Positions 1-64,000 are shown, counted from the first letter of the stretch. The stretch: DNA of 64,000 bases from Myxococcota bacterium (GCA_039028615.1 JBCCHT010000029.1:32001-96000); one strand, 5' to 3'. Notes: generated by a model not told the origin, from the letters alone. A program made the numbers and translations.

Positions 1-931
1 ATTGCCGGGGGGAGACGCCGACTTCACGCCGAAACGCGCGGGAGAAGCCGGCGGGGTCGGTGTAGCCCACGCGTTGGCCGATTTCGCTGAGGTTGAGGGG
101 GGTCTGGGCGAGCATGCGCTTGGCCTCTTCGATACGGCACAGCTGGATGTAGCGGATCGGCGACTCGCAGGTCTTTTCCGAGAACAGCTGGGCGAACGCG
201 GCGCGCGACATGCCGACCTTGCTGGCGAGGGTGGCGACCGTCCATGGGGCGTCCAGAGCGGCGTGCACCAGGCCCAACGCACGGCCGATCTGCGGGTGGG
301 TCACCGCGGCGAGCAACCCCGAGTCGGTGCCGACCCTCTCGAAGTGCAGCCGCAGCACGCCCAAGAAAGCGAGCTCGGCGAGTCGAGACACCATGCCCTC
401 CGTGCCCAGCCGAGTTTCGCTGGACTCCTGCACGAGGCCATCGATGAACGCCCGGATGCCCGCGGTGGCCTCGTCCGCGCGTACGACCACCACCATCGGG
501 AGCAGGCCGAGCAGCGGCGCGGCGGAGACTTCCTGAAAACGAAAGGCGCAGCAGGTGATGGCGGTGCGGGGGCCCGTGCCGCCGCGGCGAACCGAGCACC
601 GCGGGCCGCCCCGTTGGTCGGGGACGTCAATCCGAGGCGCGGCCAGGGCTCGCGCGCTGCTGGTGATCTCGTAGGTGCCCCCGCGCGGCAGCAGGACCAC
701 GTCTCCGGCCTCCAGCGGGATGGGCTGAGGCTGCTGGGGCGTACGCACGTAGGCCTTGCCGCGGCCGATGACGTGCAGCACGGGGTCGGCCGCCTCGGAG
801 TTCATCACCCGCCACGGTGCGCCCAGATCCATGGTGGACAACACCACGCCGCGCAGGCCCACCTGGCGGATCAACGCGCTGAGTACGTCGTGGCTGTCTT
901 GCCAGTCGAAGAGTCGGTCGTCGTCGCTCAT
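1..931 (-). CDS. AraC-family transcriptional regulator with N-terminal cupin domain (RclR-like), 3' end runs off the window
   Basis: Missing from the ORF track because it has no stop in the window. Manual translation from ATG at 931 gives MSDDDRLFDW...LSALIRQVGLRG...APWR...LEAGDVVLLPRG...HPQIGRALGLVH...PWTVATLASKVGMSRAAFAQLF...SPIRY...LSEIGQRVGYTDPAGFSRAFRREVGVSP, a typical AraC double HTH. Confidence 0.9.
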   Translation of the reverse strand, partial: MSDDDRLFDWQDSHDVLSALIRQVGLRGVVLSTMDLGAPWRVMNSEAADPVLHVIGRGKAYVRTPQQPQPIPLEAGDVVLLPRGGTYEITSSARALAAPRIDVPDQRGGPRCSVRRGGTGPRTAITCCAFRFQEVSAAPLLGLLPMVVVVRADEATAGIRAFIDGLVQESSETRLGTEGMVSRLAELAFLGVLRLHFERVGTDSGLLAAVTHPQIGRALGLVHAALDAPWTVATLASKVGMSRAAFAQLFSEKTCESPIRYIQLCRIEEAKRMLAQTPLNLSEIGQRVGYTDPAGFSRAFRREVGVSPRQ

Positions 932-946
932 CCGTCGCTGCCTCGC

Positions 947-1522
947 TCAGAATCGAAACAGGGGGCCCGTGCTGAGCTCGATTTCATGCTGCCAGCCGTG
1001 AGGCTCGGGCAAGGCAGTGTAGTCGACTTCCGCCAGCACCCCAACGCGAGGGTGCAGCCACAGGTAGCTGCCCGCCGTGCCCAGGGCACCCACCGCGAAG
1101 AAGTCGTCCTCCCCCACCCCGAAGGTGAAGGCCGCCCCCGCCCCCACGTAAGGGTCGAACACGTGGCTGACGTGGAAGGGCTTTTTGAACAACACGTCGA
1201 GCGGGACATGGGCGGAGCGTCGCTCGTCGGTGATCAGCACGTTGGCGGACAGCTCCAGCTCGAGCCAGCCTCGCACCAGCGTTCGCTCGTAGAACAGCCC
1301 CACGCCGCCCTGTCCTTCGACGTGCGAGGGCTCGCCGTGCTCGACCGCCACCACCCCGATCGCCTTCAAGCCGACGAGGTTGTGCCAATGGAGCGGGCAC
1401 CCGACGTCGTGTTCGGCATGGGCGACATCGTGAAGCTCGGGCTCCGAGCGCGGCTCGGCTGCGGCGGGACCGGCGAGCACGGCCCACAGGGGCATCACGA
1501 ACGGAGAGGAGGACACTGGCAT
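947..1522 (-). CDS. Putative outer-membrane beta-barrel protein with His-rich N-terminus
   Basis: Signal-like N-terminus, amphipathic beta strands (PYVGAG, LELELSA, VLAEVDY) and a C-terminal aromatic residue (PLFRF). Co-oriented between the P460 gene and the AraC gene. Confidence 0.6.
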   Translation of the reverse strand: MPVSSSPFVMPLWAVLAGPAAAEPRSEPELHDVAHAEHDVGCPLHWHNLVGLKAIGVVAVEHGEPSHVEGQGGVGLFYERTLVRGWLELELSANVLITDERRSAHVPLDVLFKKPFHVSHVFDPYVGAGAAFTFGVGEDDFFAVGALGTAGSYLWLHPRVGVLAEVDYTALPEPHGWQHEIELSTGPLFRF

Positions 1523-1597
1523 GAAGTCGCGTCGCCTGAGGTCAAAGGGCGCGGGCCGACGGCGAGCAGAGACCTCGCCGCCGACCCGTGCTCCGGT

Positions 1598-3310
1598 CTA
1601 TTGCAAGGGCCAACCCGAGAGGATCAGGTCCTTGCTCCCCACCGAATGGCAGCCGATACAGCCGGGAATCCCGTTGCCCGCGGCCGGTAGCGCCCCGGGG
1701 TCCGTGGGGCTGGTTACCTCGTACCAAAACCAGTTCTTGCCGCCCTGTGATTGGGCACCGGTCTTGGCCATGACCGCCCACCCGGTCAGCGTGCCGTCGC
1801 CACCGAACATCTCCTTGACCGCGATCGAGTCCTTGGGATGCTCGGTGTTGCCCGCTTCGAGCGACGTGGCGAGCGTCTCGTTGTAGAACACGCGCACGGG
1901 GACCGAGGGCGTGGTGTGAGGGCCTCGCCCGGGATGTGTGCCCGCCTGCTTGGCCGACCACTCGGCGTAGGGCTTGCCCGTCAGCCACGCGTGCAGATCG
2001 TTGCGGTGCAGGGGCATGTCTCCCGCCGCCTTCGGGTGACCGACGGTGGGCTGCCACTGGTTGTCGGTGCTGAGCGGCTTGCCCTTGGCCTGGCCCATCG
2101 CGTCGCGCAGCACGGGGTAGTACTGCGTGAACACGAAATCGTGCTCGGCCGAGCCCTGGTGGCAGGCGTTGCACGCCGAGGTCGGGAACGCCTTGGCCTC
2201 CGATTTGACCGCGCCGCCGCCCGGGTTGGTGAAGCTGAAGTAGGCCCAGTTGCCCGGCTCGTCGGGGAAGTGCTCGGCGCTCTTGATCGTCGCCTCGAGC
2301 CCGATGAACTCGCCCATGAAGTAGCCGTTGCCCGAGACCGCCGCCTTGGATCCGACCTCGACCAACTCCTTGATGAGGATGGTGCCGTCACGGAACTCGC
2401 CGGTCCGCTCGAGGTGATCGTAGCTGGCCGGATCGATGTACACGCTGTGGAACTCGGGGAACGGCGCCTTGCCCCCGTTGCGATCGTTGGGCGTGAGCGG
2501 CTCGCCGACGAACACCCACTCGCGATAGCCCCGGGGGCGCTGTAAGACGCCGCCCTCGATGGTGAAGGGCTCGCTGCCCTCGGCCCGTTCCTCGGTCGCC
2601 GCCCCTCGCAGCACGGGGTAGTACTGCGTGAACACGAAGTCCTGGGCCGCGCTGTTGGCATGGCACGAGTTGCAGTCCTTGGTGGGAAAGGGCTTGGCCG
2701 TCTTGCTCAAGCCGCCGCCGCTGGGGTTGGTGAAGCTGTAGTAGCCCCAGTTGCCGGGCTCGTCGGGGAAGTGCTCGGCGCTCTTGATGGTGGCTTCCAG
2801 GCCGATGTAGTCGCCCATGAAAAAGCCCTTGCCCGAGGCGGCCGAGGTGGCCCCGACCGCGTGCAGTTCCTTGACGAGGATGGTGCCGTCGGGGAACGAG
2901 CCCGTGGTGCGGTAGGCCTCGTAGCTGTCGGGGTCGATGTAGACGCTGTGGAACTCCGGGAACGGAGCCTTGCCGTCGTTCATCTCGTTGGGGGTGACGG
3001 GCTCGCCGACGAAGACCCACTTGCGGTAGCCCTCGGGGCGCGTGAGCGTCCCCCCCTGCCCGATCTCGAAGGCGGGGGCGGGCTTGGCCGGGTCCGCCTG
3101 GGCGGCTGGAGCCGCGCCGTCACCCGGAGAGCTGGTGCCGTTGCCGTCGACCCCGTTGCAGGCCCCGAGCCCCGAAACTGCCAGTAGGCCGAGCAGCCAG
3201 GGCCCTCGCGGGGTGAGCGTGCTCCACCGACGGGCGGCCACCGTGTGGGCGGAGCGGGTGTTCCGTGGACCTGTCCGCCGTGGCGTCGAAATGCGCTTGT
3301 CTGTGTCCAT
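1598..3310 (-). CDS. Lipoprotein with three cytochrome P460-family (beta-sheet cytochrome) domains
   Basis: Lipobox LGAC. Two near-identical domains P.GYR.WVFVG.P.TPN..N.GKAPFPEFHSVYIDP...DGTIL.KEL...GLEATIK...PGNW...CxxCH...FVFTQYYPVL, then a shorter third domain (VRVFYN...IAVKEM...WAVMAK...WFWYE...CIGCH). Start placed at ATG 3310; the track starts at 3355. Confidence 0.9.
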   Translation of the reverse strand: MDTDKRISTPRRTGPRNTRSAHTVAARRWSTLTPRGPWLLGLLAVSGLGACNGVDGNGTSSPGDGAAPAAQADPAKPAPAFEIGQGGTLTRPEGYRKWVFVGEPVTPNEMNDGKAPFPEFHSVYIDPDSYEAYRTTGSFPDGTILVKELHAVGATSAASGKGFFMGDYIGLEATIKSAEHFPDEPGNWGYYSFTNPSGGGLSKTAKPFPTKDCNSCHANSAAQDFVFTQYYPVLRGAATEERAEGSEPFTIEGGVLQRPRGYREWVFVGEPLTPNDRNGGKAPFPEFHSVYIDPASYDHLERTGEFRDGTILIKELVEVGSKAAVSGNGYFMGEFIGLEATIKSAEHFPDEPGNWAYFSFTNPGGGAVKSEAKAFPTSACNACHQGSAEHDFVFTQYYPVLRDAMGQAKGKPLSTDNQWQPTVGHPKAAGDMPLHRNDLHAWLTGKPYAEWSAKQAGTHPGRGPHTTPSVPVRVFYNETLATSLEAGNTEHPKDSIAVKEMFGGDGTLTGWAVMAKTGAQSQGGKNWFWYEVTSPTDPGALPAAGNGIPGCIGCHSVGSKDLILSGWPLQ

Positions 3311-3532
3311 TCGTTTGATCCTCCCGGCGCGCCGCTCGAGCCCCGCGACGCTCACTCACTGGCACATTGACGAGTGCCGACGAGGGAGGCGAAGCGAGGT
3401 CGAGCCGCGATCGCGTATTCGTCCAATAGCACGCCGAAGTGGCGCTTCCGGGGGGTCGACTGCACCGATGGACGATCGGCACAGCATTTCGGACGACCGA
3501 TTTGCATCGGCCGTCCCGGTCATCGAGAGGGA

Positions 3533-3985
3533 CTACTGCTCGTCTTCGAAGGCGCTCGAAAATTGACCGTAGCCTTCGGCCTCGAGATCTTCGGCCGCCA
3601 CGAAGCGTAGAGAGGCCGAATTGATGCAGTAGCGCATGCCCGTCTCGTCTCGTGGCCCGTCGGGGAAGACGTGGCCGAGGTGGCTGTCGCCGTGGGTCGA
3701 ACGAACCTCGGTGCGGACCATGCCGTGGGTCGAGTCGCGGAGCTCCTGGACATTCGATCCGTCGCCGATGGGGCGAGTGAAGCTCGGCCAGCCCGAGCCG
3801 GAGTCGTACTTGTCCTTCGACGAAAACAGCGGCTCGCCGGAGACCACGTCGACATAGATGCCGGCTTCCTTGTGGTCCCAGTACTCGTTGGCGAAGGCGC
3901 GCTCGGTCCCGTTGTGCTGGGTGATGCGGCGTTGCTCGGCGGTCAGGTTCTGGACCGCCTCATCGGTCTTCTCGTAGTCGCTCAT
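3533..3985 (-). CDS. msrB: Peptide-methionine (R)-S-oxide reductase MsrB
   Basis: Motifs [46 protein letters not shown] and RYCINS. Lacks the zinc CxxC pairs. Confidence 0.97.
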
Positions 3986-4013
3986 GATGTCGTTCCTCGT
4001 GAAGTCGTTCGCG

Positions 4014-4646
4014 TTAGCCCAGGCCGAGACTCCGCAAGGAGCCCTTGCCGGCCAGGTTCACGCCCAGTTGGTCGAGCTCGCGCTCGAGGGATTGCGGGGC
4101 CCAGTGGCCAGCCGCGTAGGCATTGAGTTTGGCGGCCGCGGTCGAGGCTAGCAGCTCGGGCTCCGAGTCGAAGTTCGCTAGCAGCGCCTCGAACAGCGCC
4201 GGGTTCCGCCGTAGTCGCCACTTTTGGTGATAGGCCTCGGCCGGGTGGAACCGAGCGCCCACCACGATGGCGGTGGCCACGGGGCGCCCGTGGTCCTCAC
4301 TCAGGCGGTCGGCAACGGCCTGAGCGGCGTGGCGCTGCCCTTCGTCGGCGCAGAAAAGCTCCGCTCGGTACTGGGAGCGCGACGACGAAAACGGGTCGTG
4401 GCTGCCCCAAAACCGCTCGAGCAGGTCTTCGTAGGCCAGCACGGCGGGGTCGAAGGTGAGCTGGACCGCTTCGGCGTGGTCACCGATGGTGCGGTAGGTC
4501 GGCGCGGGGGTCGTGCCCCCGGCGTAGCCGACCTCGGTATGGAGTACTCCGCGAAGACCCCCGAACCGGGAGTCGGGCCCCCAAAATCACCCCAGGGCGA
4601 AGGTGAAGTGCTCGGTGGGCGCGGCGGAGAGGATGGGCTCGGACAT
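4014..4646 (-). CDS. msrA: Peptide-methionine (S)-S-oxide reductase MsrA, selenocysteine form (in-frame TGA at 4587-4589)
   Basis: Track ORFs 4587..4898 and 4014..4442 are in the same frame. Read through, they give [19 protein letters not shown](TGA)-FWGPDSRFG...VGYAGG...PTYR..GDHAEAV...QYRA...[10 protein letters not shown], with TGA at the Cys of the GCFWG active site. Confidence 0.9.
4556..4574 (-). promoter_or_regulatory. Putative bacterial SECIS hairpin in msrA mRNA
   Basis: mRNA GACUCCC-GGUUC-GGGGGUC forms a 7-8 bp stem starting 12 nt after the UGA, with a small apical loop that begins with G. This matches the general bacterial SECIS geometry. Confidence 0.7.
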
Positions 4647-4812
4647 GGTCCCAAGCTTGCGCATGGATCCCCGCCGCGAAAGAGGGCACGCGTCCAAGAT
4701 TCTGTGCCGATCGTCCAACGCCCGAATCGGGGGTTCGGGGGGCACCGATGGCCGAAAATGGAGCGTCCGAGGCCCTGCAGAGCCCCGGACGCCGTTCTGT
4801 TGGGGCGGAGCC

Positions 4813-5595
4813 TCAGCCCGCCGCGACGTGCAGGTCGTAGTTCGCCAGCCCGCGATTGTCCGGGCTGACCATGTTGTCTGGGTTGAACCAGGGATCACCC
4901 TCGTTGAACGGGTCCCCCTCGAAGTAAAGCTGCGTGTTGAGCAGCTCCGTGCCGCGGACCCACACCTTCATGTGCAGGTGCGCGGGGCGATACTCGGCCC
5001 CGTTGAGATACCAGCCGGGCATCAGCGTGGTGAAGCTGTACTCGCCGCGCTCGTTGGTCGCGACCTGCCCGTAGTACCGGTAGTCCGCGGTGTCGTCGTA
5101 GGTCCCGTCGAGGTCGCCCGGTTTCGACCCGGGAGGCCGCGGGCTCGCCTGCCACAGCTCGACGACCGCATTGGCGACGGGGGTGCAGGCCTCGTTGAGC
5201 ACCCTGCCCTGCAGCACCAGCGGGTCGCCCGGATCATCGTACAAGTCGAGGTTGTCGCGGATGGGAATGTCCGGCCGATAAAACGGCCCTTCGATGTCTG
5301 GATCGGTCGCCTCGCAGACCGGGCTGCCGGTCTCGCCGGAGTCCGTACCTGGACCTACACCCGTGCTGTCGTCCGCCGCGTCGGTCGAGCCACCGCTGCC
5401 GCTGCCCTCCGCGCCGGTCGATCCGGGGGTGCCGGTCGATCCCGAGTCGTCCGCGGCGGTCGGAGCGGCGCTGGTCGAGCCATCGCCGCTGCCGCTGGGC
5501 TCGGTCGAATCGTCGCCACAGCCGGTCGCGATGACCACGGCGGTGCAGGTGGAGTTGAGCACAAACGTACGACGATTGATGTTCAGCGGGGGCAT
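4813..5595 (-). CDS. Intradiol ring-cleavage dioxygenase-like protein, probable Tat-exported lipoprotein
   Basis: Motifs EGPFY, G.PLVLQGRV, AVVELWQA, GTYD, PGWY and RPAHLH (Tyr/Tyr/His/His iron ligands). N-terminus NRRTF...VVIATGC followed by a Ser/Thr/Gly linker. Confidence 0.85.
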   Translation of the reverse strand: MPPLNINRRTFVLNSTCTAVVIATGCGDDSTEPSGSGDGSTSAAPTAADDSGSTGTPGSTGAEGSGSGGSTDAADDSTGVGPGTDSGETGSPVCEATDPDIEGPFYRPDIPIRDNLDLYDDPGDPLVLQGRVLNEACTPVANAVVELWQASPRPPGSKPGDLDGTYDDTADYRYYGQVATNERGEYSFTTLMPGWYLNGAEYRPAHLHMKVWVRGTELLNTQLYFEGDPFNEGDPWFNPDNMVSPDNRGLANYDLHVAAG

Positions 5596-5817
5596 GGGGC
5601 GCCTCGAGTCAAAGCCACGTCACCCAGTCTAGACCGCGTTCGTCGGGGTCGCCGCCTCTGCCGTCTTCGGATCTTCCGAACGCGATCGTGCGGCATAGGC
5701 AAACCATGTGCGTTCTGTGAAATGCGGCGAACACCGTAGTGCTACCCCATAGGGCAATTCTCAGGGCAAAATGGGTCGACTCGTGGCGCCCACCCTCGGG
5801 TCGAGTGGCCTGCGGAT

Positions 5818-6555
5818 ATGACCGATCCCAAGACTGACCCCCTACTCCAGCGATGGTACTCGGGCGGCGCCCCCATCATCATTCAGGTGGCGTTCAAGTA
5901 CGGCTATGGCCCGGCCATCGTCGAGTTGAATCAAAAGGTCTACTTCAACGAAAACCTGTCGTTTTCACGCGCGCTGATGGAGGCGGTGCAGTGCGTGTGC
6001 CTCAGCGCCTGCGAAAACCAGTACTGCGCCATCATGCACGCACGCGGGCTGATGACGCACGGGTTCTCGCTCGAGGAGGTCAAGAACCTGGCCATGCACC
6101 AGACCTTGCCCGAGTCGTTCGAGGACAAGTCCAAGTGGGAGCACACGCTGCGCCGGGTCGCCACCATCTTCCGCGAGGCACAGTCGTCGGCACACTTGTA
6201 CAAGACACTGGCCGAGTTTCATTCGCCCGAAGTCATCGAAGAGATCGGCGGCATCATTGCGTTCTCGCTGTTGCACAAATTCTTGCTCGAGCTGTACTCC
6301 GACGAGATTCAGATCGAGGACGAGCCGAGTCTATTTGCCACCGTCGATCAGCCGCGCGAGCTCATCTCGTTCTTCATGACCGAGGGCGACCGCGAGCGCG
6401 TCCCCACGCTGACGCTGTGCACCCTGTGCAAGGACGTCAAGTCCTCCCAGGGGTGGGTCCCCATCGAGTCAGCGCTGAACGACATCCCCGCCGACGCCAC
6501 CTTCTCGCACGGGCTGTGTGAACGCTGCTACGACCGCTGGCTCTCGCTCGAGTGA
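5818..6555 (+). CDS. AhpD/carboxymuconolactone decarboxylase-like protein with C-terminal CxxC...SHGLCxxC domain
   Basis: LSRALMEAV...SACENQYCAIMH...GFSLEEV resembles the AhpD/CMD core. The C-terminus is LCTLCKDVK..QGW...E....FSHGLCERC. Confidence 0.6.
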   Translation: MTDPKTDPLLQRWYSGGAPIIIQVAFKYGYGPAIVELNQKVYFNENLSFSRALMEAVQCVCLSACENQYCAIMHARGLMTHGFSLEEVKNLAMHQTLPESFEDKSKWEHTLRRVATIFREAQSSAHLYKTLAEFHSPEVIEEIGGIIAFSLLHKFLLELYSDEIQIEDEPSLFATVDQPRELISFFMTEGDRERVPTLTLCTLCKDVKSSQGWVPIESALNDIPADATFSHGLCERCYDRWLSLE

Positions 6556-6614
6556 ACACCACCGCGCCCGGGAGGACGGCCTCCCGGGCGAACGGACGCG
6601 ACCGGCGGTGTCGC

Positions 6615-8099
6615 TCAGTGAGCGCCGTTGGGGCGGGTATAGGGCACGGTGCCCCCCGCGAGGATGCGACGAACCTCGCAGATGCGCCGCCAGGGCTCGT
6701 TGTACTGGAACATCAGCCCCGTGCTGCTGTCGGGATCGGGCACGTTCTGAATGACCGCGGGGTTACCCGAGCCGGGGAATGCGGGTAGCGGCGAGACCCC
6801 GAGGAAGGGCGAGAGGGTCGAGGCGACCCCGGCCGGCCGCACCTTCACGTGGGTGAAGTTGGTGTTGGTCTCGTCGGTATGACAGCCGCTGCAGGTCGCA
6901 AAGCCGAACAGGTGACGCGTCTCGGGCAGGATGCCGACTGCGCCCGTCTCGTTCCACAGCATCGGGGCCGAGACCTCGCCGCCGAGGAATGTCGTGGGCA
7001 GCGAGTGGGACAGGTTGAGGATGGCGGGCTCCTGCGCGGACAGGTAGCCATCCAGCGGCACCGAGGTGTTGAGCGCGTCGATGGGCGTGAGGTGGGTGGT
7101 ATGCGGATCGAGAGCGAACGCATTGGGCCCCCGCCCCACGTCCTGCAGCGTGTACTCGCGTAGCTTCCAGATCGGGCTGCCGAAGTCGAGGTCGACGTCG
7201 TTGGTGCGGACCTGGCCGATCGACGAGCCTCCGTTGGGGTTGCCTGGCTCGGCCCCTGGCATGGTGATGTCGTCGGTGATCCGCTGCAGGTGGTTGCGGT
7301 ACGGGCCCGAGCCTCGCGGCCACAGGCGTAGGTCGTGCAGCCGATTGGTCCACGCGGTGATGGGCAGCGCGCTGGGCAGCTTGTACTCGAAGATGAACGT
7401 AGCCTCGAGCGGTGGTTCGGTGGCCACGTTCTTGTCGACGGCCCCGAAGATGAAGCGGAACTCGCCCGGCTCGCTCGTGCTGGCGTCGTGCATGTCCACG
7501 CGGTTGACCATGGCGAGCAGTCGGAACGGCGCTTGGGTCATGTCCAGGGTGCAGGCCCCGGCCCCGAGCAAGGGGTCCCCCGCCGCGCAGCCGCTGGCGA
7601 CCATCCAGGGGTCGATGATGCGGGCGCGGGTGGCCGGCCTCGCGGGCATCGGCACGCCGTTGACGACCTGATTGGTCTCGAAGGTATCGAGCCACTCGGC
7701 CACGAATAGCGGCGTCGGCACGGTGCCCGACATGCGGTTCATGAGCTCGGCGAAGGTCCACACGCCCACCGTGCCCGGGGCACAGGCGCCGGCCGGCGTC
7801 AGCGTGGTCCGGCAGGGGTCCTCGACCACCAGCAGGTCCGTGATCAGCATCTCGCTGGCGAAATTCACGGGAACGGGCGGCATCAGGGCCGGGTCGCAGA
7901 AGGTCACGACGTCGAAGGGCTCGTCGTCGGAGGCCAGCGTGTCGGGCCCCGATGGAGGCGTGGGCTCGGCCTCCGGCTCGTCGAGGGCGTCGTCATCGTC
8001 GATCCCGTCCCGCTCGAGCGTGGCATCGGGGTCGGCGACACAGCCGAGGGTCAGGGCGAGCAGCGGTACGAAACCACTGGTGAGGGCGTGTTTGAACAT
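6615..8099 (-). CDS. Hypothetical lipoprotein with a single c-type haem motif
   Basis: Lipobox LTLGC after ATG 8099. Motifs MLITD..VVED, WTF..LM, APFRLLAMVNR.D, GEFRFIF, QVRTND and W.LREY, plus CSGCH. Confidence 0.7.
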   Translation of the reverse strand: MFKHALTSGFVPLLALTLGCVADPDATLERDGIDDDDALDEPEAEPTPPSGPDTLASDDEPFDVVTFCDPALMPPVPVNFASEMLITDLLVVEDPCRTTLTPAGACAPGTVGVWTFAELMNRMSGTVPTPLFVAEWLDTFETNQVVNGVPMPARPATRARIIDPWMVASGCAAGDPLLGAGACTLDMTQAPFRLLAMVNRVDMHDASTSEPGEFRFIFGAVDKNVATEPPLEATFIFEYKLPSALPITAWTNRLHDLRLWPRGSGPYRNHLQRITDDITMPGAEPGNPNGGSSIGQVRTNDVDLDFGSPIWKLREYTLQDVGRGPNAFALDPHTTHLTPIDALNTSVPLDGYLSAQEPAILNLSHSLPTTFLGGEVSAPMLWNETGAVGILPETRHLFGFATCSGCHTDETNTNFTHVKVRPAGVASTLSPFLGVSPLPAFPGSGNPAVIQNVPDPDSSTGLMFQYNEPWRRICEVRRILAGGTVPYTRPNGAH

Positions 8100-8250
8100 G
8101 GTGATCGGTGCTCCCGCCCGACGTCCGGCGCCGGGCCGTGGTGGAAGAGCCACCAGGCGCGCTTCGGATCACCAAACCATCACTTCAAATCTCTGTTTTT
8201 TCTCGCGCGAGCCGGGCCACCCTGCTCGGCTCGCGAACCGACTCTACGCC

Positions 8251-8823
8251 CTACGCCTCGCTCACGCGGCGCAGGGTATTGGCATCGACGTGGTGAAAGG
8301 GCTCGTCCTTGTTCGGCAGCTTCATCACCGTGTCGGACTCGTAGTGGAACGAGCCGTCGTCCTCGATCCGAACCCCGAAGCGGTACTCGATGGTCTGGAA
8401 CTGCTCGTCGAGGAAGGGGTTGGCGCAGATGCCGTAGACGAGCGAGCCACGGGTCGCCTTCAGCTCGAAGCTCCGCGCGTCGGGCTCGACGGTACCGCCC
8501 GCGATCACGGTGATGCCCCGGGGCACCACGAAGCAGCGGGTGACCTGGCGGTTCTTGGCGTCCCACATCCAGTAGCCGAGTTCTTCGTGGAAGGGCGCGT
8601 CGGCGCCCAGGCGCCAGGCGGTGGTCGAGTAGCGCAGGCCGTAGAGCACCTGCTCGTGGTTGTCGACGCGACCGGTGGGCACGAGGGTCAAGCGCTCGCG
8701 ATAGTCGCTATTGGCGATGCTGCGATCGGGAACGGCCGGGGCCGCATCGGCGCCCTTGTCTCCCTCCCACACTCCGACCAGCGGAGCCAGAGGACCCAGG
8801 TTGGCGATGTCGTCGATGCTCAT
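8251..8823 (-). CDS. Nitrobindin/THAP4-like haem-binding beta-barrel (DUF1794-like)
   Basis: LGPLAPLVGVWEGDKG...YRERL...LYGLRY...FHEELGYW.WD...PRG...FHHVD.NTL. Start placed at ATG 8823. Confidence 0.8.
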   Translation of the reverse strand: MSIDDIANLGPLAPLVGVWEGDKGADAAPAVPDRSIANSDYRERLTLVPTGRVDNHEQVLYGLRYSTTAWRLGADAPFHEELGYWMWDAKNRQVTRCFVVPRGITVIAGGTVEPDARSFELKATRGSLVYGICANPFLDEQFQTIEYRFGVRIEDDGSFHYESDTVMKLPNKDEPFHHVDANTLRRVSEA

Positions 8824-8843
8824 CGTCGGCAGTGTAGACGCCT

Positions 8844-9407
8844 TCAGCCTGGTTCGCGCTGCAGCCCCAGCAACATCCACGTATTGTCACCGTGGTTGTC
8901 GATGTGGAACTGGATCTCGGCGCCTTGGGGGACCTCGGCGGGCAGCTCGATGAACTCGGTGATGAGCCCCGCGCCCTGCGGGATGGGCACCCGATGCTCC
9001 CAGACCGGCTCCCCGTCGATGGCGAGCGCCAAAAAGCCCTCGGCGGGTGCCTCCGCCACCAGCGGGAAGTGCCACAGGTCGAAGCGAATGACCTCGTCGA
9101 GGCGGATGTCGGCCAGCGCAGGCTGGGCGACGGTGATCCCGTCGCACAGCGTGGTGTCGACCTTGAAGGTCGTCGTGCCGGCCAGGGGCTCGACGTAATA
9201 GCCCTCCCCTGCTTCGCACACGCCCCCGGGGACGCGGCGCTCGGGCCATGCGTCGTCCGCCGCGGGGACCGGCGTCCACTGGCTCAGATCGACGAGGCCC
9301 GCGACGTCTCGCGGGGGCAAGGGCGCCGGCTCGGGGTCATCGCAGGACACGAGCCCGATCGCGGCGACGATGAGCCACCCCGCCTGCTGCTCGTTTCGCC
9401 CCGGCAC
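8844..9407 (-). CDS. Hypothetical lipoprotein
   Basis: Lipobox LVSC, beta-rich body and a C-terminal FHIDNHG.NTW motif. Co-oriented within the 11306-6615 gene run. Confidence 0.65.
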   Translation of the reverse strand: MPGRNEQQAGWLIVAAIGLVSCDDPEPAPLPPRDVAGLVDLSQWTPVPAADDAWPERRVPGGVCEAGEGYYVEPLAGTTTFKVDTTLCDGITVAQPALADIRLDEVIRFDLWHFPLVAEAPAEGFLALAIDGEPVWEHRVPIPQGAGLITEFIELPAEVPQGAEIQFHIDNHGDNTWMLLGLQREPG

Positions 9408-9476
9408 CGCCGCCAGTAGAGCACGACCCCGGGCCGATTCCAGCCCGGGGGCGTCGGCGCCCCGAGGCGCTCGGGG

Positions 9477-11306
9477 TCACAGCGACTCGAGGTAGGCGAT
9501 CAACTCGTCGATCTCGTCCTCGGGCGGCGTGGGCTGGTCTGCCCGGGTGCGCGATAGCATGTCCAGCACCGCGCCGCGCAGGTCCTCGGCGCGACCGTCG
9601 TGCATGTACGGCGGGTGCATCGCCACGCCCCGCAGCGGGGGGACCTGCAGCGAGAATTCGTGCCCGAGCCACACGTTGTCGGGGCCGCCGTCGAGCGCCT
9701 CGCCAAAGTGACAGTTATTGCATCCCCACGCGGCGAACGAGGCCGCGCCACGCAATGCCGCCGGGTCGACGAGCGAACGCTGGGGCCGAGGCGTCTGAAT
9801 GGAGAACATCCAGGCCTCGAGTGCGTCCACCCGCTCGAGCGACTGGTGGCGGCCGCCCATGCGCCCGGCGTGGATCTGGTCCATCAGCTCGACCGCGTCG
9901 CTGAGGCTGCCGTCCCAGTGGAAGGGCTCGGTGTCGCGGAGCCCCACGTCGAGCGAGGGCGTGTGGCGAACCCCCATTTCGTCGAAGACCCACAGGTGCC
10001 CGTCGTCGCCGCCCTCGGGGTGACAGCTCGCGCACGAGATGCCGCCGCCCGCGTCGCGATGGAACAGGTCGTGTCCGGTGTCCGCACGGCTATTGCCCGC
10101 GAGCGGAATGGCCAGCGTGGGAACCTCGGGGCGCCAGGGATCGATGCGCACCAACCCGGCCGGCTCCCGGCTCTGGGCCACGATTCGGCCCTGGGGGTCG
10201 AAGGTCACGGCCACATACTGGCCCGGCCCGACCGGCAGCGGCTCGGGCACGTCACACCTCGGGCGCTGAGCCGACGTGAACGACTGCGGGTCGACCCACA
10301 CCACGCCGCTGACCGGCGTGCGGTCGTCGTTGCGACCGGCCACCGCCACCGCGATCGAGTAGTCCCCCGGCGAGACGGCGACGTCCACCGCGAGGACCGT
10401 CTTGCCCAGCAGCGGCGAGGTGCGAAGGTCCAGCGCGCCCGAGCCCCGCGTGAGCACCGGGTTGACCACGGGCGCACAGGGATCGGGACCGCCTCCGTAG
10501 CCCCCGTCGCGACCGCCGTCGGGCACATTCGCGTGCAGGTCCACCGCTTGGTCGGTCGAGGCCTGATGGAGCATCAGCCAGTCTCCGTCGGGGGTCCCCA
10601 CCGTGCGCCACGCCGTGTTCGGGCGCAGGTGGCCGGGCGAGCCGTTGTGCGGTCGCAGGTCGGACGGCGCGTGCTCGTCGAGCAGGGTACCGTCGTGGTC
10701 GACGTGCAGCACGTGGGCCGAGCGGAAGCGAGTGACGGTGAGCCCCTCGTCGGTGACGACCACGTCCCGCAGGTCCGGCATCAACCGCACGCGCCGGGTC
10801 GATGCGTCGCCCTCCACGGACAGGCTCACCAGGTCTCCGCCCGCGCACGCCACATGCAGACGATCGGCGTCCTCGTCGTACGCGATGCCCCGCGGGTTGC
10901 TGCAGACCTCGCGCTCCCGCACGACGCGGCCCGCCAGCGGATCGATCTCGACGACCGTGCCCCCGCGGCGCGTGACCACGTGGGCTCGCCCCGCGGCATC
11001 GGCCACCACGCGGCCGGGCTCGTCTCCGGGGCTCAGCTCGATGATGTGAGTGCGACGGCCCTCGAGTAGATCCGCCACATACACCAGGTCTCGATCCGGG
11101 TCGGCGGCCACCGCCGTGTCGCCTCGGTTCATGACGGCCAAGGTGCCCCCGCTGATCGGCGGTGGCGGATCCAGCCGTCGCACTACGGGGCGATCGTCGA
11201 CCCCTCGGTTCGCGTCGTTCGGTGGCGGGTCGATCACCGAAAAGTCTCCCTGGCACCCGATAACGGTCGCCAGCAGGGAAATCCACCGCCAATGGTCAGT
11301 TTGCAT
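9477..11306 (-). CDS. Lipoprotein with YVTN/YncE-like beta-propeller fused to a di-haem cytochrome c peroxidase/MauG-like domain
   Basis: Lipobox VIGC after ATG 11306 and propeller repeats (AVAADPDRD.V, PRGIAYD). Haem motifs CASCH and CNNCH, plus RHTPSL...PFHWDG and VPPLRG...PPYMHDG. Confidence 0.8.
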   Translation of the reverse strand: MQTDHWRWISLLATVIGCQGDFSVIDPPPNDANRGVDDRPVVRRLDPPPPISGGTLAVMNRGDTAVAADPDRDLVYVADLLEGRRTHIIELSPGDEPGRVVADAAGRAHVVTRRGGTVVEIDPLAGRVVREREVCSNPRGIAYDEDADRLHVACAGGDLVSLSVEGDASTRRVRLMPDLRDVVVTDEGLTVTRFRSAHVLHVDHDGTLLDEHAPSDLRPHNGSPGHLRPNTAWRTVGTPDGDWLMLHQASTDQAVDLHANVPDGGRDGGYGGGPDPCAPVVNPVLTRGSGALDLRTSPLLGKTVLAVDVAVSPGDYSIAVAVAGRNDDRTPVSGVVWVDPQSFTSAQRPRCDVPEPLPVGPGQYVAVTFDPQGRIVAQSREPAGLVRIDPWRPEVPTLAIPLAGNSRADTGHDLFHRDAGGGISCASCHPEGGDDGHLWVFDEMGVRHTPSLDVGLRDTEPFHWDGSLSDAVELMDQIHAGRMGGRHQSLERVDALEAWMFSIQTPRPQRSLVDPAALRGAASFAAWGCNNCHFGEALDGGPDNVWLGHEFSLQVPPLRGVAMHPPYMHDGRAEDLRGAVLDMLSRTRADQPTPPEDEIDELIAYLESL

Positions 11307-11468
11307 AGGCCCTACTCCATGTCCCACCGGGCGCGGTCTCGCCCCGGATTCAGCGGTCTCACCCCCCAACTGTGGCAAGGTTTCCCGCACCGATTCGTTC
11401 GCCCCATCGTCGTCCCGTGCGGTGACCTGACGGGCCGGCGGCAGGCGGCGTATCCTGGGGTCCACCTG

Positions 11469-12671
11469 GTGTCCCGGTCTCGCTACGTTCCGTCGCCCCT
11501 CGTCGCTGCGCTGGCCCTGTGCCTGGCGCCCTTCGGTTGTCGCTTCAAGAGCGTGAGCCCGGTGTCCGCGTCGATCGAGGCCACCGCCGTGCACTCGGAT
11601 GCGATCGATCTCTCGGAGTCACTGTGTCTGCTGGGCACCGCGTTGGCCTCGGACGCCCCCGCGTGCGACGACCAGAGCGCGCGGGTCGAAGCGCTGCAGC
11701 TGGCGGTGGGGCAGCTGTCGAGCTACGGCGGGCGGCTGTCCAAGCTCTCGGGGATCCGCCCCGTCAACCTCGGGCCCGCGCCGGGGGCCGTGATCGGGCT
11801 GGGCGAAGCCGTGTCGGGCAGCAAGCTCGACGGCATCGAGCGCCGAGGCATCCAGGCCGCTTCCAAGATCCTCGCCAACGTCATCACCACCGCGGTCAAG
11901 CGCAAGGCGTTGCGGACCGCGGTCCACGATACCGATCGCTCGGTTCAGTGCCTGGCGTGGCGGGGCTACGAAGCCACCGAGGTCTGGCGTCGCGAGGTGG
12001 CCCGCATCGCCGAGTCGGGGACCAAGGCCGAAGCCCTCGACATCGCGCTCGGGGCTCCCCCGCGCCCCGCCGAGCCTCCGCCCCCGCCTCCCGCGGCCGT
12101 CGAGCCTTCGCCGACGCCTCCGTCCAAACATCCGCTCGCCGAGCGTGTGGCCGAGGTCGAACAAAAACAGGCCGAGCTCGAAGGCGCCCTCCACGAGGCT
12201 GAACAAACGCGGGCCCGAGCCGCGCGCAAGCAAGCCAAGACCGATCGCCGCGCGCTCGAGAGCCAGCGCCTGGCCCTACGCTCGGCCCAGGTCATCGCCG
12301 CCGAGCACGATCGGCGCCTTGCCGCGCTGCAGCGTGGCCTGTGGTCGGTCGCCGTCTCGCACAACCACCTCGCCTGCAACCGCGATCGACTCGGCACCAC
12401 CAAGGATCGCGCGCTCCAGGCAGAGCTCGGTCAGCTCGTGGCCTGCGTGCTCGAGCGAGACTCGATGGACAGCGATCGCTCGTCCGGCTGCCGCTCCGTG
12501 CTCGCGCGCGCCGAGTGGCTGCGCGCCCACGCCTGCGAGCAGCTGCACCAGCTCGACGACGCGCAGCAGCCCGTGCTCGACGACGACGGCAATCCCGTGC
12601 CGGCCGCCCCCCGATGCTCCCCTCCCCCGCCTCCTCCATCCACCCCTGAGCAGCCCCCGACAACACCATGA
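11469..12671 (+). CDS. Hypothetical helical lipoprotein
   Basis: GTG 11469 gives a signal peptide ending APFGC, followed by a coiled-coil-like body with Pro-rich linkers. Stop overlaps the next ATG (ATGA). Confidence 0.65.
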   Translation: MSRSRYVPSPLVAALALCLAPFGCRFKSVSPVSASIEATAVHSDAIDLSESLCLLGTALASDAPACDDQSARVEALQLAVGQLSSYGGRLSKLSGIRPVNLGPAPGAVIGLGEAVSGSKLDGIERRGIQAASKILANVITTAVKRKALRTAVHDTDRSVQCLAWRGYEATEVWRREVARIAESGTKAEALDIALGAPPRPAEPPPPPPAAVEPSPTPPSKHPLAERVAEVEQKQAELEGALHEAEQTRARAARKQAKTDRRALESQRLALRSAQVIAAEHDRRLAALQRGLWSVAVSHNHLACNRDRLGTTKDRALQAELGQLVACVLERDSMDSDRSSGCRSVLARAEWLRAHACEQLHQLDDAQQPVLDDDGNPVPAAPRCSPPPPPPSTPEQPPTTP

Positions 12672-13108
12672 GCAGCCTGCAACTCGCCCAGAAGCTCGCC
12701 GAGAGCGTCGAGATCCTCGACGCCGTGGCCAACCGTACCCGCCGTCGGGCCGTCGAGTCCCTCCGCGACGGCACCATGGACTTCGCCGACTACGAGCAGG
12801 TCGACGACTTGTGCGACCAAGTCAACGCCGCCGCTCGTCGCCTCGACGCCAAGGTCCTCGGTCTCGCCCTCGACGGCCTCGAGCAGCCGATGGAGCAGCT
12901 CGAGCGCGCCACCGCTCAGCTCGACAAAGCCCGCAGCCGCATCGACAAGGTCCAAAATGTCGTGCAGATCGCGGGCCGCCTCGTCGTAGCCGGTCTCGCC
13001 GTCGCCGCGATGGCCCTCGACCCCTCGCGCCTGTCGGCGATCGCCGCCGCCAAGGCCGTCGCCGACGTCGCCTTGACCATCGAAAGGGTCGCCAACGCCG
13101 GCGATTGA
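12668..13108 (+). CDS. Hypothetical small alpha-helical protein
   Basis: 146-aa ORF with strong GC3 bias, translationally coupled to the upstream lipoprotein, with a hydrophobic C-terminal helix. Confidence 0.7.
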   Translation: MSSLQLAQKLAESVEILDAVANRTRRRAVESLRDGTMDFADYEQVDDLCDQVNAAARRLDAKVLGLALDGLEQPMEQLERATAQLDKARSRIDKVQNVVQIAGRLVVAGLAVAAMALDPSRLSAIAAAKAVADVALTIERVANAGD

Positions 13109-13134
13109 CAAGGGGCCCCGCCCTCTCGCACTAT
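13105..13134 (+). promoter_or_regulatory. Putative sigma70 promoter for tRNA-Arg
   Basis: Perfect TTGACA at 13105-13110, an 18-nt spacer and CACTAT at 13129-13134, just upstream of the tRNA. Confidence 0.5.
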
Positions 13135-13145
13135 CCCGGCCGCCC

Positions 13146-13219
13146 GCTCGCGTAGCTCAGTTGGATAGAGCGACGGATTCCTAATCCGTAGGCCGCAGGT
13201 TCGATTCCTGCCGCGGGCA
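13146..13219 (+). tRNA. tRNA-Arg (anticodon CCT)
   Basis: Acceptor stem GCTCGCG/CGCGGGC, D arm GCTC-AGTTGGATA-GAGC, anticodon arm ACGGA-TTCCTAA-TCCGT and T arm GCAGG-TTCGATT-CCTGC. CCA is not encoded. Confidence 0.97.
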
Positions 13220-13226
13220 CCCCTTG

Positions 13227-13255
13227 GGCCCCGACTGTCGCAGTCGGGGCCTTTT
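13227..13255 (+). terminator. Rho-independent terminator after tRNA-Arg
   Basis: GGCCCCGACTG-TCG-CAGTCGGGGCC perfect 11-bp stem followed by TTTT. Confidence 0.8.
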
Positions 13256-13272
13256 GCCGTCCTGCGGCCCGC

Positions 13273-14193
13273 CTACGACTTCTTCAGCAGCTTGCGGAAC
13301 CACTTTTTCTTCTCTTTGTCGTTCACGGTCAGCGCGGCCTTGCCGTTGGAGGTCACGGCGAACGAGGGGCACTTCTTGCGCGGTTTGATGGTCGTCTCGG
13401 AGACCAGGTTCCCCGTGCGTCGGTCGTAGACCCGCATGTGGCTGTCGTAGAGGGTGAACTCGATGGCGCCGTTGGTGTAGCCGGAGCACCTCTTGGTCTG
13501 GTCGGTCTCGACTTGCTCCTCCATGGCGACCAGGTCGATGTCCTGCACGACCTTCTTGTCGTTGCCGTAAATCTCCTCGATCATCGAGACACGGCCGAGG
13601 TCGAGCAAGGTGTCGCGCTGGCCGGCGCCGTCGGGCTCGCCCTTGAACTCCACCGCCCCTTTGTCGACGTCTTTGAAGGAGCCGCTGACGGCGTAGCGCA
13701 CCGAGATGGGGGGCACGGTGAGCACGGCGGGCTCGTAGCCCTTCACGGCGACCTCGAAGGTCAGGCCGGTATCGATCTGGGTCCGCGCCATCACGTCTTT
13801 GAGGGTGACGCTGCCCAGCGCGAAGTCGGTGTCGTACTCGAGCTGGGCAAAGGGCGACTCGTCGTTGCTGGTGGTCTTGCCGCCGCCACGGATCTCGACG
13901 CCGTCCACCAGATCGCTGGCGTAGATCTTGACGCGCGCGGTGCCGAAGCTCCCGTTCAGGTTCACCTCGAAGTGACCCAGGACCTTGCCGTTGGCGCCCT
14001 TCAGCTTGGCTTTGTGGCCGAGCCCCTTCTCCTCCCAGGTGCTGGTGGGGGCCGGCTTGGGCGCAGCCGGCTCGTAGCTGCTGCTCTTGCGAGGCGGTGC
14101 ATCGCTGTTTTCGGGCGGCGGATCGCAGGCGGCGAGCGCGAGCGCGGATCCGAGGGACAGGAGGGCGAATAGACGGAGCGGCGGGCGACGCAT
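13273..14193 (-). CDS. Hypothetical lipoprotein
   Basis: Lipobox LALAAC; 306 aa with typical codon bias. Confidence 0.75.
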   Translation of the reverse strand: MRRPPLRLFALLSLGSALALAACDPPPENSDAPPRKSSSYEPAAPKPAPTSTWEEKGLGHKAKLKGANGKVLGHFEVNLNGSFGTARVKIYASDLVDGVEIRGGGKTTSNDESPFAQLEYDTDFALGSVTLKDVMARTQIDTGLTFEVAVKGYEPAVLTVPPISVRYAVSGSFKDVDKGAVEFKGEPDGAGQRDTLLDLGRVSMIEEIYGNDKKVVQDIDLVAMEEQVETDQTKRCSGYTNGAIEFTLYDSHMRVYDRRTGNLVSETTIKPRKKCPSFAVTSNGKAALTVNDKEKKKWFRKLLKKS

Positions 14194-14292
14194 CTGAATT
14201 CCACGGGGCTAGAGTCGGGACCCCCCGGATCGGATCACGACGATCGAACGGCGAGGAGTCACGCGGTCGCGAGCGGGCTATCCTCGGGGGAC

Positions 14293-14730
14293 ATGCCGAG
14301 CTTCGCCGACGCCTGCGCCCACGAAATCGAGTCCCTGCACGACTTCTTCGAGCATTGGTTCCGCGGGGCGTTCGCCGACCGGGCCCGCGCGTTCGAGCGC
14401 TTTGCCGACGTGCTCGCCCCGGGCTTCGTCATCGTCTCTCCGCGCGGGGTCGCGACGCCGCGTGCGGCCTTGCTCGAAGGCCTGTCGTCGGCCTTCGCGG
14501 CGTGGGCCAACGACGATCCCAAGGGCACGGTGGCAGTCGAGTCGATCACCCCTCGCCACATCCATGGCGACGTCGCTTTGCTGACGTACATCGAACGACA
14601 GCGACGACCTTCGGGCACCACCGCTCGCCTCAGCACCGTGTTGATGCAGCGCCACGAGGGCACGCCGAACGGCGTGTGCTGGCTGCACGTGCACGAGACG
14701 TGGATGCCCGGCGAGGCCCCACCGGCATGA
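14293..14730 (+). CDS. NTF2/SnoaL-like (DUF4440-type) protein
   Basis: EIESLHDFFEHWFRG...LAPGF.IVSP.G...LLTY.E.Q...R.STV...W.HVHETW. Confidence 0.75.
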   Translation: MPSFADACAHEIESLHDFFEHWFRGAFADRARAFERFADVLAPGFVIVSPRGVATPRAALLEGLSSAFAAWANDDPKGTVAVESITPRHIHGDVALLTYIERQRRPSGTTARLSTVLMQRHEGTPNGVCWLHVHETWMPGEAPPA

Positions 14731-14819
14731 TGAATCAGCGCGATAACGCGCCATTAAGATAATTAGTTTTACTATTTTTGAAACCTATCATAGAACTAAT
14801 CTTGGCCTGAGGATTAGAA

Positions 14820-16937
14820 ATGCGACGTATATGGACGGCAGCGTGCGCTCTTGCTCTAAGTGTTTCCTGTAGCGACGACGGTGGACTCAACCTTGCCCCC
14901 GCGGGCGATACGACCAGCGGCACCACGCCCCCCGCGCCTCTGTGCCAAGGCGGAGGACCGCTGGAGTTTGGCGATGCACCGTGGGTCAAGGCCCCGCTCG
15001 AGCCCCCCGGGGACATGGGCGACGGCTCGGACGACGGCGACGACGACGACGGAGGGGACGAAACCGGATCGCCCGGCGGTGGCTTCATCGACAACCCCGA
15101 CGGCGGCGGCACGAGCTTCGAATGCGACCTGTTCGCGCAGGACTGCCCCGAGGGCGAAAAGTGCATGCCGTGGTCGAACGACGGCGGCAAGGAGTGGAAC
15201 GCGACCCGCTGCTCGCCCGTGTCCGACATGCCGGGCAGCGCGGGCGATACCTGCATGGCCGAGGGCAACGGCTTCAGCGGCATCGACGACTGCGACCTGG
15301 GCAAGATGTGCTGGGACGTCGATCGAGCCAACGCGGGCAGCTGCGTCACGATGTGCACGGGGGACGAGGCCAACCCCGAGTGCCCGGGCAACCAGTGGTG
15401 CTACATCGGCTTCGACGGATCGGTGAGCGTATGCATGCCGCCGCAGCTGTGTGCCGAGGACGGCGCCTGCCAGTGCATGTGCCCGGAGGGCCAAGACCCC
15501 GACTGCAGCCCCGACCAGTGCATGGCGTCCACGCCGGACGAGAGGCCCGACGAGCTGGTCTCCGAGCCGCCCGTGCACGCCGACGGCGAGGCCCCGATGT
15601 GCCCCGAGACCACCGATCCGGTGGTGCTTTACATGAGCAACGACGATAGCGGATCGCAGGCGTCGCCGATCATCGCGCGACGGACCATCTCCGAGGGGTA
15701 CGTCATCGCGGCCAACCGCATTCGGATCCACGAGTTTCTCAACTACTTCGACCTCAACGCCGAGCCCCAGACCGAATCGCCGGCCGACCTGGGCATCGAG
15801 ATGCGCCGCACCGACGCGGATCTGGGCGAGTTCACGCTGGTCCTACGGGCCCAGGGCAAGGCGCTGGAGCCCGACGATCGCCCGCCGATGAACGTGGTGT
15901 TCTCGCTCGACACCTCGGGCTCCATGCAGGGCGAACCGATGGAGCTGCTCCAGGACAGCATGACGGCCACGGTCAGCCAGCTGCGCTCGGGCGACATCGT
16001 GTCGGTGGTGACCTGGAACGACCAGCAGTCGGTGGAGCTCGAGGGCTACGAGGTCACCGGACCCGACGATCCCGAGCTGGTCTCGGTGATCACGGGGCTG
16101 ATGGCGGGCGGATCGACCAACCTGCACGCGGGCCTGGTCACCGCCTATTCGCTGGCGAACACCTACCACATCGACGATGGGATCAACCGCGTGGTGCTCA
16201 TCAGCGACGGCGGGGCCAATGCTGGCGTCACCGACCTCGACCTCATCTCGAGCGAGGCGGCCGACGGTGACGGCGAGGGCACGTACATGGTCGGCGTGGG
16301 CGTCGGCACCTCGCAGGGCTACCGCGACGACCTGATGGACCGCATCACCGACGCGGGCAAGGGCTCGTACGTCTACATCGACCGCCCCGACGAGGCGTTC
16401 AAGCAGCTGGGCGACCGCTTCTTGGCCAACATGGCCGTCTCGGCCCGAAACGTGCGCATGCGGCTGACCCTGCCCTGGTACTTCGGCCTCAAGCGCTTCC
16501 ACGGCGAGGAGATCAGCACCAACCCCGAGGAGGTCGAGCCCCAGCACCTGGCGCCGAACGACACGATGACCTTCCACCAGATCATCTCGGCCTGCGATCC
16601 GTCGCTCATCACCACCTGCGACGTGGTCACCGCCCACGTCGACTACGTGGACCCGCTGACCGGCGAGGAGCAGACCAACGAGGTCAGCGCATCGATCGAA
16701 AACCTCGTGCAGCAGGACGTGCCGCGCCTGTACAAGGCCGACGTGGTGGTCGGCTACGCCAAGGCGCTGGTGGTGATCAGCACGCTGGTGAACCTGGGCC
16801 AGAACGAGGCCGCGGTGCAGGTCGCCGCCGACATGCAGCAGTGGGCCGACCAGGCCGCCAACGAGCTCGAGGACGTCGAGCTGCAGGAAATCGCCGACAT
16901 CATGGGCGAGTACACCGGGCTGCTCAGCTCGCTGTAG
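14820..16937 (+). CDS. VWA (YfbK-like) domain lipoprotein with Cys-rich myxobacterial N-terminal module
   Basis: Lipobox LSVSC and the Cys-rich module CDLFAQDCPEGEKCMPW...WNATRC. VWA motifs IRIHEFLNYF, MIDAS LDTSGSM, GGSTNL.AGL and RVVLISDGGAN.G. Confidence 0.85.
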   Translation: MRRIWTAACALALSVSCSDDGGLNLAPAGDTTSGTTPPAPLCQGGGPLEFGDAPWVKAPLEPPGDMGDGSDDGDDDDGGDETGSPGGGFIDNPDGGGTSFECDLFAQDCPEGEKCMPWSNDGGKEWNATRCSPVSDMPGSAGDTCMAEGNGFSGIDDCDLGKMCWDVDRANAGSCVTMCTGDEANPECPGNQWCYIGFDGSVSVCMPPQLCAEDGACQCMCPEGQDPDCSPDQCMASTPDERPDELVSEPPVHADGEAPMCPETTDPVVLYMSNDDSGSQASPIIARRTISEGYVIAANRIRIHEFLNYFDLNAEPQTESPADLGIEMRRTDADLGEFTLVLRAQGKALEPDDRPPMNVVFSLDTSGSMQGEPMELLQDSMTATVSQLRSGDIVSVVTWNDQQSVELEGYEVTGPDDPELVSVITGLMAGGSTNLHAGLVTAYSLANTYHIDDGINRVVLISDGGANAGVTDLDLISSEAADGDGEGTYMVGVGVGTSQGYRDDLMDRITDAGKGSYVYIDRPDEAFKQLGDRFLANMAVSARNVRMRLTLPWYFGLKRFHGEEISTNPEEVEPQHLAPNDTMTFHQIISACDPSLITTCDVVTAHVDYVDPLTGEEQTNEVSASIENLVQQDVPRLYKADVVVGYAKALVVISTLVNLGQNEAAVQVAADMQQWADQAANELEDVELQEIADIMGEYTGLLSSL

Positions 16938-16952
16938 CGCCGCTTCGACGGG

Positions 16953-16998
16953 CAAAAAGGCGGGCGGCGACCTCCTCGGAGGCGCCGCCCGCTTTGTT
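16953..16998. terminator. Bidirectional terminator between convergent VWA and DUF4139 genes
   Basis: AAAAAGGCGGGCGGCG-ACCTCCTCGGAGG-CGCCGCCCGCTTTGTT: a GC stem flanked by A and T tracts. Confidence 0.7.
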
Positions 16999-17001
16999 GG
17001 T

Positions 17002-18588
17002 TCAAAGGCCCTGGACGTCGTCGTGCACCACGAGCACCCACTCGAGGGTCAGCGTGTGCTGCCCCAGGCCCTGCAGGTGTACGTCCCACTCGACGATGCC
17101 GTCGCCATCGGCCGTGCTCGGAGGCTCGGCCCTTCGCAGCTCCACCTCGACCTTGTCGATCTCGGACACCGCGATTCGCTCGCGCACCACCAGGTCTCGC
17201 GGGGCACCATCGAGGTTCGAGAGCTTGATCTGCACCAACCGCGGCTTGCGGGTCCACGAGCTGAGCGTCTTGCGTTCGTGCTCCTGCTCCATCACGTCGC
17301 GCTGGACCCTCAGGGCGGCATCGGGGCCCCAGCCCAGCTCGAAGCGCTCGCCGGGCGCGATGTACAGGAGGGAGGTGGCCCCGACCAAGCCGCTGCCACG
17401 CACCAGATCGACGGGCCCGGCCAGCAACGGGTGCTTGGCGGCATTGACTTGCTCCGAGCGGGTGATGACCGCGGCGGCCAGCTCGGGCATGCACAAAAGG
17501 CCCACGTCGGCCTCGGTTTCGAACTCGAACAGCGGCACGCGATGGGGCCGGCCATCGCCCATGATGGTGCTTCGCACCCGTCCCACCAGGCGCTGCGGGT
17601 CTCCGCCGTCGTCGATGCCGGGCAGGTCGTCGGCGTGCTCCACTGAGGCATCCGCCCCCAGCCCCGCGCGATGAATCTGCGCCTGGCGGGTCTGCACGTC
17701 GACGTTGGCGCTCTTTTTCTTCAGCGCCAGGCGGTCGGTCTCCAGCGTCGGGGGCTTCAGGCCGAGCGAAGGCCGCTCGGTGGAGAACACCATGCGGGCG
17801 TCCGTCCAGTCTTCGCCCGTGGCCTGCCAAACGCACGCCTCGCACTGGAGGCGGACCCGCGCCGGGCCGTCGTCCTCGATGAGCTGGGCCCGATGCCACG
17901 GCCGCCACAGCGCTCCCGGGACGAGGTAGTCCACGCGAATCTCGAACGGGCGCGCCCCTTCCCACGGCCCGCCACGATCGATCTCGAGTTCGAGGCTCGC
18001 GGTCGCATGGGCTTGCAGAGTGTCGGCCGCGGCCTCGAGTCGTCGCAGCTCGGCGACCTTGCGCTCGAGCTCGTTCTGCTCGGACTTCGCCTCGCAGTGC
18101 TCCTGGCCGACGGCCAAGATTCGCTGCTGCACCGCGTTGAGGGCCGCCCCGCCCGCTTCGGTCTGCACGTGCCCCCAGCCGGAGTCCTCGACCAGCTCGT
18201 CGACGCTCGTCCCGAGCAGCTTACGCAGGGCCTTGCGCTCCGCGTCGAGGCTCTCGATGCGGTACAGCAGCGCCATCTGGCTGGCTTCGAGGGCGCGTCG
18301 TCGGGCCTCCAGCTCGGCGACGGCCTCGGGTTGCTGACTGGATTTGGTGATGCGTCGGCGTACGATCCGAGCCCCGAGGATCTCGATGGCGCTCTCATCG
18401 TCACGGTCGGCCGCCTGGGCACTGATCGACTTGTCGACCAGGATCGGCGAGACCCCGGGGATCCGGATCCGGTTGCGCCCCGGTCGGAGCGGAAGCACGC
18501 CTTGGCGGCGGATGAGCGAGCGGTCCTCCTGGACGGTGACCTCCATGACGGGCAGCGCGAGCGTGTCGAAATCGTCTTCGTTCGCCAT
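17002..18588 (-). CDS. DUF4140/DUF4139 (MuiA-like) family protein
   Basis: VTV.EDR..I.R, coiled coil, Y.VPGA.WRP, VWQ.TGEDW....FST.RP, LLAGPV.L and VRERI.VSE. Confidence 0.85.
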   Translation of the reverse strand: MANEDDFDTLALPVMEVTVQEDRSLIRRQGVLPLRPGRNRIRIPGVSPILVDKSISAQAADRDDESAIEILGARIVRRRITKSSQQPEAVAELEARRRALEASQMALLYRIESLDAERKALRKLLGTSVDELVEDSGWGHVQTEAGGAALNAVQQRILAVGQEHCEAKSEQNELERKVAELRRLEAAADTLQAHATASLELEIDRGGPWEGARPFEIRVDYLVPGALWRPWHRAQLIEDDGPARVRLQCEACVWQATGEDWTDARMVFSTERPSLGLKPPTLETDRLALKKKSANVDVQTRQAQIHRAGLGADASVEHADDLPGIDDGGDPQRLVGRVRSTIMGDGRPHRVPLFEFETEADVGLLCMPELAAAVITRSEQVNAAKHPLLAGPVDLVRGSGLVGATSLLYIAPGERFELGWGPDAALRVQRDVMEQEHERKTLSSWTRKPRLVQIKLSNLDGAPRDLVVRERIAVSEIDKVEVELRRAEPPSTADGDGIVEWDVHLQGLGQHTLTLEWVLVVHDDVQGL

Positions 18589-18594
18589 GCCGTA

Positions 18595-20826
18595 TTACCC
18601 TTCCCGGCGGTTGCCGCCGACCAGCTCGTGGCTCTGGGGGATGCGAATCGACCAGGTCGCGTTCAGCTCGCGGCGCCCCTTGGCGGCGACCTCGACCTTC
18701 CACGCCCGGCCGCCTTCGAGGTCCTGGTCCTTGGGATCGAACTCGTCCCACGCGGGCTCGATTCGGCCTTCGGAGACCGCGATGTCGTCCTGGCCATCGG
18801 GCACCGTGGGCAGGCGCTCCCGAACTTCGACGGTGGCCGGGGTCTCGAGGTGATTGTCGATCTCGATGCGGACCCGGTGCTGCAGCTCCCGATGGCGCTT
18901 GAGCAAGCCGGACGACTCGTCGTCGAAGCTGACGTTGCGGGCGATCTTGATCGCCTGCTCGACCCCCAGACCGAGTTCGGCTCGCCCGCGGCGGGGCGTC
19001 AGCTCGAGCGTGGACGCGAGCACAAAGCGGCCATCGACGTAGACGTCGACCGGGCCCGGCAGCAGCGGCGCATCGATGGGATTGCGGACCGCGACCACGC
19101 GAAAGACGTCTTGGGTCTCCCGGGGCACGGCGACGTACTTGGGTGATGTCTCGACCGGGGGCCGCTGCAGCGGGATGCCGACGAACACGCCGTCGCTGTC
19201 GAGGTCGACCCGGGCCTTGGCCTCGTAGGCGTGATCGAAGCCGTCGTGGCCCTCGGCCCAGCGATGGGACCCCGGGGCGCGGCGTCGTTCGAGCCGGAGC
19301 GCGGCTTCTTCCACGGAGCCGAGGCGGCTGAGCGCCATCGCCACGTCGGCCGACGCCAGGCTTCCCCAGTGGGCATAGAGCTGCTCCTGCGTCATGCGGC
19401 GCAGGGTTCCTCGGTGCGGAGCATCGGCGGCGGGCACCCGCAGGCGGCCGTACTCGAGCTGCGAATGATTGGCGACCAGCGTCGACGCGACACTGGCGGG
19501 CTCGGGCTCTTCATCTAGGGTGTCCCGCACCAGCGCGCTCGGGCCTCCGCCTCCGAAGCTGACCTGCGCCGAGGCTCGCATCCTCGCCATGCCTGGGGGC
19601 GCGCCGCCCATCGGAGGGGCCGACGGCATCGCGGGCGCGGGCGCGGCTGGAGCCGGAGCGGAGGGCACGGGGGGACCCGCCGCGGCCGCGACCGGTTCGG
19701 CGCCGCCCACCATGAAGTCCATCGCGTCTGGCTCGCCCTCGAGGTCCGCGAGGTCGAAGGTGCCGGTCGATGCCGACCCCGGCACCGGAAACCCGGCGGG
19801 AGGCGCCTGAGGTGGCGGAGGCGCTTGCCGAGGCGTGGGCTTGGGCTTGGGTTTGGCCCGCTTCGCGGGCGCGAGGTCGCGATCGTAGTCGGCGAACAGC
19901 TCGTCGGTCCCCGTGGGAGACGGTCGCCAACCCGTCTTGGGCGGAGGCGGCTGACGCCGGCCGATTCGCATCGATCGCAGCTCCGGCAGCTCGGTCCACT
20001 GCTGCGGCAACGCGGTCGACAGCGACAAGTCGACGTCGGACCAGCGCTCGCCCGTGGCCTGCCCCACCAGCGCCTGGAGTTCGAGCACGCCGCCGCCGAG
20101 CGAACGATCGAGCCGCAGGACGTAGCTGGGAGCCCACCGCGCCCCGCGGACCCGGTAGCTCAGCTCCAGGACCACCCGCGTGGGCGCGGCGCCCTCGGGC
20201 GTGCGCAGGCCGACCACCACCGCCTTGCGGGCCTCGAACTGCCGCGGGTTACGAGCCTTGGTTGCCCGGCGCTCGCGCTCCTTGAGCGTGGCCAGCCGCT
20301 CCTTTGCCTGGCGGGTGGTCTCGGTCGCCTCCCCTCGTCGGGTGTTCAGGGCGTCGAGCTGTTGCCGACGAAACTCGAGCAGCGCCAGGCGAGCTTCGGT
20401 TGGCGAGGCGAGCGGAGGCTCCCCCTCGGCGGACAGCCCTCGCGAGCGCGGGACCAGCCGCTGCAGCTGCTCGGCGATCCCCTCGAGGTCGGCTTCATGC
20501 CGCTGCGCCTGCTCGACCTCGAGGCGGGCCCGGTCGAGCTCCTCGTTCGTCGGCGGCCGCAGCTGCGGGTCGGGCTCGGGCACCGCCAGCGTCACCCGCA
20601 CGTCGCCCGCCCACGGCAGCGGTCTGGAGGCGTCCTCTTCGTCGTCGGGTCGGCGGACCGAGACCTGAACGGACGAGTCGTCGAGCATCAGCGGCAGGCC
20701 CTCGACGCGAACCGTTCGCGGAAAGCCGTCGGCATCGGATTGAAGCGTGGCCAACCGGGTGACCATGGCCCCGCGCCGAAACACGGTGACCGCTGAGGTT
20801 CGAGAGGACAGCGTGAGCGTCGACAT
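18595..20826 (-). CDS. DUF4140/DUF4139 family protein (long paralogue with Pro-rich insert)
   Basis: AVTVFRRGA.VTR, SY.V.GARW.PSY, Q.TGE.W..V.L.LSTA, LLPGPVDVYVDG.F, LGLGVE and EVRERLP. Confidence 0.85.
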   Translation of the reverse strand: MSTLTLSSRTSAVTVFRRGAMVTRLATLQSDADGFPRTVRVEGLPLMLDDSSVQVSVRRPDDEEDASRPLPWAGDVRVTLAVPEPDPQLRPPTNEELDRARLEVEQAQRHEADLEGIAEQLQRLVPRSRGLSAEGEPPLASPTEARLALLEFRRQQLDALNTRRGEATETTRQAKERLATLKERERRATKARNPRQFEARKAVVVGLRTPEGAAPTRVVLELSYRVRGARWAPSYVLRLDRSLGGGVLELQALVGQATGERWSDVDLSLSTALPQQWTELPELRSMRIGRRQPPPPKTGWRPSPTGTDELFADYDRDLAPAKRAKPKPKPTPRQAPPPPQAPPAGFPVPGSASTGTFDLADLEGEPDAMDFMVGGAEPVAAAAGPPVPSAPAPAAPAPAMPSAPPMGGAPPGMARMRASAQVSFGGGGPSALVRDTLDEEPEPASVASTLVANHSQLEYGRLRVPAADAPHRGTLRRMTQEQLYAHWGSLASADVAMALSRLGSVEEAALRLERRRAPGSHRWAEGHDGFDHAYEAKARVDLDSDGVFVGIPLQRPPVETSPKYVAVPRETQDVFRVVAVRNPIDAPLLPGPVDVYVDGRFVLASTLELTPRRGRAELGLGVEQAIKIARNVSFDDESSGLLKRHRELQHRVRIEIDNHLETPATVEVRERLPTVPDGQDDIAVSEGRIEPAWDEFDPKDQDLEGGRAWKVEVAAKGRRELNATWSIRIPQSHELVGGNRREG

Positions 20827-20982
20827 CGGCGGACGTCGAACCTACCACTGCCACGTCGCGAACGTGCGGCGTCCGAAGTTCGTGCGTCGCGTCGAAAATC
20901 GGCCTCAACCGCTCGGGATCAAAACCGATTCTCGAGCGTCGCTCGCGAACACGCGGCCGGCTGTCCGGGAGCCCGAAGTGGG

Positions 20983-21672
20983 TCAGCGACCGGGTGCCGA
21001 CTCGGATGCCGCGAAGAAATCGTCGAGGGTCTGACCGGGCTGGGGCTCGAACTTCTCCTCGAGCACGTCGAGTCGATCGACGCGATCAATCCGAAAGTTG
21101 CGAAAGCCCTGCCGAAGCTCGCACCATCCGGTGAGAGACCAACAGTTCCCCCAAAAGAACAGCCCGAGCGGTCGCACGCGTCGCTCGCTCGGCGTGCCGT
21201 CGGCTCGGACGTAGGCCAGCCAGATGACGTGCTGCGCCTCGAGAGCCGCGCGCATGGGGGCGAGCAGGTGCCGCATCTCGGGCGAGACGTGCTCGCCCGG
21301 AGCGTAGAGCGGCTCGGCGTCGATGCGCCGCTTGAGGGCGGGAGGCACCACCGCCTGCACCTTGGCCAGCGCTCCGCTCGCGGCCTTGGCGAGGCGGTCG
21401 TCGCCCCAGCTGTGCACGATGCGAGCGCCCAGGGCGAGGGCGGCGATTTCCTCGCGGTTGAACATCAACGGGGGCAGGTCGAAGTTGGAGGGCAGCGCAT
21501 AGCCGACCCCCGCCTCCCCCTCGATGGGTACGCCGGCACAGATGAGGTCCTGGACGTCCCGGTAGATGGTGCGGTCGGAAACACCCAGCTGCTCCGCGAG
21601 CCAGGCGGCGGTGGTGACCCGACGCCGCCGAAGCAGCTGGACGAGCTGGAACAGGCGATCAGCACGTCTCAT
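20983..21672 (-). CDS. YafY-family HTH-WYL transcriptional regulator
   Basis: MRRADRLFQLVQLL...TA..LA..LGVS.RTIYRD...GVPIEGEAGVGY.L...LPPLMF...R.VRPLGL...W.L.GWCELR..FRNFRIDR. Start at ATG 21672. Confidence 0.95.
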   Translation of the reverse strand: MRRADRLFQLVQLLRRRRVTTAAWLAEQLGVSDRTIYRDVQDLICAGVPIEGEAGVGYALPSNFDLPPLMFNREEIAALALGARIVHSWGDDRLAKAASGALAKVQAVVPPALKRRIDAEPLYAPGEHVSPEMRHLLAPMRAALEAQHVIWLAYVRADGTPSERRVRPLGLFFWGNCWSLTGWCELRQGFRNFRIDRVDRLDVLEEKFEPQPGQTLDDFFAASESAPGR

Positions 21673-22066
21673 GTTGAACGAAGTAGCTCCGGTATTCGGG
21701 GGCGGGTTCGATGGGTTGGTGGATGTGCAGGGCGATGCCGTTCGGATCGACGACGGTGAAGCTGCGGTCGCCCCAGGGATTGTCGCGAGGCGGGCCGTCG
21801 GTGTCGACGCCCGCGCGACGAATGCGGAGGTACTCGGCATCGACGTCGTCGACCTCGAGACCGTAGGTCAGACCCTTGCCGCAAAAGGGTGACTCGTCGG
21901 CCAAGGGGCGCAAAAAGCCGAGCTGCAGGTCACTGCGTGGGTGTCGCAAATTCACCAGTCCCTGACTGAGGAACACAATCTCGAAGCCCAGTCGATCGAC
22001 GAAGAACTCGACCGACGCCCGCATGTCTTCCACGGTGATGAGCGGCACGAGGCGCTTGCATTCCAT
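21659..22066 (-). CDS. VOC/glyoxalase/bleomycin-resistance family protein
   Basis: P.ITV.D...S..FF...LGF...LEVDDVDA.Y...P.D.PWG.RSF.V.DPNG. Confidence 0.9.
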   Translation of the reverse strand: MECKRLVPLITVEDMRASVEFFVDRLGFEIVFLSQGLVNLRHPRSDLQLGFLRPLADESPFCGKGLTYGLEVDDVDAEYLRIRRAGVDTDGPPRDNPWGDRSFTVVDPNGIALHIHQPIEPAPEYRSYFVQHETC

Positions 22067-22089
22067 GCTCTCGTGGTAGCACCCCCCTA

Positions 22090-22106
22090 CTGAAACCTTT
22101 TGTCAG
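22090..22106 (-). promoter_or_regulatory. Imperfect palindrome CTGAAA-N5-TGTCAG, candidate WYL regulator operator
   Basis: Lies 24 nt upstream of the VOC start. On the minus strand it is followed by TACCAC (-10-like) and then the ATG 6 nt later. Confidence 0.5.
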
Positions 22107-22322
22107 GAGTTCCAGATCTGCCCCCTGCTCGGGTCATGCCCAAACGCACGGCTACGGGCGACTCCGACCACGAAATAAACATATGAAATCATGAATAAAA
22201 CGTAAAGTCCTGGAACCGTGTTTTCGACGAGAACCCGAGCGCGACTCGGTGCGCGCCTGCGCTCGTTTTTGACAGGAGTGGCGGCCGCTTGCCCGGCCGC
22301 CGAAGTACCGTCGCTGGACCCT

Positions 22323-22356
22323 CGTCACACTGGCAGATGGCACGTCTGCCATGACG
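22323..22356 (-). terminator. Hairpin downstream of pilA (possible terminator or stability element)
   Basis: CGTCA-cac-TGGCAGATG-GCA-CGTCTGCCA-TGACG inverted repeat 18 nt past the pilA stop; no clear U tract. Confidence 0.4.
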
Positions 22357-22373
22357 TGCACGTGCCCCCAAAC

Positions 22374-23054
22374 TCAGTCGACCTCTTGGTCGATGTAGAG
22401 CCCTGCCGCCGCGTTGACTCCGTTGACGTCCGCCGCACCCGATCGCTCGTAGGTGGAGTAGATGGCATCGTCGTCGAGGTTGCCGAAGGCCTGTGCCGTG
22501 AACTGGCACTCACCGAAGCCGGTCCCGCTGTTGCTCGCCATGAAGTTGTAGTGGAAGAAGTGCGCCTGCTCCATTTGGAAGTTCAGGCCGGACCACACGT
22601 TGTTGTCGGTCCACTGCGTCATCTCGTAAAACGCCGGGCCACCGCCACCACCACCCCCCGCGGGCACACAGCGCGCTCCCGGGCCTTCGTTGCAGTTGAG
22701 GGCCAAGGGGGGCGTCACCGTGGCCTCGGATTCTCCCGTGTCCTCGGCCGACTGATGCGGGCACCGATGCGTGGCCAGGTCGCTCACCCCACCGCCGGCG
22801 CCGATGGTCTGCGTCGAGCCCCGCTCCACGTGCTCCTCTGAGAAGTAGGCCGACGCCGCGTCGAACATCTTGGCGATCTGCACCCGAGCCTCGCTCGTCT
22901 TGGACCGCCGCATGTACTTGGTGAGAGCCGGGACCGCGATCGCGGCCAAGATGCCGAGGATCGCCACCACGATCATCAGTTCGATCAGCGTGAAGCCTCG
23001 GGCGTCGAGGAACCTACGGTTGATCGGCTTCGTGGTCGTCTGCGTCGACATCAT
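22374..23054 (-). CDS. pilA: Type IV major pilin
   Basis: Prepilin peptidase motif RG|FTLIELMIVVAILGILAAIAVP, then Y.RRSKTSEA, and a C-terminal FTAQA.GNLDDD typical of myxobacterial pilins. Confidence 0.9.
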   Translation of the reverse strand: MMSTQTTTKPINRRFLDARGFTLIELMIVVAILGILAAIAVPALTKYMRRSKTSEARVQIAKMFDAASAYFSEEHVERGSTQTIGAGGGVSDLATHRCPHQSAEDTGESEATVTPPLALNCNEGPGARCVPAGGGGGGGPAFYEMTQWTDNNVWSGLNFQMEQAHFFHYNFMASNSGTGFGECQFTAQAFGNLDDDAIYSTYERSGAADVNGVNAAAGLYIDQEVD

Positions 23055-23083
23055 GGATTCCCCTCACCCTCGACCTACTGCTC

Positions 23084-23099
23084 AGCACAGCGCGTGCCG
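23084..23099 (-). promoter_or_regulatory. sigma54 (-24/-12) promoter of pilA
   Basis: Minus strand CGGCACG-CGCT-GTGCT against consensus TGGCACG-N4-TTGC(A/T), 30 nt upstream of pilA. An AT-rich tract at 23110-23225 lies upstream, where IHF or an activator could bind. Confidence 0.7.
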
Positions 23100-23633
23100 A
23101 TCAGGAGATCTCTTATCAATTCATGAGATTTCAGCATTCTAAAACACCTGAGAATCTATTGATGAAATGTCAGAAGACAATTTTTGTCACTCTTCCCCGC
23201 AAAAAATGTCGCCAATTCGAATATCCCGATGTCGGGTGTACTCGGCCGCCGTAGGCTCAGCGCCCACCCGCGCCGACGTCGGTTCAACGTCGTCCGGGTC
23301 GAGCACGAGGGCGCCGAGTGGAGGCGAATGGCGCTGACGGCTGAGGGCGGGACCGTCTGGGAACCCGGGCTCGAGGTGCTCTTCACACCGACGGCATCGC
23401 ACTGCGACCCGTCGCGGTGGTGCTCAGCTCGAGCACGGTAGAGAAGTACCCCGCACCGAGGTCGGGCCCCGGCGTTTTTGCGGTTCGACAGCGCGCCCGT
23501 GAACGCCCGGTCCGTGCCGCGGAACAAGCTCGGATCGTCGGCGTCGATCATCTCGTTCTCCATCGCCGCTGCGCCCCCGCAATTGCCAACCTTTGCCGTC
23601 TCGATCCCCTTGCGATGAGCGCGGGGCTCGGGG

Positions 23634-24803
23634 ATGGTGCGGGCGACCGTCATGGCCGCTTCGATCCGCAGCACGCTTCGGCGCTTCGAGACCCACGGCT
23701 GGGAGGTCTGGCTGATCCCAGTGGTGGTGGCTGCGGCGGGAGCGGTGGTGATGGGCTCGACCGGGGCGGACTTGGTGCTGCTCCGTGGCCTCGTGTTCGT
23801 GGGCGGACCGCTGCTCATCCTCAGTGGCCTGCACGCGCGCCTGGCCGACTACCTGCACGCGCCGTCGCGACATCGGCTGCTGGCACTGCCGCTGGCCCCC
23901 GACGACCACTGGGTCACCGCGCAGCGCGTCCATCGACGGGGGTTGGCCATGACCGGTGCGGTCGGTGCCCTGGCGATCGGCGGGGCGGCGCTCGGCTCTG
24001 GCACCGACCTCGTGCCCGCGGCGGGGCTCGTCGGAGATTGGCTGTGGCTGTGGCTCATGTCGGTGTTGGTCGAGCCCCTGATCCCCGCCGCGGGAGCGCG
24101 CCTGGGCCAGCGATTCGACGAAGAGCGAACCGAGCACGCGGTGCTCGAGCGCTTGGGCGGCGGCTTCACCATTCCCGAGGCCGTGGTGCACCTGTACGCG
24201 CCCGGGTTGGTCGTGGGCCTGGCCGCCGCGCTGGCGATGCCGGGGCAGCTGTGGCTCGATCGCAGCATCGACGGCATCGCCTCTCCCCCCGGGTTGGCCA
24301 TCGGAGCGCTGGTCGCCCTGGCGATGGCGCTGGGCGGGTGTCTGTGGGCGCGTCGCGGCTACGCCCAGGGCTTCTTTGGCTCCGTCCCGTGGCTGCACGA
24401 AGCGATTCGAACGCTCGCCGGTCCGCCCGTGCCCGAGCCCGTGCCCACCTGGTCGCTGCTCGGTCGGGATCCGGTCGGCCACCTGTTGGTGCGGCAGCTG
24501 TGGCGCACCACCGCCGTACCGGGGCTGCGGCTGTTCGCCATGCTCGGCGGCACCACGTGGATCGCCCTGGCCGCGAGCCCGTCGGTGGCCGCGCTGGCCA
24601 CCGTGCTGGCGTTGGTCGCCGTTTGGCTCGTCCCCTCGATGCGCATCCGAGCCCTGGCGCCCGGCCGCGCTCGCCTGTGTGCCCCCCTGCCCTTGCCTCC
24701 GGCGGGTCGAGCCGGACGTTCGTGGGTGCTGTGGGCGGTGGTGCTCGCCCCGGTGGCAGGCTCGATGACCCTGCTGACCGTTCTTTGGAGCATGAACGCA
24801 TGA
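23634..24803 (+). CDS. Multi-pass membrane protein, probable ABC transporter permease
   Basis: Many hydrophobic helices and an LLALPL motif. ATGA overlap with the downstream ABC ATPase. Confidence 0.7.
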   Translation: MVRATVMAASIRSTLRRFETHGWEVWLIPVVVAAAGAVVMGSTGADLVLLRGLVFVGGPLLILSGLHARLADYLHAPSRHRLLALPLAPDDHWVTAQRVHRRGLAMTGAVGALAIGGAALGSGTDLVPAAGLVGDWLWLWLMSVLVEPLIPAAGARLGQRFDEERTEHAVLERLGGGFTIPEAVVHLYAPGLVVGLAAALAMPGQLWLDRSIDGIASPPGLAIGALVALAMALGGCLWARRGYAQGFFGSVPWLHEAIRTLAGPPVPEPVPTWSLLGRDPVGHLLVRQLWRTTAVPGLRLFAMLGGTTWIALAASPSVAALATVLALVAVWLVPSMRIRALAPGRARLCAPLPLPPAGRAGRSWVLWAVVLAPVAGSMTLLTVLWSMNA

Positions 24804-25456
24804 GCCCTTCACCTGCCCTGCTCGTCGACGCCGTCGTCAAGCGCTACGCCGATCGCACCATCCTCGACGGGCTCACGCTACAGGTGGATGCCGGCGACAC
24901 GGTGGTGCTGCGGGGGCCCAACGGCTCGGGCAAGTCGACGCTGCTCGGCTGCATCGCGGGCACGGTCATCCCCGACGAGGGCCGCATCGCGCTGGCGGGT
25001 CACGACTTGGCGAAGGAGCCCATCGCGGCTCGGGCGGCCCTGCGGTACCTGCCCCAGGAGCCCGAGGTGCCGCCGGGGCTGGGCGGAGACGAGCTGCTGC
25101 GCTTCTTCGCCGACGTCTACGGCGATCCGGCGGGCTTCGACAAAGCCGCGGCCTTCCTCGACTTCGGTGATGCCCTCCCTCGCTTTGCCACGACCTACAG
25201 CGTCGGCATGCGCCGCCAGCTGATGTTCGCGGCGCTGCTGCCCGGCGATGGGCAGTTGCTGGTGCTCGACGAGCCCTTCGCGGGGGTGGACGAGACCGGT
25301 CGGGCCAAGATCCGCGCCGCCATCGAGGCGGCGCTCGCCCGTGGTGCGGGCGTGGTCATCGCGGCGCACGACCGGGACGTCGTGGACGTCGCCTCGCTCT
25401 CGCCGCGGTACTTCGACGTGAGCACGGGCGAGCTGAGCGACACGCCGGGAAAATGA
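24800..25456 (+). CDS. ABC transporter ATP-binding protein
   Basis: Walker A GPNGSGKST, Q-loop YLPQ, signature YSVGM, Walker B LVLDEPF and H-loop AAHD. True start is ATG 24800, inside track ORF 23417..25456. Confidence 0.93.
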   Translation: MSPSPALLVDAVVKRYADRTILDGLTLQVDAGDTVVLRGPNGSGKSTLLGCIAGTVIPDEGRIALAGHDLAKEPIAARAALRYLPQEPEVPPGLGGDELLRFFADVYGDPAGFDKAAAFLDFGDALPRFATTYSVGMRRQLMFAALLPGDGQLLVLDEPFAGVDETGRAKIRAAIEAALARGAGVVIAAHDRDVVDVASLSPRYFDVSTGELSDTPGK

Positions 25457-25564
25457 CCCCACCCGGAGCCCGGCCTCCCCGCCGAGCTCCGAGTGGTGTC
25501 GCCCGACCAAGACGCGACTCGTGCCCCCTCGCCAATGTCAGCCGAGGGGACGACGGAGCCGCTC

Positions 25565-26710
25565 CTACTGACAGGAACAGCCGCCGCAGTTGCCCGACGT
25601 CGGCGAGCAGACGGCGGAGAAGCCCGGCGTGCAGTCGTTGAAGGTCGCGATGCAGAGGTTCCCCAGGCCGCTGTTGGTGCAGCCGCAGGTGCCCTCGATA
25701 GGACCACCGCCCGGCTCGAGGCAGACATCGGCCGCGGCGTGGTGACCGAACTGCGCGCCCACGTCGTGGGTGCAGACCAGGTCACCGCGACAGTCGGAGT
25801 CGGTATCGCAGTCTGCTCCGCCCTCGCCACACTGGCAGATGGGCCCCTTGTCGTCGCACAGGTTCCAGAAGGACGACGAGCAGGTCTCGCCTTCGACCCA
25901 GTCGTGGAAGGGCGCGATCGCCATCGACTTGCTCACCCACCCGTGCCAAAAGGTCAGGTTGCGGGTCGAGTGCACGCCGAAGAGCTTGGTGCCCGCGGTG
26001 TTCATGATCGCACCGCCCGAGTCTCCCGAGCAGAACACGGGGTCGTCGAAGCGCATGATCTTGTTGCCGTCTTCGTAGCCGTCGATGGTCACGATGTCGG
26101 AGTTGAGCGTGCCGAAGTTGCCGACGCAGCTGTTGCCGACCAAGCCGTAGCCCGCGATCTTCACCGTGGATCCGGTGGGCAGGTTGGAGGTGGCGACCTC
26201 GAAGGGCTCGACGTACGAGGGCGCGTCGTCGTCCAGCGTGATGATAGCCAGGTCGTTCTCGAACTGGTTGTCGGTCCACGAGGGGTTGTAGCCGGGGTGG
26301 ACCACCGCGCTGCCCGTGCGCGTGGGCGTCCAGTTCCCCGAGGTCGAGGGGTCGTCGCGGAAGGTGACGGTGGCGGGCGTGGTGCAGGAGTTGCCGCCGA
26401 CCAGGTCGTCGGAGCAGAAGCAGTGCGCCGCGGTGAGCACGGTGTCGCGGGCGATGAGCATGCCGGAGCACGAGCCCTGGCCCGAGGAGATTTGCACGAC
26501 GTTCATCAGCTGGCCGGGAGGCACCGGATCGGGGTCGACGATGCGGAATTCGATATCGTCGCCGCTGCCGTCCGAGTCGTACTCGCCGTCGCTGTCATAG
26601 CCATAGTCGTCTTCGGGGAGCTCGGTGTCGCAGGCCGTGGTGAGGGCCACAGCGGCCAGGACCGAGGTGAACAGGCCGCGACGGAGCATGGGGATGGAAA
26701 GGGTGGTCAT
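25565..26710 (-). CDS. S1 (chymotrypsin-clan) serine protease lipoprotein with Cys-rich C-terminal domain
   Basis: CSGMLI...VLTAAHC, NDLAII and CSGDSGG (catalytic triad); lipobox LTTAC. Start at ATG 26710. Confidence 0.9.
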   Translation of the reverse strand: MTTLSIPMLRRGLFTSVLAAVALTTACDTELPEDDYGYDSDGEYDSDGSGDDIEFRIVDPDPVPPGQLMNVVQISSGQGSCSGMLIARDTVLTAAHCFCSDDLVGGNSCTTPATVTFRDDPSTSGNWTPTRTGSAVVHPGYNPSWTDNQFENDLAIITLDDDAPSYVEPFEVATSNLPTGSTVKIAGYGLVGNSCVGNFGTLNSDIVTIDGYEDGNKIMRFDDPVFCSGDSGGAIMNTAGTKLFGVHSTRNLTFWHGWVSKSMAIAPFHDWVEGETCSSSFWNLCDDKGPICQCGEGGADCDTDSDCRGDLVCTHDVGAQFGHHAAADVCLEPGGGPIEGTCGCTNSGLGNLCIATFNDCTPGFSAVCSPTSGNCGGCSCQ

Positions 26711-26957
26711 CGTAGGGGGTCGTTCGTTTGGGGGGTCTTGCACCGCCTCGCCGGGAGGATTGGCCCGGCGGGGGTGTCGTGGGCGATAGACCGCGACGAC
26801 CTCGCTTCGATCACTGCGGGTGTCGAAAATTTGAACCGACCCGTCGGGCAGGCTCGCGACGACGATGTCGTGCGCTGGTTCGCGCATACGGACGGCCCCG
26901 GTCAGCCGCATCGCCGACGGGCGTCGTCGAAGCCGAGTCGACTGAGTCGGGAAGGCA

Positions 26958-27794
26958 TCAGGCGCCGGGGCGCTGGACGACGAGGACGGACCCGATGGCC
27001 GTGCCGTCGGTGGTCGTGGTGTCGGTCGTGATGGGGTCGACCACGCCGACGACCTCGGTCCCCGCCGGGATTTTCTCGAAGCGGGCCCGGCCGCGGTCGT
27101 CGGTCGACGCCACGATCTCATCGGTCGCGTTGTCGATCTTCATGCGCAGCTGCACGCGGCGCCCCTCGATGGGTTCGTACTCGGTGTCGACGACCTGGAC
27201 CACGACGGTATGCCGGGCAAACTCGGGCACGGGAAACCACGCGCCGCTCGGTGGACGCCCCGGGTTGGCTCGGGCGGAGGTGGCGGCCGGCTCGAGGATG
27301 AAGGGATAGGTGACCTGCGCGTCGCCGCCATCGGGAGGAGCGGGGAAGGTCCAGGCGAGCACGGCGTCGACGATGCACGTGCCGACCGAGGCCGAGGGAT
27401 CGGGCAGGTCCGACTCGACGATCTGGGCGATGCCGACCTTGCCCGTGGGCTCGATCTCGAACTCGATCACGACCCGCGCTGCGAGCGTCGGGTCCCGCTT
27501 CAGGCCCTGCTCGTAGCAACCACGCACGTCGTCCACATGGTCTCGGACCACGCGACGCACGGCGTCCTTGTCCAGCGCGGCGGCGGGGCTTCCGAGGCCT
27601 CCCTCGGCCGCATCGGGTGAGCCTTGGAGGCCACCATCGTCATCGGAACCGGTAGCGGTACCCGAGGCCGACTCGGACGCAGCACTCGTCTCCGACGGCA
27701 CGGGCTCGGGCGTCTGCGAGGGGCTCGAGTCGGCCGCCGGACGACAGGCGACCGAGAGCAGAGCGACGACGATGTTGGCCAGCCCGCGCTTCAT
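26958..27794 (-). CDS. Lipoprotein with AgmX/PglI-type TonB C-terminal-like domain
   Basis: LDKDAVRRVV...VRGCYE.GL..DP.L..RV...F.I...G.V...V..CI...V..W.FP.P....VTYPF. Confidence 0.8.
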   Translation of the reverse strand: MKRGLANIVVALLSVACRPAADSSPSQTPEPVPSETSAASESASGTATGSDDDGGLQGSPDAAEGGLGSPAAALDKDAVRRVVRDHVDDVRGCYEQGLKRDPTLAARVVIEFEIEPTGKVGIAQIVESDLPDPSASVGTCIVDAVLAWTFPAPPDGGDAQVTYPFILEPAATSARANPGRPPSGAWFPVPEFARHTVVVQVVDTEYEPIEGRRVQLRMKIDNATDEIVASTDDRGRARFEKIPAGTEVVGVVDPITTDTTTTDGTAIGSVLVVQRPGA

Positions 27795-27861
27795 TCGACC
27801 ACGGTACGGCCAGCGCGAGCGCTTTGCCCACTCCCGATCCGGGCTGCTGGCGAACGTGCGC

Positions 27862-28428
27862 TCAGTAGGTCAGCAGGCTCTCGACCCGCAGCCCCTCGAG
27901 CTTCGCCCGGCCCCCGAGGGCCTCGAGCTCGATGAGGAACAGGGCGCCGAGCACCGTGCCCCCCAGCCGAGTCACCAGCTCCCGCGCGGCGGCGGCCGTG
28001 CCCCCGGTGGCGAGCAGATCGTCGACCACGAGCACCAGCTGACCGGACGCGATCGCATCGGCGTGGATCTGCAGCGCATCTTCGCCGTACTCGAGGGCGT
28101 AGCGAACCTCGATGGTCTGGGCGGGGAGCTTGCCCGGCTTGCGCACGGGCACGAAGCCCACGCCCAGCTGGGCCGCCAGGGCAGCGCCGAACAGGAAGCC
28201 TCGTGACTCGATGCCCACGATGACGTCGATCTGCCCGTGCAGATCGGCCACGCGATTGCGGTGCAGCGCGAGGGCGTCGACGAGCGTCTGCGGGTCGGAC
28301 AGGACCGGCGTGATGTCGCGGAACAAGATCCCGGGCTTCGGGAAGTCGGGCACGCTGCGCATGGCTGCCCGCACGCGCTCGAGAGCGGCGGCGGCATCGA
28401 AGTTGGCGGGAGAATCGGTCACGGTCAT
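27862..28428 (-). CDS. apt: Adenine phosphoribosyltransferase
   Basis: [35 protein letters not shown] and [11 protein letters not shown]. Start at ATG 28428. Confidence 0.97.
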
Positions 28429-29273
28429 CGCTCCTGCGCCGAGGACTCGGCGTCGGCATCGTACGTCGAGGGGTCGACGCCGCGCAGCCCGGTCGCTCGT
28501 TTCAACAGGGCTTGGGCCGCGCTCGGGTCGGGATCGGTCAGATCCATGCGCAGCGGGGTCACCGAGGCCATGCCCTGCCCCACCGCCCAGGTATCGTCGC
28601 CTGGCCGGCCGCGCAGGACTCCAGGCGGGCCCCCGATCCAGTAGTAGGGGCGCCCCAGGGGATCGGTCCGACAATCGACCGAGTCGACGTAGGAGCGTCG
28701 GCCCAGGCGGGTGACCATTACGCCCTGCTCTCGGCTCCAGGCGTCGATGTTCTCGGGCGCGGCCCGCTCTTCGCCGTCCCGGTGCGCCACGTTGATGTTG
28801 AGCAGCAGCGGCTCGGGTGGCGGGTCGTCGAGCAACGCCTCGACCAGCCCTCGGACGCAGCGCCTCGACCAGCGCGGATCGACCCCGCGCTCGAGGGAGA
28901 CGGCCACGCCGTGGAACCCGCGCAGCCGGGCCTCGGCCGCGGCGGCCAGGGTGCCCGAGTAGAAGACGTCGGTGCCCAGGTTGAAGCCGTGGTTGATCCC
29001 CGACAGCACGATCGCGGGCGGTCGCTCACATACGTGCAGGAGGCCGAAATACACGCAGTCGACCGGGGTTCCGCTCACCGCCCAGCGCCCGGGCTCGACC
29101 TCCTGGGCCCGCAGCATGCTGTGGAAGGTCATGGAGTGGCTGGCGCCGCTGCGCTCGGTGTCCGGCGCAACCACGACCACGTCGGCGAGTCCGTGGACGG
29201 CCTCGGCAAGCGCCCGCAGCCCCGGCGCCGAGACGCCGTCATCGTTGGTCAGCAGCAACAGTGGCGTCGTCAC
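28425..29273 (-). CDS. surE: 5'/3'-nucleotidase SurE
   Basis: [39 protein letters not shown] and DP.GRPYYW. Confidence 0.95.
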
Positions 29274-29303
29274 GACCGCCCTCCCGTGCACGCGAGAAAA
29301 AGA

Positions 29304-29338
29304 GAAAGGCGGCTTCGGGAGAGTCCCAAAGCCGCCTT
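29304..29338 (-). terminator. Terminator-like hairpin after tRNA-Pro
   Basis: AAGGCGGCTT...AAGCCGCCTT inverted repeat followed on the minus strand by TTCTCTTTTT. Confidence 0.65.
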
Positions 29339-29344
29339 ACCGTT

Positions 29345-29419
<75 letters not shown>

Positions 29420-29527
29420 AAACGGACGCGCGTTATACCCCGCGCTTTCGACGCCCGCAAGAGGAAGTTGGCGGCAAACGACGGGCGGTTCGACGTTTCT
29501 CCGGGCCCACCCCAAGGGCCCTGACGC

Positions 29528-30052
29528 TCACCGTGGCGGCCGTTGGAGCAGACTTCGGCTGGAGGAGCCGGCTTCGAGCGGACCGTCCTCGGCCTGCGTG
29601 GCTTCGCGCAGGTACCCCGCGGGATCTGCCCCGGCCGGATCCAGCGGCGTCTCGAGCAGGGCCTCGAGCTCATGGAGCACCGCGCGCACCTTGCCCAGCG
29701 ACTGGCGGGCGGCGTAGCTCGCGTCGGGCGCGGCCATCGGACACGCGTCGGCCCCCTTGCGCAGCTGCTTGCGAGCCCCCGCGATGGTGAACTTTTCGAC
29801 GTAGAGCAGGTGCTTGATCCGCAGCAACGTCGCCACGTCGCGGCGCCGGTACACTCGCTGCTGGGTCCGCGACTTGCTGGGCTTGAGCGCGCTGAACTCG
29901 GTCTCCCAGTAGCGCAGCACGTGCGCCGCGACGCCCACGATCTCGGCGACTTCGCCGATCTTGAAGTAAAGCTTGTCGGTGCCCAGCGACAGCTCGTCCT
30001 TGGGCCCTTTGCGACCCGACTTGCTGCTCCGGCCCTGCTCGCGCGCGGCCAT
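29528..30052 (-). CDS. MerR-family HTH regulator (conserved ihfA-associated type)
   Basis: [10 protein letters not shown]...[13 protein letters not shown]....R.Y...D....I..LLY...FTI.GA. Confidence 0.93.
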
Positions 30053-30085
30053 GCCTGATGCTTAGCGTACGGCCTGGCGCGATGC

Positions 30086-30370
30086 CTAGGGCGTATCGTT
30101 GAGCGCGGTCTTGAGGACCGGGCTCGGCTTGAAGGTCAGCACGCGACGGGCGTCGATCATGATCTCGGTGCCGGTCTGCGGGTTGCGACCGGGGCGAGGC
30201 TTCTTCTCGCGAACGACGAAGTTGCCGAAGCCCGAGATCTTGATCTTCTCGCCGACCTCGAGGGTGTTCTTCATGACATCGAACACCGACTCCACCAGGT
30301 CGGCGGCCTCCTTCTTGGAGAAGCCACCTACCCGCTCACAGACCCGATCGATGATGTCGGCCTTGGTCAT
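30086..30370 (-). CDS. ihfA: Integration host factor alpha subunit
   Basis: MTKADI...KISGFGNF.VR.K..RPGRNPQTG..I.I..RRVLTFKPS, downstream of pheT. Confidence 0.95.
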   Translation of the reverse strand: MTKADIIDRVCERVGGFSKKEAADLVESVFDVMKNTLEVGEKIKISGFGNFVVREKKPRPGRNPQTGTEIMIDARRVLTFKPSPVLKTALNDTP

Positions 30371-30460
30371 GCCCAGGATCCTTCCGCACCTCGGCGCGCG
30401 ACGCAAGTAGCCGAGGGTACTTCGCTTTTTGGCCGCCGAGATCGAGCGGAAAGCCCGATC

Positions 30461-32995
30461 TCAGCGCGGTTGAGCCGCGGCATCGCGTGTACGCAGGCGC
30501 TCGAGCGCCCCCTGCACGATGCGATCGTGCAGGGCCTGGACCTCGGTATCGGTGACCGAACGCTGCTGAGCGCGGTAGGCCAGACGCAGCAGGAGCGCAC
30601 GGCGGCCCTCCTCTACGCCCTTGCCGCGATAGTCCTCGACGACTTGGATCGGCTCGCGGCCGCGGTCACCCGCCGACAGTCGCGCGGGGTCCTCCGCGGA
30701 CGCGTCGTCGGTCTGGGCGGCGGCGTCGCTGAGCGCTGCGACGACATCCGCGGCCGGGATCTCCACCGCGAGATCGAGCGAGAGATCTCGATTGGTGGCG
30801 GGGAACCGAGGCAGGGCCACGAAGTCGGCCGGCGTGGGCGCGGGCAAGGCATCGACGGCCAGCTCACCGTAGATCACGGCGAGTTCCTCGGGGATCTCCC
30901 AGGCTTCGACGAGATCGGGATGCACGGCGCCGAAGCTGCCGACCTGTACCCCGCCGACCTGAACCGTGGCCCGGATCCCGGGGTGCAGGTGCGCCAGGCC
31001 CTTCTCGTCGGGTGCCGCGGGCGCGAGGGAGCCCGACAGACCGAGATACTGCAGCGCATCGAGCAGGATGCCCGCGGCAGCACGACCCTCGACGGGCTCG
31101 CGATCGTCTCCGGCTCGCGACGCGACCAGCAAGATCGCCGCGCGCACGGCCTCGTGGGGGAGTTGTTGGTCGATGGCCGAGGTGGGCCCCTCCCCTCCCA
31201 CGGGGTCGCCCCAGCGGTAGATCCGGCCGACCTCGAACAGCCGCACCGACCGACCGTGCCGCGCCACGTTGAGCGCGCCCGCATCGAGCATGCCGGGCAG
31301 CAAGTGGGTACGGAGCACGTCGCCCCCGCCCCGCATCGGGTTGGTGAGTGCGACCGGCTCCGGGATCCCGTCGGCCCCGTGCACGCGCGCCAGCTTCTCG
31401 GGGTTGGCGAACGCCAGCCCCACCATCTCGTGCAGGCCCTGGGCGGCGAACGCATCGACCAGATCGTCCTGCTGCAGCCGGCTCAGGTTGCCCGCGGGCT
31501 CGTGCAGGCCGGTCGCCGCCGACTCCCAGTGCGCGGTGGGCATGGTCGGCTCCGCGGGGAGCTCGTCGAGCCCGTGGATGCGCATGACCTCTTCGATGAG
31601 GTCTTCTTCGCGGGTGAGATCGGGACGATGGCTCGGCGGGCGGCAGACCCACGCGGCGGCATCGCTGGCGTCGACCTCGACGCCCAGCCCGACCAGGATC
31701 GACTCGCACTCGGAGTCTTCGACCTGCATGCCGAGGACCATGCGCACGCGATCGGGTCGCAGCACGATCCGCGGCACGGGGGGCAGCGTGCCCTCGACCA
31801 CCTGGCGGCCGATGCAGCGCGCCCCGGTGAGCTTCTCGATGAGCCCCAGCGCCCGCGAAGCGGCCCGGGCCAGCCCCGGCCCATAGTCCACGCCACGCTC
31901 GAAGCGATAGCTGCTGTCGGTCTGATAGCCGTGGTGTCGGGCGGTGCGGCGGACCTCGGTGGGCGAAAACCACGCCGCCTCGAGCAGCAACGCCACGCTG
32001 CCCGTGGTCACCCCGGACTCCAGTCCACCCATGACCCCGGCCAGCGCCACCGGCTCTTGGGCGTCGGCGATGACGAGGTCCTCGTCGCGCAGCTCGATGC
32101 TCTGCTCGTCGAGCGTGGTCATCGGCTCGGCCGCCTTGGCCAAGCGCACCACCACGCGCCCCTCGGCCAGCTTGCCGCGATCGAAGGCATGCAGCGGCTG
32201 GCCCCACTCCATGAGCACGAGGTTGGTGATGTCGACGACGTTGTTGATCGCGCGCAGCCCCAGCCGATGCAGTCGCACCCGGGTGGCCAGCGGCGACGCC
32301 TTGACGTGGGCGCCCTCGAACGCGAAGCCGTAGTAACGACCGCAGCGCTCGGGGGCCTCGAGGGTCACCAAGTCGGGCAGCGGCGGGAGCTTGGGCTCGG
32401 CCAGCGGCGGCACGGTGAGCATGCGCTGAAGCTTCACCGCCAGATCTCGAGCCACGCCCACGTGCCCCAAGGCATCGGGGCGATTGGGGGTGATCCCCAC
32501 CTCGAACACGGTGTCGACGATGCCCGGGACGAGATCGACGAGGCGCTCGCCCGCGCTCCACTGGCTGGGCAACACGAGGATGCCGTCGTGGTCGGTGCCG
32601 ATCTCCAGCTCCTGCTCGGAGCAGATCATTCCGTGGCTCTTCACGCCTCGGACCTCGCGGGCGGTGAGCGTCAGCCCGCCCGGCAGCGTGGCGCCGACAG
32701 GAGCGAACGCCACCTTGCCGCCCGGCTCGGGCACGTTGGGCGCGCCGCAGACCACGGTGATGGTCTCTTTGCCGTCGAACAGCTCCACCACCCCGAGGCG
32801 ATCCGCCTTGGGGTGCGGGGACTTCGAACGCACCTCGCCCACGATGATGACCTCGAGGCCCTCGCCGTAGCGGGTGGTCGCCTCGATCTCGAGACCGAGG
32901 CTGGTGATCGCGTCGCCCAGCTCGTCGTCGCCGGGCAGGCTGCCGCCCTGCGGGTCGATGAGCAGTTCTTCCAACCAAGTGCGGGAGATCAGCAT
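30461..32995 (-). CDS. pheT: Phenylalanine-tRNA ligase beta subunit
   Basis: MLISRTWL, HP.AD.L, VCGAPN, RGV.S.GMICS, ITPNRPD, INNVVDITN, GQPLHAFD, RFERGVD and DLIEEV. ATG 32995 overlaps the pheS stop. Confidence 0.97.
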   Translation of the reverse strand: MLISRTWLEELLIDPQGGSLPGDDELGDAITSLGLEIEATTRYGEGLEVIIVGEVRSKSPHPKADRLGVVELFDGKETITVVCGAPNVPEPGGKVAFAPVGATLPGGLTLTAREVRGVKSHGMICSEQELEIGTDHDGILVLPSQWSAGERLVDLVPGIVDTVFEVGITPNRPDALGHVGVARDLAVKLQRMLTVPPLAEPKLPPLPDLVTLEAPERCGRYYGFAFEGAHVKASPLATRVRLHRLGLRAINNVVDITNLVLMEWGQPLHAFDRGKLAEGRVVVRLAKAAEPMTTLDEQSIELRDEDLVIADAQEPVALAGVMGGLESGVTTGSVALLLEAAWFSPTEVRRTARHHGYQTDSSYRFERGVDYGPGLARAASRALGLIEKLTGARCIGRQVVEGTLPPVPRIVLRPDRVRMVLGMQVEDSECESILVGLGVEVDASDAAAWVCRPPSHRPDLTREEDLIEEVMRIHGLDELPAEPTMPTAHWESAATGLHEPAGNLSRLQQDDLVDAFAAQGLHEMVGLAFANPEKLARVHGADGIPEPVALTNPMRGGGDVLRTHLLPGMLDAGALNVARHGRSVRLFEVGRIYRWGDPVGGEGPTSAIDQQLPHEAVRAAILLVASRAGDDREPVEGRAAAGILLDALQYLGLSGSLAPAAPDEKGLAHLHPGIRATVQVGGVQVGSFGAVHPDLVEAWEIPEELAVIYGELAVDALPAPTPADFVALPRFPATNRDLSLDLAVEIPAADVVAALSDAAAQTDDASAEDPARLSAGDRGREPIQVVEDYRGKGVEEGRRALLLRLAYRAQQRSVTDTEVQALHDRIVQGALERLRTRDAAAQPR

Positions 32996-34041
32996 GGGAA
33001 CTGCTCCAGGAATCGAACGTCGCCCTCGAAGAGCAAGCGGAGGTCGGGCACGCCGTACAGCAACATGGCCATGCGATCGATGCCGAAGCCAAAGGCCCAG
33101 CCGGTGTAGACCTCGGGGTCGAGGTTCACCGCCTCGAGCACCGCGGGGTGGACCATGCCGGAGCCGCCCAGCTCGATCCAACCCACGCGCTGACAGACGC
33201 TGCAGCCGTCGCCGCCGCAGAACGGGCACTGCATGTCGAACTCGGCGCCCGGCTCGACGAAGGGGAAGAACGAGGGCCGCAGCCGCACCTGCAGCTCGGT
33301 GCCGAAGAAGGCGCTGACGAAGCGGTACAGCGTGGCCTTGAGGTCGGCCATGCCCACGCCCTTGTCGATGCACAGCCCCTCGATCTGATGGAACATCGGC
33401 GAGTGCGTCGCATCGTCGTCGCGCCGGAACACGGTGCCGGGAGCGACGAGGCGAACCGGCGGTCGCCGGGTGAGCATCGACCGGATCTGCACGGGCGACG
33501 TATGGGTGCGCAGGACCAGAGGATCCGCGTCGGAGCCCGGCCGACCCTTCGTGAAGAAGGTGTCCTGCATGTCGCGGGCGGGGTGCTCCGCCTGGATGTT
33601 GAGATCGTCGAAGTTGTACTTCTCGTGCTCGACGTGGGGACCGTCGACGATGTCGAAGCCCATCTGTCGGAACACCGCCTCGAGCCGACGCCGCGTGTGG
33701 GTGATGGGGTGCAGCGAGCCGCCCGATCGCCGCCGCGGCAGCATGGTGAGGTCCTCGCGCTGCGCCAACCGCTTGGCCCGATGCGCCTGCGCCAGCGCTT
33801 CACCGCGCGCCGCGAGCACGCCCTCGAGCGCGGTCTTGGTCTTGTTGTAGGCCTGGCCGAAGCTCTTGCGCTGCTCGGGCGCCAGCTTGCCCATGTGAGA
33901 CCGCATGCGGCTCACCAGGCCCTTCTTGCCGAGGTACTTCACCTGCACGGCGTACAGGGCGTCTTCGTCGGCGGCCTGCTCGACCTCCTGCCCGAAGGCA
34001 GCCTCGAGAGCACTCAACTCGTTTTGCGGATCGTCGCTCAC
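32989..34041 (-). CDS. pheS: Phenylalanine-tRNA ligase alpha subunit
   Basis: LGKKG, HP, NFD.LN...HPARDMQDTF, LRTHTSPVQ, DATHSPMFHQ.EG, FPF.EP and G.AFG.G.DR. Confidence 0.98.
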   Translation of the reverse strand: MSDDPQNELSALEAAFGQEVEQAADEDALYAVQVKYLGKKGLVSRMRSHMGKLAPEQRKSFGQAYNKTKTALEGVLAARGEALAQAHRAKRLAQREDLTMLPRRRSGGSLHPITHTRRRLEAVFRQMGFDIVDGPHVEHEKYNFDDLNIQAEHPARDMQDTFFTKGRPGSDADPLVLRTHTSPVQIRSMLTRRPPVRLVAPGTVFRRDDDATHSPMFHQIEGLCIDKGVGMADLKATLYRFVSAFFGTELQVRLRPSFFPFVEPGAEFDMQCPFCGGDGCSVCQRVGWIELGGSGMVHPAVLEAVNLDPEVYTGWAFGFGIDRMAMLLYGVPDLRLLFEGDVRFLEQFPC

Positions 34042-34100
34042 GGTCCTCGTGTTCGTCCTTGCGCCGGACGATACCGCGGGCCGCAGAGACCCGCACGCAA

Positions 34101-34134
34101 CGAACCCGCGACGGCAGTCACCATCGCGGGTTCG
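34101..34134 (-). terminator. Hairpin between rplT and pheS
   Basis: CGAACCCGCGA...TCGCGGGTTCG perfect 11-bp inverted repeat. Confidence 0.5.
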
Positions 34135-34194
34135 GTTGTTGGGTGAAGCACCCCGAGGGGTGCACCCGGGCTCGGCTCGATGCCGCGGCCTCGG

Positions 34195-34554
34195 TCAGGC
34201 TGCGATGGCAGCCTTGGCCGATGCAACGACCTGGCTGAACGCCTCGGGATCGGTGATCGCCAGCTCGGCGAGCGCCCGACGGTCGAGCTCGATGCCCGAC
34301 TGGTTCAGGCCGTGGATGAAGCGGCTGTAGTTGAGCCCATGGGGCCGGGTCGCGGCGTTGATGCGCACGATCCAGAGCCGACGCATGGTCCGCTTCTTGA
34401 GCTTGCGACCGGTGTACGCGTGGATCCAGGCGTGGTGCACCGCTTCTACGGCGCGACGCCAGATCTTGCGGCGACCCGAGCGGAAGCCGCTGGCAGCCTT
34501 GAGAATACGGTTACGGCGACGCCGCGCCTTGACCCCTCTTTTTGCGCGAGGCAT
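34195..34554 (-). CDS. rplT: 50S ribosomal protein L20
   Basis: MPRAKRG...AY..RK.KKR..R.LWI.RINAA...YSRFI.GL...I.LDR..LA.LA. Confidence 0.98.
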
Positions 34555-34557
34555 GGC

Positions 34558-34761
34558 TCACTTCCTTCCGTAGGGCAGCAAGGCGTCGATCCGAACCTGG
34601 TCGGGCTCGGAGACGACCGTCGTGCCACGCAGGCGACGAACGCGATCGGCGTTCTTCTTGGTCAGGATGTGGTTTTTGTGGCTGTGCTTGCGCTTGGCCT
34701 TGCCGGTTGCGGTGAACCGGAAGCGCTTCTTGGCGCCACTATGAGACTTCATCTTCGGCAT
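34558..34761 (-). CDS. rpmI: 50S ribosomal protein L35
   Basis: [18 protein letters not shown]...HIL.KK...R.LR...LLPY. Confidence 0.98.
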
Positions 34762-34866
34762 GCGCTGAACCCGTGAAGGGCGCGCGGTATAACCCGCTTC
34801 GACGTCGAGGGCAAGCCCATCGACGCCGAGAGACCTCGACCGCTGTCGGTCGAAGTATGCGAGTGG

Positions 34867-35577
34867 TCACGCGCTGGGTGGAGGATCGCCTGCGTTCTGC
34901 GCTGGCGACGCTTTGTTTTCGGCCGGAGCGGCCTTCTGAGTCGGTGCGTCTGCCGGTTTGGCGGACGCGGCTTCGCCGGGAGGAGGTCCCCCGGGCTGGG
35001 GCTTGCGCTGGGGCCGCGGCTTCGGCTGCTTGCCGGGCTTGGGTGCCAGCACCATGTTCATTCGGTTGCCTTCCATCTGAGCCAGCTGGATCACCGAGGC
35101 GATGTCCGCCGCGCCCTTGCACACGCGGTCGAGAATGTCTCGGCCGGTCTCGGGATGGATGACTTCACGCCCACGAAACTGAACGACGAGTTTGACCTTG
35201 TCGCCCTCTTCGATGAAGCGCCGCACGTGTCGAAGCTTGAACTCGAAGTCGTGTCCGTGCGTCTTGGGACGGAACTTGACCTCTTTGAGCTCGACCTTGT
35301 TTTGGTGCTTCTTGGCCTCGCGCTCGCGCTTGGCCGTTTCGTACTTGTACCGGCCGTAGTCGAGGATCTTGCAGACCGGAGGCGTTGCTTTGGGGTTGAC
35401 CTCGACCAATTGCAATCCCGCTTCGGCGGCGATGTCCATGGCTTCGGAGGTGGGCAGGATGCCCCGTTGCTCGCCCTCGTGATCGATCAGTCGTACTTCG
35501 CGCGCACGAATGCGTCGACCCACCCGATGTTGCTCGGAGGGGCGGCGGTGTTGGGGTCTTGAGCTTCTGCGGCCTAT
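34867..35577 (-). CDS. infC: Translation initiation factor IF-3 with non-canonical ATA start and C-terminal extension
   Basis: IRA.EVRLI, L.LVEV.P.A.PPVCKILDYG.YKYE, KEVKFRP and GDKVK..V.FRGRE. An in-frame ATA at 35577 has GGAG 9 nt upstream. Confidence 0.93.
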   Translation of the reverse strand: MGRRSSRPQHRRPSEQHRVGRRIRAREVRLIDHEGEQRGILPTSEAMDIAAEAGLQLVEVNPKATPPVCKILDYGRYKYETAKREREAKKHQNKVELKEVKFRPKTHGHDFEFKLRHVRRFIEEGDKVKLVVQFRGREVIHPETGRDILDRVCKGAADIASVIQLAQMEGNRMNMVLAPKPGKQPKPRPQRKPQPGGPPPGEAASAKPADAPTQKAAPAENKASPAQNAGDPPPSA

Positions 35578-35755
35578 CGTTCGAACTCCGGTAAAAGAAT
35601 GCTTCGCGCTTCGGTGAGAAGGTAGTCCGTCGGCGTGCGACGAGCTGGAAGAAAAAATCCAGCGACCGCGAACGCGATGCCCTCGGAGCTTCCCGGTTTT
35701 GCGTGGCCGCCGTCAAGTTGAACCGGCGATTGCCTCGTGCGGTACACCAGGCAGC

Positions 35756-35797
35756 AAAACACACGACCCCGGGCACCTGAGGCGACCGGGGTCGTGA
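35756..35797 (-). terminator. Rho-independent terminator after tRNA-Val
   Basis: CACGACCCCGG...CCGGGGTCGTG stem followed on the minus strand by TGTTTT. Confidence 0.7.
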
Positions 35798-35801
35798 TTC
35801 G

Positions 35802-35873
35802 TAGGGCTGGGCGGTTTCGAACCGCCGACCTCTACCGTGTCAAGGTAGCGCTCTACCCCTGAGCTACAGCCCT
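35802..35873 (-). tRNA. tRNA-Val (anticodon GAC)
   Basis: Minus strand AGGGCTG-TA-GCTCAGGGGTAGAGC-G-CTACC-TTGACAC-GGTAG-AGGTC-GGCGGTTCGAAACCGCC-CAGCCCT-A. Confidence 0.97.
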
Positions 35874-35948
35874 TCGGGAGCACCGCGGCGAACCCGAAGG
35901 CCACCAATCTCGGCGCAGGCGGGCGTTTAGCGCGGGGGGCGAACCCCG

Positions 35949-37850
35949 TCAAGGGGAAAAACGGGGGAAGGACGACGAAGCCCCAGGGCCGTCGGCGTCG
36001 TCATCGCCCGTATAGAGGCCCTCGAGAACCTGGGCGTAGCGCTGCGAGACCACCGAACGCTTCACTTTACGGGTCGGAGTGAGCTCCCCGGTCGCTTCGG
36101 TGAACGGCTCGGGGACGATGTGAAACTTACGCACTCGCTCGTGTCGCGAGAGCCCGTCGTTCACCTCGTCGATGTGCGCCTGAACGATCTGGCGGATCCG
36201 CGGGTGTACCGCGAGATCGGCGTAGCGGGTGCATCCGAGGCCTTCGCGGTCGGATCGCTCGAGCAAGATCTCCGCGTCGAGGCTGATGAGCGCCACCACG
36301 AAGGGGCGCGCGTCACCACACACGGTGGCGTAGCCGATCCCGTGCCCCAGGCGCAGTCGCTTCTCGAGCATGACCGGCGCCACGTACTTGCCGGTCGAGG
36401 TCTTGAGCAGGTCTTTTTTGCGGTCGGTGATCCGAAGGAAGCCGTCGTGGATCTCCCCGACGTCCCCCGTGTGAAACCAGCCCTCGTCGTCGATGGCGGC
36501 GGCGCTCTGCTCGGGCTGGCCGTGGTAGCGGCTCATCACGCTGGGCGCGCGGATGAGGATCTCGCCATCGTCGGCCAGGCGGGTCTCGCAACCGGGCAAG
36601 GCCGGGCCCACCGTGCCGAAGCGGAAGCGATCGGGCCGGTTCACGTGGGTCGCCCCCGAGGTCTCGGACAGGCCGTAGCCCTCCAAGATCAGCAGCCCAG
36701 TGGCGTGGAACAGCTCGGCGACCTCTTTGGGGAGCGGGGCTCCGCCGGACACGAAGAAGCGGATGCGGCCGCCGAACAGCTCGCGGACCCGATTCAAGAC
36801 GGCCCGCTCCGCCACCGCCAGCTTCAGTGCCAATGCGGTTGGCAGGGGCTCGCCGCGCTGGCGCAGGAAGCTGGCCTGACGTCCGACCTCCATGGCGCGA
36901 TCGAACACCGCGCGCCCCACCCCACCCCGCTCGCTGGCGTCGTGCTTGATACGGGCATAGGCCTTCTCGAACATCCGGGGCACCGCGGCCACGAAGGTCG
37001 GGGCGATCTCCAGGAAGTTGGCGTAGATCCGGCTCTCGTTCTCGACGAACGCACTGACCGCGCCCTGCTCCACCGTGGCCCAGACCAGGTGTCGGGCAAA
37101 GATGTGGGCCAGCGGCAGCACCAGCAGCTGCTCGTCGGTGTGATTGACCGGAACGACGTTCTTGATCGCCCAGGCCTCGTAGACGAGGTTGCGGTGGGTC
37201 AGCACCGCGCCCTTGGCCTCTCCCGTGGCGCCCGAGGTGTAGACGTAGGTCAGCTCGTCGTCGGGCCCGAGCGAGCGGGCCAGCGCGTCGAGCTGCTCGC
37301 CCACGGAGCCTTCGTCGAGCGCCGCTTGGCCGGCCTCGGTGATCGCGTCCCAGCCATGCACCTGAAAGCCCGCGTCGTCGGGGGCCGGCAGGCTGTGGTC
37401 GTTCATCACGATCACGTGCTTCAGGCGGGCCGGACGGGACTTCGCGAGCATGGCCAGCGAGGCCGCGTCCTCCACCACGATGGTGGTGGCCCCGCTGTCG
37501 TCGACGATGGCCTGCACCTGGTCGGGGGCCAAGCTCGGGTAGATCGGGACCGAAACGGCCCCCGTCATGGCGATCGCGAGGTCGGCCAGGACCCAGCGGG
37601 GCCGCGTGCGGGCCAAGATGGCGACCCGTTGCCCGCGGGTCACGGGCAGAGCACACAAACCCGCCGCCAGGGCCCGCGAGGACTCTTGCCAGCGCCCCCA
37701 GGACATCGTCCGCCAGACCCCCTGCTGCTTGAACCGAAGCGCGGGCTGCTGGGCCGATCGCCGCACCCGAGCGTCGAACATGGCAATGACGTTGCGGTGC
37801 GCGAGGCCCTCGGTGGGGCGCGGAACGAAGTCCGACGGCGGATCGTACAT
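35949..37850 (-). CDS. Long-chain fatty acid-CoA ligase (AMP-dependent synthetase)
   Basis: YTSGATGEAKG, LPLAHIF, VPR.FEK, SGGAPL, EGYGLSET, GWFHTGD.G, ITDRKKDL.KTS.GKYVAP and ELTPT.K. Start placed at ATG 37850. Confidence 0.93.
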   Translation of the reverse strand: MYDPPSDFVPRPTEGLAHRNVIAMFDARVRRSAQQPALRFKQQGVWRTMSWGRWQESSRALAAGLCALPVTRGQRVAILARTRPRWVLADLAIAMTGAVSVPIYPSLAPDQVQAIVDDSGATTIVVEDAASLAMLAKSRPARLKHVIVMNDHSLPAPDDAGFQVHGWDAITEAGQAALDEGSVGEQLDALARSLGPDDELTYVYTSGATGEAKGAVLTHRNLVYEAWAIKNVVPVNHTDEQLLVLPLAHIFARHLVWATVEQGAVSAFVENESRIYANFLEIAPTFVAAVPRMFEKAYARIKHDASERGGVGRAVFDRAMEVGRQASFLRQRGEPLPTALALKLAVAERAVLNRVRELFGGRIRFFVSGGAPLPKEVAELFHATGLLILEGYGLSETSGATHVNRPDRFRFGTVGPALPGCETRLADDGEILIRAPSVMSRYHGQPEQSAAAIDDEGWFHTGDVGEIHDGFLRITDRKKDLLKTSTGKYVAPVMLEKRLRLGHGIGYATVCGDARPFVVALISLDAEILLERSDREGLGCTRYADLAVHPRIRQIVQAHIDEVNDGLSRHERVRKFHIVPEPFTEATGELTPTRKVKRSVVSQRYAQVLEGLYTGDDDADGPGASSSFPRFSP

Positions 37851-38099
37851 GGGCAGGTCAGATCGCTTTACCACACTGCGAGCGCAGCTCGCGAGCGGTC
37901 CCCCGACACCTGCGTCGATGACGCCCGGGACCAGGTGCACACACGAGCACACGCAGGTAGACTGCGACCGCTTTCACCGTGATGCCGAAGTTAGGTATGC
38001 GGGGCTTTGGCTTTCATGCGACGAAACGGAACCGGAAACGTAGGCGTGCCCGTTGAGCACACCTGACCCGACTCGGAAGCGCGTGGGAGGAACGCGTCC

Positions 38100-40019
38100 G
38101 TGCCCAGCCTAGCCGGCAGCCAGATCGACAAGTACGACATGATCGAGGAAGTCGGTCACGGCGGGATGGCCGTGGTCTACCGAGGTCTCGATCGCGTGCT
38201 CAAGCGAGAGGTCGCGGTGAAGGTGTTGCACCCCCACCTGGCCGACCGCGAAGAGTCTCGGTTGCGCCTGCAGCGCGAAGCCATCGCCGTCGCCAAGCTT
38301 CGCCACGAGAACATCCTCGAGATCTTCGACTACTCCGGGCCCGAGGCGGCGGAGAGCTACATCGTCACCGAGTTCATCCACGGGATGACGCTCAAGGAGT
38401 GGGTCGACGACAAGCTCGACCCCCGCCCCGCCGTGGCCGCGATGATCGTCCATCGGCTGTGCCTGGCGCTCCAGCATGCGCATCGCGGCGGCATCGTGCA
38501 CCGCGACATCAAGCCCGAGAACGTCATGATCCGGGACGACGGCGTGCTGAAGCTGATGGACTTCGGCATCGCCCAGATCATCGACAACCAAAAGCTCACG
38601 CTCACCGGGCAGCTCATCGGCAGCCCCGCCTATATGGCGCCCGAGCTCATCAGCGGGCGGCCCCTCGATCAGCGGACCGACCTGTTTTCGCTGGGCATCC
38701 TGCTCTACCAGATCGCCACCGGGCGCCTGCCCTTCACCGGGCGCAACCCTCACGAGGTGCTCAATCGCATCGCCGACGGCGACTACCCGCCCGCGGCATC
38801 GATCTGTCCGCTGGTCGATCGGGAGCTCGAAGACATCATCGCGCTGGCGCTGGCCAGCGATGCCGACGAGCGCTACCAGAGCGTCGAGACCTTCGGCCAA
38901 GACCTGGCCCGCTACCTCGAAGAGGTCGGGGTCGAGCCCAACAACGAAGAGCTCGGCCTGTACTTCACCAAGCCCGCGCGCTACGTCGAACAGCTCGACG
39001 AGCGGGTCTGCGAGACCCTGACCGAGCGCGCCAAGCAGGCCGCCCACGACGGCGAGACGGCCCGGGCAATTCGGCTGCTGGGGCGCGTGCTGGAGATCGA
39101 TGCCAGCCACGCGGGAGCCGTGGCCCTGCTCCAGAAACTGCGGCTACGGGAGCGTCGGAACCGGCGATTGGTGATGATCGCCGCGGCCCTCATCACCGCG
39201 GGCATCATCCTCACCATCGTCCGCTTCCTGCCCTCCAACTCGGCCCTCGACGAGGGATTGGCGGCCGCTCCCCATGCGTCGAGTCTCGACCGGGTGGAGT
39301 CCGAGCCGTCGGCGGTCGACGGCAGCACCGGGCCGGGGCCCAAGCCCCTGCCCGCGGTCGTGCCCGACGACGCGGGCGGCAGCACGAGCGGGGGGGCACC
39401 GTCCGAGGCGGAGTCCGGGCCCGAGCCGAGCACCGTGACCGAGTCCGACGGTAGTGCCGAGCCGACCGTGGCGTTCCGTCCCGGCGAGCGGCTGCGTCGG
39501 CCCAAGCACGGTGGCCCGTCCACGCCACGGGTCCCCGTCACTACGCCGTGCAAGGTCTCCTTCTCCGGGATCCCGTTGCCCACCGCGAAGAACCTCTCGT
39601 TCTTCCTCGACGACCAGGTGCAACCGATCAAGGCGATGACCATGGACGTGGAGTTCCCCGACACCGCGTCGCAGCTGCAGATCAAAGACACGCGCTACGT
39701 GGCGAGCCGCAAGCTGACCCGCGCACAATGCGAAGTGGGGCCGGTCGACGTCCAGATTCGGGCCCGAGCTGCCCGGGTCAAGTTCCCCGGGCTCGCCTCG
39801 GACGTGGTGGTCATTTGCAAGACCGGGTGCCGCGAAAAAGTGCTGGGGGTCAACCAGACGGCGGGGAACTTCCGCGCCGTGCCGATCCCGAAGGGCGCCG
39901 TGGAGCACACGGTTTCACTCCTGTTCAAGCACGAGCAGTACGAGCAAAAGAGCCTCGACGTCGACCTGCGGCCGGGTCCCAACGAGGTTCGGGTGGCGCT
40001 CGTGCCTCGCGGCCGGTGA
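38100..40019 (+). CDS. Hanks-type Ser/Thr protein kinase, membrane-anchored with extracytoplasmic C-terminus
   Basis: GHGGMA.VY, VAVK, HRDIKPEN, DFG, GSPAYMAPE and DLFSLG; a TPR-like helix pair; TM segment LVMIAAALITAGIILTIV. Confidence 0.95.
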   Translation: MPSLAGSQIDKYDMIEEVGHGGMAVVYRGLDRVLKREVAVKVLHPHLADREESRLRLQREAIAVAKLRHENILEIFDYSGPEAAESYIVTEFIHGMTLKEWVDDKLDPRPAVAAMIVHRLCLALQHAHRGGIVHRDIKPENVMIRDDGVLKLMDFGIAQIIDNQKLTLTGQLIGSPAYMAPELISGRPLDQRTDLFSLGILLYQIATGRLPFTGRNPHEVLNRIADGDYPPAASICPLVDRELEDIIALALASDADERYQSVETFGQDLARYLEEVGVEPNNEELGLYFTKPARYVEQLDERVCETLTERAKQAAHDGETARAIRLLGRVLEIDASHAGAVALLQKLRLRERRNRRLVMIAAALITAGIILTIVRFLPSNSALDEGLAAAPHASSLDRVESEPSAVDGSTGPGPKPLPAVVPDDAGGSTSGGAPSEAESGPEPSTVTESDGSAEPTVAFRPGERLRRPKHGGPSTPRVPVTTPCKVSFSGIPLPTAKNLSFFLDDQVQPIKAMTMDVEFPDTASQLQIKDTRYVASRKLTRAQCEVGPVDVQIRARAARVKFPGLASDVVVICKTGCREKVLGVNQTAGNFRAVPIPKGAVEHTVSLLFKHEQYEQKSLDVDLRPGPNEVRVALVPRGR

Positions 40020-40086
40020 CCGCCTGCATTCGGTCCCCGCGGTTCCCTCTCCAGCGGGATCCGCGGTAGGCTCTGCCTCCGCCGCG

Positions 40087-41148
40087 ATGCGCCCCCTGCT
40101 CGCTACCATCGTTTGCGCCAGCCTGACCTTCGGGGTCATTCCGACGCAGGCCCGGGCCCACGCCCAAACGACCGCCCCGCCCGCTCCCGCTCCGGCGTCC
40201 GCGACCGACGAAGAGGCCGTCGAGCAGGCCCAAGCGGCATGGAGCCGCGGGGGCTGGGCCGAGGTGCGCTCGATTCTGGAGCCCGTGGCCGACGACACCG
40301 AGCGGCTGACCGACGCCCGCATGCGGGAAAAGGCGCTGTGTCTGCTCGCGGACGCGACCGTCAACGACCCCGAACTCGACGTCGAGATGCGGCGCCAGGA
40401 TGCCTCGCAATATCTCGAGCGCCTGCTCGACGCCGACCCCAGCTGGCGACTGCCGCCCGCGATCTACAGCCCTGAACTGTTCGAGCTGTTCGCCGACGTC
40501 CAAGATCAGCGCAGCGAGCAAAAGAGCATGCAGTGCGACGCCGATCGCAACGCGTGCAAAGCCGACCTTGCCGAGGCCAACGCCTCCATCGACCAGTGGC
40601 GCGCCGACTACGAGACCCTCGAGCAAAAGTACGAGGACCAAGAGATCGAGGTCCGGGACCGCGTGGCCCGCACGCGCATCTTCGCCGCGTTCCCGGCCGG
40701 GATCGGGCATTTCTACAACGGCGAGCCCGGCCTCGGCGCGACGTTCCTCGCCACCGAGGCGGTGCTCGGCCTGACCGGTCTCACCCTCATCCTGTACCGG
40801 AACATCGCCGACGGCTGTCAGCGGGACCAAGGCTTTCAGCGGGGTTCGCTGGTGTGCTCCAACCGCGATCTCGACGGTATCGTCCGGCGGCGGAAAGTCG
40901 AGGAGGCGATGGGCTGGATGTTCCTCGGCTCGATTGCGCTCGACATTCTCATCGCCCAGCTCCGCTTCCGGCCCTACACTTTGACGGGTAAAGAACGCGT
41001 GCCTCGGCGCGAGCTGGACGCTCAGACCGGGAACACCGAGGAGCGCAGCCGCCGTCGCAAACGCAAGGCCAAGCCGCGTGCTAAGGTCCGCCCGACGGGT
41101 GGCGGGGGTCCCCGTGGCGTCGGCCTCGGCATTTCCGTCCGTTTTTGA
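40087..41148 (+). CDS. Exported/membrane hypothetical protein (TPR-like N-terminus, coiled coil, TM2-like hairpin)
   Basis: Signal peptide ending AHA; motifs LL..DP...L....YSP and FP.G.GHF.NG; C-terminal GLGISVRF. Confidence 0.7.
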   Translation: MRPLLATIVCASLTFGVIPTQARAHAQTTAPPAPAPASATDEEAVEQAQAAWSRGGWAEVRSILEPVADDTERLTDARMREKALCLLADATVNDPELDVEMRRQDASQYLERLLDADPSWRLPPAIYSPELFELFADVQDQRSEQKSMQCDADRNACKADLAEANASIDQWRADYETLEQKYEDQEIEVRDRVARTRIFAAFPAGIGHFYNGEPGLGATFLATEAVLGLTGLTLILYRNIADGCQRDQGFQRGSLVCSNRDLDGIVRRRKVEEAMGWMFLGSIALDILIAQLRFRPYTLTGKERVPRRELDAQTGNTEERSRRRKRKAKPRAKVRPTGGGGPRGVGLGISVRF

Positions 41149-41151
41149 CGC

Positions 41152-43001
<1,850 letters not shown>

Positions 43002-43005
<4 letters not shown>

Positions 43006-43814
43006 GCCCCCGGCCGCGCCTGCGCTCACGCCTGGCCGCCGTGCTCATTTGCGGTGCTGCGCTCGGCGGCACCGATTGCATCATCCCCGACGCGGGGATC
43101 ATCGTCGAAGACGAGTTCCTCAACGCCGGAGCGGTTCGCATCGTCGAGCCCACGCCGGTCACCATTCGGGCCGACGAAGACTGCGACGAGCTGACGACCC
43201 TCGGCGGTTGCCCGCGCGTGCCCGACACGCTGCCCTCCGGGCTCATTCGCACCGACTCCCCCCTGTGTGTGTGCCCGGGCGCCGACCAAGGCCTCGGTGA
43301 GTTCGACATCTACGTCGAAGACCCCGATGTCGACGAGGACGGCGATCCGCGGGACGACATCCTGGGCGCGCTGTTCCTCGACATGCCGTCCACGGCCAGC
43401 GACCCCAGCCTCTTCTTGGCGTACACCGGTCTGCTGGCGCCCGACGAGCCCGCCACGCGGTTTCGGGCCAGCGACGTCCAGACCATCGAGCGGCCCGACC
43501 CCCACCTCAAGGCGTGGACGCTGGCCGGGCAGCCGCGGGTCGACCTGTGCAACGACAACGACGGCATCCAGATCCCGCCGGGCCTGCACGTGCTCCGCCT
43601 GATCGTTACCGATCGCCCCTGGTACACGCCGGTCCTGCGCGATGCCGACGGCATGGTCATCGAGGATGAAGACGGCGAAGTGGTGCTGGGCGACCCGGTG
43701 GTCGGCATGCCCGATCTGGCCGGTGGGGCCAGCTACGACACCCGCAGCTACGTGTTCGAGTGCCTCGACTCCAGCGATCCGGTGGCGGGAAGTGGGTGCA
43801 ACTGTGAGTCGTAG
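43002..43814 (+). CDS. Cys-rich acidic lipoprotein (paralogue A)
   Basis: GTG 43002 overlaps the activator stop. Signal peptide ends at C-IIPD; shares motifs with the next gene. Confidence 0.75.
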
Positions 43815-44640
43815 GCGCCTGAGCCTGGTGGCCGTGGCGCTGCTGCTCGGCGGCGGCTGCATCATTCCCGATCGAGGCATCCGCAACGAGAGCGACGACG
43901 ACAACCCGGGGGCGGTTCGCATCGTCGAGTCCATCCCCGTGCTCGACGAACTCGTCAGCAGCTGCCGGCGCGAAGAAGCCGAGGACGAGGAAATCCTCAA
44001 CTGCCCGCAGGTCCCGCCCGGACTCGTCCAGGGGGTCATTCCCGGGGGGCCCTACTGCTCGTGTCCCGGTCGTGACGGCAACACCCTGCCCGAGTTTTCG
44101 ATCTACGCCGAGGATCCCGACCGCATCAACGACGAGCCCACCGACGTGCTCTATGCCGTCGCGTTGCTCGACCTCGATCCGCTCACCGAGTCCCCGCAGA
44201 CCTTCGTCGCCTACCCCGAGCACCTCACGCCGGGCGGACCGGGGGAGTACATCGGCGCGAACTCCCGCGGCTTCGGGGCGGACGATGTGCCGCTGGGCTC
44301 GTCGGTAGGCCGCGAAGACAATGGCCTGTGGCAGTTTCGGTTCGGCAAGGATCGCGGCGAAGGCGTCGACCTATGCAACGACGACAACGGCGAGACCCAG
44401 ACGCCGGGGCTGCACAACCTCCAGATCATGGTGACCGACCGCCCCTTCTTTCAGCCCCAGCGGCTGGATGAAAACGGCGATCCGCAGCTCGACGCCAGCG
44501 GCAACCCCCTGCTGCTCAACGCGCAGTACGGCATGCCCGACCTGGCGATCGGGGCCACGTGGGCGGTGGCCAACTTCGTGTTTTCCTGCGAAGACCCGGC
44601 GGAAGAACCAGCCTGCAACTGCATCGAGGGCGCCCCATGA
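43804..44640 (+). CDS. Cys-rich acidic lipoprotein (paralogue B)
   Basis: GTG 43804, lipobox GGGC-IIPD. Motifs GAVRIVE, EF.IY.EDPD, VDLCND, PGLH, VTDRP, GMPDLA and CNC are shared with paralogue A. Confidence 0.78.
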   Translation: MSRRRLSLVAVALLLGGGCIIPDRGIRNESDDDNPGAVRIVESIPVLDELVSSCRREEAEDEEILNCPQVPPGLVQGVIPGGPYCSCPGRDGNTLPEFSIYAEDPDRINDEPTDVLYAVALLDLDPLTESPQTFVAYPEHLTPGGPGEYIGANSRGFGADDVPLGSSVGREDNGLWQFRFGKDRGEGVDLCNDDNGETQTPGLHNLQIMVTDRPFFQPQRLDENGDPQLDASGNPLLLNAQYGMPDLAIGATWAVANFVFSCEDPAEEPACNCIEGAP

Positions 44641-47036
44641 GCGTGCGCGCCAAGGCGTTGCCCGCGGCCATGCTGCTGGCGCTGGGGTGCAGCAGCGCGG
44701 CCGAGCCCCCCGTCACCGAGGAGTGCAAGGCGGACACCGACTGCACCGAAGGGTTCGTGTGCGCGGTCGACCAGGGGCGCTGCCTGCCCGGCAACGAGGC
44801 GGCACCGCGGGCCCACCTGGGCTTCGACATCCGCGAGCGCGCGGCGGGCCAGATCCGCTTCCGCGTGGAGGTCGATGGCTGCGATTGCCTCGTGCAAGAG
44901 GCCCAGAACATCCGTGAGCTTTCATTGTCGCGGGCGCTGGTCAGTCAGTTCATCGACCTGGGCGTCAGCACCACCAGCGACGTCATGGCTCCGCTCACGG
45001 GGCGCTTCGAGCTGACCCAGTCGTCGCGCTACGGCCAGCTCCCCTCCCCTCAGTTCATCCTCAACTATCCCACCGTCGACGACGGCACCATGAGCGCGGT
45101 CCCGACCGTGCTCCGCTGGCCTCGCTATCACCCGCTGGACGAGGACCCGCCCGAAGACGTCATCTTGTGGGAGATCGAGCCCGAGGAAGACCTCGCGCTG
45201 CGCTACCACGGCTTGGCCCTGCCCACCCATCGCACCGACGACGACGCCGAGTGCTTCCAGGACTCCGATTGCTGCGAGGTCCCCGGCGAGTGCGACCCGT
45301 GGCCCAACTTCTGCGATCAGAGCGTGGGCCGTTGCACCGCCATCGGCTCGCCGGAGTGGATCTATCGCTATCCCTACGAGACGGCGTGCAGCCGCGCGGT
45401 CGAAGGCAACGTGGTGACCTTCGACGCGCTCAGCGACCCGCCGATGGGCGCAGTGCCCCTGGCCGATGCCACGGTGCAGTTTCGCTACGCGGACCCGCCC
45501 GGGGAGCGGTTTGGCATTCCCGTGTTCCAGGAGAGCGCCCCCGAAGACCGCCCCCCCGAGTGCGCGAGCGATGCCGCGTGCGACGAGCCCAACGAGTACT
45601 GCGATCTGGACACCAACCAGTGCTTCGTCGCGCTGGCGGGCCGAGCCGCGGACGACGGCACACCGACCATCGACGGCACCTTCCGAACCCAGGTCTACAC
45701 CTACTGCGACGGCGCGGCTCAGGCCTCCCAGGCCCGACACTACGGCGTGACCATTCAGCCGGCCGGGGCTCGCCCGCAGCCGACCGTCGACTACATCCTC
45801 GACGCCACCTTCTTCCCTGCCCCCGAGGGCTCGGTTTTCCAGGTGGGCGCCGACTTCTGCGTGCCCGACTGGGGCGAGCCAGTCTCCCTCGAGCTCGAGC
45901 TGACCGGCCCTCCGCGCGTCTTGGTAGGCACGGGCGACCAGGCCTACAGCTGCTGCGACATCGGGTGCCTCCCGGCCACGGCCGAGGACCTCGAGGGCGC
46001 CGAGCCCCCGATGGAGCCCGCCAACTGCGACGAGCGCACCAGCACGGGCGAGGTCGCATCGGTCGACGTGAGCACCGACTTCGTGCTCGACGTCGAGCTC
46101 ATCACCGCGTGGAACGAGGCCGACTGCGTGACGCCCGACATCGACGCGCTCGGGCAGGCGGGCAGCCTCGAGCTCGCCGCCAACTGTGCGACCGTCGATG
46201 CCCCCTGCGTCGTCGAGAACATGGCGCTCGGCAGCGAGGAGACGCCGCGGGTCTACGAGGTTCGGGTCGAGTCTCCGGTCGGGTCCGTGCTCGCCTCCGG
46301 GGACTTCAACATCGAGCTCGACGGGGAGCAGCCCGAGCTGCAGACCCTCACCCTCGGGCCCCGGGTGCTGGTGACCGGGACGGTCGACGTGGACGCCACC
46401 ATCTGCGGGCGGCGCGAGTCGGGCGAAGACTGCGCAGCCCGAGAGGCCATCGTGGTCGCTGAACGTCTGCGCATGCCCGACGAGCCCGACGGCAGCGTGC
46501 CCGGGCCCTACATCCACACCGTGTCGACGTATCACGACCCCGTCGCCGGACGAGACGGGGCCTTCGTGCTGCCCCTCGATCCCGGCGGGGTCTATGCCGT
46601 GACCGCGCTGCCCGCGGCCGGTGCCGAAGGCGGTCCCGCGCGATTCGCCGTGGTCAACCTGAGGGACGACGCCTCGGACCCGCCGACCAACCTGAGCCTC
46701 ACCCTCGAAGAGGGGGTCATCGTCACCCTCAACCTCGACGGCTTCGATCAACGGACCTCCATGGTCCCGGTGGACCGCGGCAGCTACCTGACCGATGGGA
46801 TGCGACTCGAGCACCCCGGGCGCACGGGTACTGCGGATCCGTTCATTGATTTCAATCGCATCGGCGAGTGCTGGACCTCCGAAGACGAAGCCCCGCGGGC
46901 GTGCGAGATCCGGCGACTGATCCCCCCCGAATCCAGCCTGTCCCGCAGCCAGGTCGGCGTGGTCCGGTTTACGGCCCGACGCTCCGATCAGGCCGGATGC
47001 TCGCAGAGCTGCCCCGCACCCGTCGCGGAACCCTGA
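44637..47036 (+). CDS. Large Cys-rich lipoprotein
   Basis: ATG 44637 (ATGA overlap), lipobox LALGC and repeated C..D.DC...C....C modules. Confidence 0.78.
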   Translation: MSVRAKALPAAMLLALGCSSAAEPPVTEECKADTDCTEGFVCAVDQGRCLPGNEAAPRAHLGFDIRERAAGQIRFRVEVDGCDCLVQEAQNIRELSLSRALVSQFIDLGVSTTSDVMAPLTGRFELTQSSRYGQLPSPQFILNYPTVDDGTMSAVPTVLRWPRYHPLDEDPPEDVILWEIEPEEDLALRYHGLALPTHRTDDDAECFQDSDCCEVPGECDPWPNFCDQSVGRCTAIGSPEWIYRYPYETACSRAVEGNVVTFDALSDPPMGAVPLADATVQFRYADPPGERFGIPVFQESAPEDRPPECASDAACDEPNEYCDLDTNQCFVALAGRAADDGTPTIDGTFRTQVYTYCDGAAQASQARHYGVTIQPAGARPQPTVDYILDATFFPAPEGSVFQVGADFCVPDWGEPVSLELELTGPPRVLVGTGDQAYSCCDIGCLPATAEDLEGAEPPMEPANCDERTSTGEVASVDVSTDFVLDVELITAWNEADCVTPDIDALGQAGSLELAANCATVDAPCVVENMALGSEETPRVYEVRVESPVGSVLASGDFNIELDGEQPELQTLTLGPRVLVTGTVDVDATICGRRESGEDCAAREAIVVAERLRMPDEPDGSVPGPYIHTVSTYHDPVAGRDGAFVLPLDPGGVYAVTALPAAGAEGGPARFAVVNLRDDASDPPTNLSLTLEEGVIVTLNLDGFDQRTSMVPVDRGSYLTDGMRLEHPGRTGTADPFIDFNRIGECWTSEDEAPRACEIRRLIPPESSLSRSQVGVVRFTARRSDQAGCSQSCPAPVAEP

Positions 47037-47052
47037 TTGGTCCTAAAATCGT

Positions 47053-47520
47053 GTGCAGGCGCACGCTTCGTCAGCACACACCGCCCCAGGGTTGACCAGC
47101 GGGTGGGCCCAGGTGGATGATGCCCGCGTACTGAAGGGTTCTGAGTCACCCCGAGGCCTTCGGCTCTCGACGTGGGTGCGAGTCATCGCAATCGTCGGCG
47201 CAATCCTTTACGGAGTCGTCGGCATTTCGCTCGGACTTGCGCAGCAACGATCTGGCCTCGCCCCCGGCGAGGTCGATTGCCCCTATCGCGTACGGCTCAT
47301 TCGCGACCGTGTGGTGGCCCTGACCCAGCGATCCCCCAGCTTCCGCGACGGGGACCCGCAAGACGATGTCGTCCTCAATCTCATCCGCGAGACTCAGGCA
47401 GCCTGCACCGCAGACGCCGCCAGCATGCAGACCCTCGAGAAAATCGAGGCGCAGCTGCAGGCGCATGTCGAGCATGGTGCTCTGGAATCGGAGATACGCC
47501 GTGAGCTGCTCGCGCTCTAG
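47053..47520 (+). CDS. Hypothetical small membrane-anchored protein (start uncertain)
   Basis: One TM helix (VIAIVGAILYGVVGISLGLA); ends 11 nt before the helicase start. Confidence 0.55.
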   Translation: MQAHASSAHTAPGLTSGWAQVDDARVLKGSESPRGLRLSTWVRVIAIVGAILYGVVGISLGLAQQRSGLAPGEVDCPYRVRLIRDRVVALTQRSPSFRDGDPQDDVVLNLIRETQAACTADAASMQTLEKIEAQLQAHVEHGALESEIRRELLAL

Positions 47521-47531
47521 GAATTCCTCCA

Positions 47532-50500
47532 ATGGCCACTACGCCAAAGACCGGAGAGCAGGCCCAGGCCGCCTCCGGTACCGACAATTCTTCCTCGGCC
47601 CTCCCGGCTGAATCCACCCCCGCCCCCTCGACCGACGCCGCCCCCGAAGCGGAAGCCAACGCTTCTGCTGAGGAAGTCACGGCTACCGAGGTCGAGGACA
47701 TCTTCGCCGAGCCGACCGAGACGGTCACGCAAGCGGCCCCCGCCGAGCCCGAAGCGGCCCAGGATGCACCCACTCAGGCTGCGCCCGAGGTCGATGCACC
47801 CGTCGAGCCCGAAGCCGACGAAACGGCCGAGGCGTCGTCGGAGGCACCCGCCGACTCGCCGACCCAGGCCCCCGCGGAGCCCGAAGCCGAGGCCAGCGCG
47901 GAGCAGTCCACTGACTCGCCCGCCCAGACCGCGGCCGACTCGGAAGAGTCCTCCGCCGACGGTGCCGACGATTCGGCCAACTCGGACGAAGAGGCTCCCG
48001 CCGAGCCCGAGCTCCCCGCGTCGTTCACCGACCTCGACCTGCCGGACGAGATTTCCCGCGGCGTCACCACCATCGGCTGGGACAAGCCCACCGCCGTCCA
48101 GTCGCTGACCTTCGCCGCGGTGAGCGCGGGACGCGATGTGCTGGTGCAGTCGCAGACCGGCTCCGGCAAGACGGGCGCGTTCTGTCTCCCCTGGCTGGCC
48201 AAGCGCTTCGACAACACCGACGCCGCCGAAACGGGAGTCCAGCTGTTGGTGCTCACGCCCACCCGCGAGCTCGCCAAGCAGGTCTGCGACCAGCTCGAGC
48301 AGCTCGGGCAGTACACCAGCGTGCGCACCCTGCCCGTCTACGGCGGCACCGCGATGCAGCCGCAGCTGCAGGCGCTCCGCGATGGCGTGCACGCGGTCGT
48401 CGGCACCCCGGGCCGGATCCTCGACCACATTCGCCGCCGCTCGCTCAAGCTCGACAAGGTCCGCATGGCGGTCCTCGACGAGGCGGACGAGATGCTCTCG
48501 ATGGGCTTCCTCGAGGACATCCACTCGATCCTCGACGCCTGCTCCACCGAGCGCCAGACCTGCCTGTTCTCGGCCACCGTGCCCCCCGACATCGAGCGCA
48601 TCGCCCGTCGGTACATGCGCGATCCCGAGTCGGTCATGCTCTCGGGCGATCAGGTCGCCGCCGCCGAGATCAAGCACGTCTATTACCAGGTCTCCGGCAC
48701 GATCAAGGTCCGGGCGCTGCTCGACATGGTCGCGATCGAGGAGCCGCCCAACGCCCTGGTCTTCTGCAACACGCGCGAAGAGACCTACGTCGTGGCCTCG
48801 GCCCTGCGCCGCGAGGGCTGCAACGCCGAGCCCCTGTCCAGCGACCTGACCCAGGCCGCGCGCGAGAGCGTCATGGGCCGCATGCGCGCGGGGCAGCTGC
48901 GCTTCCTCGTGGCCACCGACGTGGCCAGCCGCGGCATCGACATCTCCCATATCGGGCACGTCATCAACTACTCGTTCCCGGAGAACGCCGAGAGCTACGT
49001 GCACCGCACCGGTCGTACCGGTCGAGCCGGGCGCCCGGGCGTGGCGATCAGCCTCATCGCGCCCAAGGAGATCGGCAATCACTACTACCTCAAGCTGCAG
49101 TACCCCTCGATCGTGTTCGAGGAGCGCAGCTTGCCGCCCGCCGAGGAGCTCAACGCCCAGCGGGTGCAGAACAAGCTCGACTACATCTCGCGGCTCTTCC
49201 CCGAGCTGGTGGCGCCCGAGTGGACGCTGCTGACGCGGAACCTCGTGTCCGACCCACGCGGCGAGCAGGTGGTCGCCTATCTCCTCAAAGAGGCGATGAC
49301 CCGAGTCACCCAGCGCCCGTCGGGCGACGAGGACGAGGACATGCGCCGCCCCCGAAGCGATGGCGACATGCGAGGGCGCGGCCGTCGGGATCGCGACGAC
49401 CGAGGCCGAGGCCGTGGGCGTGGCCGGTTCGATGACGAGCGTGGCGACGGTGAGCATCGACGTCGGCATCATCGGGGCGAAGGGGACGATGCCGCCGAGG
49501 GAGAGCCCCGCGGGCGGTTCGAGGAAGAGGGCGAGTCGGGCCGGTACTCCCGTCGCGGCCCTCGACGCGATGAAGAAGGCGGGCGACGCCCGCGAAGGTT
49601 CCGGGACGACTCCGGCCCGGGTGGCGAAGACGGTGATCGACGCCGCCGACGGCACCGCGACGACGAAGGGGCCGAGGACGGCGGACGACGTCGACGGCGG
49701 CACCGCGGCGACGACGAGGCCTCGGGCTCCGAAGAGGGTGAGCGTCGGCGACGGCGACACCGAGACGACGAGCGCGGGCGCGACGAGGACTCGGATCGGT
49801 CTGGCCGTCGCGGTCGACGACGCCGGGAGCGTTCATCCGAGGAAGCCGAGACTTCGTCCGCGGATGCGGAGACGGAGGCCAAGGCTCCGACCGAGGGCGA
49901 CGAGGCCGCCGAGTCGGGTGCAGAACAGGTCGCGCCCGAGCAGGAGGCCCCGCGGGAAGAAGGCCGTCGCAGCCGGGGTCGACGACGCCGCAATCGAGGG
50001 TCCGACCGGCGGGACACGGAAGACGGCGAGGGAGAACCTCGCTCGCGGCGTCGCCGTAGTCGATCGGCCGAGGCCGAGGATTCGGGGGATGCTCCGAGCG
50101 GAGAGACGGCCAGCGACGACGCTCCGAGCAGCGACGCAGAGCCCGAGCAAAGCGCCGCGCCGAGTGACGAGAGCACGACGGAACCGGCGGCCGAAGCTTC
50201 GACCGACGAGGCGGTGACGGCTGCGCCCGAGGCTACGTCGGAAGACACCGCGGAGACCGAGACCGCAGCGACGACCGAGCCGGGTGAAACCGAGGTCCAG
50301 GCCGAGGCCAGCGAGTCCGAGACGTCGACCGCCGAGGACGAGACCTCTGCCGACGCCGACGCCACCGAAGGGGCTCAAACCGCCGCCGCAGACGGCGAAG
50401 AGTCCGAGGGACGCCCCTCGGGCCGCCGACGCCGACGTCGACGTCGTCGTCGGCGCAGCGAAGGCGACGACGAAGCGGCCTCCGGCGAGCGCGATGAGGC

Positions 50501-52235
50501 AGGCGCTGCGGCCCCGACCGAGACGACGACCTCCACCCCTCCGCTGGAGCCGCTCGAGGGGGAAGACCACGGCAACACCATCGAGGCCGACGGTGAAACC
50601 GCCGACGGCGTAGAGACCGTCGAGGCCGACGCGGGGACCGAGGAGATTGCCGATCCCGGCACCATGACCGGTGTGGCTGGCCGACGTCGCCGTCGTCGCC
50701 GACGTCGACGCGGGCGTGGTCGTGGCGAAGACGAGGGGGAAAGCTCCACCGAAGGACGCGAGTCCGCCGAGGGCTCGGAGGCCGCCGCCGATGGCGAAGC
50801 TGCACCCAACGACTCCAACGAGGAGCAGCCCGAAGGAGACGGCAAGCGCCGTCGTCGTCGACGTCGCGGTGGTCGCCGTCGCTCCGGCCGCGGAGGCGAA
50901 GGCCGCGACTCCGAGGGCCGTTCGGCCGAGGTGGCCCCCGCTCCCATCGCGCCGCACGTCTCTCAAGAAGAGATCGTCATCGACATCGACGAGGCTGAGC
51001 TGGACGTCGTGCGAGACGAGTTCGGTGAGATCGACGAACTCGACGAGCTGACCCTCAAGGGGCGCCGCCGGGGCGTCATGGAGTCGCTGCAAGACGAGGT
51101 CGAACTCGAGGACCTGTCCGACGCGGATGCCGAGGCGGCCGCGAAACAAGAAGCCAGCGAGGACGAAGAGGCCGATGACGAGGCGGGTGAAGAGACCGCG
51201 GGCGACGAGGCCAAGGACGAGGACGATGCGTCGTCCGAGGACGGCGAAGCGGCCACCGAAGGCGCGGAGGCCGAGGACCCGCGCGAAGCCAAGAAGCGCA
51301 AGCGTCGACGACGACGTCGTCGCAAGAAGCCGGCTCCGCCCCCGCCCGAGCTCACCGCCCCGCCGCACAAGGATTTCTGGGAAGTCTGGGCCGGCAAGTT
51401 CACCTATCAAGACTTCGAGGACGACGTGTACTTGGGCGGCACCGCGGCGGTGGTCGAGGAGCCCGAGCCCGCCCCCGCGCCCCCTCCCCCGTCGATGCCC
51501 GCCATCGAGGACGAGGACACCTTCGTGCGCGTGCGCCTGAACATCGGGCGTAAGCACGGCAAGAAGGCCGCCCACATTCGCGAGCTGCTCGCAGAGAGCT
51601 TTGGGCTCGCCCGCAAGGCCGTTCGCGATCTGACGGTCGGCGAAGCCAGCTCCCGGTTCCGACTGGGTTCCAAGGCCCTGACCAAGCTCGAGGAACTCGT
51701 CGAGGGCTTCGTTCTCGAGGGACACGCGCTGACCGTGACGCGCATCGAGCCCAAGGGTGAGAGCAAGGCCAAGGCGGACAAGTCGAAGGCCAAGGCTGCC
51801 GACAAAGCGAGCGCGGAGCCGAAGGAGGCCAGCCCCGCCGAGGAGGCGAGCGCCGAGCCCGAGGCTGGTGCGGCCGCCGAAGCGGAGACCGAGGCAGCGC
51901 CCGCCCTCGACGCTCCGACCGAACGCAGCGACGACGCTCCCGAGGCGGTCGCGGCCGAGCCGACCGAGGAGTCCGCAGCCGCGGCCGAGGTCGCCCAGGC
52001 GCCCGTAGAGCCGGCCGTCGAGGCCGAGGCTACCGAAGCCGATGCTCCCGCGGATCCCGAGCCCGAACCGGCTCAGGAAGCCGAGGCCGCGGCCGAGGTC
52101 ACCCAGGCTCCGGTCGACGACGCTGCCGCCGAGCCCGTCGAGGACGAAGCCGCTGCAACCGAGCCCGCCGAGGCGGACTCTCCCGTGCAGCAGGACGACG
52201 AAGCGGCGGAGCCCGACCAGAGCGCAGCGAAATGA
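47532..52235 (+). CDS. DEAD-box RNA helicase (DeaD/CsdA-like) with DbpA-type RNA-binding domain and very long disordered extensions, 1567 aa
   Basis: Q motif, QTGSGKT, PTRELA, TPGR, DEAD, SAT, LVFCNTR, TDVASRGID and HRTGRTGR. C-terminal VRLNIGRKHG...I..LL....GL....V RBD-like segment. Confidence 0.92.
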   Translation: MATTPKTGEQAQAASGTDNSSSALPAESTPAPSTDAAPEAEANASAEEVTATEVEDIFAEPTETVTQAAPAEPEAAQDAPTQAAPEVDAPVEPEADETAEASSEAPADSPTQAPAEPEAEASAEQSTDSPAQTAADSEESSADGADDSANSDEEAPAEPELPASFTDLDLPDEISRGVTTIGWDKPTAVQSLTFAAVSAGRDVLVQSQTGSGKTGAFCLPWLAKRFDNTDAAETGVQLLVLTPTRELAKQVCDQLEQLGQYTSVRTLPVYGGTAMQPQLQALRDGVHAVVGTPGRILDHIRRRSLKLDKVRMAVLDEADEMLSMGFLEDIHSILDACSTERQTCLFSATVPPDIERIARRYMRDPESVMLSGDQVAAAEIKHVYYQVSGTIKVRALLDMVAIEEPPNALVFCNTREETYVVASALRREGCNAEPLSSDLTQAARESVMGRMRAGQLRFLVATDVASRGIDISHIGHVINYSFPENAESYVHRTGRTGRAGRPGVAISLIAPKEIGNHYYLKLQYPSIVFEERSLPPAEELNAQRVQNKLDYISRLFPELVAPEWTLLTRNLVSDPRGEQVVAYLLKEAMTRVTQRPSGDEDEDMRRPRSDGDMRGRGRRDRDDRGRGRGRGRFDDERGDGEHRRRHHRGEGDDAAEGEPRGRFEEEGESGRYSRRGPRRDEEGGRRPRRFRDDSGPGGEDGDRRRRRHRDDEGAEDGGRRRRRHRGDDEASGSEEGERRRRRHRDDERGRDEDSDRSGRRGRRRRERSSEEAETSSADAETEAKAPTEGDEAAESGAEQVAPEQEAPREEGRRSRGRRRRNRGSDRRDTEDGEGEPRSRRRRSRSAEAEDSGDAPSGETASDDAPSSDAEPEQSAAPSDESTTEPAAEASTDEAVTAAPEATSEDTAETETAATTEPGETEVQAEASESETSTAEDETSADADATEGAQTAAADGEESEGRPSGRRRRRRRRRRRSEGDDEAASGERDEAGAAAPTETTTSTPPLEPLEGEDHGNTIEADGETADGVETVEADAGTEEIADPGTMTGVAGRRRRRRRRRRGRGRGEDEGESSTEGRESAEGSEAAADGEAAPNDSNEEQPEGDGKRRRRRRRGGRRRSGRGGEGRDSEGRSAEVAPAPIAPHVSQEEIVIDIDEAELDVVRDEFGEIDELDELTLKGRRRGVMESLQDEVELEDLSDADAEAAAKQEASEDEEADDEAGEETAGDEAKDEDDASSEDGEAATEGAEAEDPREAKKRKRRRRRRRKKPAPPPPELTAPPHKDFWEVWAGKFTYQDFEDDVYLGGTAAVVEEPEPAPAPPPPSMPAIEDEDTFVRVRLNIGRKHGKKAAHIRELLAESFGLARKAVRDLTVGEASSRFRLGSKALTKLEELVEGFVLEGHALTVTRIEPKGESKAKADKSKAKAADKASAEPKEASPAEEASAEPEAGAAAEAETEAAPALDAPTERSDDAPEAVAAEPTEESAAAAEVAQAPVEPAVEAEATEADAPADPEPEPAQEAEAAAEVTQAPVDDAAAEPVEDEAAATEPAEADSPVQQDDEAAEPDQSAAK

Positions 52236-53176
52236 ACGAGCACGCGCTGGCGCCCTACCGGTCGCCCGAGCAGCGTCGCGCCGCCCTGCGCGACGCTGCC
52301 CTCGCGGCCGGAGGCGAGCTGGTGCCCTACGGTCAGAGCGTCGATGGTGAGGCGCTCGAGGCCGTGCGCGTGCCTTGCTCGACCCCGGACGCCCCGCGGG
52401 TGATGTGCTCGGCCAACATTCACGGACCCGAGTGGATTGGCTGCGAGCTCGCCCTCGCTCTGCTGCGTGCCCGCGGTGAGGCCGACTCATCCGCGCATGC
52501 CCTGGGCCAACGCGTAGAGCTTTGGGTCATCCCCTGCCTCAATCCCGACGGCTATCGACGCACCTGGGAGCAGCACGGCGTGGGCCCCCTGTCCGACCTG
52601 CGTACGAACGCCAACGGCGTCGACCTGAATCGCAACTACCCGTTACCCGGTGGTGCTCGACGACGAGCGTTGCCCGGTGCCGGCTCGAAGACCCCGGGGG
52701 ATGCGACCTACGCCGGATCCGCCCCGCTGTCGGAACCAGAGACCGCCGCCTTCGATCGGCTCTGCGCCGAGCAGCGCTTTCACGCCAGCACCAACTGTCA
52801 CTCGTTCATGGGCACGCTGATCCCGGCGCGGGTCACCGATCGTGCGTGTTTCCGTCGCTACAAGCAGCTGTGCCGCGCGTTCTTTGATGCCCAACCGAAG
52901 CGCCGCTACCGGAGGCTCTCGGCGCGGGTCTTCGACGTGTTCACCGGAGAGCAGGAAGACCACCAGCACCACGTGCACGACACCTGGGCGGTCTGTGTCG
53001 AGACGCTGCCCGTGCTGGCCAGCTATCGCCAGCACCTGCGGGCGCCTTCGACGTTCTGGCGCTTCAATCCCCATCAGCCGCAGGCATGGATCGACAACGA
53101 CCTGCCCGGGCTCGTCGCGTGGCTGAGTGCGGCCATCGACGTTCCTCGCCCGTCGGCGGTGGCAAGCCGAGCCTGA
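52232..53176 (+). CDS. M14-family zinc carboxypeptidase
   Basis: ANIHGPEW, IP.LNPDG, R.NANGVDLNRNYP, P.SEPET, HSF and catalytic VE. Confidence 0.9.
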   Translation: MNEHALAPYRSPEQRRAALRDAALAAGGELVPYGQSVDGEALEAVRVPCSTPDAPRVMCSANIHGPEWIGCELALALLRARGEADSSAHALGQRVELWVIPCLNPDGYRRTWEQHGVGPLSDLRTNANGVDLNRNYPLPGGARRRALPGAGSKTPGDATYAGSAPLSEPETAAFDRLCAEQRFHASTNCHSFMGTLIPARVTDRACFRRYKQLCRAFFDAQPKRRYRRLSARVFDVFTGEQEDHQHHVHDTWAVCVETLPVLASYRQHLRAPSTFWRFNPHQPQAWIDNDLPGLVAWLSAAIDVPRPSAVASRA

Positions 53177-53302
53177 GTGGGCCGCGCCGACCACCCACGG
53201 TGACCCAGGCCACCCGGCCGTGTGTCGTCTCGCTCCCCCGGATTCGGCCTTGCAGGCTGAATCCGAGACATTCGTCGTGAGGTGCCCTGAGATTCCTCTT
53301 TT

Positions 53303-53325
53303 TTGATTTTGACTTCCTTTTTCAA
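53303..53325 (+). promoter_or_regulatory. Fur-box-like AT-rich palindrome upstream of the RCC1-DHOR pair
   Basis: TTGATTTTGACTTCCTTTTTCAA (TTGA...TCAA); the inner 19-mer matches GATAATGATAATCATTATC at 11-12 of 19 positions, 20 nt before the ATG. Confidence 0.5.
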
Positions 53326-53344
53326 TTGAGTCATATCGGGCGAA

Positions 53345-55066
53345 ATGACTCGTCGCCCTCCCCCAGGTCTGCGTTGGTCTCTTCTCGGCCTCGGCCTCAG
53401 CCTGGCGTCGCCCGCATGTGGTGACGACACGAGCGACGGCAACGACCCCACCGACGCTACAACGACCACCACCGCGGGCACCGAACCGACCAGCGCCGAG
53501 GGGCCCCCCACCCCAGGCGACTCCAGCACGTCGATCGATCCCGACGATTCGACCACCGGCGCTCCCGTGACCGACACCGGGGCCAGCAGTAGCGAGACCG
53601 GTGCTGGTGACGACGAGCCCCCGCTGCTCGTGATCGAGTCCCCGCGCTCTGGCGCCACCGTGCCGGTTCGGCGTGTGCTCGTCACCGGTACCGTCGCCGA
53701 CGAGCAGTCAGGCCTCGCAGAACTGGCCTACGACGGCCCGGCCGGGCCCGAGGCGATCGACGTACAGGGTGACGGGAGCTTCAGCGCAGCGATCGAGCCG
53801 CCGCCAGGGCCCTCGACCCACCACTTCACGGCCACCGACAACGCCGGCAACACGACCGAGGTCGAGGTCGACGTGTACTTCGGTCACCGCGTCGGCGTCG
53901 GCAACTCTCAGGCCGCGTACCTTCGCGAGGGCACGCTGTTCAGCTGGGGCCGCAACGAACTCGGTCAGCTCGGCAACGGCACCCTGGAAGGATCGGGCTG
54001 GGGCGACGATCCGGAGACCTCCAGCCTCCCGGTACGCTACGAGATCGAGGTCGAAGACCTGGTCAGCATCGTGACCCGCCAGACCTTCATGGTCGGGCTC
54101 CGCGACGACGGCTCGGTGCTGACCTGGGGAAGCGGCGCGGCCGGACAGCTCGGTTACGAGGCGAACCCGGACTGCGGCAACTCGGGCACCAGCCCGTGCA
54201 GCCGCACGCCGACCGTGGTCGCCGGGCTCAGCGATGTCGTGGCGATCGGAGCAGGCTTCGAACACACCCTGGTGCTCGATGCCGACGGTATGGTCTGGAC
54301 CTTCGGCGACAACGAGTACGGACAGCTCGGCGATCCCAGTGCCCCGGCGACGCGTATGACCCCGACGATGGTTCCCGCCCTGGCCGACATCATCCAAGTC
54401 GCTGCCGCCTCGCACGCGTCCTACGCATTGACCGAGGCGGGGGACGTCTACGCCTGGGGGGAGAACGACCGCGGCCAGCTGGGGCTCGGCACGACCGACG
54501 ATGGTGCCAACCCGACGCCCATGCTCGTGGACGGTCTCGACGACGTCGTCCAGCTCGCCGCCGCGAACACCACGACCTATGCCTTGCGTGTTGACGGCAC
54601 GGTATGGGCCTGGGGACGTAACCACGCCGGCCAGGCGGGCATCGGGGATCCGAGTGGTGCGGACGTCCTCGAGCCGACGATGGTGGTCGACGAAGCCGGC
54701 CGTCCCCTGACGGACATCGTCGCCGTGAGCGGCGATGGTTTCGTCGGTCTTGCTCTCGACCGAGACGGCCAGGTGCACGCCTGGGGCTTCGGGTTCCTCG
54801 GGCAGCTCGGCCAGGGGTATACCGACGGAGGTGAGCGCGACCTCGAGGATCGAGTCTTCGCATCCCCGGTCGCGGTATCTGCTCGACAAGCCGAGGCCTT
54901 CGACATCCTGGAAATCGAAGTCGGAGCCGGGGGCCCGGCCCTCGCCCTGAGCGCAGACGGGAACCTGTTCGGATGGGGCTGGAGCTTCCAGGGATCTTTG
55001 GGCCTCGAAGGGGCGATCAACGCATGGGCCTACAGCGCACCGGTCCTCGTCTTCGCCGCCGACTAG
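53345..55066 (+). CDS. RCC1-repeat beta-propeller lipoprotein with Ig-like domain
   Basis: Signal ending SPAC, a Thr/Ser linker and an Ig-like segment (V.GTV.D...ATDNAGNT). Repeated (S/A)WG.N..GQLG motifs. Confidence 0.88.
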   Translation: MTRRPPPGLRWSLLGLGLSLASPACGDDTSDGNDPTDATTTTTAGTEPTSAEGPPTPGDSSTSIDPDDSTTGAPVTDTGASSSETGAGDDEPPLLVIESPRSGATVPVRRVLVTGTVADEQSGLAELAYDGPAGPEAIDVQGDGSFSAAIEPPPGPSTHHFTATDNAGNTTEVEVDVYFGHRVGVGNSQAAYLREGTLFSWGRNELGQLGNGTLEGSGWGDDPETSSLPVRYEIEVEDLVSIVTRQTFMVGLRDDGSVLTWGSGAAGQLGYEANPDCGNSGTSPCSRTPTVVAGLSDVVAIGAGFEHTLVLDADGMVWTFGDNEYGQLGDPSAPATRMTPTMVPALADIIQVAAASHASYALTEAGDVYAWGENDRGQLGLGTTDDGANPTPMLVDGLDDVVQLAAANTTTYALRVDGTVWAWGRNHAGQAGIGDPSGADVLEPTMVVDEAGRPLTDIVAVSGDGFVGLALDRDGQVHAWGFGFLGQLGQGYTDGGERDLEDRVFASPVAVSARQAEAFDILEIEVGAGGPALALSADGNLFGWGWSFQGSLGLEGAINAWAYSAPVLVFAAD

Positions 55067-56550
55067 TGCCCCTCGGAGCCCTGCTGTTCGGCGCAGCGCC
55101 GCTGGCCTGCAGCCCCGCTCCCACCCCGTCGATGCCGCTCGCGAGCACGGGCGGCAGCGAGGATTCGACGTCGACGACCACCCCGGGGCTGACGAGCGAG
55201 CAGACCTCGAGCGGTGAAGGCGACACCACGGGCGTGGGTTCCTCGGGGGGCGAGCCCGAAGACGTACCCCCGGCCGAGCTCGAGCCCGGTGAACTCCGCC
55301 CCGGCGGCGAGACCACGACGGACGAGCTCGGCGTCGGAGCCTTCTTGCAACGCGCGGCCAACCTCTCGCTCGGCAACGGCGGTGCGTTCGAGGCCGGCTT
55401 GCAGTTCTTCCAGTTGGTCTGGGAGGTCGCGCCTTCGACCCCCGAACTCGATGGCCTGGGGCCGACCTTCAACGCGCGTTCGTGCCTCGAGTGTCACATC
55501 CGCAACGGGCGAGGCCCGACCGCCATCGAAGACCCCGCCACCCCGGCCGTGCTCATCCGACTCGCCGACGCCTCCGGGGCGGCGGATCCCGCCCTGGGTG
55601 CTCAACTCCAGCCGTTGAGCATTCCTGGGGTTCCCGGCGAGGGATCCGTGACTTGGGCGGAGCAGGCCTTCGATGAAATCGAGGTCGACGGCGGAGTCAT
55701 CGAACGGGTTCTGCTCATCCCCACGGTGACGCCTCGAGCCCTCGGGGCCCCCTCGCGCGGGACGCTGGCGTCGGCACGCGTGTCGATGCAGCTGGTCGGC
55801 CAAGGCCTGCTGGAGGCCATCGACCCGTCGTCCATCGAAGCGCTGGCGGACCCGGACGACGATGATGGCGATGGCATCTCCGGTCGGACCGCGTCGCTTC
55901 GGGGCGGGGCCCTCGGTCGATTTGGATGGAAGGCGGGTCAACCCACCGTCCGTCACCAGACCGCAGCCGCGTTCCTCGGTGACCTGGGGATTACCAGCGA
56001 ACTCGGCCCCACGAACAATTGCCCGCCCGTCCAGGCCGAGTGTGCAGCGGCGCCGACGGGAGGGGAGCCCGAGCTGACCGAGACCCGGCTCGACGTGACC
56101 GCGGCGTACGTGCGGCTGCTCGGTGTCCCCGCCCGGCGCGACGGCGACGACATCGAGGTGCGGCGAGGCAAGACGCTCTTTCATCAGCTCGGCTGCGCGA
56201 GCTGCCACCATCCCTCCTTCGTGACCGGGATGGCGGCGGAGTCGGAACTCGAGAGTCAGACCATCTGGCCGTACACCGATCTGCTCCTGCACGACATGGG
56301 CTCGGAGCTCGCCCAGGGCGGTCCCGAAGGCGACGCGGCGGCGTCGGAGTGGAGAACCCCGCCGCTGTGGAGCTTGGGCCTGCTGGAGACGGTGGGCGGC
56401 AGTCGCCGGTTGCTTCACGATGGTCGCGCCCGCTCGCTCGAAGAAGCCATCGCGTGGCATGGTGGCGAGGCCGCGGCGTCTCGGGACGCGTACCTCGAGC
56501 TTCCAGCCCTCAACCGGGCCCGGCTGCACGCATTCATCGACTCCCTCTGA
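55066..56550 (+). CDS. Di-haem oxidoreductase (DHOR/DUF1111 family) lipoprotein
   Basis: DGLGP.FNA.SCLECH..NGRG, G.GLLEAI, DP.D.DGDGISGR, GRFGWKA, CASCH, IWPYTDLLLHDMG, EWRTPPLW and LLHDGRAR...EAI.WHGGEA. GTG 55066 overlaps the upstream stop. Confidence 0.92.
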   Translation: MPLGALLFGAAPLACSPAPTPSMPLASTGGSEDSTSTTTPGLTSEQTSSGEGDTTGVGSSGGEPEDVPPAELEPGELRPGGETTTDELGVGAFLQRAANLSLGNGGAFEAGLQFFQLVWEVAPSTPELDGLGPTFNARSCLECHIRNGRGPTAIEDPATPAVLIRLADASGAADPALGAQLQPLSIPGVPGEGSVTWAEQAFDEIEVDGGVIERVLLIPTVTPRALGAPSRGTLASARVSMQLVGQGLLEAIDPSSIEALADPDDDDGDGISGRTASLRGGALGRFGWKAGQPTVRHQTAAAFLGDLGITSELGPTNNCPPVQAECAAAPTGGEPELTETRLDVTAAYVRLLGVPARRDGDDIEVRRGKTLFHQLGCASCHHPSFVTGMAAESELESQTIWPYTDLLLHDMGSELAQGGPEGDAAASEWRTPPLWSLGLLETVGGSRRLLHDGRARSLEEAIAWHGGEAAASRDAYLELPALNRARLHAFIDSL

Positions 56551-56616
56551 ACGACGACGGGGCCGCCCCGTAAAGGTGGCGACCCCGTTCGATGAGGACC
56601 CGGTTCAGTGCCGCGG

Positions 56617-58443
56617 CTAGCGGTTGCGGAACGGATCCTTGAGGTCGGGCGAGCCGCCGCTGCCCGAGCTTCCGCTGTTGCCGGAGCCGGTGTTCTTCGG
56701 CTTGTCCGCGGCCTTGGTGTCGGTGGTCTTGGTGTCCCCGGCCTTGGTGCCGCCCTTGGACCCGTTGCGCCCGCCCTTGCGTCCGCCTCGGCGACCGCCT
56801 TTGCGGCCCCCCTTGGTGGAGGCCTTGGTGAGCGCGGCCACGACCGTCTTGTCTCCGTCGGGCACGGCCGGCACGACCAGGTCTTCGTAGCCTTCGGCGC
56901 GGACGACGAGATCGAGCGAGTCGGTGCCGAGGGGAAGCTCGAACGCTTCGTTCGTTGCACCGAGGACGGTGTCGTCGCGACTGTCGATGACCTGCGCCTC
57001 GACCCCTGGCGTGGAGATGGTGATGGCCGCGACGGTGGGCTCGGGCTCGGTGGGCGGCGGGACCTTGCCGTCGTCGGCCGCGGGCTCGACCGGCGCCTTA
57101 CCAGCATCGTCGGCCGCGGGCTCGGTGGGCGGTGGCTTCGGATCGGCCGGCGCGGCTACGGCGGCAGGCTTGGCCTCGGTTTCGTTGGGCTTGCCGTCGT
57201 CCTGCGTGAAGTAGAACGCCGCAGCGCCGCCGAGCACGAGGGTGAAGGCCGCGATGCCGATGATGCCCCCACGGCTCTTGCTCTCCTCCGGGGGCACCGT
57301 GCCCGGGCCACCGATGGGCACCGCGGGGCTGGAGGTAGAGAAGTGGGTCTGCCCGCCCGAAGGAGCCACGACACGCTCGGCCACCACGCTGACGGCGGCG
57401 GAGTCGGAGGCCACGTCCTCGATGGCCTCGGCGAGGTCACGCATGGACTGGAAGCGATACTCACGGTCCTTTTGCAGGGCCTTGAGGATGATCGCTTCGA
57501 CCTTCTGGGGGATGTCGGCTTCGGGCGCGACCTGACTCGGGGCGGGCGGCGCCTCGAACATGTGCTTGGTCAGGATGCCCATGAAGGTGTCCGCGGTGAA
57601 CGGCACCTGCCCGGTGAGCAGCTCGTAGAGGATGACCCCGACCGCGTAGACGTCGACGCGGAAGTCGACCTTCTCGCCCTTGGCCTGCTCCGGCGACATG
57701 TACTCGGGCGTGCCGAAGATCATGCCCGTGCGGGTGAGCCCGCGACCGCCCTCGCCATCGTCGGTGGTGACCTTGGCGATGCCGAAGTCGAGGACCTTGA
57801 TGAAGTCCTCGTTGCTGCCGCGTTTGATGCGGTAGCAATTCTCGGGCTTCATGTCGCGGTGGATGATCCCCGCCTCGTGGGCGGCGGTCAGAGCCGCGCA
57901 AATCTGCAGCATGATCGGCTTGACGCGGGCCCACGGCAGGGCGCCTTGCGTCTTGATCGTGCGACTGAGGTCCTCGCCGTTGAGGAACTCCATCACGAAG
58001 AAGACCGAGCCGTTCGGGACCGAGCCGAAGTCGGTGATCTCGACGACGTTCTGCTGGTCGATCATCGAGGCGGCGCGCGCCTCTTGGAGGAACCGGTCGA
58101 CGAGGTCTTGCTTGTGCGAGTACTCGGAGCTGAGGACCTTGAGCGCCAGCCGCTTTTTGATGGTCGTGTGCTCGGCCAGATACACACTGCCCATGCCGCC
58201 TTCGCCGAGCTTCTTGAGGACGCGATAACGATCCGAAAGGACCATGCCCTCGAGGCTCAGGGGAGGAATGGACACCGCCCCCGATTGCGTCGGGTCGACG
58301 TGGGCTGGCGCGGCGCTGCCCTGGGCGATGGGGGTCGGAACCGGCGTACCGCCTCCGAGACCCCCCGTATTCGCACCGGGGGTCCCGATCATCGTTGCCC
58401 CCCCGGTGGGAGTGCCGGGGCCTGGTTGTCTTGAATCCGACAT
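56617..58443 (-). CDS. Hanks-type Ser/Thr protein kinase with TM helix and PEGA-like C-terminal domain
   Basis: LGEGGMG.VY, ALK, HRDMKPEN, KVLDFG, GTPEYMSPEQ and DVYAVG; TM IIGIAAFTLVLGGAAAFYF; V.AEGYE. Confidence 0.95.
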   Translation of the reverse strand: MSDSRQPGPGTPTGGATMIGTPGANTGGLGGGTPVPTPIAQGSAAPAHVDPTQSGAVSIPPLSLEGMVLSDRYRVLKKLGEGGMGSVYLAEHTTIKKRLALKVLSSEYSHKQDLVDRFLQEARAASMIDQQNVVEITDFGSVPNGSVFFVMEFLNGEDLSRTIKTQGALPWARVKPIMLQICAALTAAHEAGIIHRDMKPENCYRIKRGSNEDFIKVLDFGIAKVTTDDGEGGRGLTRTGMIFGTPEYMSPEQAKGEKVDFRVDVYAVGVILYELLTGQVPFTADTFMGILTKHMFEAPPAPSQVAPEADIPQKVEAIILKALQKDREYRFQSMRDLAEAIEDVASDSAAVSVVAERVVAPSGGQTHFSTSSPAVPIGGPGTVPPEESKSRGGIIGIAAFTLVLGGAAAFYFTQDDGKPNETEAKPAAVAAPADPKPPPTEPAADDAGKAPVEPAADDGKVPPPTEPEPTVAAITISTPGVEAQVIDSRDDTVLGATNEAFELPLGTDSLDLVVRAEGYEDLVVPAVPDGDKTVVAALTKASTKGGRKGGRRGGRKGGRNGSKGGTKAGDTKTTDTKAADKPKNTGSGNSGSSGSGGSPDLKDPFRNR

Positions 58444-58650
58444 GCGGCGCTTTACAGTCGCTAAGCCTACCCCAATTTCGCTGTCGAAGCTGCGATTGAT
58501 GAAGAACTGAGCGACCTGGGGCCATCAACGATCGAGAGCCCACGGCGGTCTCCCTACCCATGCCTCGGTGCCGATTCACACAAGTGAGGAAGTGTAGTCC
58601 TCACACGTTGATCGGTCGGCCACGGGGTATGCTCCGGCCGGTTTTCATCC

Positions 58651-60201
58651 ATGAGCAAGGATCTCCTCGACACGGTGGTCATCGGACGTCGCCTCGGCCT
58701 GTCAGAGGTCGTGCGGATCGCCCGCGGCGAAGCCAAAGTTGCCCTTCATCCCGATGCCCGGGCCCGCGTGGTGGCCACCCGGGCCCAGCTCGAGGCCGAT
58801 ATCGCCTCGGGACGCACAATCTACGGGGTGAACACCGGATTCGGGGCGCTGAGCGATACCCCCGTCCCCGCCGACAAACTCGCCGACCTTCAACGGAACC
58901 TCCTGCGCAGCCATGCAGTGGGCGTGGGAGAGCCGCTCCCGCGAGACGTGACGCGGGCTCTGCTGGCCCTGCGCGCGCATACCCTCGCCCTCGGTAGCAG
59001 CGGGGTCACGCCCGGGTTGCTCGATGCGCTCATCGCCCTGCATGCGGCAGGTGTCGTGCCGGTCGTGCCGCGTCAGGGCAGCGTTGGAGCGAGCGGAGAT
59101 CTAGCCCCGTTGGCTCACTTGGCGCTGCCGCTGATCGGCGAGGGCGAGGCGTGGGTCGGCGACGAGCGAATGAGCGGGGCTCAGGCCCTGGAGACAGTCG
59201 GGCTGAAGCCGGTGGAGCTGGGTCCCAAGGAGGGCCTGGCGCTCATCAACGGGACCCAAGTCACCTCCGTGATCGGGACGCTGGCCGCGGTGGCCGCCGG
59301 AGAGCTGCTCGCGACTGCCGATGCGATCGGAGCGCTGAGCCTCGATGCCGCGCTGGGCACGTTGACGGCGTTCGATCCCCGAGTCCACACCGGCAAGCCC
59401 CACCCCGGCCAGATTCGGACCGCCGAGAACGTCCGCGCGCTGGTCGAAGGTTCCGCGCTCAATGCCTCGCACGCCGAGTGCGGGCAGGTGCAGGACGCCT
59501 ACGCCTATCGCTGCATGCCGCAGGTCCACGGCGCCGTGCGAGGAGCCCTGCGATATGTCGGCGAGGCGCTCGCGATCGAACTCAACAGCTTGACCGACAA
59601 CCCGCTCGTCCTGCCCAACGCCGATGGCGGCTACGACGTGATCTCCGGTGGCAACTTTCATGCCGCCACCGTCGCGGTGCCCATCGATCATCTCACCGCT
59701 GCACTGACGACGTTGGCCACGATCAGCGAGCGTCGGCTGGAGCGCTTCATGAACGCCAACACTTCGCGCGGGCTGCCGCCGTTTTTGGCCGACGATCCCG
59801 GCGTGGAGAGTGGGTTCATGATGGCGCAGGTCACGGCCTCGGCCCTGGCCAGTGAGTGCAAGAGCCTCTCGTTCCCGGCGAGCGTCGACTCGATCCCAAC
59901 GTCGGCGGGCAAAGAAGACCACGTCAGCATGGGACCGATCGCGGCGTTGAAGCTGCGGCGCGTGGTCGGGAACGTGGCGCGATGTCTCGCGATCGAGGCG
60001 GCAGTGGCGACCCGCGCGGTCGACATGCGCGAGGCCGAGACCAGCGAACGGCTCAAGGTCGTGCATGCGGCGGTGCGGAAGCATCTCGGGCCGTGGGAGG
60101 GGGACCGGAGTTTGTCGACGGAGCTCGAAGCGCTGGCCGAGGCGATGGTGCGCGGGGAGATCCGAGCGGCGGCGGCGGTGCCCAGCGAACTCGCCGGATA
60201 G
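58651..60201 (+). CDS. hutH: Histidine ammonia-lyase
   Basis: YGVNTGFG, LRSHAVG (Ser-His specificity pair of HAL), GSVGASGDL (MIO), KEGLALING, QDAY..RC.PQVHG, GGNFH and EDHVSM. Confidence 0.93.
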   Translation: MSKDLLDTVVIGRRLGLSEVVRIARGEAKVALHPDARARVVATRAQLEADIASGRTIYGVNTGFGALSDTPVPADKLADLQRNLLRSHAVGVGEPLPRDVTRALLALRAHTLALGSSGVTPGLLDALIALHAAGVVPVVPRQGSVGASGDLAPLAHLALPLIGEGEAWVGDERMSGAQALETVGLKPVELGPKEGLALINGTQVTSVIGTLAAVAAGELLATADAIGALSLDAALGTLTAFDPRVHTGKPHPGQIRTAENVRALVEGSALNASHAECGQVQDAYAYRCMPQVHGAVRGALRYVGEALAIELNSLTDNPLVLPNADGGYDVISGGNFHAATVAVPIDHLTAALTTLATISERRLERFMNANTSRGLPPFLADDPGVESGFMMAQVTASALASECKSLSFPASVDSIPTSAGKEDHVSMGPIAALKLRRVVGNVARCLAIEAAVATRAVDMREAETSERLKVVHAAVRKHLGPWEGDRSLSTELEALAEAMVRGEIRAAAAVPSELAG

Positions 60202-60458
60202 TTCGACGGGGATCGAGTCCACCGCGCGGGGGCAACCGGGACACAACAGACCGGTTGCCTCGAACGCCCGTGGTCTGGTTCTGCGTTGCAGGGATACTCG
60301 AGGTCGGAGTGGACTGGTTCTTGTCGTGACACCCGGGTGGCCCATCCACGGGCCGGGGTGACGGCCCACGGACGGGCCACTTGCGGAGCCCGTTGATTCC
60401 AAACGTACGGAATCACGGCCTCGGCGTTGTGGAACGCGTTCCGCATTGTCGGGGCCCC

Positions 60459-61313
60459 ATGCCCTCCGTCCTTCACCAGCTGCTCGTCGAGCTCTTTGGT
60501 GAGTCCCCCCAAGACTTGCTCGCAACCGTGATGCGGGACCTGGGGTTGCCGGAGACTTCGACGCTCACCTTTACCCGCAGCGAGGCCAGCTTCAGCCAGC
60601 AGGTCGAGCTCGAGGCCGACCTCGTCCTGCTCGTTCGCGGTGAGGAAAACGAGCCCCTGTGCCTGCTCATCGTCGAGATTCAGCTGTCTGTCGATCGAGA
60701 CAAGGAGTCCTCGTGGCCGGCATATCAAGCCGAAGGGCATCGACGGTATCGCTGTCCGTCGTTCGTCATCGTGGTTGCACTCGATCCCAAGGTTGCCGGT
60801 TGGGCGACTGGTCCCTTTTGTACCGGGCAGACGACGTTCCACCCGCTGGTGCTCGGGCCGCGAGACGTTCCTCGAGTGACGCAAATCGGCGCTCGCACGA
60901 GCGCCGAAATGGCGCTATTTTCTGGACTCGCTCACGGTGCCGATCCCGAAGTTCGGCGGATTGGGCGAGTGTTGCAACAACTGTTGATCGACCAACAGCC
61001 TCCCCGGGCTGACGTCTACTGGGACGTGTTCTTGCGGGCGATCGACGAAAGGACGAGGAACGAGTTCATGCTGGGTTTCGATTGGTACACGCCCCAAAGC
61101 GAGTGGGGAAAGCGGATCTACGCCCAAGGCCTCACCGAGGGGCGTTTGGAAGGCGAACGGGATGCTCTGCAGCGGATTTTGGAGGCCCGAGGGCTCGAAA
61201 TTGACGAGGAGCATGCTGCGCAGCTCGAGGCATGCGCGTCCGGGGACCAGATTCACGACTGGATCCGCCGGGCGATCACCGCGAGTTCGATCGATCAGGT
61301 GTTCCCGTCCTGA
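60459..61313 (+). CDS. Rpn/PD-(D/E)XK nuclease-like protein with DUF4351-like C-terminus
   Basis: MPS..H..LVELF...ADLVL...IVEIQL..D..K...WP.Y...P.VLGP..VP, then G..EG..EGE...L..IL.ARG......AC....I..W..RA.TA.S...VF. Lower GC than the flanks; start ATG 60459. Confidence 0.7.
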   Translation: MPSVLHQLLVELFGESPQDLLATVMRDLGLPETSTLTFTRSEASFSQQVELEADLVLLVRGEENEPLCLLIVEIQLSVDRDKESSWPAYQAEGHRRYRCPSFVIVVALDPKVAGWATGPFCTGQTTFHPLVLGPRDVPRVTQIGARTSAEMALFSGLAHGADPEVRRIGRVLQQLLIDQQPPRADVYWDVFLRAIDERTRNEFMLGFDWYTPQSEWGKRIYAQGLTEGRLEGERDALQRILEARGLEIDEEHAAQLEACASGDQIHDWIRRAITASSIDQVFPS

Positions 61314-61358
61314 GGTTGGGCTGGGTCGATTAGTGCCAGTGTCTTGAGTCGAGTCTTG

Positions 61359-61389
61359 GATGAAGTGGTCCCAAATTGCCCACTTCATC
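61359..61389. repeat. Perfect 10-bp inverted repeat between convergent genes
   Basis: GATGAAGTGG-N11-CCACTTCATC. Confidence 0.6.
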
Positions 61390-61614
61390 GGCCGGACGGT
61401 TCATGCTTCGATCTGTTGAAAGACTCCGTCCAAATCGAGGACGACAAGTCACTATAATTGGTGAGTAGTCGGCCGTTGCCCAGCTTCGTCGAGCGACGAT
61501 AAATCGGTCCTGGGTGGTCGAAAAATGGCGCCAAGAGACAATTTTTCTGACGGACGACGACCCATTACACCTCGATATGAAACTGTGGAGGAGCACCATC
61601 ATCGAGTTCAACCA

Positions 61615-63321
61615 CTATCGTGACTTCGACTTTCGTTTCGCCCGGCGTGCGGCTCGTTGGGCATCGGCCCGATCGCGTCGGTGCCAGAATTGAACCCGCC
61701 CGAGTCGGATTTCCCTCTCCAACACATAGTGCTCACGCAAAAATGACCTCAGCTCGCTGAACTGCCCCCGTGGGACGGTCGATCCGAGCACGATCCACGC
61801 GGGGCGTACCTCATCGAGGTCCGCCAGGAGGATCTCGGCGGCCTCGCCATCGACGAATCGCAGCCGCGTCGCGTGCCGACGCCAGGTGTCGTCGTTGGGC
61901 GGGGTGAGCAGTCCGAGCGACTTGTAGACCCGCGAAGCCGAGCGCATACCGGTGAACGGGTAGACATCCCACAGGTGCCATCCCCACACCCAAATCCGGT
62001 CTCCGTCACGTTGGTCCCGTGACACGACCTTGGCAATGACTCGCCCTCCTTGATCGTGGGGGCGCGCCCGGTCCTGCCGTTGGTGGTCGAGCACGGCCAT
62101 TTGCCGCAAGACCAGCAGGAACGCGGGCAACAGAACAACCAATCGTCCCGCTCGGCGAACCCGCGAGGCGGCCCCCGCCAGCCCCCATGGCGCAGCGGCC
62201 CACAAGCAAAGCGGAGCCGCGGTGGCGAGGAAGTAACCCTTGTAAAAGCGCAGACCAACCCATGCGGCGGCCAACGTGGCCAGGCTCCACAAGGCCAAGC
62301 CCATCCACTGCCGTCGAGCCGCTCGCGTTTTCGGAGGCACCACGGCGAACATCGCCAGCGCCAAGGGCAGCGCCACAAAGTGCATGGTGGCCAGCAGTCC
62401 CTCCGCGAGCGCCGCCGTTCCCATGGTCTCGCCGCCGTCGCTGACGTAGCGCGCTCCCCATCGACTGAACACATAGCCGTCGAAGAGCGCTCCGAGCTGG
62501 CCCGCGGAGGCGTAGTGCAGACCGATCGGCACATGAGCCAGCAACACGCCGCCGAGCACTGCACTCAGCCGTTGCCACCACGAGCTGTGCGCGTCCGCGG
62601 GCACCAACGCCAGGGCCACGACGACCACGACACCGACCCCCGCGGGGCGCTTGAGCAAGGTGGCCAACCCCGCCAGCACGCCCACCGCGATCCACCACGC
62701 CAGCGCATGTTTGCGGCTCCTCGCTCGATCCGCCAACAGGGCTCCGCCCACCGCCGCGATCAAGGGCAGCTGCGCCCAGGTCACGTAGTTGGCGTCCATG
62801 CTGTCGAGGTATGCGTCGAAGAGGCCGTACAGCGCCGCCGTGACGACCGCCGCGGTGGGGCCCCACAGCCTCCAGCCGATCGCCGCCAGCAGCCCCAACG
62901 AGGCCATGGCCCATGCATTGGCCCAGATCTGAAAGCTCGCGATGTCGGTCCCGTCGCTCCCTGCGAGTACGGATGCCAGGTAGAAGGTGCCCGGTGCTTT
63001 GAGTTCGATGGTGTCGACGTAGGGCAGTCCGCCGCTGCGCAGCACCATGGCCTCGTGCAGCATCCCCGCCACGTCATGAGACGCGAACCCGCCCTGGGTG
63101 AAGCCCGGCCACCGCAGCCACGCCGAGGCCATTGCGATCAGGAGCAATGCGACCGCAGCCCCCCAATCCGCCCGGCGAACGCGCTGGTACCCGCGTCGTT
63201 CGCCGGGGGCTGGGATGGCATTGCGTTCAGGCTTCGGCTCCGCAGCGCGCGAGTCTTCATTTCCGCCCGGGTTCGTTTCCGCAGCGGTGTCCCGCTCCTC
63301 GACCGACGACTCAGCGCTCAC
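61615..63321 (-). CDS. GT-C fold membrane glycosyltransferase (ArnT/PMT, GT39/GT83-like)
   Basis: N-terminal TM followed by D...G.LPY.D..ELK.PG, about 11-13 TM helices, G.A.L.K.P and a periplasmic I.VWG...Y domain. Start placed at GTG 63321. Confidence 0.78.
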   Translation of the reverse strand: MSAESSVEERDTAAETNPGGNEDSRAAEPKPERNAIPAPGERRGYQRVRRADWGAAVALLLIAMASAWLRWPGFTQGGFASHDVAGMLHEAMVLRSGGLPYVDTIELKAPGTFYLASVLAGSDGTDIASFQIWANAWAMASLGLLAAIGWRLWGPTAAVVTAALYGLFDAYLDSMDANYVTWAQLPLIAAVGGALLADRARSRKHALAWWIAVGVLAGLATLLKRPAGVGVVVVVALALVPADAHSSWWQRLSAVLGGVLLAHVPIGLHYASAGQLGALFDGYVFSRWGARYVSDGGETMGTAALAEGLLATMHFVALPLALAMFAVVPPKTRAARRQWMGLALWSLATLAAAWVGLRFYKGYFLATAAPLCLWAAAPWGLAGAASRVRRAGRLVVLLPAFLLVLRQMAVLDHQRQDRARPHDQGGRVIAKVVSRDQRDGDRIWVWGWHLWDVYPFTGMRSASRVYKSLGLLTPPNDDTWRRHATRLRFVDGEAAEILLADLDEVRPAWIVLGSTVPRGQFSELRSFLREHYVLEREIRLGRVQFWHRRDRADAQRAARRAKRKSKSR

Positions 63322-63398
63322 GAGGCCCCTCCCCCATGCGCCGTCCACCGAACAATCCGAGCAAGCCGAACCAGTGAAGTCATGGAGCCCCGCCTCGC

Positions 63399-64000
63399 TC
63401 AGAAGCTCTGCAGGAAGGTGACGTTGATGTTGAAGCGCGGCAGGACCTGCCGGACCTCGTCCGCGGACAACCCCTGCCGCTGGCCCAGAAGCTCGGGCAG
63501 CGGCTGATCGAGGCAGGTCGTATCCCGTCGCACGACGGGCACGGACACGTCGACTCGGAACAGCTGCGGCGTGACCCCGAAGATCGACAACCGAGCATCC
63601 GCCGCGTAGCCGACGTGGCCATACCAACTGTCGGCCCCCAGCCACCCCCGGAAGCTCTCGCATTGAGAGGCCGAGCCGGCTCCGGTGAACAAGGTACCGC
63701 CGAGGCTCCGCAAGTACCCCAAGTGCAGCAGGTTGAGGTGCAGGTCGTTGACGTAGACGTGTCGGTACTGCGCCTGCGCCAAGATCACGCCTCGGCCAAA
63801 GATTTCGTCCGCCAAGTACCCCGACAGGCCACCGATGCCCCCCAAGCGCGACAGGTTGCGGAACTCGCTGCGCCCGGAGATGGGGAAGACCATCTCGCCG
63901 CTCAGCGAGGTCGCCAGCACGTGATCATGGGCGAGCCGCCACAGGTGGACCCACACGGCCGACGCGACCATGTCGTGCACGTCCGGGGTGCCTTCGCCCG
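63399..64000 (-). CDS. C-terminal part of an outer-membrane beta-barrel protein (Omp85/BamA-TamA-like), 5' end outside the window
   Basis: LGG..GL.GY loop, alternating beta strands (AQAQYRH, GGTLF.GAG, RVDVSVP) and C-terminal F.INVTFLQSF. Confidence 0.65.
   Translation of the reverse strand, partial: GEGTPDVHDMVASAVWVHLWRLAHDHVLATSLSGEMVFPISGRSEFRNLSRLGGIGGLSGYLADEIFGRGVILAQAQYRHVYVNDLHLNLLHLGYLRSLGGTLFTGAGSASQCESFRGWLGADSWYGHVGYAADARLSIFGVTPQLFRVDVSVPVVRRDTTCLDQPLPELLGQRQGLSADEVRQVLPRFNINVTFLQSF

Follow-up and report, generated by a model that had tools for sequence, protein, structure and literature searches.

We describe here a predicted lipoprotein from a Myxococcota bacterium in which two cytochrome P460 domains that look catalytically complete (D1 and D2, type P) are joined in one chain to a divergent third haem domain (D3, type X). 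This P-P-X architecture recurs and is apparently undescribed. In the reading that we prefer, to which we give a probability of a little under one half (about 0.45), D1 and D2 would form an envelope-anchored single-chain P460 dimer that oxidises external hydroxylamine (NH2OH) and binds NO, and a tethered, His-capped X would accept electrons.

A predicted three-domain haem lipoprotein

The gene lies in a window of 64,000 nucleotides, by which we mean the whole stretch of DNA analysed; positions are counted from its first letter (Table 1). The earlier note, made from the sequence alone, had described a lipoprotein with three CxxCH motifs, and the minus-strand open reading frame, the lipobox and CxxCH at residues 213, 380 and 551 of the 570-residue protein are all present. 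Further motifs occur at residues 114 and 281 (KAPF), 146 and 313 (VKEL and IKEL), 170 and 337 (GLEA), 498 (VKEM) and 511 (WAVMAK). Among the query and the best 120 of 558 matches, a simple regular expression recovers a lipobox-like pattern in 24 of 37 triple-domain (P-P-X) and 63 of 83 double-domain (P-X) proteins. No sigma-70-like promoter was found at the locus, where terminators occur at chance level.

Table 1. Features of the P-P-X locus, with positions in the window and residue numbers in the protein.
Feature	Positions	Strand	Remarks
Cupin_6-AraC regulator	1..931	-	323 aa in full, runs past the left end of the window
His-rich predicted outer-membrane barrel	947..1522	-	weak, E 0.07; directly behind the P460 gene
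P460-P460-X lipoprotein gene	1598..3310	-	570 aa, ATG at 3310
D3 (X), divergent P460-family domain, aa 431-570	1601..2020	-	His459, GPH His465, Lys499, Ala512, CIGCH 551-555
D2-D3 tether, variable length	2021..2101	-	CxxCH spacing
D2, canonical P460 domain, aa 254-403	2102..2551	-	Phe284, His288, Lys314, Glu339, CNACH 380-384
D1-D2 linker, about 14-17 aa	2552..2602	-	CxxCH spacing
D1, canonical P460 domain, aa 87-236	2603..3052	-	Phe117 cap, His121, Lys147, Glu172, CNSCH 213-217
Predicted lipoprotein signal	3158..3310	-	lipobox LGA-C51 at 3158-3169 (LGAC, aa 48-51)
msrB	3533..3985	-	the genome's only msrB match; ends about 220 bp upstream of the P460 gene
msrA, in-frame TGA at the catalytic Cys	4014..4646	-	

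Two canonical P460 domains

By every sequence test, D1 and D2 are members of the known P460 family. Each carries a C-terminal CxxCH haem motif, and the Pfam model PF16694 detects two stretches in the whole protein, D1 and D2 scoring 100.8 and 93.3 bits against a cut-off of 27. The Pfam check proposed in the earlier note thus upheld D1 and D2 and failed for D3, which by itself stays below the cut-off. The whole protein matches the P460s of Nitrosomonas europaea (NeP460) and AL212 at E about 1e-54, the predicted models match the fold of both (Foldseek E 2e-17), and the D2 model superposes on 6e17_A with a VIA Z of 19.3 and an rmsd of 3.5 over 156 aligned residues.

Oxidation of NH2OH by Nitrosomonas P460 requires a cross-link lysine, a distal carboxylate (Glu) and a capping residue (Phe; PMC11928373). 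In AL212 P460, Glu alone restores activity (PMC6457333), and the capping Phe favours formation of the cross-link (PMC10411619). The earlier note held that D1 and D2 retain all three residues, and KAPF, VKEL/IKEL and GLEA are indeed found at the expected sites, Lys147 and Lys314 aligning with the cross-link position in the VKEL motif of NeP460 (Lys70). In the query and the best 120 of 558 matches, the cross-link-site Lys occurs in 157/157 P domains, and the distal Glu, the capping Phe and a His at the Arg44 site, as in AL212, each occur in 156/157. Judged by these residues, D1 and D2 look catalytically complete.

Age and authenticity of the duplication

D1 and D2 had been read in the earlier note as a recent tandem duplication with near-identical blocks of DNA. 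The 501-nt offset stands, being confirmed by repeat families, and so do the short blocks: 2107-2137 equals 2608-2638 over 31 nt, and the longest identical run between the two domains is 32 nt. 'Recent' does not stand. Over the whole domain, D1 and D2 share 105/148 amino acids (71%) and 339/444 nucleotides (76%), and 19 of 50 four-fold sites within identical codons differ. Moreover, the query D1 shares 89% and the query D2 87% of its residues with its counterpart in homologue P0002, against only 71% between the two. A recent origin was rejected on this ground, each domain being closer to its counterparts elsewhere than to its partner. Within the set of best matches, 60 of the 74 P domains of triples find their nearest neighbour at the corresponding position of a different protein, and eight find it in the other copy of their own protein (up to 91% identity). 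In P0007, P0013, P0018 and P0036, the two P domains are mutually nearest (84-91%), which suggests independent younger duplications or gene conversion in these proteins.

The earlier note had also allowed that sequencing reads might expose an assembly artefact. Logan contigs from a single run (a marine metagenome, possibly the source sample itself) tile the whole gene with no differing letters and no joint that skips a copy. One contig, 2273-2636, spans the D1-D2 junction at a depth of 10.8, compared with 12.7-14.3 in the flanks. Apart from the identical block of 31-32 nt, which could have come from misassembly or from a neutral duplication of very recent date, the evidence leaves such an origin a negligible probability: the DNA copies are 24% divergent, 36 homologues have the same layout and the junction is covered at single-copy depth. 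The assembly artefact was rejected on these three grounds.

The divergent third domain

By homology and predicted fold, D3 is a member of the P460/c'-beta superfamily. Only about 20% identical to the canonical D1, it scores 19.3 bits against PF16694 (E 0.0016, under the 27-bit cut-off), and the same model matches 48 of 50 X domains at E<=0.01. Aligned with HHalign, X matches the D1 profile with a probability of 73% (E 3e-5). The best PDB matches of the X profile are c'-beta and P460, both weak (E 0.1-0.3; c'-beta 0.1-0.17), and 28 of 30 matches of X in the ESM Atlas fall in P460 clusters, with a best score of 0.95. In the AlphaFold model, the order of strands and helices in D3 is that of P460; a fold search with the D2+X model returned matches that were all taken up by D2. 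A global HHalign comparison of 11 stand-alone X rows with the P profile gave no match (probability 0.05%).

The earlier note had stated that D3 keeps the Lys and is without the Glu, and this is borne out by VKEM and WAVMAK, Ala512 lying at the Glu site. Among the query and the best 120 of 558 matches, Lys499 is present in 120/120 X domains and the Glu site is Ala in 119/120 and Gly in 1/120; His465 of the GPH motif occurs in 120/120, His459 in 119/120 and His491 in 115/120. D3 further has a Val at the His/Arg44 site and a short beta3-beta4 loop. The absence of a distal Glu/Asp places X outside the NH2OH-oxidising P460s, and the Lys at the cross-link site places it outside the cytochromes c'-beta. 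Assignment of D3 to c'-beta was rejected on the strength of this Lys, found in all 120 X domains.

The invariant His465 probably occupies the capping position. A global profile alignment (HHalign) sets GPH against APF, and thus His465 at the cap, with a probability of only 8%. The spacer from there to the first strand has three residues, as in P460, in 8 of 50 X rows and six residues in 36 of 50. A His cap would be new, because all solved P460/c'-beta members that PMC11928373 covers have Phe or Arg.

X does not need P, since it also occurs alone: the host genome contains three close and one distant stand-alone X, and such genes are common in relatives. A word-based search with D3 alone recovered only two proteins among 21 candidates and must be insensitive, because stand-alone X genes plainly exist in these relatives. 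The host genome (G000) has seven more P460-family or X-like ORFs (C18:103405, C1:748870, C72:25105, C6:142191, C28:33154, C1:206110 and C33:105497), mostly predicted lipoproteins with acidic linkers; the 759-aa protein encoded at C33:105497 is P460-like in its N-terminal domain and carries another CxxCH further on the chain.

Distribution of the architecture

The query and the best 120 of 558 matches comprise 37 P-P-X proteins, 83 P-X proteins and one truncated P-P. The domain-architecture search suggested in the earlier note, once run, thus recovered the triple layout in 36 other proteins from several phyla among these best 120 of 558 matches, and uniqueness to the host genome was rejected. 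Triples or members of their clusters come from Kofleriaceae, Planctomycetota, Arenicella, Acidobacteria, Krumholzibacteriota and a 'Deltaproteobacteria bacterium'. In 41 genomes of the host family and class, the triple is present in two and stand-alone X genes are common. Among 7999 candidates, a search for longer fusions (999-2850 aa) brought none to light, which is weak evidence.

At 80 loci from GTDB genomes, we found 29 P-X genes, 14 P-X genes followed by a separate canonical P, three triples, one P adjoining a separate X, one P-X with a split X match and five P alone; at the remaining 27, P adjoins a different divergent paralogue. The 14 loci with P-X and a separate P all belong, by record title or genus, to Flavobacteriaceae, with a median P identity within the locus of 82%. 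Of the 28 genomes whose P-X locus is not a triple, 19 have only a single canonical P match. We infer that the triple unites in one chain what Flavobacteria encode as the 'P-X plus P' pair and what is elsewhere a (P-X)2 homodimer. On a tree of X domains (FastTree only; 37 triples and 42 of the 83 doubles), triples and doubles interleave, with eight changes, at least two of them forced by strongly supported branches. The extra P has therefore been gained or lost more than once.

At the 27 loci with the other paralogue, mostly gammaproteobacterial, the gene immediately behind a canonical P460 encodes a divergent protein with the motif GDASGFHDVY, and a Cupin_6-AraC gene is often found upstream. 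In 15 inspected paralogue sequences (L043, L047, L052-L055, L060, L062, L064, L067, L070, L071, L074, L078 and L080), the KEL Lys is mostly kept and Phe stands at the Glu site. Here, independently of P-X, a complete P460 is coupled for a second time to a partner that lacks the Glu.

Probable pairing of the domains

In the query and the best 120 of 558 matches, the distance from CxxCH to CxxCH between D1 and D2 is 161-170 residues in 37/37 triples, and that between P and X is 170-199 in triples and 170-211 in doubles. The P460 beta3-beta4 loop extends to the haem of the second monomer (PMC11928373). In the same set (query and best 120 of 558), 138 of 157 P domains have a 20-residue loop and 18 do not match the pattern, and in 120/120 X domains the loop measures 7-9 residues. 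AlphaFold models reached a pLDDT of 83.3 and a pTM of 0.70 for the three domains (37 sequences), and a pLDDT of 86.7 and a pTM of 0.65 for D2+X (90 sequences). We read the two pTM values, against yardsticks that are inferred and not a computed control, as consistent with one fixed pair without confident packing of D2 on X. D1 and D2 likely fold together as an intramolecular P460 pseudo-dimer, since both keep the long loop that reaches the partner haem and X is without it. The simplest scheme would be a P:P dimer with appended X, realised as (P-X)2, as P plus P-X, or in one chain.

Alternatively, the extra P might be a gene-dosage repeat, repeatedly gained and lost, with pairing between chains or between D2 and X in place of an intramolecular pair. 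The interleaving of triples and doubles on the X tree would suit this explanation, as would the eight of 74 triple P domains that are nearest to their own protein's other copy (up to 91%), the fact that P-X without a second P is the commonest form, a pTM of 0.65 for D2+X, compatible with some contact, and a D1-D2 linker of only about 14-17 residues. We nevertheless consider it unlikely: the D1-D2 spacing stays constant over divergent lineages (161-170), X lacks the cross-subunit loop, and the query clade keeps its D1s and D2s as separate lineages in a quick tree of all 74 triple and 28 of the 83 double P domains.

Gene neighbourhood

Along the minus strand, the gene order in the window is msrA, msrB, P-P-X, the His-rich barrel and the Cupin_6-AraC regulator. 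The link to msrB extends beyond the window: msrB lies within about 5 kb of 10 of 48 X-containing loci, compared with 0.23 expected from the msrB count and size of each genome. These ten loci belong to Flavobacteriaceae (six), Alphaproteobacteria (two), Gemmatimonadota (one) and a deltaproteobacterial MAG (one), and amount to about four or five independent cases because the six Flavobacteriaceae are kin. The other 38 of the 48 loci, including the three other GTDB triples, have no msrB nearby, and no msr genes were found near those triples or a same-genus triple, which speaks against a fixed link.

The deltaproteobacterial MAG has the same gene set as the window (L046), with msrB-msrA, P-X, a barrel homologous to that of the window (38%) and Cupin_6-AraC. 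The whole cassette (L046:846-9571: SnoaL, AraC, msrBA, P-X, barrel, DUF2721 and UDG) is flanked by two tyrosine-integrase-like ORFs, which suggests that it is mobile. The flavobacterial P-X plus P loci carry a different small barrel in a similar place; it falls into a separate set, and the window barrel matches it at no better than E 0.008.

In the msrA gene beside P-P-X, TGA takes exactly the place of the catalytic Cys codon (G-U-F-W), a stem-loop is predicted behind it, and the genome has selA and tRNA-Sec; the neighbouring MsrA probably contains selenocysteine. Bacterial Sec-MsrA is already known. In the range of 5-8 kb from the P460 gene, the minus strand further encodes a THAP4/nitrobindin-like haem beta-barrel (8251-8880) and a protein with a propeller and a di-haem (CCP/MauG-like) part (9477-11594).

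Over all 80 loci, the neighbours include Cupin_6-AraC (26), msrB (18), msrA (13), UDG (12), glutaredoxin-TrxB (9) and truncated globin (9). A truncated globin flanks 9 of the 48 X-containing loci; truncated globins are known as NO dioxygenases. A bacterial-like globin gene stands beside P-X or P-P-X at L002, L024, L026, L029, L032, L035, L039, L040 and L044. The best NCBIfam match of the adjacent regulator is the chlorine sensor RclR (NF040475); RclR orthology was rejected, the score being 89.8 bits where 400 are needed.

These neighbours raise the possibility that the main function is defence against oxidants (peroxide, hypohalous acid or a haloamine such as NH2Cl or NH2Br), with X as a peroxidase-like, His-capped domain and a P460 substrate other than free NH2OH. 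Such a role would account for the oxidant-repair genes around the 80 loci (msrB, msrA, glutaredoxin-TrxB and UDG) and for the conserved cysteines of the adjacent Cupin_6-AraC family (C127 in 27/27, C112 in 21/27), and RclR is after all the regulator's best match. Many hosts are marine, and NeCP-beta, a polar-capped family member, has peroxidase-like activity (PMC11928373). We regard this explanation as possible, although the odds are against it. The RclR score is far below its cut-off, a Lys cross-link (or Lys) prevents peroxidase activity (PMC11928373) and X has Lys in 120/120 domains, the truncated globins point to nitrogen oxides, and no link between P460 and methionine sulfoxide was found in the titles and abstract openings of the papers listed for the two.

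Possible function

The host genome (12.3 Mb, 68% GC, 96.7% complete) has cytochrome c maturation genes and two globin-like genes. In agreement with the non-nitrifying host proposed in the earlier note, no match to amo or hao was found in it, the search controls being likewise silent. There was no match over the cut-off for nosZ, nirK or nrfA, and none for hcp or NO synthase. The genome has a single COX1-family gene and hence no separate nor. The detoxification role that the earlier note had considered is plausible, and P-P-X likely helps to relieve the cell envelope of reactive nitrogen or oxidant stress.

In the preferred reading, the lipoprotein anchor would place D1-D2-X at the cell envelope, where D1 and D2, as a single-chain P460 dimer, would oxidise NH2OH and bind NO. 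The substrate would come from outside the cell, as the searches of the genome gave no amo, hao, nirK, nor, hcp or NO synthase. X, on its tether, would be a His-capped accessory haem that takes electrons from D1/D2, and the physiological role would be envelope defence together with MsrA/MsrB. P460 turnover requires an external oxidant. A relay role needs X to differ, because a Lys-cross-linked haem, with a potential near -400 mV (PMC11928373), is a poor electron acceptor. NH2OH may also not be the real substrate, given that the Kd of NeP460 for it is 9 mM (PMC6457333).

A broader proposal, which we hold to be improbable, is that X forms a class of its own among P460-fold haems, marked by a distal His, and that P-X and P-P-X are self-contained multi-haem enzymes in which electrons from NH2OH or a haloamine would pass from the P460 sites to the X haem. 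On this proposal, these proteins, in msrA/msrB stress cassettes of marine heterotrophs, would be an unrecognised NH2OH/NO sink and a source of N2O beyond the nitrifiers, and would account for the presence of P460 in non-nitrifiers. Even less probable, in our view, is a third NH2OH-oxidising or NO-binding site in X, with His465 replacing Glu as the distal base in a multi-site enzyme without electron relay. The invariant Lys499, the existence of stand-alone X proteins and the Asp and His near the substrate in HAO active sites (PMC6457333) would agree with such a site, but Ala at the Glu site is the pattern of inactive AL212 P460, where activity is restored by Glu only (PMC6457333).

The role of P460 in non-nitrifiers is named as open (PMC6457333, PMC11928373). 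The recurring fusion of a complete P460 with a Glu-less partner offers a handle on it, as do the probable His-capped pocket, absent from solved structures, and the strong msrA/msrB link, with culturable hosts in Aquimarina, Winogradskyella, Leptobacterium and Roseibacillus. In a natural single-chain P460 dimer, moreover, each haem could be mutated separately. Should these proteins prove active, marine heterotrophs would join the possible sources of N2O.

Comparison with known systems

In the largely open-access literature searched, we found no fused or tandem P460 and no report of an RclR/Msr-type cluster with a P460. The 2025 P460 review contains no mention of fusion, fused, domain, diheme or lipoprotein, and the sole 'tandem' in the available text of PMC6427953 concerns separate genes. 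The P460s described there and elsewhere in the accessible literature are single-domain proteins with Phe or Arg caps (PMC6457333, PMC11928373).

The setting of the gene resembles that of RclR-type and Msr-based oxidant-defence clusters, which we take to combine, as here, a Cupin_6-AraC regulator with conserved Cys and envelope redox genes, msrA and msrB. It differs in that the regulator of this locus is far under the RclR cut-off.

Among haem proteins, D1 and D2 are closest to N. europaea CytL (2je2/2je3) and the A131E variant of AL212 P460 (6e0x), with which they share the fold (Z 19), about 50% identity, CxxCH, the cross-link Lys, the distal Glu, the Phe cap and the long beta3-beta4 loop; the His at the Arg44 site is shared with AL212 P460. 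CytL and AL212 P460 are, however, single-domain soluble homodimers of nitrifiers without a fused third haem domain, whereas P-P-X is a three-domain predicted lipoprotein of a host without an amo/hao match. D3 resembles wild-type AL212 P460 (6amg, the inactive 'halfway-house') in keeping the Lys with Ala at the Glu site. Unlike 6amg, it has no long loop, carries Val at the His/Arg44 site and has the invariant GPH His probably where AL212 has its Phe76 cap. Finally, the cytochromes c'-beta of M. capsulatus (6hih), T. thermophilus (7ead) and N. europaea (7s5o) share with X the short beta3-beta4 loop and the absence of a distal carboxylate. In contrast to X, they have Phe or Met in place of the cross-link Lys and are capped by Phe or Arg, where X has Lys and, probably, His.
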